Origin: Verrucomicrobiota bacterium
GTDB lineage: Bacteria; Verrucomicrobiota; Verrucomicrobiia; Opitutales; Opitutaceae
NCBI GenBank assembly: GCA_023410155.1
Contig: JAEYQF010000374.1
Coordinates: 1 to 54,965 of the forward strand
DNA: 54,965 nucleotides
Direction of reading: 5' to 3'
Below the pieces are notes generated by a model that saw only the letters and a list, made by a program, of their open reading frames with translations, did not search any database and had not been told where the DNA came from. The translations under genes and the position numbers were made by a program. How positions within the stretch are numbered: position 1 is the first letter of the stretch; each line of letters starts with the position of its first letter. Shown here piece by piece: positions 1 through 54,965 of this stretch.

Positions 1-58
1 CCAATCGCGTTGAGGTCTTATCTGGGTGGTGTTTTGGCCGGCCGGCCAAACTCTCCGG

Positions 59-91
59 ATCGCGCCGAGAGGTGGCACGACTCGGGACGAA
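59..91 (+). repeat. Short degenerate copy (3 units) of the 11-bp-period intergenic repeat family
   Basis: atcgcgccgag|aggtggcacga|ctcgggacgaa aligns with gtcgcgccgag|atgcggcacga|ctcgagccatc in the 2597-2728 array. Confidence 0.5.
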
Positions 92-109
92 CTCTGGTGC
101 GAGACCGAA

Positions 110-304
110 CTACTTCGCCAAGGCCACCTGCAGGATTGCGATGGTGTGGACGGGGACGGTGGTGCGCTGGGTGCCGGCGGGCAGCGAAGTCGTGTGGTAT
201 TGCACCACGTTTTTGTCGGGCTGCTGGAGCGTGTTGGCGTCGTGAATCGGCAAATCGTGACGGTCAACTCGCGCCCGTGGCATCGGCGGAAGGGCTGACG
301 GCAC
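110..304 (-). pseudogene. Possible C-terminal remnant of an alpha-L-arabinofuranosidase (GH51-like)
   Basis: DANTLQQPDKNVV...VPVHTIAILQV resembles the xANTxxxPxxV...lPxHSvtvL end of GH51 C-terminal domains; no upstream catalytic domain. Confidence 0.3.
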
Positions 305-403
305 GCGACGTTTAGTCCGCCTCTCGCTGCCCAGTCGCGCGTGAAATATGCGGGCTGAGGTTGGACCGAATGATCCGCCCGGGGGGGCTTCCCCCCTCAG
401 GCT

Positions 404-946
404 TCAGCGTGGCGTGGTGTGGGCGGGATCTTCGATCGGGAACCAGATTTCGACGTCGCCCTTTCCTGCCACGGGGTCGTAAGCGGGGCCGTAACGCTCG
501 AAGAAGGCGGGAGCATCCGGTGTGTTGGAGTATGTTCCGCCGCCGGGCTGCTGAAGCCACGTGGTCTGGATGGCGTCGATCGTGTGGGACAGGGTCGAGA
601 CGTGTCCGTGGTGAGGAAACACTGCGTAGGTGAGCGCGGGCAGGCTGAGGCGCTGCATCTCCGCGGGCGCTTGCTCGAGGTCCAGCACCTCGACCGCGGC
701 GAGATACTCGATCCCGTTGGCGCCGGGGGCAGGGCGCAGGCACACGCCATAGGCGACGCCCTCGATCTCGCCGGGTATCCGGCCGAACTGCGGGGCGAGC
801 CGACCCCAGAGCTCGGGAATCTGGTGCATTGTCTCGCCCGTGAATGAGCCCTGATAGCCGAGCAACAGCATCGGCGAGCGGCGTTCGATACGCAGGGGCG
901 TGAGCGGGGCGGGCGAGTTGCTGGCGGGGCGTGCGGGATGCGTCAT
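404..946 (-). CDS. GyrI-like small-molecule-binding (AraC effector) domain protein
   Basis: IPELWGRL, YGVC, EYLAAVEV, YAVFPHHG, FFERYGPAYDP...VEIWFPI motifs; ATG at 946. Confidence 0.85.
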   Translation of the reverse strand: MTHPARPASNSPAPLTPLRIERRSPMLLLGYQGSFTGETMHQIPELWGRLAPQFGRIPGEIEGVAYGVCLRPAPGANGIEYLAAVEVLDLEQAPAEMQRLSLPALTYAVFPHHGHVSTLSHTIDAIQTTWLQQPGGGTYSNTPDAPAFFERYGPAYDPVAGKGDVEIWFPIEDPAHTTPR

Positions 947-1114
947 GGGGAAGGGTGGTCTCCATTCTCTACGAACAGGAAGTGGAAAACGGACTCGCGT
1001 TGCGGTTTTCTCCGAGGACGAAAAACCCTGAGGTCCGGTTCGCCGACTCTCGTTCGTGGAGAAGATAGGTAACTGCGGTGGGCGTCGACCGCTCAACTCT
1101 CAACTTCTTTCCCC

Positions 1115-1840
1115 ATGCCCGAATCCCTTCCTCATCCGCGCATCGCCTCTGCCGCCGAGTGGCGTGCGAAGCGCCTCGAATTGCTCGCCCGCGAGAAAGA
1201 AGCGACGCACCTGCGCGATCGCGTGGCGGCTGAGCGGCGGCGTCTGCCGATGGTGCGGATCGAGAAGGACTACGTGTTCGAGGGCCCGCAGGGACGTTTG
1301 CCGTTTGCCGAACTTTTCGAGGGGCGGCCCCAGCTCATCGTTTATCACTTCATGTTCGATCCGGCGTGGGAGAAGGGCTGCCCTGGCTGCACGGGTTTTG
1401 TCGACGCGCTGGGCGACCTGTCGTTGCTCGCGGAGCGGCGGACAAGTTTCGCGCTGATCGCACGGGCGCCGTTTGCGAAGCTCGATGCCTACCGCCGCCA
1501 GCGGGGCTGGGAGCGGACGCTGTTTTCGTCGTTCGGCAGCGATTTCAACTACGACTTCCACGTCACGCTCGATGCGAAGGTGCGCCCGCTCGAATACAAC
1601 TATCGCACGCCGGAGGAACTGCGCGCGGCTGGCCGTCCTCACGATCTCGATGGCGAGTGCCACGGGCTCAGTGTTTTCTTCCGCATCGGCGACGCGCTCT
1701 ATCACACGTATTCCACCTACGCTCGCGGCGTGGAGGATCTGGTGCACACCTACAGTCTGCTCGATGTCACGCCCTATGGCCGGCAGGAAGATTGGGAGGA
1801 CTCGCCAGCAGGATGGCCGCAGAAGCCGACCTACGGTTGA
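1115..1840 (+). CDS. DUF899 family thioredoxin-like protein
   Basis: [79 protein letters not shown]. Confidence 0.92.
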
Positions 1841-1855
1841 GAGGGCTCCGCAGAA

Positions 1856-2416
1856 CTACACCAGCGAGCGCGGTGGTCCGGTGTGCTCGTCGGGCGGAGT
1901 ATAAAACTGGTCGTGCGCGAGCAGTTTCAGCCGGTGCACCGCGAGGCTCAGGTCGGCGAAGAGCGCGCGCGTGACGTCGTCGGTCTGCTCCTCTTCCATA
2001 CGGCACTGCATGCGGAAAAATCGTTCGCCAAGGCCGCGTTTCGAGTCGTTGTCGCCCATGCGCTGCAGGAGCCGTCGCACCTGGTCGGAGAGTCGTCGCC
2101 CCTTTTTCACCAGCTTCAAGGCGGAGTCGGGCGGGAGTTCGCCGGCTTTGGTTTTCTTGAACACTCCGCATTCGAAAATGCGGCACTGTCGGGGTCGGTC
2201 GGGATAAACTCGGCAGCTGCGATCCGCACACAACGCCGCGCACGGCTGGGGAAACCGCGCCACAGGCTTGCGGCTCCGGGAAAACGTCACCGGCAGCCCG
2301 AGCGCGCGCAGACGCGCCGCATCGTCGCCCGGCTCGAGCTGCACGCCGTCGAACAGCGTGCCGTCGCAGCACATGCCGCAGGCGAGGCAAAGTTGTTCGA
2401 GTGAGTTCAGCGGCAC
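1856..2416 (-). CDS. YkgJ-family CxxCxxCC cysteine-cluster protein
   Basis: LCLACGMCCDGTLF, QPCAAL..CRVYPDRPRQCRIFEC; GTG start at 2416 inferred. Confidence 0.85.
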   Translation of the reverse strand: MPLNSLEQLCLACGMCCDGTLFDGVQLEPGDDAARLRALGLPVTFSRSRKPVARFPQPCAALCADRSCRVYPDRPRQCRIFECGVFKKTKAGELPPDSALKLVKKGRRLSDQVRRLLQRMGDNDSKRGLGERFFRMQCRMEEEQTDDVTRALFADLSLAVHRLKLLAHDQFYTPPDEHTGPPRSLV

Positions 2417-2596
2417 GATCCGGTCACGGGTTGCAAGAGGTGAGCTTCGCTCAGTGCGCGCGGGGACGGCGAGCCCGGAAGTCGTAAAAACTCCCGCCGG
2501 CGTGCCGCGCGATCTGCGGGCGTCTCGCGCCTCGATCTGCCACGGTAGCAATGTGGCTGGCGGCCGCCGCTGGTGCCGTGGCGATCTATCGCCGTC

Positions 2597-2728
2597 GTCG
2601 CGCGCGACTCGCGCCAATGTTCGTCCCGAGTCGCGCCACGTTGCGGACATGGTCGCGCCACGATGCGTCCTGCGTCGCGCCGAGATGCGGCACGACTCGA
2701 GCCATCGATCGGCTCGAATCGTGCCGTG
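2597..2728 (+). repeat. Intergenic tandem array of about 12 degenerate 11-bp units (alternating A/B, 22-bp period)
   Basis: gttcgtcccga|gtcgcgccacg|ttgcggacatg|gtcgcgccacg|atgcgtcctgc|gtcgcgccgag|atgcggcacga|ctcgagccatc. Confidence 0.85.
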
Positions 2729-2736
2729 CGCACATT

Positions 2737-3573
2737 TCACTTGGCGAAATCGGTGGAGACCGAGAGTTCGCGATGGGCGGCGAGAGCTTGGCGCATCGTT
2801 TCCACCCGCTGCTCCGCGAGCCCGAGCGCGTCGCTACCAAGCACGAGGTGCAGCGGAGGCGTGGGCATCGTGGCGACGTTCATCAGCACATCGGCGAGTT
2901 TTTCCGGATCGCCGGGTTGGTGGCCGCTGATTCCGCCGGACACGTGTTGTTCGACGAGATCGTGCGCGGACTGGTAGTCAGCGATGGGCGTGGCGGGCAC
3001 GGCTGGTGAGCCCGCGGCGAGAAACTCGGTGCGGAAATAGCCGGGATAAACGCAGGTGACATTCACGCCCAGGCCGGCGAGGTCGCCGTGCAAGCCCTCG
3101 CTCAGGCCCGCGACCGCGAACTTCGTGGCGCAATACACGCCGAAGCCGGGAAACGCCGCGGTGATGCCGGCGATGGACGCGATGTTGAAGATGTGTCCGG
3201 CGCGCTGCTGGCGCAGGTGCGGCAGCGTGGCGCGCAAGACGTTGAGCAGGCCGAAGACGTTCACGTCGAAGTTGGCACGCGCTTCGGCGTCGCTCACTTC
3301 CTCGACCGCGCCGAACTGGCCGTAGCCGGCGTTGTTCACGACGACATCCAGGCCGCCGAAGTGTGCGATCGTCTGCTGCACGGCCGCGCGCACGCTGGCC
3401 TCGCTATTCAGGTCGACTTCGAGCGGGAGGACGTTGGCGCCGAGTTTTGCGACGAGGGCGCTCTTGGAGCGCGAGGTCACGGCGACCTTGGCGCCGGCGT
3501 GGGCGAGCTTTTGGGCGAGACGGAGGCCGAGGCCCTTGGAGCCGCCCGTGATGAACCAGATGCTGTCCTTGAT
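2737..3573 (-). CDS. SDR family oxidoreductase (no canonical start codon upstream of the Rossmann motif)
   Basis: WFITGGSKGLG, NNAGYG, YCATK, PGDPEK; the frame extends past the ORF-track GTG (3480) to an ATC at 3573. Confidence 0.9.
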   Translation of the reverse strand: MKDSIWFITGGSKGLGLRLAQKLAHAGAKVAVTSRSKSALVAKLGANVLPLEVDLNSEASVRAAVQQTIAHFGGLDVVVNNAGYGQFGAVEEVSDAEARANFDVNVFGLLNVLRATLPHLRQQRAGHIFNIASIAGITAAFPGFGVYCATKFAVAGLSEGLHGDLAGLGVNVTCVYPGYFRTEFLAAGSPAVPATPIADYQSAHDLVEQHVSGGISGHQPGDPEKLADVLMNVATMPTPPLHLVLGSDALGLAEQRVETMRQALAAHRELSVSTDFAK

Positions 3574-3651
3574 ATGGGAGAGGTTGTGTTTCGTGGCACC
3601 GATATGATGTCACAGATGGACACGGGATTGGTAGACTGGAGCGCCGGATCG

Positions 3652-3667
3652 CTTGCCTAATCCTCCG
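3652..3667. promoter_or_regulatory. Candidate binding box for the YqhC-type AraC in the divergent SDR/AraC spacer
   Basis: cttgcctaatcctccg lies between the divergent genes and resembles boxes I recall near this regulator class; unverified. Confidence 0.3.
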
Positions 3668-3670
3668 AGT

Positions 3671-4555
3671 GTGGTGATATCTCGGCTCGTGCAGGACCTG
3701 ATCGAGATCGCGAAGCGGCATGTGCCGAAGGACGGCTTTCACGCCACGCTGATCCCGAGCCTGCAGATCGTGCGCAGCGGAGCGCCCTCGGAGCCGGTGC
3801 CAGCAGTGTATCGATCCTCGCTGTGCTATGTGCTTCAAGGCGTGAAGGAAACGTCGGTTTCGGGCCGCACGTATCGCTATCGCGCAGGCGAGTATCTGGT
3901 GTCCTCGGTGGATCTGCCGGTGACCGGCGAAATCATCGAAGCGACAACGGGGCGGCCTTATCTCTGTCTCGTGATCTCGATCGATGCGCCGCTGGTTTAC
4001 GACGTCCTGCAAACCATGCCGATGCGGATGGAGGCAGGCTCGCAATCGGGCCTCTATGTGGGGCGGGCCGAGCCGGTATTGACGGATGCGGTGGCGCGAT
4101 TCGTCCGTTGTCGCGATTCGAGCAGCGACCGCGTGGTGCTCGTGCCGGGGATTTTGCGGGAGATCGTTTATCGGCTGCTCGCCAGTCCGTTTGGCCCGAT
4201 GGTCGCGGATCTCGGCATGACCGGCAGTCGCACCCAGCGAATCAATCGCGCGATCGCGCATCTGAAGAACCGCTTCGCCGAGCCGCTGCGCGTCACTGAT
4301 CTCGCGCCGCTCGCGGGCATGAGTGTGTCCACGTTTCACGAACATTTGCGACGAATCACCACGCTGAGTCCGGTCCAGTATCAGAAGCTCCTGCGCCTGC
4401 AGGAAGCGCGGCGCTTGCTCGTGGCAGACGGCGCCGGCGCGGCGGACGTCGGATTCCGCGTGGGCTACCAGAGCCCCTCACAATTCAGCCGGGAGTATGC
4501 GCGGTTGTTTGGCCATCCGCCGTCGGTGGATCTGCGGGAGCGGATGACGGCGTGA
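3671..4555 (+). CDS. AraC family regulator, YqhC-like (AraC_N + HTH)
   Basis: LCYVLQGVK, YLVSSVDLPV, PYLCL, REIVYRLL, AGMSVSTFH, SPVQYQKLLRLQEAR, VGYQSPSQFSREYARLFG; start uncertain. Confidence 0.92.
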   Translation: MVISRLVQDLIEIAKRHVPKDGFHATLIPSLQIVRSGAPSEPVPAVYRSSLCYVLQGVKETSVSGRTYRYRAGEYLVSSVDLPVTGEIIEATTGRPYLCLVISIDAPLVYDVLQTMPMRMEAGSQSGLYVGRAEPVLTDAVARFVRCRDSSSDRVVLVPGILREIVYRLLASPFGPMVADLGMTGSRTQRINRAIAHLKNRFAEPLRVTDLAPLAGMSVSTFHEHLRRITTLSPVQYQKLLRLQEARRLLVADGAGAADVGFRVGYQSPSQFSREYARLFGHPPSVDLRERMTA

Positions 4556-4637
4556 TTGCGTGCCGGTCGCGCGACACGCCGGCCTGCAGCATCCATGCAC
4601 GGCTTGTTTTCGCGGGACGGGCACATTCCTTCCCGGC

Positions 4638-5348
4638 ATGACTTCGGCGGGAACACCAGTGGGCTTCGACGAGAAGAATGCCGCGACTTACGACGAGCGT
4701 TTCGCGGGAATCAGTGCGACGCGCGAGTCGCTGTGGTTGCAGGTTCGTGCGCTGTTCGCCGACCTGCCCTCCGCTGCGCGCATCCTCTGCGTCGGCGCGG
4801 GCACGGGGCAAGAGATGCTCGCGCTGGCTCCGCATTTCCCGGGCTGGCACTTCACCGCGGTCGAGCCGTCCGGGCCGATGATGGCGATCGCACAGAAACG
4901 CGCGGCCGAGCACGGATTCGCGGAGCGTTGCACGTTTCACCAAGGTTATCTCGACACGCTGCCGTCGGGAGAGCCGTTCGAGGCGGCGACATGCCTGCTG
5001 GTGTCGCAGTTTCTCGTGGAGCGGGCGGCTCGTCGCGCGTTCTTCCGCCAGATCGCGGAGCGGCTGAGGCCCGGCGGCCGACTGGTGAACGCCGACCTCA
5101 GCGGCGATCGCACCGCGCCGGAGCACGCGCAACTCGAGACCGTGTGGTTCCGCTTGATGGAGATCGCGGGCATCGCGCCCGACCAGCATGCCCACATGCG
5201 GCAGGCGTGGCAAAGTCACGTCGACTTCCTGCCGGTGTCAGAGTTGGAGCGGTTGATCGCATCGGCCGGCTTCGACCCACCGGTGCTGTTCTCGCAAACG
5301 TTGCTCATCCGCGCGTGGTTCGCGCGCCGGAGCCTGGCGGTGACGTAG
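4638..5348 (+). CDS. Class I SAM-dependent methyltransferase
   Basis: ILCVGAGTGQE, FTAVEPSGPM, FEAATCLLVSQF, RLRPGGRLVNADL. Confidence 0.9.
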   Translation: MTSAGTPVGFDEKNAATYDERFAGISATRESLWLQVRALFADLPSAARILCVGAGTGQEMLALAPHFPGWHFTAVEPSGPMMAIAQKRAAEHGFAERCTFHQGYLDTLPSGEPFEAATCLLVSQFLVERAARRAFFRQIAERLRPGGRLVNADLSGDRTAPEHAQLETVWFRLMEIAGIAPDQHAHMRQAWQSHVDFLPVSELERLIASAGFDPPVLFSQTLLIRAWFARRSLAVT

Positions 5349-5362
5349 GTGGTCGGCGTGGC

Positions 5363-5998
5363 TCAGAACTTCTTGAACGCGCCGAGTGAGAGTTTGGCTT
5401 CAACCAAGGAGTAATAGAAGCCGTCGAGATATCCGCTGAAGTTGGCCGAGGTCGGATTCGCGATGCCCCTGTATTTGGATTTGGTGCCGCTGACGTTTAG
5501 CTTGATCGGCACCATCCCGGCGCAAAGCGCGGTATACCCTTGGTATTCCACGATCAGGTAGTAAGCACCGCGGCCGGCGAAGCTGCCGCTCGCCTTGCCG
5601 TTCTTGAAAGCGACCTTGCCCGACGTCGTGCCGGCTGCGCTCTCCAGATAGACGATCGAATCGAGCGACGCGGTTCGGCCGTTCTTGTGCCGCAGTCGAA
5701 ATCGCGGGCCATGCTGGACGAAGACGCCCTCCATCTGAGCGTCGTAATAGCAGACCAAGCTCCAGCCGGACGTGGGGGAGATGATCTTCCGGCGCACGCA
5801 TTCTTTCAGGATCTCTGCGTTCCTGATCTTGATCACAGTCTCACTCACAGAAACCCCGCTGGATTTTGGCACGGGTTGGTTCATCGCGGTGACAGTCGCA
5901 GCGAGGGTGAGCGGTGCTTCGACAATATAGGCCGCGAATGCCGGAATGCTGAGCAGGAGAAACGCCGGCGCGATGCGCGTGAGAAGTTTGATGAGCAT
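5363..5998 (-). CDS. Hypothetical secreted Lys-rich beta-strand protein
   Basis: Signal peptide MLIKLLTRIAPAFLLLSIPAFA; coherent protein composition; ends in Phe. Confidence 0.7.
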   Translation of the reverse strand: MLIKLLTRIAPAFLLLSIPAFAAYIVEAPLTLAATVTAMNQPVPKSSGVSVSETVIKIRNAEILKECVRRKIISPTSGWSLVCYYDAQMEGVFVQHGPRFRLRHKNGRTASLDSIVYLESAAGTTSGKVAFKNGKASGSFAGRGAYYLIVEYQGYTALCAGMVPIKLNVSGTKSKYRGIANPTSANFSGYLDGFYYSLVEAKLSLGAFKKF

Positions 5999-6227
5999 GG
6001 ATCGGAGCGGGGGTTGCGGTGTTGCTGGACGACAGGAACCTGTCAGGCCCATCGCGCAGGCCAAGATTCCCGTCCGGGAAAATGTCCCGGTTTTGCGGAT
6101 CGCCCATTCAGACCGACGGAGCGGAGCCAAGTTAGGGCGGAGATGCTACACTTGGCTCACACCGGTCCCCCCTGGAGTGCGATTTTCACTCTTCAACTCG
6201 GTCCGGGGCCACGGCAGGATCGGTGGC

Positions 6228-7352
6228 ATGTCCCTGGGTTTCGTCCGCGTGTTCACGTTTCTTTCCTCACTCCTGGTGACGGCTTCGCTCGCCGCTGAGT
6301 CGCTCTCCCTACAACCGCTCGCCGACGCTTCCGCGCTGGCGCCTGCTCCGCTGAAGATCGGCGGACGCGTGGTCCCGACGAGGAATTCCGACGGAGCCGC
6401 GGCTTACCGGCTCCAGTGGCCCGGTGTCTATTTCGAGACGGCATTTTCCGGGAAGCGCGCGGCAATCCAGGTCGGCGAGGGCAACGCCATCTACCAGGTG
6501 CGCGTTGACGGCGCGCCGGCTCTCACGCTCGTCAAACCCGCGCCGGGCCTCTACGCCGTGGAAGGACTCGCCGACGGTGCGCACACCGTGCGTGTGACGG
6601 TCGTGTCGGAAAACCAGGCCAACGCGGTTAACTTCGGCGGGATCCTCGTCGCGGCCGAGGCGGCTCCGCGCGCAACGCCGGCGCTCGCCCGCCGGATCGA
6701 GTTCATCGGCGATTCCCACACCGTCGGCTACGCCAATACGTCCACCACGCGTGAATCTGCCGGCGACACCGTCTGGCTCACGACGGACAACTCGCAGGCG
6801 TTTGGGCCGCTTGTGGCGGCGCATTTTGGCGCGGAGTATCAGGTCAACGCGATCTCGGGGCGAGGCATCGTGCGCAACTATAATGGCGGCGGTGGCGCCA
6901 CGCTGCCGCAGGCTCATCCGTTTGCGTTGTTCGATGGAAAAACGCCGGTCCGCGAGACCGACTGGCAGCCGCACGTCGTGGTGATCGGGCTGGCGACCAA
7001 CGATTTCTCCACGCCGCTGAATCCAGGTGAGAAATGGAAAACGCGCGACGAGCTGCACGCGGACTACGAGGCGACCTACGTGGCGTTCGTGCGGGAGCTG
7101 CGCGCACGCTATCCGCGAGCGTTCTTCGTTCTCGCCGCCAATGACATGGCCGAAGGTGAGATCCAGCGTGAGGTGAAGAAAGTCGCGGAGCGGCTGATCG
7201 CGTCCGGCGAGCAACGGGTGGCCTTCGTGGTCTATCCGGCGATGGAGCTGACCGCGGCCGACTGGCATCCGTCGCTCGACGATCACCAGCTGATGGCGCG
7301 CACCCTGATCGCACTGCTCGAATCGCGCCCCGACGTTTGGGCTGAGCGCTGA
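6228..7352 (+). CDS. SGNH/GDSL carbohydrate esterase family 2 (acetylxylan esterase-like)
   Basis: Signal peptide, LQWPGVYFETAF CE2 N-domain, RIEFIGDSHTVGY, AISGRG, GLATNDF, DWHPS. Confidence 0.85.
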   Translation: MSLGFVRVFTFLSSLLVTASLAAESLSLQPLADASALAPAPLKIGGRVVPTRNSDGAAAYRLQWPGVYFETAFSGKRAAIQVGEGNAIYQVRVDGAPALTLVKPAPGLYAVEGLADGAHTVRVTVVSENQANAVNFGGILVAAEAAPRATPALARRIEFIGDSHTVGYANTSTTRESAGDTVWLTTDNSQAFGPLVAAHFGAEYQVNAISGRGIVRNYNGGGGATLPQAHPFALFDGKTPVRETDWQPHVVVIGLATNDFSTPLNPGEKWKTRDELHADYEATYVAFVRELRARYPRAFFVLAANDMAEGEIQREVKKVAERLIASGEQRVAFVVYPAMELTAADWHPSLDDHQLMARTLIALLESRPDVWAER

Positions 7353-7681
7353 GCGGCTGGGACCTCGGCACGGGAAACCACGGAGAACCTCGCAGCTATT
7401 GTGTGGCTGGACGCGCGAGCATGAGACTTGGACGCGCGGGCAGGAACCGGCGCGAAAAGGCGAGAGCTTCCGGATGTGCGGTCATGGTGACGTGGCGTCA
7501 GGTCCGGTAATCTGAGGGCACGCTGCTTTCGCACCGCGCACTGCGGGAGCGAGCACCGTTCCCCTATGATTGCATCCCTCTTGTTCTCACTCGCGCCGCG
7601 GTTCTTGCCAAGGCGCCGACGCCAGGCCGTAAAGGCGTTTGCGTGCTCGCGCCGACGGGTTTTTTCGACTGAGGATGGGCT

Positions 7682-8920
7682 ATGCGCTTCCTTGCCCTGC
7701 TTGCGCTTCTGGTCACTTCGTCTGCGGTCGCGAGAGATCTCGCTTTTGTCGGTGCCACGGTATTCCCGGGTCCCGGATCGGAAGCACTTTCGGATGCGGT
7801 GGTGCGCGTGCGCGAGGGGCGTATCGCGGCCGTGGGGCCGCGCGAGGGCGTGCCGTTGCCCGAGGGGGTCGAAGTGATCGACTGCAGCGGGAAGTTCATC
7901 ACCGCCGGGTTCTGGAACTCGCACGTGCATATCTTCACGCCCGATCTGCTCCACGTGCGCGACACGCCGGTGGAGCAGCTCGAATCTTCGATCGAGGGAA
8001 TCTTCACGCGGTGGGGGTTCACCACGGTTTTCGATGTGGCTTCCGACGTGGAAAACACGCTGGCGCTGCGCGAGCGGATCGAACGCGGCGAGGTGCGAGG
8101 CCCGCGGATCCTGACCGTGGGTCAGCCTTTCTGGGTGAAGACACCGATTTACGTGGTCGACTATTTGATCGCACACCGGATCGCGATTCCACCGACGACG
8201 ACGGCGGAAGAAGCGGTGGCACGCGTGACGTCACTCGCCGACCGCGGGGTGGATGGCATCAAGGTCTTCACCGGTTCCGTGCAGGGGCGGGGCGCGGTGG
8301 CGAACATGGATGTGGGCCTCGTGCGGGCAGTCACGGCCGAGGCTGGCCGGCGGAGGCTGCCGGTCTTTTCTCATCCGCAGAATGCGGAGGGCCTGGAGGC
8401 GGCGATCGAAGGCGGGGTGAATATCCTCGCCCACACGGCACCACAGTCGCCGCCGTGGACGCCGGAGTTTGTCGCGCGGATGCGGCAGGCGCGGATCGCA
8501 CTCATCCCGACGCTCACGTTGCTCCGCGTCGAGGGAGAGCGCGGACAGGTGCCGGCCGAGATCGTGCGGCGCTGGACCGAGCACGCGTTGGAGCAGGTGC
8601 GCGCGTTCCATGCGGGCGGAGGAGAAATTCTGTTCGGGACCGACGTCGGTTACATCGATCACTTCGATACGGCAGAGGAGTTTCAGTGGCTCGCGAAGGC
8701 CGGGCTTGATTTTCCCGCGATGCTCGAATCGCTCACGACGGCGCCGGCGGCGCGGTTTGGTGGACCCGGACAAAACGGCCGGATCGAGAAGGGCAGTGCC
8801 GCCGACCTGGTGGTGCTGGCGGGCGATCCGCGTCAGGATGTGACGGCGCTTGCGCGCGTGCACGCGACCGTGCGTGGCGGGAAGTTCATTTACCGCGCGA
8901 ACTCGTCGCGCGCGGAGTGA
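7682..8920 (+). CDS. Secreted amidohydrolase superfamily protein
   Basis: AGFWNSHVH, WGFTTVFD, GPRILTVG, DGIKVF, FGTDVG, GRIEKGSAADLVVL. Confidence 0.9.
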   Translation: MRFLALLALLVTSSAVARDLAFVGATVFPGPGSEALSDAVVRVREGRIAAVGPREGVPLPEGVEVIDCSGKFITAGFWNSHVHIFTPDLLHVRDTPVEQLESSIEGIFTRWGFTTVFDVASDVENTLALRERIERGEVRGPRILTVGQPFWVKTPIYVVDYLIAHRIAIPPTTTAEEAVARVTSLADRGVDGIKVFTGSVQGRGAVANMDVGLVRAVTAEAGRRRLPVFSHPQNAEGLEAAIEGGVNILAHTAPQSPPWTPEFVARMRQARIALIPTLTLLRVEGERGQVPAEIVRRWTEHALEQVRAFHAGGGEILFGTDVGYIDHFDTAEEFQWLAKAGLDFPAMLESLTTAPAARFGGPGQNGRIEKGSAADLVVLAGDPRQDVTALARVHATVRGGKFIYRANSSRAE

Positions 8921-8924
8921 TGTA

Positions 8925-10388
8925 TCACCGCGCGGCGGGTGGCAGCTTTGCGTCTACCCAGGCGATGAAGGTGCTCATGTTGGAGCGGCTTTCGTGTCCG
9001 CCGTCGTGCTGGCGCCAGGCGAGTTCGCCGTCGAGCAAACCGACTTTCACCGGAGGCATCTTCGCAGCACGATAATCCTCGGCCACGCCGAGATCGCGTG
9101 CACCTAGCAGGCGGAAAACGGGGCCCGCTGCGACCGTGGCCATGAAGCTGCCTTGCTGGTCCAGCCAGAGCGCGTCGCCCTGCTCGGGAATGCCGTAGCT
9201 GATGAACGTGAGCCGCGGGGCGCAGAGCGCGATGAGTTGGTGAGCGTCGACGGGGATGTCGTCGGCGTCTTTGCGGCCGAACGAGCTGCGCTCGGCGCCG
9301 TATTTAAGAAAATTCCCGGCCATCCAGTGGTAGCTGTAGGTGCCGGTGAGGTTTTCAACTGCCTCGCCGAAATTGCGGCGATGCGGCTTGGCGCCGCCTT
9401 CGCCCGAAGATGCGATCAGCGCAAAGGCGAAACGCGGCTCGAACGCCATGGCGACGAGAGCGGCCTTGCCGTAGCGCGACACGCCTTCGATACCGACGCG
9501 TTTCGCATCCACCTCCGGCAGTGTATCCAGAAAGTCGAGACCGCGCGACGCACCCCACGCCCACGCCCGCAGCGCGCCCCACTGCTCCGGGGTGCGCCGC
9601 CCGCCACGGTTCGCGAGGCCGATGATGCCTTCGGTGAGACCGGCGCCGACGTCGGCTTGGATGCTCGCGGTGTCGATCGCGACATAACCCCAGCCGGCGG
9701 CGATGAGTTGTTCTTCGTTGGTCGATCCGGGCGGCGGAGGAAAACCGGGGAAGCGCGGCGTCGGCTCGTCGGGCATGCGGCCCCAGCCGAACATCATCAG
9801 CACGGGCATCGGCCCGGTCGCGTCGGCGGGCAACACGACGGCGAGACGAATGGCGACGGTGATCGCCGGGTGCGCGGAGTTGTCGGCCGTGCCGATCACG
9901 CGCCGCGCGATGACGGGTTTGCCGGCAACGGTGGTGCGCACCGTCTTCTCGATGGACCAGCGCACGGCGGGGACCTCCGAGGGCACGCGGCCGTAGATCT
10001 CGCGTTCGAAGAGTTCGACCAGCTCCGGCCGGCGTTTCTGCCACCATTGCTCTGAGGTGGTCACCGCCGCGCCGTCAGCGCTGGTGAGGAGCGCGGGCCA
10101 TTCGGGAAACGGATTCGCGAGCGATTCGTCGTAGTTGGCGAGGTTGGGTTGGCCGGGCGCGGGATTGCCGTTTTTGCCCGGCCGCAGCTCGGTGATGCCG
10201 AGCTGCTGCATCATGTCGGCGTGATCTTCGTTCGTGAGACGACCGACGCGTTCGCGCTCCTCCGCGCTCCAGTCCCACGGCGCGCCTCGGGGCAGAATCG
10301 AGGAGGTCGCAGCGGGAAGGGACATCGCGGCGACGGCGGAGAACAAGGTGAAGCTCGCGAGCAGACGGGAGGCACGGGTGGGGCGCAT
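8925..10388 (-). CDS. CE15 glucuronoyl esterase-like alpha/beta hydrolase
   Basis: WGALRAWAWGASR, GVSRYGKAAL (CE15 G-x-S-R-x-G-K), GEAVENL, DAHQLIALCAPR, QHDGGH; signal peptide. Confidence 0.85.
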   Translation of the reverse strand: MRPTRASRLLASFTLFSAVAAMSLPAATSSILPRGAPWDWSAEERERVGRLTNEDHADMMQQLGITELRPGKNGNPAPGQPNLANYDESLANPFPEWPALLTSADGAAVTTSEQWWQKRRPELVELFEREIYGRVPSEVPAVRWSIEKTVRTTVAGKPVIARRVIGTADNSAHPAITVAIRLAVVLPADATGPMPVLMMFGWGRMPDEPTPRFPGFPPPPGSTNEEQLIAAGWGYVAIDTASIQADVGAGLTEGIIGLANRGGRRTPEQWGALRAWAWGASRGLDFLDTLPEVDAKRVGIEGVSRYGKAALVAMAFEPRFAFALIASSGEGGAKPHRRNFGEAVENLTGTYSYHWMAGNFLKYGAERSSFGRKDADDIPVDAHQLIALCAPRLTFISYGIPEQGDALWLDQQGSFMATVAAGPVFRLLGARDLGVAEDYRAAKMPPVKVGLLDGELAWRQHDGGHESRSNMSTFIAWVDAKLPPAAR

Positions 10389-10520
10389 GGGAGGGTCGGC
10401 GGACGCGAACGGGAACCCGCAACGCCGCCGATCCAAACTGGGGCCGCCGCGGCTCTGCGCAAGACGCCGCGGCTTCTAATAGTTGATTCGGCGAGGAGTC
10501 TTTTCTCCGCGCCGAGAGGA

Positions 10521-10991
10521 TCAAACGGGAGCGTCGGGAATCTCGGCTTCGACCAGGCGTGTGAGCAGCAACAGCGATTCCTGCCAGCCGAGATAGCACA
10601 TCTCGGTCGGGATCACCGCGGGAATGCCTTCCTGCACGATGGTTAGCTCGGTGCCACACATGACGGTCTTGAGCGTGATCGTCGTGATCATCTGGCCGGG
10701 CACGTTAGGATCATCGAACGTGTCGTCGTAAACGATGCGTTCGTGCGGCACGATTTCACGATACGTGCCACCGAAGGAGTGCGCCTTGCCTGTGCTGAAA
10801 TTGATGAACGACATCCGGTAGGTGCCACCGACCCGCACCTCCATGTGGTGGATCTTCGCGGTGAAGCCATGTGGAGGATTCCATTTGATGATCGCATCGG
10901 GATCAGTGAATGCGCGGTAGACGCGTTCGGCCGGGGCGCGGAGCACGCGGTGGAGTTTTACCGTGCCAGTGGGAGGAGGAGTGGTGGACAT
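10521..10991 (-). CDS. SRPBCC/AHSA1-like domain protein
   Basis: LHRVLRAPAERVYRAF, VGGTYRMSF, IVQEGIP, CYLGWQESL. Confidence 0.9.
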   Translation of the reverse strand: MSTTPPPTGTVKLHRVLRAPAERVYRAFTDPDAIIKWNPPHGFTAKIHHMEVRVGGTYRMSFINFSTGKAHSFGGTYREIVPHERIVYDDTFDDPNVPGQMITTITLKTVMCGTELTIVQEGIPAVIPTEMCYLGWQESLLLLTRLVEAEIPDAPV

Positions 10992-11131
10992 GGGAAGAGA
11001 GGAAGGATGTAGGATTGATGTGATTGGGTTTCGCCTTCTCCACGATCCGATCCTGCCGGCCCGGACACGCGAGTGCGAAAATCCTGTGTGGTGCGGCTTG
11101 CGAGCGCGGGCGCGCGCGGCAGCTTGGGTTC

Positions 11132-12274
11132 ATGACCCCGCTCCTCCGCGCCCGTGTCCTCGCTGCGTTGTTGTGTGTGATGTTTTGGGCGGGCGGTAAT
11201 TTGTTGCACGCCCGCGCTCTGCCGCTGCGGGAGGCCGCTGGCGGCGCGGTGTTGATCGGATGCTCGGCGGGATCGAGCGACATCGCGGATCCGAAAACCG
11301 CGGCCATGATCGTGCGCGAGTTCGATTGTTTCACGGCGGACAACGAGTTCATGCCGAAATTCATGGTCGACGACGAAGGCCACTACACGTGGGAGATACC
11401 CGACCGGCTCGCAAATTTCGCGCGGGATCATGACATGCCGTTTTACGGCCACATGCTCGTGTGGCAGCACGAGACGCGCGCGTGGCTGTTTGAGGACAAG
11501 CAGGGTCGACCGCTGCCGCGCGAACAGGCGCTCAAGAACCTTCGCGATTACATCACGACGGTCGTGCAGCATTTTCGCGGGCGGGTGAAAGCTTGGGCGG
11601 TGGTCAACGAGGCGCTCAGCGACGATGGCGCCGTGTATCTGCGCGACACGCCGGCACGACGCGCCATCGGCGACGACTTCATCGCCCGCGCGTTCGAATA
11701 TGCACATGCCGCCGATCCGACGGTGCCGCTTTATTACAACGACTATAACATCGAGCTGCCGTATAAACGGGAGAAGACGCTGCGGCTCCTGCGCGAACTG
11801 CGCGCGGAGGGTCTGCGGGTCGACGCGGTGGGCATCCAGGGACACTGGCTGCTCGGCGGGCCGGAGCCTGAGGTGATCTCGGACGCGATCCGCGAATTCC
11901 ACGACGCCGGTTTCGACGTGATGATCACCGAACTCGATGTCGATGTGCTTCCCCGCACGGTCAGCGGAGCGGACCTGCAGTCCGTGGACGAAGGGCCGAA
12001 TCCCTATCCGGAGAGCTTGCCCGATGAAGTGCAGCAGCAGCTTGCGCAACGCTATGGCGAGATCTTCGAGGCGATCCTGCGACCGCCTGGCGTATCGATG
12101 ATCACATTCTGGGGGCCGCACGACGGCAGGTCCTGGCTCAACGATTTCCCGGTGCGGCGGCGGACCAACTATCCGCTGCTGTTCGACCGCGAACTGAAGC
12201 CGAAACCGGCGCACGCCGTCGTCAGTGAGATCCTCGCGCGACACCGCGCCGCGTCGACTACGGTGCCGCAGTGA
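11132..12274 (+). CDS. GH10 endo-1,4-beta-xylanase
   Basis: GHMLVW, VVNEA (acid/base Glu), LYYNDYN, GIQGHW, ITELDVDVLP (nucleophile), ITFWG, NYPLLFD. Confidence 0.92.
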   Translation: MTPLLRARVLAALLCVMFWAGGNLLHARALPLREAAGGAVLIGCSAGSSDIADPKTAAMIVREFDCFTADNEFMPKFMVDDEGHYTWEIPDRLANFARDHDMPFYGHMLVWQHETRAWLFEDKQGRPLPREQALKNLRDYITTVVQHFRGRVKAWAVVNEALSDDGAVYLRDTPARRAIGDDFIARAFEYAHAADPTVPLYYNDYNIELPYKREKTLRLLRELRAEGLRVDAVGIQGHWLLGGPEPEVISDAIREFHDAGFDVMITELDVDVLPRTVSGADLQSVDEGPNPYPESLPDEVQQQLAQRYGEIFEAILRPPGVSMITFWGPHDGRSWLNDFPVRRRTNYPLLFDRELKPKPAHAVVSEILARHRAASTTVPQ

Positions 12275-12294
12275 GCGTCGGGGGCCGGAGGGGC

Positions 12295-12513
12295 TCACGT
12301 GCCAGTCAGTTTCCAGCGCACGTAAACGTCTTCGACCTTTGCGCGGGCCCATGGCGTTTTGCGCAGGAAGGTGAGGCTCGACTTGATCGACGGATCGAAC
12401 TGGAAGCAGCGCACCGGCACGCGCTGCGCCAGCCCTTCCCAGCCAAACTGTGCGACGAGTTCGGTGAGAAGTTTTTCGAGAGTGATGCCGTGGAGCGGAT
12501 CGTGACTCGCCAT
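12295..12513 (-). CDS. VF530 family (DUF2132) small protein
   Basis: [20 protein letters not shown]...[24 protein letters not shown]. Confidence 0.92.
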
Positions 12514-12746
12514 CAGCGTGGATTGAGCGGGGCGGGCGGGAACGCGGCGAGGCCAATTTGGCGCGTAATGCTGCACGACAGGCCAGTTCTCCGTCTTCTC
12601 TTTCGGATCGTTCAGCCCGGAGCGATCGAGGTGAGGAAGCCACCTCCTCTTTTCCCGGAGGCGCGGAGCGGGGCTTTCAAGAAGCCGGGATCGTTGCCGC
12701 CGGGAAGTGATTGAGCACCGTCCGTTCGGCCTGCCCCGGCTCGTCC

Positions 12747-13532
12747 ATGTTTACCTCCCGCCGCATCGATCTGCTTAAATGGTATGCGCGTCGTCCTCGG
12801 ATGTGGAAACAGTTCTTCCGTGTGGCGCGGCAAAAAACTGTCGCAGAGACGGCCGACCCTTCGCTGGCCATTGCGGCTCGTCATTGGTGCGAGGAGCGAG
12901 CGATCTCCATCGCCGAGGCGGTCGAGCGACTGACCGGCACCCCGGCGATCCGCTCGATCGAGTCGGAGTGTCCGGCCGAAGTGGCCGCGGGACGCGCGGC
13001 GCAGGATTCGTGTCCAGCCAAGATGGGTGCGGGCGCAAACACGGATCTTCTCTACTCCCTCGCGGAAGGCATCGAGTGCACGAAGGCGATCGAGACGGGC
13101 GTCGCCTTTGGCTGGTCTTCGTTCGCGCTGCTTCAGTCGGTGTCGAAACGCGGCGGGAAACTCGTGAGCACCGACATGCCCTATCCGCTGCGGGAAAACG
13201 ATCGCTTCGTCGGCTGTGTCGTCCCGCCGCGCCTCAGGCGCCACTGGCGATTGTTGCGCTATCCGGATCGCGATGGCTTGCCGATGGCGCTCGGCGAGCT
13301 CGGCACGATCGACCTTTGCCACTACGACAGCGACAAGAGCGAAGCGGGGCGGCTGTTCGCGTATCCACTTCTTTGGGACGCGTTGCGGCCGGGCGGATTC
13401 TTCCTGAGCGACGACGTGCAGGATAACTTCGGCTATCGCGATTTTTGCGCCAGTCTCGGACTCGCGCCGCTGGTGGTGAAAGTGCCGGACGTGGCGGGCT
13501 CGAAATTCGTCGGCATCGCGGTGCACCCGTGA
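12747..13532 (+). CDS. Class I SAM-dependent methyltransferase (Methyltransf_24-like)
   Basis: [43 protein letters not shown]. Confidence 0.85.
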
Positions 13533-13556
13533 GCGACTCTCCCGCCATGGGGGCAC

Positions 13557-13585
13557 AAAAAAACCGGCGCGGGTGAGCGCCGGTT
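13557..13585 (-). terminator. Intrinsic terminator of the 13607-14056 gene
   Basis: ccggcgc-gggtga-gcgccgg stem followed by T7 on the minus strand. Confidence 0.8.
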
Positions 13586-13606
13586 CGATGGAGGCGGGCC
13601 CGGCTC

Positions 13607-14056
13607 TCAGGCGCTCGGTAGCGGCGGGGCGACGGGCGCGGGGGCGGCGGCCAACTGGTTGGAGTAGCCCGCGATCTTCACCCAGTAGAGAATCCAGCCG
13701 ACGAGCGCGACGAGACCCGCGATCATGTTCAGCAGCGGCACCAGCGAGCACGCGCCCGCAATGGCGTAGACCAGGCCGATCGTCTTTCCGCCGTCGCCCA
13801 GGTCGATGCCTCGCGTGCGTGCTTCAGCGGTGAGCGACTTGGCGATGTTCAGCACGGTGAAGAATGTCCACACGAGGTTGAACAGCGGAATCAGGTTGAG
13901 CCAGACCAGCGGGGGATTCATCGCGCGATTGGCTGGTGCGACGCGATTGAGACATTTCTGCAGGGTCAGGAGGTAGAGAACGGCGATCGCGAGACCGATC
14001 AGGAATCCGAAGGCCATCGCGATCATCATGCCGAAACCGAGCGCGTTATCTTCCAT
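13607..14056 (-). CDS. Small integral membrane hypothetical protein
   Basis: Three to four hydrophobic helices, VWLNLIPLFNLVW motif; terminator directly downstream. Confidence 0.8.
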   Translation of the reverse strand: MEDNALGFGMMIAMAFGFLIGLAIAVLYLLTLQKCLNRVAPANRAMNPPLVWLNLIPLFNLVWTFFTVLNIAKSLTAEARTRGIDLGDGGKTIGLVYAIAGACSLVPLLNMIAGLVALVGWILYWVKIAGYSNQLAAAPAPVAPPLPSA

Positions 14057-14294
14057 GGGGAGCAGGGGTTGGGGTGAAGACTCCGACGCTGCCACCTTGG
14101 CCGCGCCGGCATGGGGGACCTCACCAAGGGCGGCGAGCTGGCTCAAGAAAATTGTCCCCGCCTGCGCCTTCACCCGATATGCCACCGGGCGGTTTGCCGT
14201 AGGGGAGGCGCACCGGTTCGCGGTTCGTGACTTCGGAGAAACAATCGCCCGCGCCACGCTGCCGATGCGCCAGGTGCGGCTAGAGTCTCAAGAG

Positions 14295-15128
14295 ATGAAA
14301 CCGACGCTTCTCTTCGTCCACGGCATGTTCCTCACCGCGAAGTCGTGGGAGCACTGGATCGAGTTCTTCGATCAACGCGGCTACCGCTGCAAGGCTCCCA
14401 ACTGGCCGCTACACGATGGCGAGCCCGCCCTGCTGCGAACCGAGGTCCCGCCCGGCACGGGACGTCTGGATCTGGATACGCTGGTGGATGCGATGGCTCG
14501 CGCCGCTGCGGCGGAGGCGCGTCCTCCGATTGTTATCGGCCATTCGCTGGGCGGCCTGATCGCCCAGTTGCTCGCCGCCCGTGGCCTCGTGGAAGCGGCG
14601 GTGGCGATTTGCCCCGTGGCGCCCAACGGCCTGCTGGCGACGGATTGGGGCTTTCTGAGAAACAGCGCCCAAATCGCCAACCCTCTCCGCGGCGACGATC
14701 CGTTTATCATCACCCCCGAGGGATTTCACCGCACGTTCACCAACATGATGTCGCGGGAGCAGAGCGACGAGATGTTCGCACGTTACGCCGTGCACGAGAG
14801 TCGCAATGTTCTCCGCGACGCCATGGGCCCCTCGGGCTGCGTCGATGTCCGATCGCCGCACGTGCCGCTGCTATTCATCGGGGCCGAGGCCGACGAGATC
14901 ATCCCGCCCAAGCTGGTGCGCAAAAATGCGGACTCTTACGAATCCCGCTCGAGCGTGCGCGAGTATCGCGAGTTTCCCGGACGTGGGCACTTCATCGCGG
15001 GCGAGCCGGGATGGGAGGACGTCGCGCACTACGTCCACGAGTGGCTGGAGCGTCATGCGGTCGGAGAAGCCGCTTCGGTGTCCGCTTCCGGAGCGGCGGG
15101 TCGGTCGCTCTCACACCCGGTCGACTAG
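14295..15128 (+). CDS. Alpha/beta fold hydrolase
   Basis: LFVHGMF, IGHSLGG nucleophile elbow, AEADEII, FPGRGHF. Confidence 0.92.
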   Translation: MKPTLLFVHGMFLTAKSWEHWIEFFDQRGYRCKAPNWPLHDGEPALLRTEVPPGTGRLDLDTLVDAMARAAAAEARPPIVIGHSLGGLIAQLLAARGLVEAAVAICPVAPNGLLATDWGFLRNSAQIANPLRGDDPFIITPEGFHRTFTNMMSREQSDEMFARYAVHESRNVLRDAMGPSGCVDVRSPHVPLLFIGAEADEIIPPKLVRKNADSYESRSSVREYREFPGRGHFIAGEPGWEDVAHYVHEWLERHAVGEAASVSASGAAGRSLSHPVD

Positions 15129-15399
15129 CTGCAGCGAAGACCTCGCGCCGTCCAGAGGAGGACCTTTTCACGATCTCCGCCCAGATCTGCTGCCGCACCC
15201 GGGAGGCTTGGGGTCGCCCGAGCGCGACGATGGCCGATTTTCTCAGGCGGAATCGTGGTGGCTCGGCTGCGCCGGTCGCGAGCAGGCTTGTGTGCGCGCT
15301 CGGGCATGGTTCGGCGACGACGATCGCGCGCGGAGTCTCTCGCCTTGCGAGCGCTGAGCCTGGCGCCGCGCGAGCTTTCGCGGGCGGCGCCTGGCGAAG

Positions 15400-16392
15400 T
15401 CAGCGGTTCACTGCCTGCATGCCCTGCGCGTGGTAACGTTCGCCGGCCGTGGCACCCACGGGGAATGCCGCGTCGATCTCGCTGAGTTCCGCCGCCGTCA
15501 GGCTCACGCGGCACGCGTCGAGATTCTCGTCCAGATATTTGATCCGCTTCGTGCCGGGAATCGGCACGATATCGTCGCCCTGGGTGAGCACCCAGGCGAG
15601 CGCGAGCTGACTGGGCGAGCAGTTCTTCGCCCGCGCGATCTCCGCGATTTTTCCCACCAGATCCAGATTGCGCTGGAAATTCTCTCCCTGAAAACGCGGC
15701 GAGTTCCGACGGTAGTCATCCGCCGGCAAGTCTTCGAAGCGCTTGATTTGGCCCGTGAGGAAGCCGCGGCCGAGCGGGCTGTAAGCCACGAAACCGATGC
15801 CGAGTTCGCGCACCGTCGGAAGCACGTCGGCCTCCACCTCGCGGCTCCACAGCGAGAATTCCGTCTGCAGCGCCGCGATCGGGTGCACCTTGGCGGCGCG
15901 CCGGATCGTGGCCGGTGCCGCTTCCGACAAGCCGAGATGGCGGACCTTCCCAGCCTTCACCAACTCCGCCATTGCGCCGACGGTGTCCTCGATCGGCACC
16001 TTCGGATCGACGCGGTGCTGGTAGTAGAGATCGATCGTATCCACTTTCAGGCGACGCAGACTGGCCTCGCAACAGGCCCGCACGTAGTCGGGATCTCCGC
16101 GCACGCCGAGAAACTCACCCTGCGGCCCGCGCACGTTGCCAAACTTGGTCGCCAGCACGACGGCGTCGCGCCGTCCGGCGATCGCCTTGCCGACGAGTTC
16201 CTCGTTGCGCCCGACGCCATACATGTCGGCGGTGTCGAGGAAGTTTCCCCCGCGGTCCAGATAGCGCAGGATGACGCTGATCGACTCCTGCTCGTTCATC
16301 TGTCCGGGCGCATAGAACTCACTCATGCCCATGCAACCCAATCCGATTTCGCTGACCAGCGGTCCGCGCGCGCCGAGACGGCGTGTTTTCAT
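15400..16392 (-). CDS. Aldo/keto reductase
   Basis: [50 protein letters not shown]. Confidence 0.95.
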
Positions 16393-16477
16393 CGTGCCTT
16401 GCGTTTCCATGCCGCGAAGTGGATGCGGAGCCGCCAACGAATCAAGTGCGCCGCAGATTCCCCGCCTGCGCAGTCGA

Positions 16478-16957
16478 CTACTTTACAATCTCCGGCGAGA
16501 GCTGCCAGCGCACCTGCCAGCCTCCTTCATCGGTCCGCTCGAGCGCGACGACGGCGGCTTTCTTCAGCTTGAACCGCACCGGCGCTGCCGCGCCCGTCAC
16601 GAGCAAGGTCGTGAACGCGCTCAGGTGCGGCTCATGACCGACGATCGCGATCGGGGTTTTCGCCTTGCGCGCGCTGAGTCGGCCGATGGCGAGCGACGGA
16701 TCATCGTCGCCATTGATGCCGTCGATCTGGACGAGCTTCGCCTTCAGGCCGAGGCGCTCCACGAGGCGCTGAGCCGTCTCGCGGGAGCGCGGCAGAGGGC
16801 TGTGCCAGATCTCGCCCGGTGCAAATCGCCCGGACCGCGTGAGGAACCTCGCCAGACGCTTGATCTGTTTGCGTCCGCGACCGCTCAACGGGCGCTCTGG
16901 ATTTTCTTCTTCCGAAACTGCGTGCGCGTGGCGAACGATGAAGAGCGACGGGGACAT
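16478..16957 (-). CDS. sixA: Phosphohistidine phosphatase SixA
   Basis: [31 protein letters not shown]. Confidence 0.85.
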
Positions 16958-17114
16958 GACACACCGTGCTGCCGCATCCGCATTTGGCAATGTGCGCCGG
17001 GGCCTTGCAGTTCAGGTCGCCCCTGCGGGCCGATGTGAGCGTTTCCCTGATTCGCGGCCGCCCCCGCGGTTTCGCGTCGTGAATCGCACCGCGGAGTGCC
17101 AAGACTGCGCGGGT

Positions 17115-17957
17115 ATGGAAGCCCTGTCCCCGCGTGCGGCTCGTCGCGTCATGAGCCTATTCGGACTGCTCGTCCCGGTCCTCGCCTCGGCCCAGTTCCC
17201 CCTCTACACCGCCGACGATTTCACCCTGCTGGGTGGTGGCACGTATGCCTACGATTCCCTCAGCGGCGAGTATTCGCGTCCCGCACAGTATGAGGGGCAG
17301 ATCGCGTTCGGCAGGTCTTTCGAGGAGACCTATGTGGGTTTCGGCGTCTTCGACATTCGTGACGTGATCCTCGCCAGTGATGTCGGCATCGACCCCGCGG
17401 AGGTCGGAGGGTATGATGTTTTCAACTACACGCTGGATGCCGGCGCGTTGAACATTCCCGAGATCCAGTTCAGCAACCCCCTCTTTCGCGATGTGCCGCT
17501 CCAGGTGCGGTTGTCGTCAGCTCCCGTGAGCGCCTTGCTCGATGGCACGGGCGATCCGGAGGCGATGTTCGAGGCGCTCATCGGTGGTGAGATCTTGTCC
17601 GACTACCTCTTCGAACTCTCCGCGCTGGAGGACGGAAATGTCGCCTACGGTCATTTCGTTTCGCTCGGACAGAAGTTCACCGATCTCGTGAACAATGGCT
17701 TCCGCGGCCCGGTCGTGATCTCGTTTCAGGTCCCGTATGATCCGGGCTTTCCCACGTTTTCGGCAGAAGTAGGGGTGATCGCCAGCAATCCAGACAGCAT
17801 CATGATCAGCGCAGGCATGGAGCTGGTGCCGATCACGCCGATCCCAGAGCCCGCCACCTACGGCATCGGTGCAATCGTGATGCTCGGGCTCGTCGCGGCG
17901 TGTCGTTCCCGTCGCCTGCGACGTGCACCGCTTGCGGCCACCGCTCCGACGGGTTGA
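17115..17957 (+). CDS. PEP-CTERM sorted surface protein
   Basis: Signal peptide, acidic passenger region, C-terminal IPEPATY + TM helix + RSRRLRR. Confidence 0.85.
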   Translation: MEALSPRAARRVMSLFGLLVPVLASAQFPLYTADDFTLLGGGTYAYDSLSGEYSRPAQYEGQIAFGRSFEETYVGFGVFDIRDVILASDVGIDPAEVGGYDVFNYTLDAGALNIPEIQFSNPLFRDVPLQVRLSSAPVSALLDGTGDPEAMFEALIGGEILSDYLFELSALEDGNVAYGHFVSLGQKFTDLVNNGFRGPVVISFQVPYDPGFPTFSAEVGVIASNPDSIMISAGMELVPITPIPEPATYGIGAIVMLGLVAACRSRRLRRAPLAATAPTG

Positions 17958-18109
17958 GCGGCCGGTGCGCACTCCGCCGCTTCGGACGTTGCGCGTGAGC
18001 CGGCGCTTTGTTGTTCTCGGCGGACCGGCTTCCGCCCCGACGCTTTCCGACCTTACCCAGCGCGTGCCGTCCACGTTCGCGCGGGCGTCTGGGCCTTCGC
18101 CGGCTCCTT

Positions 18110-18622
18110 ATGAGCCCTTACAAGAAGCTGCCCATGGCTGCGAAGAAGAAGATCGCGCTCGTGGCGCACGACAACATGAAGGCCACGCTCGTCGAGTGGG
18201 CGAAGTTCAACCGCGGCACGCTTTCGCGGCACACGGTCTTCGCCACCGGCACGACGGGCCTGCTGCTCGAGAAGGAACTCGGTTTCCCGATCACGAAACT
18301 CCAGAGCGGCCCGCTCGGCGGTGACCAGCAGATCGGTGCGAAGATTGTCGAGGGCGAAATCGATTTCCTGATTTTCTTCTGGGATCCGCTCGAGCAACAA
18401 CCGCACGATCCCGACGTGAAAGCGCTGCTGCGGATGGCGGTCGTCTGGAACGTCCCGACTGCGTGCGATCGCGCCACGGCGGACTTCGTGATCTCGTCGC
18501 CCCTGATGAACACCGCCTACGACCGGCTCATTCCCGACTACGACGTGTATCGGAAGCGCAAGGTGCCCGGGGTCGACGCGCCGCCCGTGCCGATCGCTGG
18601 CGCTGCCAAAATCAAACGCTGA
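18110..18622 (+). CDS. mgsA: Methylglyoxal synthase
   Basis: [42 protein letters not shown]. Confidence 0.95.
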
Positions 18623-18677
18623 CCGCGTTCGACGCGGCTCGCAGTTTGGCGCGACTCACTTACCGTCGCGCGACTCC

Positions 18678-19268
18678 ATGCAGATTCACCGCGCCGAATT
18701 CAAAACCAGTGCTCCCGACCTCCGCTCCGCTCCCGCGTGGGCGCTGCCTGAATTTGCGCTGATCGGGCGCTCCAATGTCGGCAAGTCCTCGCTCGTCAAT
18801 CTGCTCACCGGGCGCCGCGATCTCGCGAAAGTCTCGGAGGTGCCGGGCAAGACGCAGCTCCTTAATTTTTTCACGATCGATAACCGCTGGTCGCTCGTCG
18901 ATCTGCCCGGCTACGGTTACGCGCAGGTGAGCCGGCAGAAGCGTTTCGAGTTCAACCAGGCGGTCGCCGACTACATCATTCAGCGCGAAAACCTGCGCCT
19001 CGTATTCGTGTTGATCGACTCGCGCCTCCCGCCGCAGGCGATCGATCTCGAGTTCCTGCAATGGATCCGCGAGGCGGGCGTGCCCTTCGCGCTCGTGTTC
19101 ACCAAGACCGACAAGCAGTCGGCATCGCAAACACGCACGAACGTGGACACGTTCAAACGCACGCTCACCGAACAGGGCTTCGCGGTGCCGGATGTGTTGC
19201 TCACGTCGTCCACCAAGAAAGCTGGCCGCGGCGAAGTGCTGAACTTCATCGCGGCGCAGCTCGCGTGA
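18678..19268 (+). CDS. yihA: Ribosome biogenesis GTPase YihA/EngB
   Basis: GRSNVGKSS, PGKT, DLPGYGYA, LIDSR, TKTDK. Confidence 0.95.
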   Translation: MQIHRAEFKTSAPDLRSAPAWALPEFALIGRSNVGKSSLVNLLTGRRDLAKVSEVPGKTQLLNFFTIDNRWSLVDLPGYGYAQVSRQKRFEFNQAVADYIIQRENLRLVFVLIDSRLPPQAIDLEFLQWIREAGVPFALVFTKTDKQSASQTRTNVDTFKRTLTEQGFAVPDVLLTSSTKKAGRGEVLNFIAAQLA

Positions 19269-19466
19269 GTCGCGCCTGAGTGCGTCCCGAGTCGGGACAA
19301 GGTCCGCACCGGGTCGTGCCAAGGTGCGGACAAGGTCGAGCGAAGGTCCGGACACGGTCGCGACAAGGTGCGCACTATGTCGCGACAAGGTGCGGCTCGG
19401 GTTGCGAGGAGATGCGCACCGCGTCGAGCCCGGGTGCGGATCGAGTCGAGACGTGGGACGGATTGC
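19269..19466 (+). repeat. Intergenic tandem array of about 18 degenerate 11-bp units
   Basis: gtcgggacaag|gtccgcaccgg|gtcgtgccaag|gtgcggacaag|gtcgagcgaag|gtccggacacg|gtcgcgacaag|gtgcgcactat|gtcgcgacaag|gtgcggctcgg...; fills the gap between convergent genes. Confidence 0.92.
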
Positions 19467-19472
19467 GTGGGT

Positions 19473-20543
19473 CTAGAACACGAGGTGACGTGCGAGAAAC
19501 GGGAGCACGCGCGCGTCGAAGCGGCCGTGCTCGCGCCAATTCTCGTGCCAGTAGACTCCGCGGTATTCCTCCGCTTCGTGTTCCACGCCGAGAAGATCGA
19601 GTTTTCGCGACAACGCCGCGCTGCCGTAAACGTGATCCTGGACCGGATCGTAGCGGGCCCAATCGAGCGCCACCGCGCGCAGGCGGCGCAGGTTGTCCGC
19701 GTAGTGGTCGGCGATCTCGACGATTGCGAAGCCGGCCACGAGTTTACGCGCGTTCTCCGGGTGATACACGAGCTGCCCGTCGCGTTTATCCATGAGAAAA
19801 TCGCAGTAGAACGGGGGGCGATTGGGATTGGGCAAAAATGCCTGACTCATCGTCACGAAGATTTGGGAAATGTGCTCGCCTCCGAGATCGGCGAAGGATT
19901 TCGCCGCGTGAATCTTTTCCCAATTGGGATACCATTGCACGGGCAAGAGCCCTGTGCCGGTGCGGACCGGATTGAGCGCATACGCGACGCTGAAGACATC
20001 CGGGTGGCGCATCGCAATCAGCAGCGCGCCGCCGCCGCCCATCATCTCGCCGACGAGGGCGCGACTCTCGGCGCCGCGCAGGGTGCGATAGGTGCGATCG
20101 ATGAACGGCACGAGTTCCTCGACGGTGTGGTCCAGCCAGCGACCGGTGGCGGGAGAGTTTTCGTAGAGGCTCCCGGTGCTCGGCGAACTGTAGTCGCCGA
20201 TGACAACGATGAACTCGGCCGTTTTCCCCGCCGCGAAGCCGCGTTGGAGGAGGCGGAGGATTTTCCCGTCGGCGAGCATCTGCTCGGGCGACTGGAAGAT
20301 GCTGTGGCAAAGATAGACGACGGGGCAGGACTTGCCTGAACTCGCGTAGCTCGGCGGCAGAATGACTTTGATCTGACGCACCGGATCGAGGTCGGTGCGC
20401 GTGTCCCGCAGCACGGTCGAGGTGAGCGAGTGAGAGACGACGGCAAGTGCGGGAGCATCCGCGGCGCGGGCGGCAACGGGACCTGCCAGGCAGAGAATGG
20501 CAAACCAGCAGAGAAACGGGACGCGAAGTAGAGTGGTGTTCAT
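19473..20543 (-). CDS. Secreted putative-esterase-fold protein lacking the nucleophile Ser (paralogue 1)
   Basis: VILPPSY, PVVYLCH, ELVPFIDRTYRT, RALVGEMMGG, HPDVFSVAYA; signal peptide. Confidence 0.85.
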   Translation of the reverse strand: MNTTLLRVPFLCWFAILCLAGPVAARAADAPALAVVSHSLTSTVLRDTRTDLDPVRQIKVILPPSYASSGKSCPVVYLCHSIFQSPEQMLADGKILRLLQRGFAAGKTAEFIVVIGDYSSPSTGSLYENSPATGRWLDHTVEELVPFIDRTYRTLRGAESRALVGEMMGGGGALLIAMRHPDVFSVAYALNPVRTGTGLLPVQWYPNWEKIHAAKSFADLGGEHISQIFVTMSQAFLPNPNRPPFYCDFLMDKRDGQLVYHPENARKLVAGFAIVEIADHYADNLRRLRAVALDWARYDPVQDHVYGSAALSRKLDLLGVEHEAEEYRGVYWHENWREHGRFDARVLPFLARHLVF

Positions 20544-20589
20544 GGAACGCGGAAAGTGCGGGTGTGAATTACGATGTGGCGTGGGTGTT

Positions 20590-21666
20590 TCAGCGCGTGC
20601 CAACCACGAGGTGGCGGCCGAGAAATGGCAGGACGCGCGTGTAGAAGCGGCCGTCGGCGGTCCAGTTTTTGTCCCACTGGTTGCCGTTGTATTCCTCGGC
20701 GGTGTGTTCGATGCCGAGTTGGTCCAGCGTGCGCGTGAACGCCTGGTTCGAATACACGTGACTTTGCGTCACGTCGTAGCGGCCCCAGTCAAAGGCGAGT
20801 CCGCGCATCTGCCGGAGGCTGTCGGCTTTTTCCCGCAGGAGTTCGTCGAGGTAAAAACTCTGCTCCATCTTGCGGACGTTGGCGGCGTTGAGCGTCGGCT
20901 CGCCGTTCACCAGCTCGACGATGAAGTCGCAGTAGAAAGGCGGACGGTCGGGATTCGGCAGATACGCCTGCGCGATCGCGACGAAGCCGGGCGCGTAGTA
21001 ATCGCTCCAAAGGTCGGAGAACGATTTCGCGGCGTGCAGCCGGCGCCAGTCGACCATCGACTGCATCGGCATCAAGCCGCTGCCGGTCGCGACCGGATGC
21101 ATCGCGTAAACGACGCTGAAGAGATCGGGCCGGAGCATGGCGAACTTCAGTGCGCCGTAACCGCCGAGGAAATCGCCCACGATGGCGCGACTCTCACGCT
21201 GCGGCAGCGTGCGGAACCGTCCGTCGATGAACGGCACGAGTTCGTCGATCGTGAAGTCGAGCCAGCGTCCGGTCGTCGACGAGTTTTCGAACCAACTGCC
21301 CATCGTCGGCGAACTGTAGTCGGCGGCGACGAGGATGAACTCCGACACGAGACCGGCGGCGACGGCGCGCTCGATCAGGCGCACGAGGTTGCCGTCCTCG
21401 AACATCTTTTCCGGGTTCCAGTTGATCGAGTGGCAGTAATACACAACTGGATACGCCTTGCCGGAGTTCGCATAGCCGGGCGGCAGGTAGACTTTGACGC
21501 TGCGATCGGGATCCAGGCCGGTGAGGGTTTCGCGGAGCGCGTGGGACTGGAGATGTTCGGTGACGACCGTGCCGCGTGGCGGATTCTCGGCGCGGGCAAG
21601 GGTGGCGGCGGCGAGCAAGAGGAGCGTGAGCGCGGTGAGACACACGTGGCGAAGCGACGAGTTCAT
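20590..21666 (-). CDS. Secreted putative-esterase-fold protein lacking the nucleophile Ser (paralogue 2)
   Basis: VYLPPGY, YPVVYYCH, ELVPFIDGRFRT, RAIVGDFLGGYGA, PDLFSVVYA; signal peptide. Confidence 0.85.
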   Translation of the reverse strand: MNSSLRHVCLTALTLLLLAAATLARAENPPRGTVVTEHLQSHALRETLTGLDPDRSVKVYLPPGYANSGKAYPVVYYCHSINWNPEKMFEDGNLVRLIERAVAAGLVSEFILVAADYSSPTMGSWFENSSTTGRWLDFTIDELVPFIDGRFRTLPQRESRAIVGDFLGGYGALKFAMLRPDLFSVVYAMHPVATGSGLMPMQSMVDWRRLHAAKSFSDLWSDYYAPGFVAIAQAYLPNPDRPPFYCDFIVELVNGEPTLNAANVRKMEQSFYLDELLREKADSLRQMRGLAFDWGRYDVTQSHVYSNQAFTRTLDQLGIEHTAEEYNGNQWDKNWTADGRFYTRVLPFLGRHLVVGTR

Positions 21667-21767
21667 GGATGGCGAGCAGCAGACGGGAAACTGCCTCGAA
21701 CGCCGGCGGGCGTGGTTGCCCGGTCGACTCGAGACGGACGCAGGCTACGCGTTTCTCGCGCGCGAAT

Positions 21768-21822
21768 CGTCCGAGCCGAACGGCTCGAACGCGCAAAACG
21801 TCCGAATCGGACGGCTCGTCCG
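21768..21822. promoter_or_regulatory. Paired 24-bp direct repeats, candidate AraC operator
   Basis: cgtccgagccgaacggctcgaacg (21768) and cgtccgaatcggacggctcgtccg (21799), 31 bp apart, upstream of the esterase-fold pair. Confidence 0.6.
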
Positions 21823-21829
21823 CAGAGAC

Positions 21830-23041
21830 TTACGAAGCCGGTGCGTTACTCGCGCGAAATTCGGTCGGCGTCATGCCGACGTGGCGGCGGAAGGCGGTGT
21901 TGAAGGTCGACTTCGAGTTGAAGCCGACCTCCAGCGCGATCTCGAGCACGGTCTTGTCCGGCGATTCGCGCAGCAACTGCCGCGCGCGCTCGATCCGGTA
22001 GCGATTCACCAGTTCGTAGAAATTGGACTGCAGGTCCTGATTGATCACCTGGGAGACCGCGTGGGCGTTTTCTTTCAGCTCGGCGCAGAGTTTGCGGAGG
22101 CTGAGCAGGCTGTCGGTGTAGAGCGCGCCGCTCGTCATCGCGGTCTCGAGTTTGCGCTGGATGCGGGCGCGGACGTCCGGATCGAGCCGCGCCCGGGCGT
22201 ATTTCGTTTCCACCGTTGAGGTCGGGATCGGGAGCGCGGGCGCGGGAGCGACGAGCGTGGCGGAGGACGTTTCCTCGACCGACGGTTCGGCGATCGGTTG
22301 GGGCGCGTTTCCGAGCGCGGCGCGGCGCACGATCAGGTAAATCGAGCCGACGACGATGCTCACCTCGATGAATGCGGCGAGCACGAGCAGACTCGCGCGC
22401 GCGTGCGTGATGCATTGCACGACACGGAGCACGCCGAACACCCACGTGGTGGCGACGATCACGAGTGGCAAGTGCAGCCACGCGCGCGATTCGGCGGATG
22501 CAGTTGCCGGAGTGGGCGCGGCCAAATCGGCCTTTGCGATCAACAAGCGGCGGCAACGCCCCAGATAAAACGGCACCTGCCACACGAAGATGCCGATGCA
22601 TGCCAGCATGCCCGCATGAATGAGCCGCGAGTGCCACGCTGCCGTGAGATTGGCAGGATCGACGTAGTCCGTGCCGAAGTGCGCGCGCAGCAACAGTGGC
22701 GTGGTGAACACGAACCCAGCCACGATCAACGCGAGCTGCGTGCGGCCAAGCGAGCGAAAGCCGGGACGTGCGCCCTCGACGATTTCCCGCACCGCGAGCC
22801 ACAGCACCGGTGCCATCAGCAAGGCGCCACTCAATCGCAGACCGAGCCAGAGCGCTTTGAGCGGTGTCGCCGGATGTGCCATCAACACCTCCAGCGCAAA
22901 GCCGAATGCCTCCACGCCGAGGAAGATGGTGAAGTAGTCGAGCGAACGTCCGGCCCGCCGTTCGCGCGCGCCGAGCAGACCGGCGGAAAACAAACACAGC
23001 GTGAGTGCCGCCGTGTAGAGAGACGTGTGCAGACCGTTCAT
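21830..23041 (-). CDS. Membrane-anchored AraC family regulator
   Basis: About 6-7 N-terminal hydrophobic helices; KYARARL, LSLRKL, VSQVIN, NFYELVNRYRI, IALEVGFNSKSTFNTAFRRHVGMTPTEFR. Confidence 0.92.
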   Translation of the reverse strand: MNGLHTSLYTAALTLCLFSAGLLGARERRAGRSLDYFTIFLGVEAFGFALEVLMAHPATPLKALWLGLRLSGALLMAPVLWLAVREIVEGARPGFRSLGRTQLALIVAGFVFTTPLLLRAHFGTDYVDPANLTAAWHSRLIHAGMLACIGIFVWQVPFYLGRCRRLLIAKADLAAPTPATASAESRAWLHLPLVIVATTWVFGVLRVVQCITHARASLLVLAAFIEVSIVVGSIYLIVRRAALGNAPQPIAEPSVEETSSATLVAPAPALPIPTSTVETKYARARLDPDVRARIQRKLETAMTSGALYTDSLLSLRKLCAELKENAHAVSQVINQDLQSNFYELVNRYRIERARQLLRESPDKTVLEIALEVGFNSKSTFNTAFRRHVGMTPTEFRASNAPAS

Positions 23042-23175
23042 CCGGGGAGAAGACGGGCTGAGTGAAGCAAAACTCTGTCGCGCGAAAAGCGCGAAAGCCC
23101 GACGGGTCTCGTCGGGCTGGTTGGAGAAAGCGTCTCCTCCCGGCGGGTGCTGCGGAGTGCAATCCGCAGCCGAGA

Positions 23176-24474
<1,299 letters not shown>

Positions 24475-24515
24475 GGGGAAGGGAGGGAGTGAACGCGAAT
24501 TCTAAGCGCAGCTCC

Positions 24516-25487
24516 TCAGGGAAGTTCGAGCACGATCTTCCCGATGTGCTCGCTGCTTTCCATCAAACGGTGCGCGGCGGCGGCTTCGCTGCAGGGGAAA
24601 ACCTTATACACATTCGCGCGAAAGCGTCCGCCGGTGACGAGCGGCCACACGCGCTCCTCGATCTCGCGGGCGAGCGCGGTCTTGAATTCGACTTCGCGGC
24701 TGCGCAGCGTGCTGCCGGTGATCGTGAGGCGGCGCGACATCACGTGCATCAGGTTGAGCTCCACCTTCGCACCTTTCGCGGAGTTGATGAAAACGAGACG
24801 TCCTTCGGGGCGCAGCAGGCTGACGTTTTTGGCGAAGTAATCGCCGCCGATCATGTCGAGGATCACGTCAACGCCGTCGCTCTTCAGCGCGGCCTCGAAA
24901 TCGGTTGCCTTGTAGTTGATGCAACGCTCGGCGCCGGCGGCTTCCGCGGCGCGGCATTTTTCTTCGGAACCCGCGGTCGCGAACACCCGCGACCCGAGCA
25001 GCTTCGCCAATTGAATCGCGGCCATGCCGATGCCGCTCGTGCCGCCGTGGACGAGAAACGTTTCGCCCGGCTGGAGGCGTCCGCGCTGAAATACGTTGGA
25101 CCACACCGTGAACAACGCCTCGGGCAGCGCGGCTCCGTCGGTGAGCGAGATATTCTCCGGGACGGGCAGGCAGTGGCCCGCGTTGACCGCCACGAGTTCC
25201 GCATAGCCGCCGCCCGCGAGCAGCGCGCACACGCGGTCGCCCACGCGAAAGCGAGTGACCGCAGCGCCGCACGCTTGCACCACACCTGCGACCTCGAGCC
25301 CCGGAATGTCGGCTGCGACGCCGGGCGGCGCCGGATAGTGGCCCTTGCGCTGGATCACGTCGGCGCGATTCACGCCAGCGGCTTTCACGCGGATCAACAC
25401 CTCCTCCGGGCCCATCGCCGGCTGGTCACGCTCGGCGAGCGTGAGAACATCGGCAGCACCGGGCTGGGCAAACACGACGGCTTTCAT
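24516..25487 (-). CDS. NAD(P)H-quinone oxidoreductase, PIG3 family
   Basis: GVNRADVIQRKGHYP, PGLEVAG, HGGTSGIG, TGSTLRSR, HIGKIVL. Confidence 0.93.
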   Translation of the reverse strand: MKAVVFAQPGAADVLTLAERDQPAMGPEEVLIRVKAAGVNRADVIQRKGHYPAPPGVAADIPGLEVAGVVQACGAAVTRFRVGDRVCALLAGGGYAELVAVNAGHCLPVPENISLTDGAALPEALFTVWSNVFQRGRLQPGETFLVHGGTSGIGMAAIQLAKLLGSRVFATAGSEEKCRAAEAAGAERCINYKATDFEAALKSDGVDVILDMIGGDYFAKNVSLLRPEGRLVFINSAKGAKVELNLMHVMSRRLTITGSTLRSREVEFKTALAREIEERVWPLVTGGRFRANVYKVFPCSEAAAAHRLMESSEHIGKIVLELP

Positions 25488-25667
25488 GCTCGCCAAACAA
25501 AGCGACTGTCGCACCCCGGCAACCTCGTTTGCGCGATCGGCGTGCGAAGCACCGAAGTATTAGCGCCACGGGCACTTGATCGCGAGATCGCGAATGAGGG
25601 CGAGGCGTTCGAGCGTAGCGCCTAAAGTGAACTGGCGCAGCGCCGCTGCGCGTGCTTGGTTCCGCGC

Positions 25668-26594
25668 GTGAGTATCGCTTTTCAGAAAGTTGCCGTCGTC
25701 GGCTCCGGCGCGCTCGGGCTGTTTTATGGTTCTCGACTCGGCCTTGGCGGGGCCGACGTGCGTTTCCTGATGCGTCGCGATCTCGACGCGGTGCGCGCGC
25801 GCGGATCGACAATCATCAACGTGAAGGAAAACGACACGCGTGAGGAACTGCGTCCGGTCTCCGTCTTTGCCTCTGCGCAGGAGATGGGTCCGGTCGATCT
25901 CGTGCTCGTGACACTCAAGACGACCGCTAACGACGCGCTTGCGCAACTGCTGCCGCCGCTGCTCGGCCCCACTACCGCCGTGCTTACGTTGCAAAACGGC
26001 CTTGGCGCGGACGAACAGATCGCGGCGATCGCCGGCCCAGAACGCGTGCTCGGCTCGCTGGCGTTTATCGCGTCCACGCGCACGGGCGCGGGAGAAGTGA
26101 CCGTGTTTCACGTGGGTGGCATCACGCTCGGCGAGTTTGGCCGCGCGGCCACCGATCGCACGCGCGCACTGGCCGCGCAGTTCAAAGCAGCGGGCGTGAA
26201 AGTGAAACTCGTGGACGATCTCATGGGTGCACGCTGGCACAAGCTCGTGTGGAATGTGCCCTTCAACGGCCTCGCCGTAGCGGGCAACATCACGACGGAC
26301 CTCATCTGCTCCGATCCCATCCGCGCGCAACGCGTGCATGCCCTCATGCGCGAAGTGCAGTCCGCCGCCGCGCTTTTCGGCACGAAGATCTCCGACGATT
26401 TTCTCAAGCAGCAGTTCGACGTCACGCCTCCCATGGGTGCGTATCAGCCGTCGAGCCTTGTCGATTTCCGCGCAGGCCGCGAGGTAGAGATTGAGTCGAT
26501 CTGGGGCGAGCCGCTCCGCCGCGCGCAGGCCAAAGGCGCCGCGATGCCCGAACTCGCCCGGCTGTATCAGGAACTCAAGGACACCGCCGCCTGA
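25668..26594 (+). CDS. panE: 2-dehydropantoate 2-reductase (ApbA/PanE family)
   Basis: VVGSGALG, VTLKT, LQNGLG, WHKLVWN, SSLVDF..GREVEIESI. Confidence 0.85.
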   Translation: MSIAFQKVAVVGSGALGLFYGSRLGLGGADVRFLMRRDLDAVRARGSTIINVKENDTREELRPVSVFASAQEMGPVDLVLVTLKTTANDALAQLLPPLLGPTTAVLTLQNGLGADEQIAAIAGPERVLGSLAFIASTRTGAGEVTVFHVGGITLGEFGRAATDRTRALAAQFKAAGVKVKLVDDLMGARWHKLVWNVPFNGLAVAGNITTDLICSDPIRAQRVHALMREVQSAAALFGTKISDDFLKQQFDVTPPMGAYQPSSLVDFRAGREVEIESIWGEPLRRAQAKGAAMPELARLYQELKDTAA

Positions 26595-26719
26595 GTCCCG
26601 AACCTACCGTTGTTCAGCTCCGAGCCATCGCCCCCATCAGCACCGCGCCCGGCAAAAAGTCATACATTATATGACGATACCGTTTTTGCGAGCGGGCTTG
26701 GGATGAGGGCGGTGCGGCA

Positions 26720-26776
26720 ATCACGCGGTGATCACGCCGGCGATTACGCGGCGATCACGCGGTGATCACGCCGGTG
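26720..26776. repeat. Short tandem repeat duplicating the OPT gene 3' end
   Basis: atcacgcggtgatcacgccgg at 26720 and again at 26754 (the second overlaps the stop codon), with attacgcggcg between. Confidence 0.75.
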
Positions 26777-28575
26777 ACGATCAGCGCGGCGATGAGGATG
26801 CCCATGAGGCTTTCGCCGGCAATCAAACCCGAGGCAACGGGGACGACGGTTTTTTCGGCGAGCGACGGGGACTTGCGGCGCATCCATTCCGCGGCGGCGG
26901 CGCCGATGAACATCGCGATGCCGTTCGAGCCGGGAATCACCATCGCGATGCCGAAGCCCGCGGGCGAGGGTAGCAGCGGCTTCAGTTTCTTCGGCGCGAA
27001 TTTTTCCGCGAGCGCGAGCGCCACGCCGAGCGCGAAGCCGATGAGGACCGCGCTCTTTGCGGAGCCGGGCAGCGCGGCGAGTCCCTGCGAAAAAGCCTGC
27101 GACACACCAGCCCAGACGACGCACGACGGAGCGGGCCACGCTTCGGTGCCGAGCGCACTCGGATCGGGGATGATGAGGTTGAACGCCGGCACGATGATCG
27201 CCGCGCCGATGGCGACGCCGAAGAGCTGCGCATAAAATTGGTGACGCGGTTTCGCCCCGAGGAGCCAGCCCGTCTTCAATGTCGTGAGCAGATCCGCGGC
27301 GTGCAATCCGACACCGCCCGTGACATTGGCCGACATGATGTTGCCACTCAGGTTTCCGGGCGTGATCACCCCGTAAATCACCTGCGTGACCGGGCCGAGC
27401 GCCTTTGTCGGTGTGACGTCGGTTTCGCCCGTCACGCGCGCGGCGACAAACCCCATCGCCACCGCGAGCGGGATCGCGACGAGTCCGGCCCACGCGGGAA
27501 TTTGAAACAGCACGACCATCAACCACACCACGAGCGGCGACAGCACCACGAAACCCAGCGGGAACCACCACTCGGGACACTCGATCCGCGCGAGTTCGTT
27601 GTCGCCCTCGGCGGCGCGCGGATTTCGCGAAAAGATGCGCGTGAGTCCACCAAACGAACGCGCGATGCTCTGATAATCCAACGCAAACGAGGTGAGCCCT
27701 GACGCGACGAGGATCGCGGCACCCGGCCAGAGTGTCCACGCGACGATCGTCTTGTAGCTCACGCTTGCGATTTCGCCCTGGGCGAGCAGCGCGGGTGCGA
27801 GCACGCCATACGTGAGCAGTCCGCCGAGCAGCATCGACCAGCCGGTGCGAAAACTCATGAGCGCACCGCCGCCGATCAGCACGACCTCGGCTTTAAGCGC
27901 GAGCGTCCACTCGGCGAGTGCGCGACCCGCGAGCGTGAAGGGAATCGCGATCGTCGTCGGAATGATGTGCCACGCGTCGCGCAGCAATGTGATCACCGCG
28001 GCAAACGCGCCCGAGCCGGCGAGCCACAGCGCCTTGCTTTTGCCTGCGCCCGCGGCGGCTTCGTGGATCGAGGCGATTGTTTCGGCCGTCGCGGTGCCGG
28101 TGGGAAACGACAGGCCCTCTTTATTGATCAGCTGTCGTTTGATCGGAATCGCCGCGAAGACGCCGAGCGCCGCGATGAGCGCATACCACACAATGAGTGA
28201 GAACGTGTCGGGTCGCACCGTGGTGATCATGAGCAATGCGCCGAGTGCGGCCATGTTGCCGCCGCCGGTCATGTAGCCCGCGCCGGAGGCGACCGTGGTG
28301 AGCGCGTTGTTCTCCAGCGCGCCGAGCGGCTTCTCCACGAGCCGCAGCGCCTGGAGCAGTTGAAACGAGCCGAACGCGAGAATGCACGCGGTCAACGTGA
28401 CGCCCATGCTCCAACCCGTCTTGAAAAACACGTAGAGGTTCGAGAGACACATCGCGATGCCGATGAGCATGCCGATGAGGACCGCGCGCACGGTGAGATT
28501 GGGCGCGTGCGGCTGGTAGGTTTTGGCGAGCCATTCGGCTTCGCGATCGAGGAGCGGGGACGGCAATGAACTCAT
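26755..28575 (-). CDS. OPT family oligopeptide transporter
   Basis: LTVRAVLIG, NLYVFFKTG, LENN, FPTGTATA, GETDVTP, LKTGWLLGA, ASGLIAGESL; many TM helices. Confidence 0.93.
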   Translation of the reverse strand: MSSLPSPLLDREAEWLAKTYQPHAPNLTVRAVLIGMLIGIAMCLSNLYVFFKTGWSMGVTLTACILAFGSFQLLQALRLVEKPLGALENNALTTVASGAGYMTGGGNMAALGALLMITTVRPDTFSLIVWYALIAALGVFAAIPIKRQLINKEGLSFPTGTATAETIASIHEAAAGAGKSKALWLAGSGAFAAVITLLRDAWHIIPTTIAIPFTLAGRALAEWTLALKAEVVLIGGGALMSFRTGWSMLLGGLLTYGVLAPALLAQGEIASVSYKTIVAWTLWPGAAILVASGLTSFALDYQSIARSFGGLTRIFSRNPRAAEGDNELARIECPEWWFPLGFVVLSPLVVWLMVVLFQIPAWAGLVAIPLAVAMGFVAARVTGETDVTPTKALGPVTQVIYGVITPGNLSGNIMSANVTGGVGLHAADLLTTLKTGWLLGAKPRHQFYAQLFGVAIGAAIIVPAFNLIIPDPSALGTEAWPAPSCVVWAGVSQAFSQGLAALPGSAKSAVLIGFALGVALALAEKFAPKKLKPLLPSPAGFGIAMVIPGSNGIAMFIGAAAAEWMRRKSPSLAEKTVVPVASGLIAGESLMGILIAALIVTGVITA

Positions 28576-28613
28576 GCAGGCGAAGGCTGCGCAAAGCCTG
28601 CTGCTCGACTCGA

Positions 28614-28723
28614 GTCGGGCCAAGTCTCGAAACGCGTCGGACCAAAGTGCGGACTGGGTCGGGACACGTCGCGGCTCGAGTCGGGCCACGTTGCGGATCG
28701 GGTCGAGCCATGGTGCGGCGCGA
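28614..28723 (+). repeat. Intergenic tandem array of about 10 degenerate 11-bp units
   Basis: gtcgggccaag|tctcgaaacgc|gtcggaccaaa|gtgcggactgg|gtcgggacacg|tcgcggctcga|gtcgggccacg|ttgcggatcgg|gtcgagccatg|gtgcggcgcga. Confidence 0.85.
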
Positions 28724-28730
28724 TCGTGAA

Positions 28731-28786
28731 GAACCACGCAGACACGGAGTGGCCTGAGGCTCCAGGGCTCTGTGTCTCTGCGGTTC
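28731..28786. repeat. Imperfect palindromic element of the CACAGAGACACAGAG type
   Basis: gaaccacgcagacacggag ... ctctgtgtctctgcggttc inverted arms. Confidence 0.6.
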
Positions 28787-28900
28787 GAAGCCGGCGAACC
28801 GCGCGATTGAAGTGGATGATTTGCGATGCCGTTGATCCGGCGTGGGCGCCGTCGTTCACAGGTGACTTGCGAGGTCGGCGGCGATTTGGGAAATTCGGGC

Positions 28901-30907
28901 ATGCGTTCTCCATTCACAGCGGCTCTCGCGGCCGCGCTTTGTTTCGCCGGTGTGGCTCAGGCCAGCATCGATCCGAAGAACTTCGATCCCGTCGTGCGGC
29001 AGCACGAGGACTTCGACGAGTTTGCCAACGGCGGTTGGAAGAAGAGCAATCCCATCCCGGCGGCTTACAGCCGGTGGAGCGCGTTTCACGAAGTGAACGA
29101 GTTCAATCAGAAAGCGCTGCACGCGATCCTCGAGCAGGCGGCGGCGGGTCAGCAGTCGGGCGCGATCGGCCAGCTCGTGGGCGATTTCTACGCGAGCGGC
29201 ATGGATGAGACCGCGGTGGAGCGCGCGGGGCTCGATCCGTTGCAACCGGAGTTGGCGAAGATCGCGGCGCTGAAGGATCGCGCGGAGCTGCCGGCGTTGC
29301 TGGCGCGGTTTCATCTGCTGGAGATCGCGGCGGGCTTCGAGGTCTACGCGGAGCAGGATCCGAAGGACACCGACACCGTTATCGCGGCGGTGAGCCAGGC
29401 GGGACTTGGGTTGCCGGACCGCGATTACTATCTGCGCGAAGACGCGAAGTCGGAAGAGTTGCGTCAGGCGTATGTGTCGCATGTGGCGCGCACGCTCGAA
29501 CTCGCAGGCGACGAACCGGCCACGGCGCAGGAGCGGGCGGCTGCGATCATGAAACTCGAGACCGCGCTCGCGCGCGGCTCCCGCACGAATGTCGAACTGC
29601 GCGATCCGGTCGCCAACTACAACAAGCTGCCGCTCGCAGACGTGCAGGCGCTGACGCCGCATTTCGCGTGGGAGCGCTATTTCGCGGCGCTCGGCATCGC
29701 GGGGCCTGACGTCGTCGATGTGATGCAGCCTGACTTTCTGAAAGCGTTCGATGCGGAGATCGCCAGTGTCTCGCTCGGGGACTGGCAGTCGTATTTGCGC
29801 TGGCATCTGCTCAGCAGCGCGTCGCCGTATCTCGGCGCGAAGTTCGTGGACGAGCATTTTGCGTTTTACGGCAAGACGCTGACCGGGGCAGAGGCGCTGC
29901 TCGACCGTTGGAAGCGCGTGCTCGAGACCGTGGACGACGCTGTAGGCGAGGCGCTCGGCCAGCTCTATGTGAAGGAGCATTTCCCGCCGGCGTCGAAGCA
30001 GCGGATGCTGGAGCTCGTGGAGAATCTGCGCGCGGCGCTGCGCGAGCGTCTAAACACGCTCGAGTGGATGGACGACGCGACGCGCGAGAAGGCGCTGGCG
30101 AAGCTGAACGGCTTCCGCGTGAAGATTGGTTATCCCGACAAGTGGATCGACTACAGCGCGCTGCAGGTGGAGAGGGATTCGTATGTCGGAAACGTTCTCC
30201 GCGCGCGGGAGTTCAACACGCGCCGTGAGCTCGGCGAGATCGGCCACCCCGTCGATCGCACGAAGTGGGAAATGACACCGCCGACGGTGAACGCCTACTA
30301 CCACCCGACGATGAACGAGATCGTGTTTCCCGCGGGCATCCTGCAGCCGCCGTTCTTCGACGCGGATGCGGACGACGCCGTGAACTACGGTGGCATCGGC
30401 GCCGTGATCGGTCACGAAATGACGCACGGTTTCGACGACACGGGCCGCCAGTATGCGGCGGACGGCAGCCTCACCGACTGGTGGAGCGCGGAGAGCGCGG
30501 AACGTTTCGCCGAACGCGCGAAGGCGATCGTGGAGCAGTTCAATGGATACGTGGCGATCGACGACCTGCACGTGAACGGCGAGCTGACGCAGGGCGAAAA
30601 CATCGCGGATCTCGGCGGCTTGAAGATCGCGTATGCGGCGCTGCAGAAGGCGCTCGCGGGCACGCCGCAGACGCCGATCGACGGCTTCACGCCGGAGCAA
30701 CGCTTCTTCCTGAGCTGGGCGACGGTGTGGCGCATGAACATCCGCGATCAGCAACTGAGGTTGCAGGTAAACACCGACCCGCACTCGCCGGCGAAATTCC
30801 GCGTGAACGGCCCGCTCTCGAATCTCGAGGAGTTCCATCGCGCGTTTGAGATCCCCGACCCGTCTCCGATGCGCCGCTCTGCCAGCGAGCGCGTGGAGAT
30901 CTGGTAA
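28901..30907 (+). CDS. M13 family metallopeptidase (PepO/neprilysin-like)
   Basis: VNAYY, PAGILQPPFF, GHEMTHGFDD, GENIADLGG, DPHSP..RVNG; signal peptide. Confidence 0.95.
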   Translation: MRSPFTAALAAALCFAGVAQASIDPKNFDPVVRQHEDFDEFANGGWKKSNPIPAAYSRWSAFHEVNEFNQKALHAILEQAAAGQQSGAIGQLVGDFYASGMDETAVERAGLDPLQPELAKIAALKDRAELPALLARFHLLEIAAGFEVYAEQDPKDTDTVIAAVSQAGLGLPDRDYYLREDAKSEELRQAYVSHVARTLELAGDEPATAQERAAAIMKLETALARGSRTNVELRDPVANYNKLPLADVQALTPHFAWERYFAALGIAGPDVVDVMQPDFLKAFDAEIASVSLGDWQSYLRWHLLSSASPYLGAKFVDEHFAFYGKTLTGAEALLDRWKRVLETVDDAVGEALGQLYVKEHFPPASKQRMLELVENLRAALRERLNTLEWMDDATREKALAKLNGFRVKIGYPDKWIDYSALQVERDSYVGNVLRAREFNTRRELGEIGHPVDRTKWEMTPPTVNAYYHPTMNEIVFPAGILQPPFFDADADDAVNYGGIGAVIGHEMTHGFDDTGRQYAADGSLTDWWSAESAERFAERAKAIVEQFNGYVAIDDLHVNGELTQGENIADLGGLKIAYAALQKALAGTPQTPIDGFTPEQRFFLSWATVWRMNIRDQQLRLQVNTDPHSPAKFRVNGPLSNLEEFHRAFEIPDPSPMRRSASERVEIW

Positions 30908-30929
30908 GCGTGTGATTTGATACAGGCCG

Positions 30930-30961
30930 GGGCGCGCCGCGATACGGTGCGCCCTTTTTTT
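30930..30961 (+). terminator. Intrinsic terminator of the M13 peptidase gene
   Basis: gggcgcgccg-cgata-cggtgcgccc followed by T7. Confidence 0.85.
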
Positions 30962-31098
30962 GCGACGGATTGCACCATCGGCGGGGCGTGATCTGCTAAT
31001 GCAGCGAAATGCGCAGGTTGCGGCGTGGCGGCCAGATAACGATGGAATTTTCTGATTTTGCGGGTTGATTGCGGGAGCGGCTGGTTATCGAATCGGGT

Positions 31099-33670
31099 AT
31101 GCTCTCCCGGCTTCGTTGGTCCGCGGCGTTCGGGTTTCGGACGCGGTTCATTTCGTTCGGCTTGCTGGTGATCCTCGGCGCCGGAAGAGCCGGTGGGGCG
31201 GAAGGGATTCCCGATACCCCTTATTGGTTCAAAAATCTCGTCGGTCCGAGTGGATGGCTCACGCCGGCGGCGGCGAGCCGTCAGATGATCCGGCCGCAGT
31301 CGTTGGCTGTGGATTCGGCGGGGAATGTGTATGTGACGGATGGTTCTTACGCGGTCCGCAAAATCACGCCGAAGGGCGAGGTGACAATCCTGGCCGGCTC
31401 GCAGGCCAAGCCGGGTAATGTCGATGGGAAGGGGAGCCAGGCGCGTTTTGGCGTTCGAGATTGGTGGCGCGGGCCGGGCCTGTCGGGAATCGCCGTTGAT
31501 ACCGTCGGAAATGTCTATGTCGCGGACCCGGGCAACCAGGCGGTGCGGAAGATCACGCCCAATGGCACCGTTTCCACGCTCTCGAAGGCGGGGAAATCCG
31601 AGTATTTTGAGCCGATCGACCTGGTGGTGGATTCGTCGGGTAACGTTTTCGTCGCGACGCCCTACGCCCTCCATAAGATCACGCCGGCGGGGAAACGCTC
31701 GGTGTTGGCGGGCGACAGTTGGTCGGTGGCCCCCAAGGACGGCACGGGCAGCGAAGCGCGATTCTGGTTTTTGGACGCGATCACCATCGACGCGGCCGGC
31801 ACGCTCTTCGTGAGCGACGCTGGGACGATCCGGAAGATCACTCCGGCAGGTGTGGTGACGACGTTGGTGGGAAAATTCCAGGACGGGGCCGATGTGGCGC
31901 CCGTCGATGGTAAGAAGAGTGCGGCTCGTTTCGGACGACGGATCAGCGGGATCGCGGTCGACGCGGGCGGCACGCTCTGGGCGACCGAGCCGGAGAACAA
32001 CTCTCTGCGCACCGTTTCCCCTGCGGGCACGGTGAAGACCGTGAGCAATCGCGTCCGCAATTTCACGGATGGCGTGTTGGCGGAAGCGTATTTCGGAGGA
32101 GCCAGCGACGTCGCGATCGGGCCGAAGGGCACGATCTATATTGCAGACACGCAGAACGACGCGGTGCGCATCCTGTAATCCAACGACGCTGGCGGGTCCG
32201 ACACGCAAGGGGCTGAAGAACGCATCGGGCAGCACGGCGCGGTTCCGATTCCCCTCGGGCGCGGCCATCAATGCCGCAGGCGAGATCTTCGTGGCGGATC
32301 AAGGCAACCGTGTGGTTCGCAAGATTTCCGCTGCGGGCAAAGTGACGACCGTGGCTTTGTCACATGAAGGACGCTTGCGTCCCTCGGATGTGGCTTTCGG
32401 GGTCAACGGCACGCTCTATATTGCCGATGCCGGCGGCCACACGGTGCGGAAATATACGAAGAAAGGGGTATTCTCGGTGCTCGCCGGATCGCCGGGGGTG
32501 AAAGGCTCGGCGAATGGAACCGGGAGCGCGGCGCGATTCTCGCATCCGCAAGGGGTCGCCGTCGACACGTCAGGAAACGTTTACGTGGCCGACACAGGGA
32601 ATCGAAAGGTCCGCAAGATCGCCACCGCCGGCAAAGTCACCTCGCTCAAGCTGCGCACGCGCCAGGGCGATGTGTTCAGCCTCAAGCGCAAACCCGTCTC
32701 CGTCGCGGTCGCGGAAGACGGAACGCTGTATGTCGGCAACGACGACGGCACCATCGTGATGAAAACCAGAAAGAGCAGTTACGCTCTCGTCTCCGAGATC
32801 TGGGGAGACTTCCCGGGCGGGGGCGAAGAGCGGGAGCGCTTAGGCGAACCGCCGGGGCCGCTGTATGTGGAGGTCACTCCCGAAGGCCGGTTGCTGGTGG
32901 CCGACCGCGACGGCGGTGGAGTGCATGTTGTCCAGAAGAAGAGCTTCGGCAGCTTCACGGGCTTGTTCGGCTGGTCGTTGGCCCGCCGGGAATTTCTGAT
33001 GGAAGACTTCGACGGCTACTCCGTGCGCTTCCGCGGTCCCTCTGCCGTGGCCGTCGGAAAAGGCGGCACGGTTTACCTCGTTGATCAGCTCGGCTCGGCG
33101 GTGCGCGTGGGCAAACCCGATGCGCCAAAGTTTGAGGGGGGCACCAGCTTGGTGGCCGCCAAGGGCGAAAAATTCGAGTGGGAGCCTCGTTTCATGGGTA
33201 AGCCGACGCGTATCAAGATGTCGGGATCGCTGCCCTCGGGGCTGAAGTTCAACAAGGCGAAGACCAAGTTCAGCGGAACGCCAGAGAAGTCGGGAGTAGC
33301 CAAGCTCAAAGCTCGTGCGACCAATCCGTATGGCTCTCGCACCGCCTCGATTACGTTGCGCGTGATTTCCCGTCCGACGATCAAGGGCGTCAAAAATCTA
33401 CAAGTGATTCGCGTGAAGAAAGGCGGCTCCGCCACGGTGAAGTTGACGATCACCGATGCGGACACTTCGGCGAGCAGGCTCAAGCTCTCCACCGCGACCA
33501 CGGACCCGAGCCTGCTGCCGAAATCAGCCCTGAAGTTCAGCGGGAAAAACAAGAACCGGACGCTGAAGATCACGCCGGCGAAGGGGAAGAAGGGCGATGC
33601 TGCGACGACGATCGCGGTCTCCAACGGCTATCTCGAAGGCTGGGTCGTGATCATCGTGAGCGTGAAATGA
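31099..33670 (+). pseudogene. NHL-repeat + Ig-like surface protein split by a frameshift/stop near 32176 (fragments 31099-32178 and ~32180-33670)
   Basis: NHL repeats (AVDSAGNVYV, VRKITP, LAG) break at IYIADTQNDAVRIL* and resume in another frame as TTLAG...ARFRFPSG without a start codon or signal peptide. Confidence 0.75.
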
Positions 33671-33816
33671 TGACTTGAGGCTCCCTCCTGGCGTCACTCC
33701 CGAGGCTGGAGGCCAATCAAGATGGGATCGGCGTTCCAGGTGACGGTAACGTCCTTCGGCGGAATGCGAACGACGCACGTTCGTATCCAGAGTATCATTA
33801 CAACGGTGGTATAAGC

Positions 33817-33847
33817 AAAGAGGCCACCCGCACGAGCGGGAGGCCTC
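33817..33847 (-). terminator. Probable terminator of the PEP-CTERM gene
   Basis: gaggcc-a-cccgc-acga-gcggg-aggcctc stem with TTTG on the minus strand. Confidence 0.55.
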
Positions 33848-33898
33848 GAGGCCCGACCGTGAGCCACGGGCCGAGCGCGTGAGAGAAAATGCCAGCGT

Positions 33899-34696
33899 CT
33901 AGACGGCGATCGCGTCCGAGGTGGCCTTTACCCGACGGCGCAGCCGCAGGGCGATGACCGGCACGAGCACACCGATGCCGAAAAGCGCATAGGTGGACGG
34001 CTCCGGGATCGGCGTGAAGCTGGGCACGTAGCCGACGAGATCCTGCACGTAGGTCTTGCCCTTCTTGTCCTGGTAGCTGCCGTCGATGAGGAAGCGCAGT
34101 GCAGAGACATCGCCGAAGCCGGCGACGTCCACGTCGTCGAGTCGTGCGAGCATTTCTTGGGCGAGCGTGACGACGGCGTTGCCGGCGATCTTCGTGCTCC
34201 AAGCCTTGAATTTGCCGGAGCTCAGGTTGAACGAGTAGCTGTTGAACTCGTTCGTGATCTCCGGCACCGCGAGTTGCAGCGCGGCCGCCACGAGGGAATC
34301 CGTGCGAGTCGGCGCGTAGGCGTGAAACAGGTCCGCCAGATTCTGCAGTCGCGCGGCGGAGAGACCCGGAGCGGATGGCGTCCACTTGTCGTAGTTCGCG
34401 GGGTCGTCGCTGCCGAATTTCAACATCGCGGCAGGAGGCAGCCCGCTCGTGTTGGTGAACATCGTCTGCAGTGGATCCATGCAGAGCCACAAGGCGCTTT
34501 CGTCGTAGGCGCCGCCGATGATGAAGGGACTGGGATTGATCGAGCGCTCAGTGGAGCCGAGTTGCACCTTGATCGTGGGGCTCGACGGGAAGGCGAGGCT
34601 GACGTCCGCCACCGGAATATGGATCTGCGCATGGGCCGAAGTGGCCAGCGTCAGGCCCACGCCCAAGCAGGCGAGGGCCGACAAGAACTTACTCAT
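33899..34696 (-). CDS. PEP-CTERM protein with a putative Cys-Gln thioester domain
   Basis: Signal peptide ending AHA; WLCMDPLQ, AAALQLAVPEI, YVQDLV; IPEPSTY + TM helix + RLRRR. Confidence 0.85.
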   Translation of the reverse strand: MSKFLSALACLGVGLTLATSAHAQIHIPVADVSLAFPSSPTIKVQLGSTERSINPSPFIIGGAYDESALWLCMDPLQTMFTNTSGLPPAAMLKFGSDDPANYDKWTPSAPGLSAARLQNLADLFHAYAPTRTDSLVAAALQLAVPEITNEFNSYSFNLSSGKFKAWSTKIAGNAVVTLAQEMLARLDDVDVAGFGDVSALRFLIDGSYQDKKGKTYVQDLVGYVPSFTPIPEPSTYALFGIGVLVPVIALRLRRRVKATSDAIAV

Positions 34697-34937
34697 GATA
34701 TACGGGAGTTTTGGTTTTGATGTCCCGAGGAAACCGCTCCACGGCGACGGGGCCCAGACCTCTACGGCGCGCCGGTGTTTTGCCGGCGACCAGCAATCAG
34801 GTTTCGCCCGATGGGGCTGGTGCAGCAATCCATGGCGGTCACCCAGCGACCAGAACCGGCCGCGCAAGAGTCTGGAGCCGTGCAAATTCGCCAACCGCCC
34901 TGCGCGGCCGAGTCACGTGGTGACCCTGATGCGCGGG

Positions 34938-37187
34938 CTACTTCAGCACCTTGAACAAACTCACCTGATCGTCCGTCCAGAGCGGACCTTCTTTCAACGG
35001 AGCAGGCGGATCATCGAGCAGCGCGGCGATGGCCGGATCTTCCTTCACGTAGGGGTTGCGCGTGACGAGGATCCATGTCGTGCCGTAAAGCCAGCGCTTT
35101 TCCTTGTCAGGGAAATCGGAAATCGTGAATGCCTCGCAGCCGAAGTGCCGCGCGAGTTGATGCACGATCGGCTCCAGGTTCAGATAGCGATTCGACGTAT
35201 GCACCGCGATGACCCCGTCTGGCTTGAGGTGCTTCAGGTAGATCTCGAACGCTTCCTTCGTGAGCAGATGAACAGGAATCGCGTCGCTGCTGAAGGCGTC
35301 CAGCGCGAGCACGTCGAATGCCTGCGGCTCGCCGCGCGCGAGTTCCTGCTCCAGGGAGAGCCGGGCGTCACCGAGCACGAGTTCGTGATCGGCGCGGGAT
35401 TGCGACAGATACGTGAACCGCTCCTCGGCGAGTTTTATCACTTCGGGGTTGATCTCGTAGATGCGGAGTCGATCGCCGTCTTCACCGTAGGTCGCGAGCG
35501 TGCCGACGCCGAGCCCGACGAGTCCGATGTGGCGTTCGCCCGGCGGCAGGCGGTCGATCGCCAGGCCGACGCCGCTTTGGCGTCCGTAGTAGGTCGTGGG
35601 CCACGCTGATTGGGGCCACGAGACGAACTGCATGCCGTGCGCGGTCACGCCGTTGACAAGGGAGAGATAGTGAAGCGCAGGATCGTGGGTATCGTGTTCA
35701 AACACGTGGAGCACGCCGTAGAAATTGCGCACGCTGAAATCGGCTGAGCGCTGTTCTCGCCCGATTTGCACCATCAGGATGATGCCGAACGCGGTGGACA
35801 GCAGAAACACGAACCCGCCCACGCGCGGTTGCCACGTAGAGAGCCACCGACGCCCTTCGGTAAACGTCACGATTCCGATCAAGGTGAAGCCGAGGATGAA
35901 CCAGCCGTCGCGTTTCAGGATCGCGCCCAACTCGCTCCCATACGTCTGGGGCGTCTCGCTCGTGACCAGCGCGCTCGCCGACAGCGCCGGGATCACAAAC
36001 AGCGCGGCGAGCGTGCCCAATGCGAGACCTCCGGCCAGCGCGCGCGTGCGCTGGCGGAAACACAGGGCGCCGATCAGATAGCTCGTCAGCCACAGGCCGA
36101 CATGGAGCTCGAAGTATCCATCAAACAGATACGGAGCGCGGAGCGCGAGGTAGAGGCTGCCTGTCGCCCCGCCTGCCGCGATCCAGAGATAGAATCGCGT
36201 GAGATGCCGGGGCGAGGGGCGCAGCCGATATAGTTCGCCGTGGCAGATCATGCAGCCCGCGAACAGCGTGCAGGTGTAGCCGAGCACCTGTTGCCAGAGC
36301 CTGGCCGAGTGCCCGGCCCCGAGCAGGTAAACATCCACGAGGGCGCCGAGGGCGAACAGGGCGCCGAAGATGCCGCGCGAATACCACCGCGGATGATCGA
36401 AGCACAGGATGAAGGTGAGCAGATAAAGGCTGAGCGGCAGCACCCACAGGAACGGCACCACGGCGAGGTCCTGTGTGAGCTTGTTGGTCGTGGCCAGGAG
36501 CAGGATCGAGGCGACGGCGGCCAGCACGAACCAAAGCAGCGCGTCGAGCGGAGCCGGTCGGTCCGAGGCGAGCGAATCGCCGGCCTCGTCGGGAGTCGTG
36601 CGCGCGGTGAATTTCCACACACGGGCACCGGACCAGGCTGCGAACACGGTGAAGACGACCAGGCCTGCGCCCCAGAGCGTCGCCTGACTTGCGCGGGGGA
36701 ACGCATGCTCGAAGTAGAACGGATAGGCGAGCAGCGCCAGCAGGGAGCCGGCATTGGAGAGGGCGTAGAGCCGGTAGGGTGGAACTCCGGGATTTGCGCG
36801 GCTGAACCACTGCTGCATGAGCGGTCCGGTGGCGGAGAGCACGAAGTAGGGCAGACCTACGGTCGCCGCGAGCAGGGCGAGGATGCGCCAGATCGGTTGC
36901 TCATCGCCCTGCGGCTTCCAGACGACGTCAGGCGCGATAGGCAAGGAGAGGATCGCGAGAACCAGCAACGAGAGGTGCAACAGCACTTGTCGACGTGGAG
37001 ACAGCCTCGTCGAGGTGAAGTGGGCATACGCGTAGCCGGCGAGCAGCAAGGTCTGGAAAAACAACAGACACGTGGTCCAAACGCCGGGCATGCCGCCGAA
37101 CCACGGGACGATGTATTTGCCGATGAGGGGCTGGAGCGCGAAAAGGAGGAAGGCGCCAGTGAAGAGGGAGAAGGCGAACGGCAGCAT
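34938..37187 (-). CDS. Fused membrane / spermidine-synthase-like SAM methyltransferase protein
   Basis: AFLLFALQPLIGK, PYRLYALSNAGSL, CHGELY, TTYYG, VGLGVGT, YEINPEV, GDARL, LDAFSSDAIPVHLLT, LWTDD. Confidence 0.9.
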   Translation of the reverse strand: MLPFAFSLFTGAFLLFALQPLIGKYIVPWFGGMPGVWTTCLLFFQTLLLAGYAYAHFTSTRLSPRRQVLLHLSLLVLAILSLPIAPDVVWKPQGDEQPIWRILALLAATVGLPYFVLSATGPLMQQWFSRANPGVPPYRLYALSNAGSLLALLAYPFYFEHAFPRASQATLWGAGLVVFTVFAAWSGARVWKFTARTTPDEAGDSLASDRPAPLDALLWFVLAAVASILLLATTNKLTQDLAVVPFLWVLPLSLYLLTFILCFDHPRWYSRGIFGALFALGALVDVYLLGAGHSARLWQQVLGYTCTLFAGCMICHGELYRLRPSPRHLTRFYLWIAAGGATGSLYLALRAPYLFDGYFELHVGLWLTSYLIGALCFRQRTRALAGGLALGTLAALFVIPALSASALVTSETPQTYGSELGAILKRDGWFILGFTLIGIVTFTEGRRWLSTWQPRVGGFVFLLSTAFGIILMVQIGREQRSADFSVRNFYGVLHVFEHDTHDPALHYLSLVNGVTAHGMQFVSWPQSAWPTTYYGRQSGVGLAIDRLPPGERHIGLVGLGVGTLATYGEDGDRLRIYEINPEVIKLAEERFTYLSQSRADHELVLGDARLSLEQELARGEPQAFDVLALDAFSSDAIPVHLLTKEAFEIYLKHLKPDGVIAVHTSNRYLNLEPIVHQLARHFGCEAFTISDFPDKEKRWLYGTTWILVTRNPYVKEDPAIAALLDDPPAPLKEGPLWTDDQVSLFKVLK

Positions 37188-37417
37188 GGGTTAGGCCGGC
37201 AGACACGGAACACGCGCCGGCGTGCGAGCGGCAAGTGCGATTGCGCGGAGGTCCACGTGGCACCATCTCGTCCAAGCGTGCCCGGTTAGGCCGATCAGGG
37301 GACCTAATTCCAGTTGGAGCCGGGCTGTAAAATGGGCGCGCGGACCTCTCCGGGGTTTTGCTGATTGCTGCCCTGATCCAAGGAGCCGAGGCTGTGCGCT
37401 CCCTCTTCGACTGCCCC

Positions 37418-40400
37418 ATGCGTATCCCTGCTGTAACCGCAGCCTGCGTCGCAATCGCGCTGCTCTTCACCCGAGCTGCCACCCTTTCCGCTCAAACACT
37501 CCCGGAAGGCACGATGTGGATAGGCACGGAAGCCGGTTGGGCGTTCCAGTCTACGTTCCGTCCCATCATGAGCGGCGTGGCGGACGTTGCCGAAGGGAAT
37601 TATCACTTGCTGGTGCTCAAGACCGACGGGACGTTGTGCATCACTGGAAAAAACGGTCAGATGGAGCTTGGGCAGCCAGGCGTGAAATCGCTCGAGAGTC
37701 TAACGCAGATCGCCTCGGGGGTGAAAGCGATTGCGGCGTCCGATTACGGCAGCTACTTCGTGAAAGACGACGGCACGCTTTGGGTCGCGGGCACAAACAT
37801 CCCTGTTGAGGTCGATCCAGGCCTCCCGGCAATCGCCCCTGAGTTTGTTCAGATCGCAGAGAACGTGGAAGAGGTGAGCGCGGGGCATGGGTTCGTCTTG
37901 GTCCGGAAGACCGACAACACCGTGTGGGGAACCGGGGCAGCATATTCGGGGCAGTTGGGAAAAGGTTCGGGCGATTCCCCGTCGGGGTTTATTCAGATCG
38001 AAGAGGGAGCCAAGGCGATCGCCACTGGTTTCGGTCATACTCTGGTGCTGAAGCAGGACGGAAGTCTCTGGGGTGCTGGATCCAACGAGTTCGGCCAGCT
38101 GGGTTTGGAGGATTCCTCGAATTTCATGAGCTTCGCGCAGATCGCCACGGAAGTGAAGGCGATGGCTGCTGGCCCGCACCATACGGCGTTTGTGAAGAAT
38201 GATGGCACACTCTGGACCTGTGGAGCGAACAGCGAGGGGCAGATTGGAGATGGCACCCTCGATGATCGGAGGACGCCTCATCCCGCTGCCTCGGACGTCG
38301 TCTCCGTGGGCGCAGGTCCTGGCGCAATCTGGTTTATCAAATCGGATGCGACCCTCTGGGCGACGGGCGGACAGGATTTTCAGGGTAATGGCGCCGGGTC
38401 GGCTGGTCATAAGTCGCCCGTGCAGATTGCGACCGGAGCGAAAATCGCGCGGCCGGTGGGCGGCACGAAGTTCTACCTCGACACCGACGATGTCTTGTGG
38501 GGCGCCGGGTATCCCGTGGCGGGTGAACTCGGCGACCGTGGGCTGACGCCTGAGTTCGGGCACGCATTGGATTCGGTCTCCCTCGTGGCCACGAATGGGT
38601 TCGATAGTTGGGTCGTTAAGCCTGACGGCACTCTCTGGTCGGGCGCTCTCCCGACCCTGGCACAGGTGCCTGGCGTCACGGACGTGAAGGAGATCGCGGC
38701 AGGGGCCAGTTCCAGCTCGGCCTACTACCTCAAGACCGATCACACCCTCTGGCGAATCGCCCGCGGCGAAAAGGCGAAGAAAATCGATGCTGACGTGAGA
38801 GTGATTTCAGCGGGAAGCAACTATGTCGCTTATATCAAGAGCGACGACACTCTCTGGGGCTGGCAGGAATTCTATAGCATTGGCGTCGATTTCGGTCCCA
38901 CGAACACGCCCGTTAAAGTGGCGGCAGGGGTGCGCTCCGTTTCCGCGGCAGCCTGGCATATGCTTTACGTAAAGAACGATAATACGCTGTGGGGCATGGG
39001 CTACCCGTGGCTGGGCTTCACGAACGCTCCGGCGTGGGGCTCTCCGTATCGTTCAAATCCGGTTGAGCTTCTGACGGGCATCAAGGCGGCGGCAGCACAC
39101 TCTGAGCGCAACGCCTACATCTCGACCGACGGTTCGCTCTGGGTCTTGGGAGCCGGATTCTCCGACAGCGCTGGGCCGGCCGTCAGGATGGACACCGGAG
39201 TGTCGACTGTAGCTGTTACTGACAGAGATGTTTTCTACAAAAAGGCCGACGACCTCCTCTACCGCAACCGGACGGTGTTGCACCCTGGCGTGCAGAGCTT
39301 CACCGCCACTGGATGGCCGCTTGCCCTCATTCAGCGCGCACAAGGTCTTGTGGCCCCCACGGCAGCTTCGCCGGCTCGGACGGTGAAAACGGCTGTGGGC
39401 GCTTCGCTGATCCTGGATGCAGCGTTCTCGGGCTCCGCTCCGATCTCCTTCCGATGGGAAAAAGATGAGGAGCCGGTCGACTCCGTGGAGCGGGTCGCGT
39501 CCGATCGTCTCACCGCAAGGTTGACCGTGCCATATGTGCAAGAGACCAGCACGGGAAGTTATCGGGCCATCGGCCGTAACACGGCCGGCGAGGCGGTCAG
39601 CGAGGCGGTCGCGATCGCACTCGTCCCGGGACTGTCCGTCAGCTCTATCCCCGACCAAGTCATCGAACTCGGCGCGGCCACTGAGTGGCTGCCGTTCCAG
39701 CTCTCCAACGGCGGATCCGAATCGGCGATCGTGTTGAGCGCTGAGAGCTCGAATCCCGATGTCATACCTGTGGAGAACATCTCCTTTGCCGGGGCCGGCG
39801 CCGCTCGATCCGTGCGCGTGCAAGCGACTGACGCACGCGGCGGAGTCGCAGTCATTTCTGTCTTGATCACCGACGGCGGCGAAACGGCGGTGACCCAATT
39901 TGTTGTCGGTGTAAATGGCCCCCCCTCGATCTCCTCGATCGCGGACCAGACCATCAACGAGGACGAAAACAGCCTGTCTGAGATCACGGTCTCCGATGAC
40001 CTCACGGCCGACCGCGATCTCCTCATCACCGCGTCCAGTTCCAATACCACGCTTGTCAGTGCCAACTCCGTCAAGATCACGGGCACGGGTTCCACGCGCA
40101 ACGTGCAGGTGTCACCCGTGCGGGACCAATCCGGCTCGGCCGTCATCACCCTCACGCTATCGGACGGCGCTTCATCGGTCACGACGAGCTTCACACTTAC
40201 TGTCGTTTCCGTGCCCGATGCTCCGCGGATTGAGGCTATAGCCTCCCGCACCGTCGAAGAGGACTCGCCGGTGCAGACGTTCTCCGTCGTGGTCGAAGAC
40301 CCGGACTCTCCGCGGTCGAATCTCACCTATCAGGTCTCCCACACCAACTCTGCTTTGGTGAACTCGTCCAAGCTCGTGCTTACGCCGACCGCTTCCGGTT

Positions 40401-42640
40401 TCACGCTGCTCGCCACGCCCGAGCCGAATCGATTCGGAGAATCGACCATCACCGTCACCGCCTCGGATGGTGTGCTCACCTCCTCTCGCTCGTTCACCTT
40501 GGCCGTGGTGGAGGTCAACGACCTGCCAGCGATCTCCCACATCGCCGATCAACGCTTCGATGAAGACAAGGCGTCGGCGACAATTCCGTTTACCATCGAC
40601 GACGTGGAGACTGCGGCTGGGAACCTGATCGTCACCGCGCACTCGTCGAACACTGGACTGATCCCGAAGGCCAACATCACGCTCGGTGGCACAGGCGCCA
40701 ACCGCACCGTGAAGGTCAAATCGGTGCCGAACGAATGGGGCTCTACCCGCATTAGAATCACAGTCAGCGACGGCACCGACGAATCCATGCAGGATTTCTG
40801 GGTGAGGGTGGAACCGGTGAACGATGCGCCCAAGATGAGTGCCATCGCCGATCAGGCGATTAACGAGGACACGTCGACGAAGACGCTACCCTTCACCGTG
40901 GAAGATATCGATACGAGCCTCTCGGAACTGAAATTCTATAAGAGTTCCTCGCACATGGACCTGATCCCATTGGGAAATATCGTGCTCGGTGGAAGTGGGG
41001 TTAATAGGACCGTGAAGATCACGCCACTGAAGGATCGCTACGGCACTTCAACCATCGTGCTCCGTGTTTACGACGGCCACCAGTCGTTCGTCGAAAGCTT
41101 CGTCGTCACGGTCAAACCCGTGAACGACGCACCCACGGTGACCGCCATCGCTGATCAGACGATCAACGAAGACACGTCGACCAAGACGCTTCCTTTCACG
41201 GTGGCCGATATCGATACGAGCGTCTCGAAGGTGAAGATCAGCAAGAGTTCTTCTGACCCGAACCTGATTCCGGTGGACAACATCGTGATCGGTGGAAGCG
41301 GGGCCAGCCGCACGGTCAAAGTCACACCCGCGAAGAATCGCTCCGGCACCTCTACCATCGTGCTGAAGGTGGATGATGGCAGCCTTTCGTCGACCGAGAC
41401 GTTCAAGGTCACGGTCAAACCCGTGAACGACGCACCGACGGTGACCGCCATCGCTGATCAGACGATCAACGAAGACACGTCGACCAAGACGCTTTCTTTC
41501 AAGATCGACGATATCGATACGAGCGTCTCAAAGCTGAAAATTAGCAAGAGTTCTTCTGACCCGAACCTGATTCCGGTGGACAACATCGTGCTCGGCGGCA
41601 GTGGCGCCAAACGCACGGTCAAGGTCACACCCGCGAAGAATCGCCACGGCACCGCCACCATCGCGCTGAAAGTGGATGATGGCAGTCACTCGTCGACCGA
41701 GACGTTCAAAGTCATCGTCAAGCCAGTGAACGACGCGCCTACGATCAGTAAGATCGCCGCTCAGACCGTCGCGCGAAACCGCAGCAGCGCAGCGCTGGCG
41801 TTTACGGTCGGTGATGCCGAGACCGCCGCCTCGTCGCTCAAGGTGACCAGAAGCTCATCGGACACCAAGCTGTTGCCCCTCTCCGGGATCGTCTTGGGCG
41901 GAACCGGAGCCAAGCGCACCGTCAAGCTCACACCTGCCAAGAATCGCACCGGCACCGCCACCGTGACGCTTTCCGTAAGCGACGGAAAGCTGAAGACGAA
42001 GATGGCGTTCAAGGTCAAAGTCAGTTCCTCCGCCAAATCGCTCGAGGAAGGCCCAACAATCACGGCGGATTTGGCAGATCAGGTTGTGCTCACTGGCCAG
42101 ACCCTGCGTCTCGAGGTCACGTCCGATGATCCGGCGGCCCGAGTGAGATGGTTCCGTGACGACGAAGAACTGCGAGGTGCCACCACCCGCGAACTCGTGC
42201 TGCCCAAGATCAAGCTCATCGACGCTGGTGGATACCGTGCGCTCCTCACCAACGCCAAAGGCCAGAGCACCAGCCGCACGGCGGAGGTCGTCGTTGTCGC
42301 GGTCGATGCGCAGAGCGTCGACGTCGGTTCCGGACGGCGCCTGACCGGCGCGGTTCGAGTCGCCGGCGCAGCGGACAAATTGCGCCTCAGCCTCCTTCTT
42401 CCGGCGGATTGGCGTTATGTCGACGGGGTGGCTGCCGGTGCGCAACTTCTCCCGCAGCGAGGCGATGTCGGATTGATCGAGTGGCAATGGCGGGAGGCCG
42501 CCCTTGAGCATCCGGCACGCTTCACGGCCACGTTGGCGCGCACGAACAGCGCCTCACCATGGACCGACGTGGCGGGCGTCCTCGAAATCCGGGTCAACTC
42601 CAGCACGGTCCGTCTGCCGGTTGAGCGTTTGCTGGAGTAG
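37418..42640 (+). CDS. Large surface protein: RCC1/BLIP-II-like repeats + Ig-like and cadherin-like (tandem-95) repeats
   Basis: HTLVLKQDGSLWGAGSNEFGQLG repeats; VNDAPTVTAIADQTINED repeats; signal peptide. Confidence 0.92.
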   Translation: MRIPAVTAACVAIALLFTRAATLSAQTLPEGTMWIGTEAGWAFQSTFRPIMSGVADVAEGNYHLLVLKTDGTLCITGKNGQMELGQPGVKSLESLTQIASGVKAIAASDYGSYFVKDDGTLWVAGTNIPVEVDPGLPAIAPEFVQIAENVEEVSAGHGFVLVRKTDNTVWGTGAAYSGQLGKGSGDSPSGFIQIEEGAKAIATGFGHTLVLKQDGSLWGAGSNEFGQLGLEDSSNFMSFAQIATEVKAMAAGPHHTAFVKNDGTLWTCGANSEGQIGDGTLDDRRTPHPAASDVVSVGAGPGAIWFIKSDATLWATGGQDFQGNGAGSAGHKSPVQIATGAKIARPVGGTKFYLDTDDVLWGAGYPVAGELGDRGLTPEFGHALDSVSLVATNGFDSWVVKPDGTLWSGALPTLAQVPGVTDVKEIAAGASSSSAYYLKTDHTLWRIARGEKAKKIDADVRVISAGSNYVAYIKSDDTLWGWQEFYSIGVDFGPTNTPVKVAAGVRSVSAAAWHMLYVKNDNTLWGMGYPWLGFTNAPAWGSPYRSNPVELLTGIKAAAAHSERNAYISTDGSLWVLGAGFSDSAGPAVRMDTGVSTVAVTDRDVFYKKADDLLYRNRTVLHPGVQSFTATGWPLALIQRAQGLVAPTAASPARTVKTAVGASLILDAAFSGSAPISFRWEKDEEPVDSVERVASDRLTARLTVPYVQETSTGSYRAIGRNTAGEAVSEAVAIALVPGLSVSSIPDQVIELGAATEWLPFQLSNGGSESAIVLSAESSNPDVIPVENISFAGAGAARSVRVQATDARGGVAVISVLITDGGETAVTQFVVGVNGPPSISSIADQTINEDENSLSEITVSDDLTADRDLLITASSSNTTLVSANSVKITGTGSTRNVQVSPVRDQSGSAVITLTLSDGASSVTTSFTLTVVSVPDAPRIEAIASRTVEEDSPVQTFSVVVEDPDSPRSNLTYQVSHTNSALVNSSKLVLTPTASGFTLLATPEPNRFGESTITVTASDGVLTSSRSFTLAVVEVNDLPAISHIADQRFDEDKASATIPFTIDDVETAAGNLIVTAHSSNTGLIPKANITLGGTGANRTVKVKSVPNEWGSTRIRITVSDGTDESMQDFWVRVEPVNDAPKMSAIADQAINEDTSTKTLPFTVEDIDTSLSELKFYKSSSHMDLIPLGNIVLGGSGVNRTVKITPLKDRYGTSTIVLRVYDGHQSFVESFVVTVKPVNDAPTVTAIADQTINEDTSTKTLPFTVADIDTSVSKVKISKSSSDPNLIPVDNIVIGGSGASRTVKVTPAKNRSGTSTIVLKVDDGSLSSTETFKVTVKPVNDAPTVTAIADQTINEDTSTKTLSFKIDDIDTSVSKLKISKSSSDPNLIPVDNIVLGGSGAKRTVKVTPAKNRHGTATIALKVDDGSHSSTETFKVIVKPVNDAPTISKIAAQTVARNRSSAALAFTVGDAETAASSLKVTRSSSDTKLLPLSGIVLGGTGAKRTVKLTPAKNRTGTATVTLSVSDGKLKTKMAFKVKVSSSAKSLEEGPTITADLADQVVLTGQTLRLEVTSDDPAARVRWFRDDEELRGATTRELVLPKIKLIDAGGYRALLTNAKGQSTSRTAEVVVVAVDAQSVDVGSGRRLTGAVRVAGAADKLRLSLLLPADWRYVDGVAAGAQLLPQRGDVGLIEWQWREAALEHPARFTATLARTNSASPWTDVAGVLEIRVNSSTVRLPVERLLE
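41108..41713 (+). repeat. Near-identical 303-bp intragenic tandem duplication (101-aa Ig-like units)
   Basis: acggtcaaacccgtgaacgacgcacc.acggtgaccgccatcgctgatcagacgatcaacgaagacacg at 41108 and 41411. Confidence 0.9.
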
Positions 42641-42641
42641 C

Positions 42642-42692
42642 CCCGCAGCTGCAGTCGCTCGTCCGCCGCGGGACGAGCGGCCCTGCTGCGGG
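42642..42692. terminator. Long GC hairpin between convergent genes
   Basis: cccgcagc..cgctcgtcc / ggacgagcg..gctgcggg; no U tract. Confidence 0.5.
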
Positions 42693-42697
42693 CTGGC

Positions 42698-44941
42698 TTA
42701 GGCGCGCACTTCCGCGATGCGCCGGTCGAGCAGAGCGGTGTTCACCGGCTTCGTGAGATGCGCCGAAAACCCAGCCGCGCGGGAACGTGCGATGTCATCA
42801 TCCGCCCCGTAGCCGCTGAGGGCGATGCCGCGGGCCTCAGGCCACAGTCCCTTCACTTCGTTCATCAAGGCGCAGCCGTCCCCATCCGGCAGTCCGATGT
42901 CGGAAATCACCAGGTGAACCGGTCCCTGCGTGGCCAATGTCCGCGCTTCATTCAACGTGCCGGCGGCGATCACGACATAGCCGCGCCGGGTCAGGAGTTG
43001 CTGGAGGGTTGCACGCGTGGGACCGTGATCGTCGACCAGCAGCAGACGGCAGCTCTCGGGTGGTTGAGGACAAGGAGAGGGGCCCGCCTCGGGGGGCGGC
43101 GGCGATGCGATCGCAGCCTTGGCATCCGCCACCAACGCGGAGGGCAACTCGATCGTGATGGTGGCGCCCCGCCCGCGACCTGCGCTCGAGGCCGAGATCA
43201 CGCCGCCATGGAGCTGCACGAGTGATCGCGAGATCGCGAGCCCCAGCCCGAGTCCGCCGAAGCGGTGGGAGCCGCTCGACTGGGCGTGTTCGCCTTGGGC
43301 GAAAGCGTCGAAAACCACCGTGAGCTCCTTTTGCGTCATGCCGATCCCGTCGTCGGTGATGCGCACGAGCAGGTTGAGCGGGCCGGATTGCGGGAGCAGC
43401 GCGACCACGATGCGACCACCGCGCGCGCTGAACTTCACGGCGTTGCTGATCACATTCCAAAAAACCTGGCGGATGCGCACGGGGTCTCCGTTTACCAGGG
43501 CCGGCGAGATGCGGAAATCGGTCACCACTTGCACACCTTTCTGGCTGATCTCGCCGCCGAGGATCGTGATCGTCTCCAGCAACGCGTCGGCGAGATCGAA
43601 CTCACTGCGATCGAGGATGAGTTTGCCCCGGGTGATGCGAGTGAGGTCGAGGAGGTCGTCAATGAGCCGGGCCTCGAGTTCCACGCTCTTGCGGATGAGG
43701 TTGAACTCGGCGCGAATCTGTTCCGGCAGGGCGGGATTGCTCGCGCCTTCACTCGCGAGCAGTAGCACCGGGCTCAGGGGGGTGCGCAGCTCGTGCGAGA
43801 GCGCGGCCAGGAACTCGTCCTTGGCTCGCGAAGCGGCGAGAGCCTCGTCGCGGGCACGTTCGACTTCGCGCTCGATACGTTTGCGCGCGGTCAGGTCGGT
43901 GACCACGGCAACGAAGCCCAGGACTTCGCCACCCCGGTCCACTTCGGGGACATAGACGATATGGGCCCATCCATTCCCGCCGAAAAAGGGCGCCTCCAGT
44001 TCGAACTCCACCCGGCGGCCTTGAAGGACTTCCCGGATGTGGGGCAGGGCCGCGGCGTAGAGGCTCTCGCCGATGACGTCGGAGAGATGGAGGCCAACGA
44101 GGTCGCGGGGCTTGCGGTTGAAGCGTTGGGCGTAGATCAGGTTGACGAATTTGAACCGGTGGTTGCGGTCCAGATGCGCCAGCGACACGGAGCTGTTGTC
44201 GGTGACGAGGGCGAGCTGCGCTTCGCGCGCGAGCAGGGCGGTGTGACTGCGCTCGATTTCGTCGAGCATGGCGTTGAACGCCTGTGTGAGTTCCCCGATC
44301 TCATCGTCGCTCTGCGTGGCGGCCCGCGCGCTGTAGTCCTTGTTCTGCGAGACACGGGTGGCGAGGCGGGCGAGCACCAGGATGGGATCCGAGATACGGC
44401 GCTGCATCAGCGCGGAAAGCGCCACGGCGAGAGCGCCGCCGATGATCAGGACGCCCGCGAGCACCCACGCGAAAATCGTCATGCGCTGGTAGACGCCGCC
44501 GAGACTCTTCACCAGGACCAGGGTGCCGACGCGCGTGCCGCCTTGGACGACCGGCAGTTGGAGCACGGCACGGCCGCCTTCGATTTCGGCGCCATCGGCG
44601 GCACGCAGCACCAAATCGGTCGCCGCCGTAGCATTCGAGGCAAACGAGACGAACGGCTCGCGAGCCGAGTCGTAGAGCACCGCCATCTCGACGTGAGGGT
44701 CGGCGCGCAAAGCCGCCAGCACTTCGTAGGCGACCTGCCGGTCCTGATACAGCAGCGCAGCAGTCGTGTTGCTTGCGGTTATTTCCCCCGTCACGGCCAG
44801 ATTGCGCAAGACGGTGCGGCGGGAGCTGACCAGCTCGTAACTGGCCAGCACCGCCGCTGCGAGCAGGAGGACGCTGAAGCTGATCAGGAGGATGATCGCC
44901 GTGATCTTGCGGCGCAGCGAACGCGGCTTCAGGGCATTCAT
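42698..44941 (-). CDS. Hybrid sensor histidine kinase (periplasmic CHASE-like, HAMP, PAS, HisKA, HATPase, REC)
   Basis: Two TM helices, DDEIGELTQAFNAML, PAS, SHELRTPL, NAVKFS, DDGIGM, GGLGLGL, LLVDD..SDIGLPDGDG..KP. Confidence 0.95.
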   Translation of the reverse strand: MNALKPRSLRRKITAIILLISFSVLLLAAAVLASYELVSSRRTVLRNLAVTGEITASNTTAALLYQDRQVAYEVLAALRADPHVEMAVLYDSAREPFVSFASNATAATDLVLRAADGAEIEGGRAVLQLPVVQGGTRVGTLVLVKSLGGVYQRMTIFAWVLAGVLIIGGALAVALSALMQRRISDPILVLARLATRVSQNKDYSARAATQSDDEIGELTQAFNAMLDEIERSHTALLAREAQLALVTDNSSVSLAHLDRNHRFKFVNLIYAQRFNRKPRDLVGLHLSDVIGESLYAAALPHIREVLQGRRVEFELEAPFFGGNGWAHIVYVPEVDRGGEVLGFVAVVTDLTARKRIEREVERARDEALAASRAKDEFLAALSHELRTPLSPVLLLASEGASNPALPEQIRAEFNLIRKSVELEARLIDDLLDLTRITRGKLILDRSEFDLADALLETITILGGEISQKGVQVVTDFRISPALVNGDPVRIRQVFWNVISNAVKFSARGGRIVVALLPQSGPLNLLVRITDDGIGMTQKELTVVFDAFAQGEHAQSSGSHRFGGLGLGLAISRSLVQLHGGVISASSAGRGRGATITIELPSALVADAKAAIASPPPPEAGPSPCPQPPESCRLLLVDDHGPTRATLQQLLTRRGYVVIAAGTLNEARTLATQGPVHLVISDIGLPDGDGCALMNEVKGLWPEARGIALSGYGADDDIARSRAAGFSAHLTKPVNTALLDRRIAEVRA

Positions 44942-45561
44942 GGTTGCGGACTGGAAACGATTTCGGCGAGCCGGAGGAGCTTGGAACTGGCAGACAGGTT
45001 GCGCGCCTTCAAGGCGTCCGGGTTGATGCGGAGGCTCACCCGACCGCCCGTGCGACCGCCCAGCTCGATCATGCCGCCCCGCTCGGCGAAATGGGCGAAT
45101 TCCCCGACCGTGACAATCGGCCGGTCGCCCAGCCCCGTCAGGATCGCCTGCAGGTGCGCCGCTTCTGTGCGGGAAACATAGACGAGATGCGCCTCCCGTG
45201 CGTCGTCGATCGTGCGGCACCGCACCACGGCGAGGGGGCGGCCGCCGACTGTTTCTCCGCGCACGATTTCGCGCAGCGCCGACTCGAGCGCGGGATCATT
45301 GATGATGCCCAGCACGAGCAGAGAATCGCTCTGCTCGAAGGCCACTTCCGGCCAGGAAATGAACGAGGTGAAATGAAACACCATCGCGGCTTTCACTTTG
45401 AAATCTTCCACCGGACCGGACGCCGCGACCAAATGGGGTGCCACGACCAGCGCCGGCGCGAGCAGCAGAACCGCCGGGCGGACCAGCCGCAGCAGAGCCA
45501 ACGCCAGGGGGATGCTCCGGGCGCGGACAAGCGAGTAGCGGTGAGGGCGGCAGCGGGGCAT
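44938..45561 (-). CDS. YfiR family (DUF4154) periplasmic protein
   Basis: VKAAMVFHFTSFISWP, IVTVGE..FAERGGMI, LRINPDA....LSASSKLLRLA. Confidence 0.9.
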   Translation of the reverse strand: MPRCRPHRYSLVRARSIPLALALLRLVRPAVLLLAPALVVAPHLVAASGPVEDFKVKAAMVFHFTSFISWPEVAFEQSDSLLVLGIINDPALESALREIVRGETVGGRPLAVVRCRTIDDAREAHLVYVSRTEAAHLQAILTGLGDRPIVTVGEFAHFAERGGMIELGGRTGGRVSLRINPDALKARNLSASSKLLRLAEIVSSPQP

Positions 45562-45566
45562 CGATG

Positions 45567-47492
45567 CTAGAATCTCCACGCCATCTTCGCGTGAGCGCTG
45601 GGTCCGACCAGATCGGTCCCGCTGTTCGTGGGGATGATCTCGTGGTGAGCCGGGGCAAACAGATCGCGTCCTACAAGTGAGAACTCCCAGGCTGCGTCGG
45701 GGCGCCATGCGAGCCGCAGATCGACCACCGTATAGGCCGCGGATGCAGGATCCGGTCGCGCGCTCACGTGCCGGAGAGTAGCGTCGAAGTTCACCGCGCC
45801 CGTCAGATCCACATGGGCAGTGATCTGGCCGATGTGCCGGGGGTCATTGGCTTCTACGCTGGTGCCGAAGAGCGCGTCGAACCCCGGTCGGCGCGAAAAC
45901 TCCAAATCGAGATAACGATAACTGACGCGCAGCATCACGCGCTCTCCGGCCTGCTGGTGCAGCGTCAACTCGGCGCCGGTGGAGTCCGCTTTCCAACCGT
46001 TGCCGAAGGTGAGGGGAAAGGTTCCGTTGCCGAGCCACTCGTAGCTGCGGATGTCGGTGTAGCGATTATGGAAGGTCGCAATCTCGACGGCCGTGTCGGG
46101 TCCGAGCTGGTGACGCGAGCCGATCTCGAAGGCGATCACTGACTCCGATTTGAAGGCGTCCGTGGCGCGCACGATCTCCACGGGCTCGGTGCGAAAAACC
46201 AGATCGTGATCCACCCGGACCGGCGTGCGGACCGCGCGGGAAACCGCGGCCCAGAGGGTATGCGCGCGAGAGGGCGTCCACGCGGCGCGGAGGGAGGGGT
46301 GGATCTCCACCCCGGTGAAGCTGTTGTGGTCGATCTTTGTGCCGGCCGTGAGAGCGAAGAACTCCGGCACGAGCGTCAGGGTGTCCTGCGCGAAGAATCC
46401 GATGTTGTGCACCGTGCGCTGGCTCGGCGACATCTGTGCCACGCTCAACTGCCCGATTTTATCCGAGGAGATCGAACCATCGAAGCCGAGCATCCACTCG
46501 TGTGGTCCGCGGGTCGTTTGGAACTGCGCCGAACCGGCGAACGTGCGGCGCTGCTCGCTCCATGCTCCCGGGATGAGACGCTTCGTGAAATCCAGGTAGC
46601 TGCTCAAGTCCCACTGAGTGTCCGCGGTGACAAACTGCTGCCAGCGCCCCAGCAGATTGGCGCCCGAGAAAGTGGTCTGCAGGTGGCTCTTGGGGAGTCC
46701 CTTGTTCGTGTAGGCGTCTCCTTGCAGGGTGACCGTCGCGCCACTCGCGAGAGCGGAGTCTGCGCGGAACCCGCCTTGAAGAAAATCGAACTCGGGGGCG
46801 CTGGGCCGCCCGGTCTGATTGCGTGACCACTCACTCTGGTGATACTTCACATAGACGCGGTAGAACGTGTTGCCGCTGATCCGCCCTCCGTGGCGCACTG
46901 CGGCGCGCGCCTGTCCGTGCGTGCCCACCACCGTGCTGATGAGCCCGCCTTGGGTGGCATCCGCCGGTTTCGTGATGAACTGCACGACGCCATTGACCGC
47001 ATACGCGCCCCACATCGCGCCCACCGGGCCTCGCACCACTTCCACGCGCTCCAGATCCTCGATCAACGTGTCCTGCACGTCCCACAGCACTCCCGAGAAG
47101 AACGGGGTGAACAGACTCCGACCATCGATGGTCACCGCGAGTTTGTTGGCGGCGAGCACGTTGAAGCCGCGCGCGCTTACCGCCCAATTGCCGGCGTTCG
47201 CTTGCGCGACATCCATGCCCGTGGCGAAGCGCAGGATGTCGGGCAGCCGCTCCGCACCGGTGCGCCGGATGTCCTCCGCGGTGAGCACTTCCGCCGCGCC
47301 CGGCGCTGACCACCACGATTCCGCCTTACGCGACATCGTCGTCACCTGCAGCGACAGCAGATCTTCCAGCGACAACTGCTTCAATCCTGCCCCGGCATCG
47401 TCCTGCGCATGGGCCGCAGGCATCCAGCCGCAGGTCCACACCACCGTGACCGCGCCGAGCAGGCGCAAGGCAGGCGAACGCCCGCGATGCAA
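45567..47492 (-). CDS. TonB-dependent receptor
   Basis: LKQLSLEDLLSLQVTT, plug motifs SARGFN, IDGRS, ERVEVVRGP..WG..AVNGVV; C-terminal WRF; TTG start inferred from the signal peptide ending AHA. Confidence 0.92.
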   Translation of the reverse strand: MHRGRSPALRLLGAVTVVWTCGWMPAAHAQDDAGAGLKQLSLEDLLSLQVTTMSRKAESWWSAPGAAEVLTAEDIRRTGAERLPDILRFATGMDVAQANAGNWAVSARGFNVLAANKLAVTIDGRSLFTPFFSGVLWDVQDTLIEDLERVEVVRGPVGAMWGAYAVNGVVQFITKPADATQGGLISTVVGTHGQARAAVRHGGRISGNTFYRVYVKYHQSEWSRNQTGRPSAPEFDFLQGGFRADSALASGATVTLQGDAYTNKGLPKSHLQTTFSGANLLGRWQQFVTADTQWDLSSYLDFTKRLIPGAWSEQRRTFAGSAQFQTTRGPHEWMLGFDGSISSDKIGQLSVAQMSPSQRTVHNIGFFAQDTLTLVPEFFALTAGTKIDHNSFTGVEIHPSLRAAWTPSRAHTLWAAVSRAVRTPVRVDHDLVFRTEPVEIVRATDAFKSESVIAFEIGSRHQLGPDTAVEIATFHNRYTDIRSYEWLGNGTFPLTFGNGWKADSTGAELTLHQQAGERVMLRVSYRYLDLEFSRRPGFDALFGTSVEANDPRHIGQITAHVDLTGAVNFDATLRHVSARPDPASAAYTVVDLRLAWRPDAAWEFSLVGRDLFAPAHHEIIPTNSGTDLVGPSAHAKMAWRF

Positions 47493-47523
47493 GAACGTGG
47501 TGGAGGTGAGCTTCGGCGGAAGG

Positions 47524-47538
47524 TGAAGCACCGTGCCA
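47524..47538 (-). promoter_or_regulatory. Sigma54-like -24/-12 element (variant) for the TBDR operon
   Basis: TGGCACGGTGCTTCA versus consensus TGGCACGnnnnTTGC. Confidence 0.35.
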
Positions 47539-47724
47539 GTAGCACGGTCGGGACGCAGCCTGTCGAGCGACAATCTGAAGTTTGCTTGCATGAGCTGGAG
47601 CGCCCCGAGCGAACTCCGAAAAAAGTCGCGATTTGCGCCGGCGCGCGCGCCATCGATTGCAGGTTTCGGCCTCGGTTCCATGCCGTCCGGAGCAAACCTC
47701 CCAGAAGTTAAGCAGTTGCGCTGT

Positions 47725-47740
47725 TGGCACGAACCAAGCA
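47725..47740 (+). promoter_or_regulatory. Sigma54-like -24/-12 element for the DUF748 gene
   Basis: TGGCACGAACCAAGCA has the correct GG-N10-GC spacing. Confidence 0.4.
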
Positions 47741-47754
47741 CCGCCCGGGGCCTC

Positions 47755-48900
47755 ATGGCGACTCCCCCCGCACAGGCCGGATCGCGCGCCCGGCGATCGA
47801 GTTTGTTCCCGTTTGCTGACGGACGCCCTTTCGTAAGAATTTTACTTTGGGTCGTAGTGGTCGTGGCGTTGTTGCTTCTCCTGGTGCGCTTCGTCGGGTC
47901 GCCCATTGCCACGGCGGTCGCCAACCGGAAGCTCGCCGAGCTGCCTGGCTATCAAGGCGAGGTGGATGCCGTGACCCTTTCCCTCTGGCGGGGCACGGGC
48001 AGCATCGAGAATCTCGTCCTTCGCGAGCACGATCACCGGGAGAACGATCCGCCCCTGCTGCACGTGAGGCATGCCCAATTTCACTGGGCTCCGGATTCGA
48101 TCTTCCGCGGCAAGCTCGGAGGCCGCATCGATGTCGTCGGCCTCGAGCTGACGATCGTGAAGCAGGAACGCGTCGACGATGTCGGCCAGGCGGCTGCAGA
48201 GGTGGAGGAGAAGGCCGGCGCGGTGGCCGAGAAACTCGATGCCTGGCAGAGCGTGCTCGCCGAGGCGTTTCCGATGGAGCTCGCCAGTCTCGAAGTGAAG
48301 GAGTCGCGTGTCCGTTTTCTGGATACGAGCTATGATCCGCGCGTCGATGTGGCGCTCGACGATCTCACGGTGCACGCCACCGGGCTCAAGAACCGGCGTG
48401 ACGGGCAGGAACTGCCAGCGCACGTCGTGCTCACGGGTGTCACGACCGGTGGCGGCCGGTTGCGCGCGGAGGTTCGGGCCGATCCCGTGGCCGAGCTGCC
48501 GCGTTTCGACACCCAGTTCGAGCTGAAGCAGCTCTCCCTTCCCGCGTGCAACGCCCTTCTGAAAGCCTATGCCGATGCCGACGTCTCGCGCGGAGAGTTC
48601 GAGATCTTCATCGAAGCGACCGCGCGGGAGGGGCGCTACGAAGGTTACGCCAAACCTTTTTTCAAGGACCTCGATTTCTCCAATCCTTCCGACGACGATA
48701 AGAATATCGCCGAGAAGGCGAAGGAAGCCGTCGTCTCCGCCGTGGCGAATGTGCTCGAGAGCAACGATGACGACAAGGTGGCTACGAAGGCGCCGTTCTC
48801 GGGAAACTTCGAGAACAACGACGTCGATATCTGGACCACCGTCAGCACCCTCATGCGCAACGCCTTCATCGAAGCACTTCGCGAAGGCTTCGAAGGTTAG
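47755..48900 (+). CDS. DUF748 domain (AsmA-like) protein
   Basis: N-terminal TM anchor, [51 protein letters not shown]. Confidence 0.8.
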
Positions 48901-48936
48901 CCGGGCGCGGTCGACCCGATACGAACCCTGTGCTGG

Positions 48937-49090
48937 GTCGAGCCAGTGTCCGGCGCGGGTCATGCCACGTTGCGTCCCGCGTCGCGCCTGGGTGCGCTCC
49001 GGCTCGCTCCGGGATCCGGGCCGGGTCGCGCCATGGGGCGGGCGGCGTCGGGAAGGGACGCGAACCCACTCGGGACCGAGCGCGGCTCGG
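48937..49090 (+). repeat. Intergenic tandem array of about 14 degenerate 11-bp units
   Basis: gtcgagccagt|gtccggcgcgg|gtcatgccacg|ttgcgtcccgc|gtcgcgcctgg|gtgcgctccgg|ctcgctccggg|atccgggccgg|gtcgcgccatg... Confidence 0.8.
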
Positions 49091-49148
49091 AATCGCGCTT
49101 GCGCAGGATTGGCGGTTTGCCTTTTGCTCTCCGTTTCCCTCCTCGCAC

Positions 49149-50690
<1,542 letters not shown>

Positions 50691-50740
50691 GACCCGCAGC
50701 GGGCTTCCCATCGGAGGCAAAGTTCTTCACGCTGCGACGC

Positions 50741-51499
50741 ATGATCACGTCCTTCTTCTGTCGTTTTCTGGCCGTGGGATCGTTGTTGGTCGCGACCGCG
50801 GGTGCGGCGCTCGCCGAGCCGGCGATCCTCACGAAGGCGCGCGCACGGTTGGGTCCGGACGCGGTGTTGGACGCGGTGCGCACCCTCCACTATGTCGGCA
50901 CGCTCGAATTGCCGGATCCCGCCGACCCGACGCAGTCAAAGACCGCAGGCTTAGAAATCTTTTTGGAGAAGCCGGATCGCCAGCGCATCCAGATCAGCAA
51001 TGAGGAAGCCGTGGAGGTGAAGGTGCTCGATGGCTATGATGCGTGGACTCGCCTCACCAATGTAAAGGACCCGAGCCGCTGGGAGCACACGCTGCTCGCC
51101 GCCGATCAGATCAAGCAACTGCGTGCCGATGTGTGGCAGAACCTCTACTTCTTCCGCGGCATCGAAGCCGTGGGCGGCAAGATCGAATCACACGGTCCCA
51201 CCACCATCGAGGGCCTGGAGTGCGAGAAGCTCTCGTTCGTGCACAGCGACGAGATCGTTTACGACCGCTACTTCGAAATCGCCACCGGGCGGCTCGTCTA
51301 CACCGGCAACGATCGCAACAACATCCGCGAAGAGGGCGAATTGGTTTCCGGGGGCATCCGGTTCCCGAAGCAGATTCTCATCACGATCCAGGCGCCGGAC
51401 GGCCAGGCGCTGCGCCAGCGGATCACGTTTACCAAGATCACTGTTAACGAGCCGCTCTCTCCCGACCTGTTCGAGATGCCCGTCGCGCGGGCGCAGTGA
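50741..51499 (+). CDS. Secreted hypothetical protein (LolA/lipoprotein-sorting-like fold suspected)
   Basis: Signal peptide; GIRFPKQI..., ITVNEPLSPDLFEMP C-terminus. Confidence 0.7.
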   Translation: MITSFFCRFLAVGSLLVATAGAALAEPAILTKARARLGPDAVLDAVRTLHYVGTLELPDPADPTQSKTAGLEIFLEKPDRQRIQISNEEAVEVKVLDGYDAWTRLTNVKDPSRWEHTLLAADQIKQLRADVWQNLYFFRGIEAVGGKIESHGPTTIEGLECEKLSFVHSDEIVYDRYFEIATGRLVYTGNDRNNIREEGELVSGGIRFPKQILITIQAPDGQALRQRITFTKITVNEPLSPDLFEMPVARAQ

Positions 51500-51516
51500 T
51501 TCCAAGAACGCTCCCT

Positions 51517-52812
51517 GTGCGCACGCTTCAATTCGGGTCCAAGACCTTTTCCCACGATCTCGCTGAGTTTTGCCGCGGCACCGAAGTGCCGCGCGAGATC
51601 TCCGACGCCGTCGCCGCCATTCTCGCTGACGTAAAGGCCCGCGGCGATGAGGCAGTCACCTACTACGCCGCGAAGTTTGACGGCGCGAAACTGCGTGCTC
51701 GTGATTTCCGCGTAAAGCCAGCGGACCTCGCGGCAGCGTTCAAGCGCCTCCCGGCGGCCGAGAAAAAGGCCTTGGTCGCGGCGCATGAGAACGTCGTCGC
51801 CTACAACAAGCGCGGCCTCGCCGAAGACTGGACGGCGATAAATAAGCATGGCGCGATCGTGGGGGAGAAGTTCGATCCCATCCGCCGCGTCGGCCTCTAT
51901 GTCCCGGGTGGCCAGGTGCCGCTCGTCTCGACGGTGTTGATGACCGTCACGCTCGCTAAGATTGCCGGCTGCCCGGAGGTCGCGGTGTTCACGCCTTCCA
52001 ATGCTTCCGGCAAGATCGCGGACGGCATGCTGGCGGCTCTGCACCTCCTCGGCGTGGATGAAGTTTACCGCATCGGCGGCGTGCAGGCGATCGGTGCGAT
52101 GGCCTACGGCACGGCGACGATTCGTGCCGTCGACAAGGTCTACGGTCCCGGCAACGCCTACGTGTGCGAAGCGAAGCGCCAGGTGTTTGGCACGGTCGGC
52201 GTCGATTCTCTCCCGGGTCCCAGCGAAGTGATGGTGATCGCCGACGACACGGCCCGCGTGGATTTCGCCGCGGCGGACCTGCTCGCGCAGGCGGAGCACG
52301 GGTCCGGTCGCGAGAAAATCTATCTGGTCGCCACGAGCGCCAGGATCCTTGCCGCCATCGAGACCGAGGTAAAGAGCCAGCTCGCCCTGATTACCCGGTC
52401 CGAAAAGACGCAGCGCGTGCTTGAGCACGGATTCCTGGGGATCGAAGTGAAGTCGCTGGACCAGGCCGCCGAGATCGCAAACTACGTCGCTCCGGAACAT
52501 CTCGAACTGCTGGTGAGCGACCCGGCCGCGAAAAAACTCACGAAAGCGATCACGACCGCGGGCGCGATCATGACGGGCAACTTTACGCCAACCGCTCTGG
52601 GCGATTTCACCGCCGGTCCGAGTCACGTGCTGCCAACGGGGCGCGCGGGTCGATTCTTTAGCGGATTGCGCGTCGCGGACTTCATGCGCCGCACGAGTTT
52701 GATCCATTACGACCGTGCCGCCGTGAAGAAGGGCGAACCTATCGTGGCGGCGTTTGCTGCGATGGAGCAACTCGATGCTCACGGACGCTCCGCGCGGGTG
52801 CGCGTGCTGTAA
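51517..52812 (+). CDS. hisD: Histidinol dehydrogenase
   Basis: GLYVPGG, GGVQAI, GPGNAYV, PGPSEV, DLLAQAEH, APEHLEL, GDFTAGPSHVLPT. Confidence 0.96.
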   Translation: MRTLQFGSKTFSHDLAEFCRGTEVPREISDAVAAILADVKARGDEAVTYYAAKFDGAKLRARDFRVKPADLAAAFKRLPAAEKKALVAAHENVVAYNKRGLAEDWTAINKHGAIVGEKFDPIRRVGLYVPGGQVPLVSTVLMTVTLAKIAGCPEVAVFTPSNASGKIADGMLAALHLLGVDEVYRIGGVQAIGAMAYGTATIRAVDKVYGPGNAYVCEAKRQVFGTVGVDSLPGPSEVMVIADDTARVDFAAADLLAQAEHGSGREKIYLVATSARILAAIETEVKSQLALITRSEKTQRVLEHGFLGIEVKSLDQAAEIANYVAPEHLELLVSDPAAKKLTKAITTAGAIMTGNFTPTALGDFTAGPSHVLPTGRAGRFFSGLRVADFMRRTSLIHYDRAAVKKGEPIVAAFAAMEQLDAHGRSARVRVL

Positions 52813-52821
52813 TCACAAACA

Positions 52822-52913
52822 TTCGTTCTCTTTATCGTTCTCGTTCTCTTTCTCTCCTCAGCCTGGGAGAACGCGAAAGAGAACGAAGAACGAGAACGAA
52901 GAACGAGAACGAA
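52822..52913. repeat. Purine/pyrimidine-skewed palindromic element ([TCGTTC]n ... [GAACGA]n)
   Basis: ttcgttctctttatcgttctcgttctctttctctcc / ggagaacgcgaaagagaacgaagaacgagaacgaa inverted arms within the his operon. Confidence 0.85.
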
Positions 52914-52930
52914 ATACGCTCTCAAATCCG

Positions 52931-54055
52931 ATGTCGTCCGATCTGTCCCGACTCGCTCTCCCGCACGTTGCGAAGCTCCACGCCTACACGCCCGGCCTTC
53001 AGCCGACCGAACCGGGCTGGGTGAAACTCAACACCAACGAGTGCCCGTATCCGCCGAGTCCGCGCGTGAAGGAAGCACTGCTCCGCGAGATCGGCGAGGA
53101 AGGCGCCTCGCTCCGGCTCTACCCGAATCCGAAGAGCAGCCCGCTCCGCGCCGCGATCGCAAAGCACCACGGCCTCGCCGCGGACAACGTCATCGTGGGC
53201 AACGGCTCCGACGACATCCTCAATCTGCTCGTCCGCGCGTTTTGCTCCGCAAACGCTCACGCCGCCGCCGACATCCAGTTCACGCTGCCCAGCTACTCGC
53301 TTTATCCGGTGCTCGTCGAAATCCAGGACGGACGCAGCAGCACGATCGAGTTCGACCGTTCGATGCGTTTGCCGATCGAACGCATCAAAGCCTCAAAGGC
53401 CCGCGCATTCTTCCTCACGTCGCCCAACGCGCCGACGGGCGTGGCGTTCTCCAATGCCGAGCTCGAAGAAATCCTCACCGGTTTCGCCGGCCTGCTCGTC
53501 GTCGATGAAGCCTATGCGCCGTTCGCACGCGAAAACGCCGTGCGCCTGCTCGCGAAACATCCGCGGCTCGTCGTCGTTCGCACGCTCTCCAAAGCCTACG
53601 CGCTTGCCGGCATTCGCGTCGGCTATGGTCTCGCGCATCCCGAGGTCATCGACCTGCTTGATCGGGTGCGCGACAGCTACAACGTCAACCGTCTCTCCCA
53701 AGTCGCGGCGCTCGCGGCTCTCGACGATCCCGACTACTACACGGCGATCGTCGGCAAGATCAAAGCCACGCGCGATTTCTACGTGAGCGATCTCGCGACG
53801 AAGCGCGGCTGGTTCACGTATCCCTCGGAGTCCAACTTCATCTTCACCGAGCCGAAAAACGCGCGGGGCGAGTCCGGTCCGGCGGTCGCGAAATCCGCGT
53901 ATGATTTCCTCGTCTCACGCAAGGTGCTGGTCCGCTACTTCCCGAGCCATGCCTTGACCGCTTCCTTCCTGCGCATCAGCGTCGGCACGGACGACGAGAT
54001 GCTCGTCCTTCACGAATCCCTCGACGCATGGCACAAGGCAGCTCCCAACGTGTAG
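52931..54055 (+). CDS. hisC: Histidinol-phosphate aminotransferase
   Basis: [46 protein letters not shown]. Confidence 0.95.
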
Positions 54056-54633
54056 CAACCGTCTCCCGCACGACGGCCGAGACCGACATCGCGCTTACGC
54101 TCGCGATCGACGGCCGCGGCGTCGCGCAGATCGAAACCGGCGTGCCGTTCTTCGATCACATGCTCACGTTGTTCGCTAAGCACGGGCTCTTCGATCTCAC
54201 GATCAAGGCCAAGGGCGATGTCGACGTGGACTATCACCACACAGTCGAAGACGTCGGCCTGGTGCTCGGCCAGGCCTTCAAGGAAGCGCTCGGCGACAAA
54301 GTCGGCATCAAGCGCTACGGCTTCTTCCTGCTCCCGATGGACGAGTCGCTCGCGCGCGTCGTCGTTGATGTGGGCGGCCGCCCTCACCTCGTTTACGAAG
54401 CCGAGGCGCCGACGATGTTTGTGCGCGATTTCAACATCGTGCTCGTGAAGGAGTTTTGCCGCGCGTTCAGCAACGCGCTGGGCGCCAACCTGCACGTGCA
54501 CCTCGTTTACGGCGAGGAACCGCACCACGTCGCCGAAGCGATCTTCAAGGGCCTCGCCCGCGCGCTCGATGCGGCCACGCAGATCGAACCTCGCGCCGCG
54601 GACTTGCTCCCGAGCACGAAGGGGAAACTGTAA
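54028..54633 (+). CDS. hisB: Imidazoleglycerol-phosphate dehydratase
   Basis: [42 protein letters not shown]. Confidence 0.96.
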
Positions 54634-54689
54634 ACGGCAAGGCGTGGCTTTGCTCCACGTTCTGTCATTCGCCCGGGATGACAGAGCAG

Positions 54690-54715
54690 GTGGAGCCCGG
54701 TGTCCTCACCGGGCT
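54690..54715 (+). repeat. REP-like palindrome (GTGG foot + perfect stem)
   Basis: gtgg-agcccggtg-tcct-caccgggct, next to a second stem tctgtcat...atgacaga. Confidence 0.5.
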
Positions 54716-54752
54716 GGTAGCGTGATACCGCCGCTCGAACCGAACCTTTCTT

Positions 54753-54965
54753 TTGAATTCCGCACTTCCAACTCCGACTTCCGTTTCCACCGGCACGCGC
54801 GTGGCCGTGATCGACAACGGCATTTGCAACCTCCGCAGCGTGACCAAGGCGCTCGAGACGGTCGGAGCCGCGCCCATCGTCGTGCAGACTCCGGCCGAAC
54901 TCACCGCCTCCGGCGTGCGTGGGCTCGTGCTACCCGGTGTGGGCGCGTTGCGCAATTGTGTGGCC
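54753..54965 (+). CDS. hisH: Imidazole glycerol phosphate synthase subunit HisH (5' part, truncated by the window end)
   Basis: Translated by hand: RVAVIDNGICNLRSVTKAL...LVLPGVGA; follows hisB; TTG start inferred. Confidence 0.9.
   Translation, partial: MNSALPTPTSVSTGTRVAVIDNGICNLRSVTKALETVGAAPIVVQTPAELTASGVRGLVLPGVGALRNCVA

Follow-up and report, generated by a model that had tools for sequence, protein, structure and literature searches.

The window, that is, the whole stretch of 54,965 nucleotides analysed here (contig JAEYQF010000374.1 of a Verrucomicrobiota bacterium), holds several runs of short repeats between genes, and one of them, array 2, occupies the entire gap from stop codon to stop codon between two convergent open reading frames. 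The question that this locus raises is whether such an array is a mobile or RNA-level repeat, a chromosome-scale signal, or a site for a protein. A preliminary description, made from the letters alone, had named four arrays in the window, and each was recovered by TRF, by a 22-bp weight matrix and by lag-22 autocorrelation (Table 1). It had also described mixed surroundings, and by codon-usage ORF calls arrays 1 to 4 do lie in tandem, convergent, divergent and tandem gaps, respectively: array 1 between two - strand ORFs, directly past the stop of ORF 2737-3480; array 3 between ORF 26755-28566 (-) and ORF 28952-30907 (+); and array 4 past the stop of ORF 47857-48900 (+) and ahead of the conserved region upstream of the guaA-like ORF 49149-50690 (+). 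The junction GCCACGTTGCG, said to recur in three arrays, is present three times (at 2635, 28685 and 48964) against 0.15 expected, and a count of three was reached in 0 of 100 shuffles. A further feature, proposed as a three-unit remnant, was marginal, with a single weak matrix match, at 82-103 on the - strand.

Table 1. Arrays in the window, their in-phase matrix matches, and the ORFs that flank array 2.
Feature	Coordinates	Strand	Details
Possible 1.5-unit remnant	59-91	.	near contig end; marginal, lag 22 z 2.6
Array 1	2597-2728	+	~6 units of 22 bp; TRF period 22 at 2622-2689
Array 1 matrix matches	2608-2717	+	5 in phase; lag 22 z 8.6
ORF flanking array 2	18678-19268	+	TGA stop abuts first unit; ORF list, codon-usage calls
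Array 2	19269-19466	+	9 units; TRF period 22 at 19291-19394, 4.7 copies, 0% indels
Array 2 matrix matches	19269-19444	+	7 in phase; lag 22 z 11.9
ORF flanking array 2, convergent	19473-20414	-	stop 6 bp beyond array; ORF list, codon-usage calls
Array 3	28614-28723	+	5 units; TRF period 22 at 28648-28718
Array 3 matrix matches	28636-28723	+	4 in phase; lag 22 z 8.4
Array 4	48937-49090	+	7 units, partly degenerate; TRF period 22 at 48971-49037
Array 4 matrix matches	48937-49090	+	5 in phase; lag 22 z 6.9

The strict 11-bp period first ascribed to these arrays did not hold, since both TRF and autocorrelation give a true period of 22 bp. At lag 22, autocorrelation in the four window arrays was 0.58-0.67, compared with ~0.3 in 1000 shuffles (z 6.9-11.9), and at lags 21 and 23 it was only 0.20-0.30. 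Lag 11 was significant in array 2 alone (z 5.2, versus 0.4-2.0 in the other three), and the 11-bp figure is therefore the spacing of two half-units rather than a self-similar period. The 22-bp unit consists of two unlike 11-bp halves, GTCGnGmC-nnn-GTsCGsAC-cgn, in which two near-palindromic boxes of 8 bp each (A, GTCGnGmC; B, GTsCGsAC) are both followed by a 3-bp spacer, so that the box centres fall 11 bp apart. Positions T2, C3, G4, G6, C8, T13, C15 and G16 occur at frequencies of 0.84-0.98 in this genome and in that of a sister species. Because the boxes are near-palindromic, and thus nearly strand-symmetric, reverse-strand matches appear at fixed offsets of 8 bp (223) and 14 bp (199); opposite-strand matches are confined to these offsets, and the units themselves run head-to-tail on one strand in 22-bp steps. 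As the preliminary description had stated, the arrays are not CRISPR, the units being contiguous, with "spacers" of only 3 bp and no unique spacers of repeat-like length, and neither conserved ends nor inverted termini were found.

To place the window arrays in their genomic setting, the 22-bp profile was run across this genome (G000, 96% complete) and that of the sister species (G001, near-complete), both metagenome assemblies; the first weight matrix was used throughout, and an iterated matrix drifted. The family in this genome comprises 353 arrays, the four window arrays among them, and makes up about 0.9% of the 3.64-Mb draft. Matrix matches numbered 2107 at threshold 8 and 1139 at threshold 14, compared with 448 and 38, respectively, in a Markov shuffle. 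Successive matches on the same strand were spaced by 22 bp 996 times, by 44 bp 102 times and by 66 bp 15 times, and spacings just off this register were nearly absent (21 bp, 0; 23 bp, 1; 43 bp, 0; 45 bp, 2), so that the register without indels noted in the window extends genome-wide; it was perfect in 342 of 353 arrays. In practical terms, roughly 1% of this genome is one 22-bp repeat, and metagenome contigs of relatives of ~90% identity, from four DNA runs, break at the arrays, none of them spanning array 2.

Most arrays (297/353) are non-coding, overlapping by less than 10% the gene calls of a crude codon-usage caller. They are unevenly distributed among gap types: 40% of convergent gaps (114/286) hold an array, compared with 6% of divergent gaps (24/412) and 12-13% of tandem gaps (70/548 and 75/615), and the arrays themselves are 40% convergent, 51% tandem and 8.5% divergent. 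Where an array faces a stop codon the median distance is 30 bp, and where it faces a start 111 bp, with 78 of 373 stop-side distances falling at 0-10 bp. Next to tandem genes, 77 arrays run in the direction of the genes and 68 against it. These hundreds of loci are chromosomal and lie among housekeeping genes. Genes preceding arrays had a slightly higher codon bias, taken as a proxy for expression, of 0.348 versus 0.316 (p 3e-9), with 11.5% versus 9.8% in the top decile, a measure that is confounded by spurious ORFs. The idea of a master gene flanked by arrays was rejected, because the genes between arrays 0.2-3.5 kb apart are ordinary housekeeping ones. Collections of plasmids and phages contained no similarity to array 2.

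The co-orientation reported for the window was real there, where all four arrays score on the + strand, but does not extend to the family as a whole. Along sister-species contigs of 1.1 and 2.7 Mb, array orientations alternate throughout, with 18 forward and 18 reverse (C1, +++-+--++-+---+--, its first 620 kb being mixed; C3, -+++---++--+-++-+). Neighbouring arrays in this genome had the same orientation in 69 cases and opposite orientations in 42 (p 0.013), a local co-orientation without explanation.

Individual units are highly diverse. Adjacent units in this genome were 63.2% identical, compared with 62.0% for units taken from different arrays, and the corresponding values in the sister species were 0.640 and 0.638. 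Only 0.5% of pairs in this genome differed by one mismatch or less, and 1403 of 1444 units were distinct 22-mers, the commonest occurring three times; there is no master copy among the array units. Unit identity was similar within this genome (0.616), within the sister species (0.638) and between the two (0.620), so that there is no homogenisation within a genome. Two sources of unit diversity could be set aside. A VNTR or minisatellite expanding by local slippage does not fit adjacent copies that are no more alike than random ones, and an adenine-specific origin of the kind seen in diversity-generating retroelements, suggested by the fact that every consensus-A position is variable and both T positions are fixed, was rejected because there is no reverse transcriptase and a base-specific neutral model accounts for the fast A positions.

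The family was found in 2 of 16 genomes of the genus, namely this one and the sister species, and in 0 of 400 other genomes of the phylum, a scan in which the reversed pattern used as control also gave 0 matches. The sister species has three times as many pattern matches as this genome, and the two form a clade with 100/100 support in a tree of guaA fragments. In 119 kb of sequence from Opitutus congeners without arrays, TRF detected no array of period 22. Among the matches listed in the collection scan, 13 lay outside Opitutus and were discarded as single chance matches without arrays. At the array 4 site upstream of guaA, the sister species carries an array and four array-less congeners (G007, G003, G009 and G002) do not, homology resuming in them directly after the array position, so that this site is empty in relatives. 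Four arrays inside ORFs were also examined. In a penicillin-acylase-like gene (C152), the array forms an in-frame insertion of ~30 residues that is common to the sister species and absent from G002, G003 and G009; two others (C291 and C258) align colinearly with their counterparts in congeners, with no sign of an insertion, and the gene of the fourth (C328) was found in the sister species only. The in-frame insertion in a conserved gene indicates that arrays once arose by insertion, and because some in-ORF "arrays" are native coding sequence, the 29 coding calls include false or ambiguous ones. The family dates back to the common ancestor that this genome shares with the sister species, at least some arrays having arisen by insertion; the arrays settled mainly directly downstream of genes, and then kept the same loci.

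Comparison of the two species revealed how the arrays have been maintained. Of the 42 sister-species arrays with mappable flanks, 34 have at least two units at the corresponding site in this genome, and at least two of five cases in which the projection found no array here proved on alignment to be projection errors. Had the arrays decayed neutrally at the four-fold-site rate, 3.7 of the 42 would have been left (maximum 10 in 200 runs), and with base-specific rates 0.9 (maximum 4 in 300 runs). Divergence at the variable positions matched neutral expectation (observed/expected, position 5, 0.477/0.46; 10, 0.543/0.54; 17, 0.361/0.36; 22, 0.456/0.46), whereas the core positions diverged 2.3- to 4.4-fold more slowly, both in box A (T2, 0.161/0.69; C3, 0.072/0.32; G4, 0.133/0.31; C8, 0.132/0.32) and in box B (T13, 0.262/0.69; C15, 0.168/0.32; G16, 0.112/0.31). 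These values come from arrays ascertained by the motif itself, for which the simulated bias is ~0.03-0.05. Alignment of orthologs is ambiguous inside repeats, and only 12 of the 34 pairs are gap-free; in these 12, divergence was 0.15 at core and 0.41 at variable positions. Array 2 has a sister-species ortholog of equal length with 11 differences within the array and no indel (divergence 0.051 across the 176-bp scored core), and the ortholog of array 3 is in register with it and differs in the variable letters. The variable letters drift neutrally, and purifying selection acts on the core letters and keeps the 22-bp register. The contrast between neutral spacer and degenerate letters on one side, and seven conserved core letters with a fixed register on the other, argues that tandem repeats of this kind are functional, sequence-specific sites rather than junk.

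The most likely reading of these results, to which we assign a rough probability of 0.45, is that the arrays are phased protein-binding tracks on double-stranded DNA, located where transcription units end. Since the core letters are preserved by selection, the arrays are probably docking tracks for a candidate protein. The selected property would be recognition of double-stranded DNA by a putative sequence-specific protein, probably two-fold symmetric, which would occupy every box on a single helical face and extend cooperatively over the array. A track coated in this way could act as a roadblock, an insulator or a topological barrier at transcription-unit ends, above all between convergent genes. 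Among the readings offered in the preliminary description, a polymerising DNA-binding platform is the one best supported, by the strict phase, the boxes placed one helical turn apart, the selection on the boxes, the indifference to orientation and the lack of selection for RNA pairing. A conserved core is equally compatible with an RNA-binding protein or with a sequence-specific enzyme that maintains the repeat. A broader proposal is put forward tentatively and is rather unlikely: the arrays would supply the DNA component of a genome-wide system peculiar to this clade, in which a candidate polymerising protein coats hundreds of 22-bp-phased tracks that mark transcription-unit ends, above all where genes converge, and act as insulators, roadblocks or supercoil barriers.

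The alternative that survives best, although we regard it as rather unlikely, is that the repeat is selfish or maintains itself without serving the cell. It would have spread in the ancestor through some insertion or copying activity and been rewritten towards the motif by a sequence-specific process such as ectopic gene conversion between arrays or a putative enzyme, its position after genes reflecting tolerance of insertion. The restriction of the family to one lineage, the empty sites upstream of guaA and the in-frame insertion into a conserved gene are all consistent with this, as are differences in array length between the species (7 of the ~60 gaps in the alignments have a length of exactly 22 bp) and a shift in the box subtype GTCGAGCC from 9.7% of units in this genome to 22.6% in the sister species. 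The distribution also resembles that of E. coli REPs, for which the passages of bioRxiv 10.64898/2026.03.23.713779 drawn on here give ~60% convergent, 40% tandem and 1% divergent locations, with 207 of 704 convergent gaps (~30%) occupied. The machinery expected of such a repeat is, however, hard to find: the RAYT Y1 transposase (PF01797) gave 0 matches in this genome and one weak match in the sister species (27.9 bits) but 1-10 matches in 12 of 14 array-less congeners, and there was no reverse transcriptase in either array-bearing genome. Nor does the family have the conserved or inverted ends, the master copy or the within-genome homogenisation of a spreading element. The mobile repeat of the preliminary description, taken as a classical one, is therefore not supported, and what stands of that suggestion is a past event of insertion, in the acylase-like gene. 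Moreover, the variable positions evolve at exactly the neutral rate, and orthologous descent with selection on the core fits this better than repeated overwriting.

An RNA-level element in the 3' UTR is a less probable alternative still, and we consider it distinctly unlikely. Such an element, similar to a REP hairpin, would be transcribed together with the gene before it and serve as a terminator, a barrier to exonucleases or a target for an RNA-binding protein, and it would explain why arrays prefer 3' ends and so often abut stop codons. Small RNAs are also one of the options raised in PMC8161180, in the passages drawn on here, for bacterial repeats of constant size. The arrays have a high absolute folding energy (-0.470 kcal/mol per nucleotide), but this is no better than that of unit-shuffled (-0.473) or column-independent (-0.470) controls and is slightly better than that of mononucleotide shuffles (-0.42), and the structured RNA of the preliminary description accordingly went unsupported. 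The nearly even orientation of arrays relative to the upstream gene also does not favour an RNA signal; one strand, being G-rich, would be a poor Rho loading site, yet no orientation bias is seen. Intrinsic terminators were equally frequent with arrays (78/347) and without them (441/2136), and arrays are thus not visibly replacing terminators. Of the terminators found with arrays, 44 preceded the array, 26 followed it and 8 fell within it; with the terminator often ahead, many arrays would lie beyond the transcript. Searched against Rfam, the window gave nothing at gathering scores, and the surroundings of array 2 gave nothing at E <=1.

Two further explanations have little left to recommend them. 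DNA uptake sequences such as those of Neisseria and Pasteurellaceae, in which a motif favours uptake of the cell's own DNA, are very improbable here. The motif is lineage-specific, highly over-represented, present in both orientations and frequent after genes, as uptake sequences would be, and box B with its spacer presumably has some likeness to the uptake core of Haemophilus. Uptake sequences, however, are scattered singly or as inverted pairs, often within genes, and do not form tandem arrays in which two alternating boxes keep a fixed register, whereas the arrays described here are mostly non-coding and conserve a 22-bp register. A replichore-oriented signal like Chi or KOPS, suggested by the shared strand of the window arrays and the co-oriented neighbours in this genome, can be practically discounted, being refuted by the alternating orientations along the long sister-species contigs.

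How the phased protein-binding tracks favoured here relate to known systems can now be considered. Like the REP and BIME elements of enterobacteria and pseudomonads, the arrays are extragenic, number in the hundreds and are biased towards 3' ends and convergent gaps. They differ in that REPs are imperfect palindromes of 20-40 nt that form hairpins, alternate in orientation and are mobilised by RAYT, whereas the units here are head-to-tail direct repeats without excess folding in a genome without RAYT. Direct repeats bound cooperatively are known from the iterons of R6K and RK2, the centromere-like parC arrays of R1 and pSK41, and the 11-bp operators of the OmpR/PhoB family, all of them single loci, on plasmids or in promoters, beside the gene that encodes the binding protein. 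The arrays share with these systems an 11- or 22-bp register, by which consecutive sites come to lie on the same helical face, and differ from them in occupying hundreds of chromosomal loci after genes, with no linked gene found. Tandem arrays of one unit at many intergenic loci are also formed by the MIRUs of mycobacteria, which are oriented with operons, and by the STRR heptamers of cyanobacteria, and in VNTR-type arrays neighbouring copies are near-identical, which is not the case here. The SMAG elements of Stenotrophomonas form head-to-tail clusters (as given in the passages of PMC2613905 drawn on here). The units of MIRU, STRR and SMAG are 40-100 bp long, 7 bp long or palindromic, in contrast to the 22 bp of this family.

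The closest counterpart is an enigmatic class of bacterial tandem repeats of constant size, 20-23 nt, known from scattered groups of bacteria, which Subirana and Messeguer described (PMC8161180; PMC6749651) and for which they proposed a polymerising protein on DNA, or small RNAs (PMC8161180). The earlier statement that no named family matches the arrays is thus correct in that the class, in the passages of these reports drawn on here, has no name, but the class itself had already been described, and the 22-bp arrays add a further family to it. On the same passages, the likenesses are many non-coding arrays per genome with a unit length of about two helical turns (353 arrays of 22 bp in this case), a family limited to one species or close sisters, and a short sequence conserved in all repeats, here the core letters at 0.84-0.98. 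The differences are that several families of equal length occur there and one consensus runs through all 353 arrays here, that the Bacillus repeats measure 20-21, and that the host belongs to Verrucomicrobiota, which those passages of PMC8161180 do not mention for the class. To what they contain, the present analysis adds per-position purifying selection, a bias to 3' ends and insertion into a gene. With one consensus, hundreds of loci and a sister species carrying orthologous arrays, this lineage offers a clean test case, and the contrast between positions indicates which bases to mutate and what probe to employ in searching for the binding factor. If true, the coated-track system would represent the first defined function for the constant-size 20-23 nt tandem repeats of bacteria.

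The four intervals named in the preliminary description were recovered by TRF as tandem arrays in the draft genome under study, G000 (418 contigs, 3.64 Mb, 64% G+C; the window is its contig C265). Laid out in 22-bp lines, the arrays gave a unit of the form GTCGnGmC-nnn-GTsCGsAC-cgn, that is, two 8-bp boxes, A and B, each followed by 3 bp. Lag-22 identity in the four arrays was 0.58-0.67, compared with ∼0.3 after shuffling (z 6.9-11.9), identity at lags 21 and 23 was 0.20-0.30, and lag 11 was significant only in the array at 19269. Therefore, the strict 11-bp period proposed earlier is replaced by a period of 22 bp composed of two different 11-bp halves, as the alternating A/B units of that proposal had already implied. 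The junction GCCACGTTGCG was indeed recurrent (3 occurrences, 0.15 expected), and the remnant listed with the arrays is marginal.

Coordinates of repeats and related features (window unless a contig is named)
Feature	Position	TRF period 22	Remarks
Array 1	2597-2728	2622-2689	+ strand
Array 2	19269-19466	19291-19394	+ strand; fills the entire stop-to-stop gap of two convergent ORFs
Array 3	28614-28723	28648-28718	+ strand
Array 4	48937-49090	48971-49037	+ strand; upstream of guaA-like gene
Remnant	59-91		marginal
ATCACGCGGTG repeat	26714-26777		11-bp unit, ∼5 copies; spans stop of ORF 26755-28566 (-) and adjoining convergent gap
Inverted repeat	52823-52913		(TCGTTC)n and (GAGAACGA)n; arms ∼35 bp; between two + strand ORFs
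303-bp repeat	40812-41743		3.1 copies, 82% matches; within 1760-aa ORF 37358-42640
Penicillin-acylase-like ORF	C152:17183-19666		contains translated array
Array-like stretch in conserved ORF	C291:8666-8731		peptide LGPDPVRTLSRLEPHLG

Three other repeats were seen in the window. The 11-mer ATCACGCGGTG has just 9 occurrences genome-wide and so lies outside the 22-bp family; the two short-repeat runs of the inverted repeat are mutual reverse complements and possibly form a long hairpin; and the 303-bp repeat is presumably a repeated protein domain.

Whole-genome TRF analysis of G000 returned 862 rows, with 261 at period 22, 39 at period 44 and 50 at period 11. At threshold 8, a weight matrix derived from 628 near-consensus sites detected 2107 sites, and a Markov shuffle contained 448; at threshold 14 the counts were 1139 and 38. 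Successive sites on the same strand were spaced by 22 bp 996 times, by 44 bp 102 times and by 66 bp 15 times, while spacings of 21 and 43 bp never occurred, 23 bp occurred once and 45 bp twice; past a unit too degenerate to score, the following unit kept register in ∼50 of 51 cases. Chaining matrix sites into arrays of at least 2 units yielded 353 arrays (median 88 bp, maximum 264 bp; 33.4 kb in total, or 0.92% of the genome), 342 of them in perfect register. Units were degenerate at array ends, where the motif fades out without any conserved leader or tail sequence or inverted terminus.

Adjacent units were 63.2% identical, compared with 62.0% for units of different arrays (48.5% and 47.2% at variable positions only), and just 0.5% of neighbouring pairs differed by one base or less; the corresponding identities in the array-bearing sister species, G001, were 0.640 and 0.638. 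A young array made by slippage is ruled out, since adjacent units are scarcely more alike than units of different arrays. Among 1444 units, 1403 were distinct 22-mers, the commonest occurring 3 times, and unit identity was 0.616 within G000, 0.638 within G001 and, between the two genomes, 0.620; hence there is no homogenisation within a genome, and a replicating population is likewise ruled out.

To determine distribution, we searched with a 30-bp degenerate pattern covering A-B-A, which matched 125 times in G000 and 376 times in G001 (same genus; 4 contigs, ∼4.0 Mb). No matches were obtained in the other 39 relatives, 14 of the genus included, in a phylum-wide sample of 400 additional genomes, or with a reversed-pattern control. 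A scan of the species collection gave, among the matches listed, many Opitutus loci, which were treated as those of G001, and single matches at at least 13 loci of unrelated high-G+C genomes, with no arrays at those 13 loci, and TRF found no period-22 arrays in 119 kb of array-less congeners. Identity over a 752-bp guaA fragment is 91% between G000 and G001 and 77-84% for the other congeners, and the tree of this fragment places the two species in a clade (100/100 support). Since the family is present in this clade with no matches in the other genomes searched, it is a shared derived character of the two species. Their genomes measure 3.6 Mb (G000) and 4.0 Mb (G001) at 96% and 93% completeness; congeners of at least 90% completeness measure 4.4-6.7 Mb.

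The family arose partly by insertion. Homology to array-less congeners in the region 5' of the guaA-like gene restarts precisely where array 4 ends; one of them, G007, has ∼16 bp between the upstream stop codon and the conserved guaA upstream region, and ∼190-200 bp of array occupy the same site in G000 and G001, which provides the empty site suggested earlier as a check. In the penicillin-acylase-like ORF, a translated array forms an in-frame stretch of ∼30 residues in the linker directly before a conserved PGSN motif, also present in G001 and absent from three congeners (G002, G003, G009). Apparent in-ORF arrays on C291 and C258 are colinear with congeners, without insertion, and a fourth, on C328, allowed no judgement, so part of the 29 'coding' arrays are false or ambiguous calls. 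The peptide at the C291 stretch differs in congeners but is almost as long there and shares the GPD start; the resemblance may be due to chance, or the segment may have been overwritten. No Y1 (RAYT) transposase was found in G000, neither G000 nor G001 yielded a reverse transcriptase, and closely spaced arrays enclosed only housekeeping genes, without a mobiliser; that the arrays are a self-maintaining selfish repeat is a reading we consider unlikely. The closed genome of the congener G005 has 32 PF00078 reverse-transcriptase matches, many with identical scores, suggestive of retroelement proliferation, perhaps by a group II intron.

To evaluate selection, we compared G001 arrays whose flanks mapped to one G000 contig (n = 42). 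At least 2 units were present at the G000 site in 34, one unit in 3 and none in 5, at least two of these five being projection errors. Four-fold degenerate sites (5411, from 28 genes of the window) diverged by 0.349 between the species (0.725 at A or T, 0.298 at G or C). When the 42 arrays were evolved neutrally in simulation at these rates, 3.7 were still recognisable under the uniform model (maximum 10, 200 runs) and 0.9 under the base-specific model (maximum 4, 300 runs).

Divergence per position of the unit across alignments of 34 orthologous arrays; neutral, base-specific model
Position	Observed	Neutral
5 (variable)	0.477	0.46
9 (variable)	0.511	0.60
10 (variable)	0.543	0.54
11 (variable)	0.438	0.47
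17 (variable)	0.361	0.36
22 (variable)	0.456	0.46
T2 (core)	0.161	0.69
C3 (core)	0.072	0.32
G4 (core)	0.133	0.31
C8 (core)	0.132	0.32
T13 (core)	0.262	0.69
C15 (core)	0.168	0.32
G16 (core)	0.112	0.31

Variable positions agreed with the neutral expectation and core positions did not, in alignments that may match up non-orthologous units within the repeats; gap-free pairs (12 of 34) gave divergences of 0.15 for core, 0.41 for variable positions and 0.21 for flanks. Motif-ascertainment bias was small (core and variable divergence in simulated survivors differed by 0.03-0.05). Divergence per array spanned 0.05-0.44, and some length changes between the species were exact multiples of 22 bp. Positions with A as a major base (5, 7, 9-11, 18 and 22) were all variable, their speed being accounted for by the base-specific model, and T2 and T13 were among the most conserved. 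The core letters and the register are under purifying selection.

Genes were called by codon-usage score without annotation (3130 ORFs, 87% of G000), with exact stop and approximate start positions. By these calls, 297 of 353 arrays overlapped genes by less than 10%. Among intergenic gaps of at least 40 bp, arrays occupied 114/286 convergent (40%), 70/548 tandem + + (13%), 75/615 tandem - - (12%) and 24/412 divergent gaps (6%). Arrays lay a median of 30 bp from a facing stop codon (a quarter at 8 bp or less) and a median of 111 bp from a facing start. Hairpins resembling intrinsic terminators within 200 nt of the stop were equally common with an array (78/347) and without (441/2136); of the cases with both, 44 had the terminator ahead of the array, 26 beyond it and 8 within it.

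The co-orientation noted previously holds for the window and not for the family. In tandem-gene gaps, 77 arrays were co-directional with the genes and 68 opposite, and on G001 contigs of 1.1 and 2.7 Mb orientation alternated throughout (18 forward, 18 reverse sites). Neighbouring G000 arrays more than 1 kb apart were co-oriented in 69 cases and opposed in 42 (p 0.013), a weak local effect with no counterpart among the G001 sites listed. Boxes A and B are both near-palindromes of the form GTSSSSAC, with reverse-strand matches offset by a constant 8 or 14 bp, so that arrays read almost identically on either strand.

The family is thus old, clade-specific and concentrated after genes. We favor, at a probability of roughly 0.45, arrays acting as a DNA-binding track. 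The simplest agent to recognise a pair of near-palindromic 8-bp boxes, spaced by one helical turn, irrespective of strand would be a double-stranded-DNA-binding protein, arranged side by side along the array. The location of the arrays suggests, speculatively, that at transcription-unit ends such a track might work as a roadblock, an insulator or a topological barrier. An RNA-level 3'-UTR element seems rather improbable. Folding energy of real arrays (-0.470 kcal/mol per nt) was no better than that of random-unit rebuilds (-0.473) or independently drawn columns (-0.470), with mononucleotide shuffles at -0.422, which, together with the orientation result, argues against the structured RNA proposed earlier; the folding result is compatible with a single-stranded RNA-binding protein reading the arrays. 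An uptake sequence is very improbable, and the suggested replichore signal still more so, as the alternating orientation in G001 excludes replichore-scale polarity; the remaining odds fall to something else.

Literature searches on Opitutus or Verrucomicrobia repeat families gave nothing relevant. In their genomic niche the arrays are very similar to E. coli REP elements; by the accessible part of a 2026 preprint, convergent gaps hold ∼60% of these elements, tandem gaps ∼40% and divergent gaps ∼1%, and 207/704 convergent gaps are occupied (bioRxiv 10.64898/2026.03.23.713779). According to the abstract of a 2019 survey, dispersed non-coding satellite families are rare (Subirana and Messeguer, PMC6749651). 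The same authors describe, in the excerpted portions of a further paper, non-coding tandem repeats of constant size in Bacillus (20-21 nt) and many bacterial groups (20-23 nt), in species-specific families with a short motif conserved in every repeat and a repeat length of two helical turns, for which they propose a polymerising protein or, alternatively, small RNAs (Subirana and Messeguer, PMC8161180). Since every feature of this class, as set out there, that could be tested is present in the 22-bp family, the family belongs to a known, unexplained class of constant-size repeats, of which it is itself a new member.
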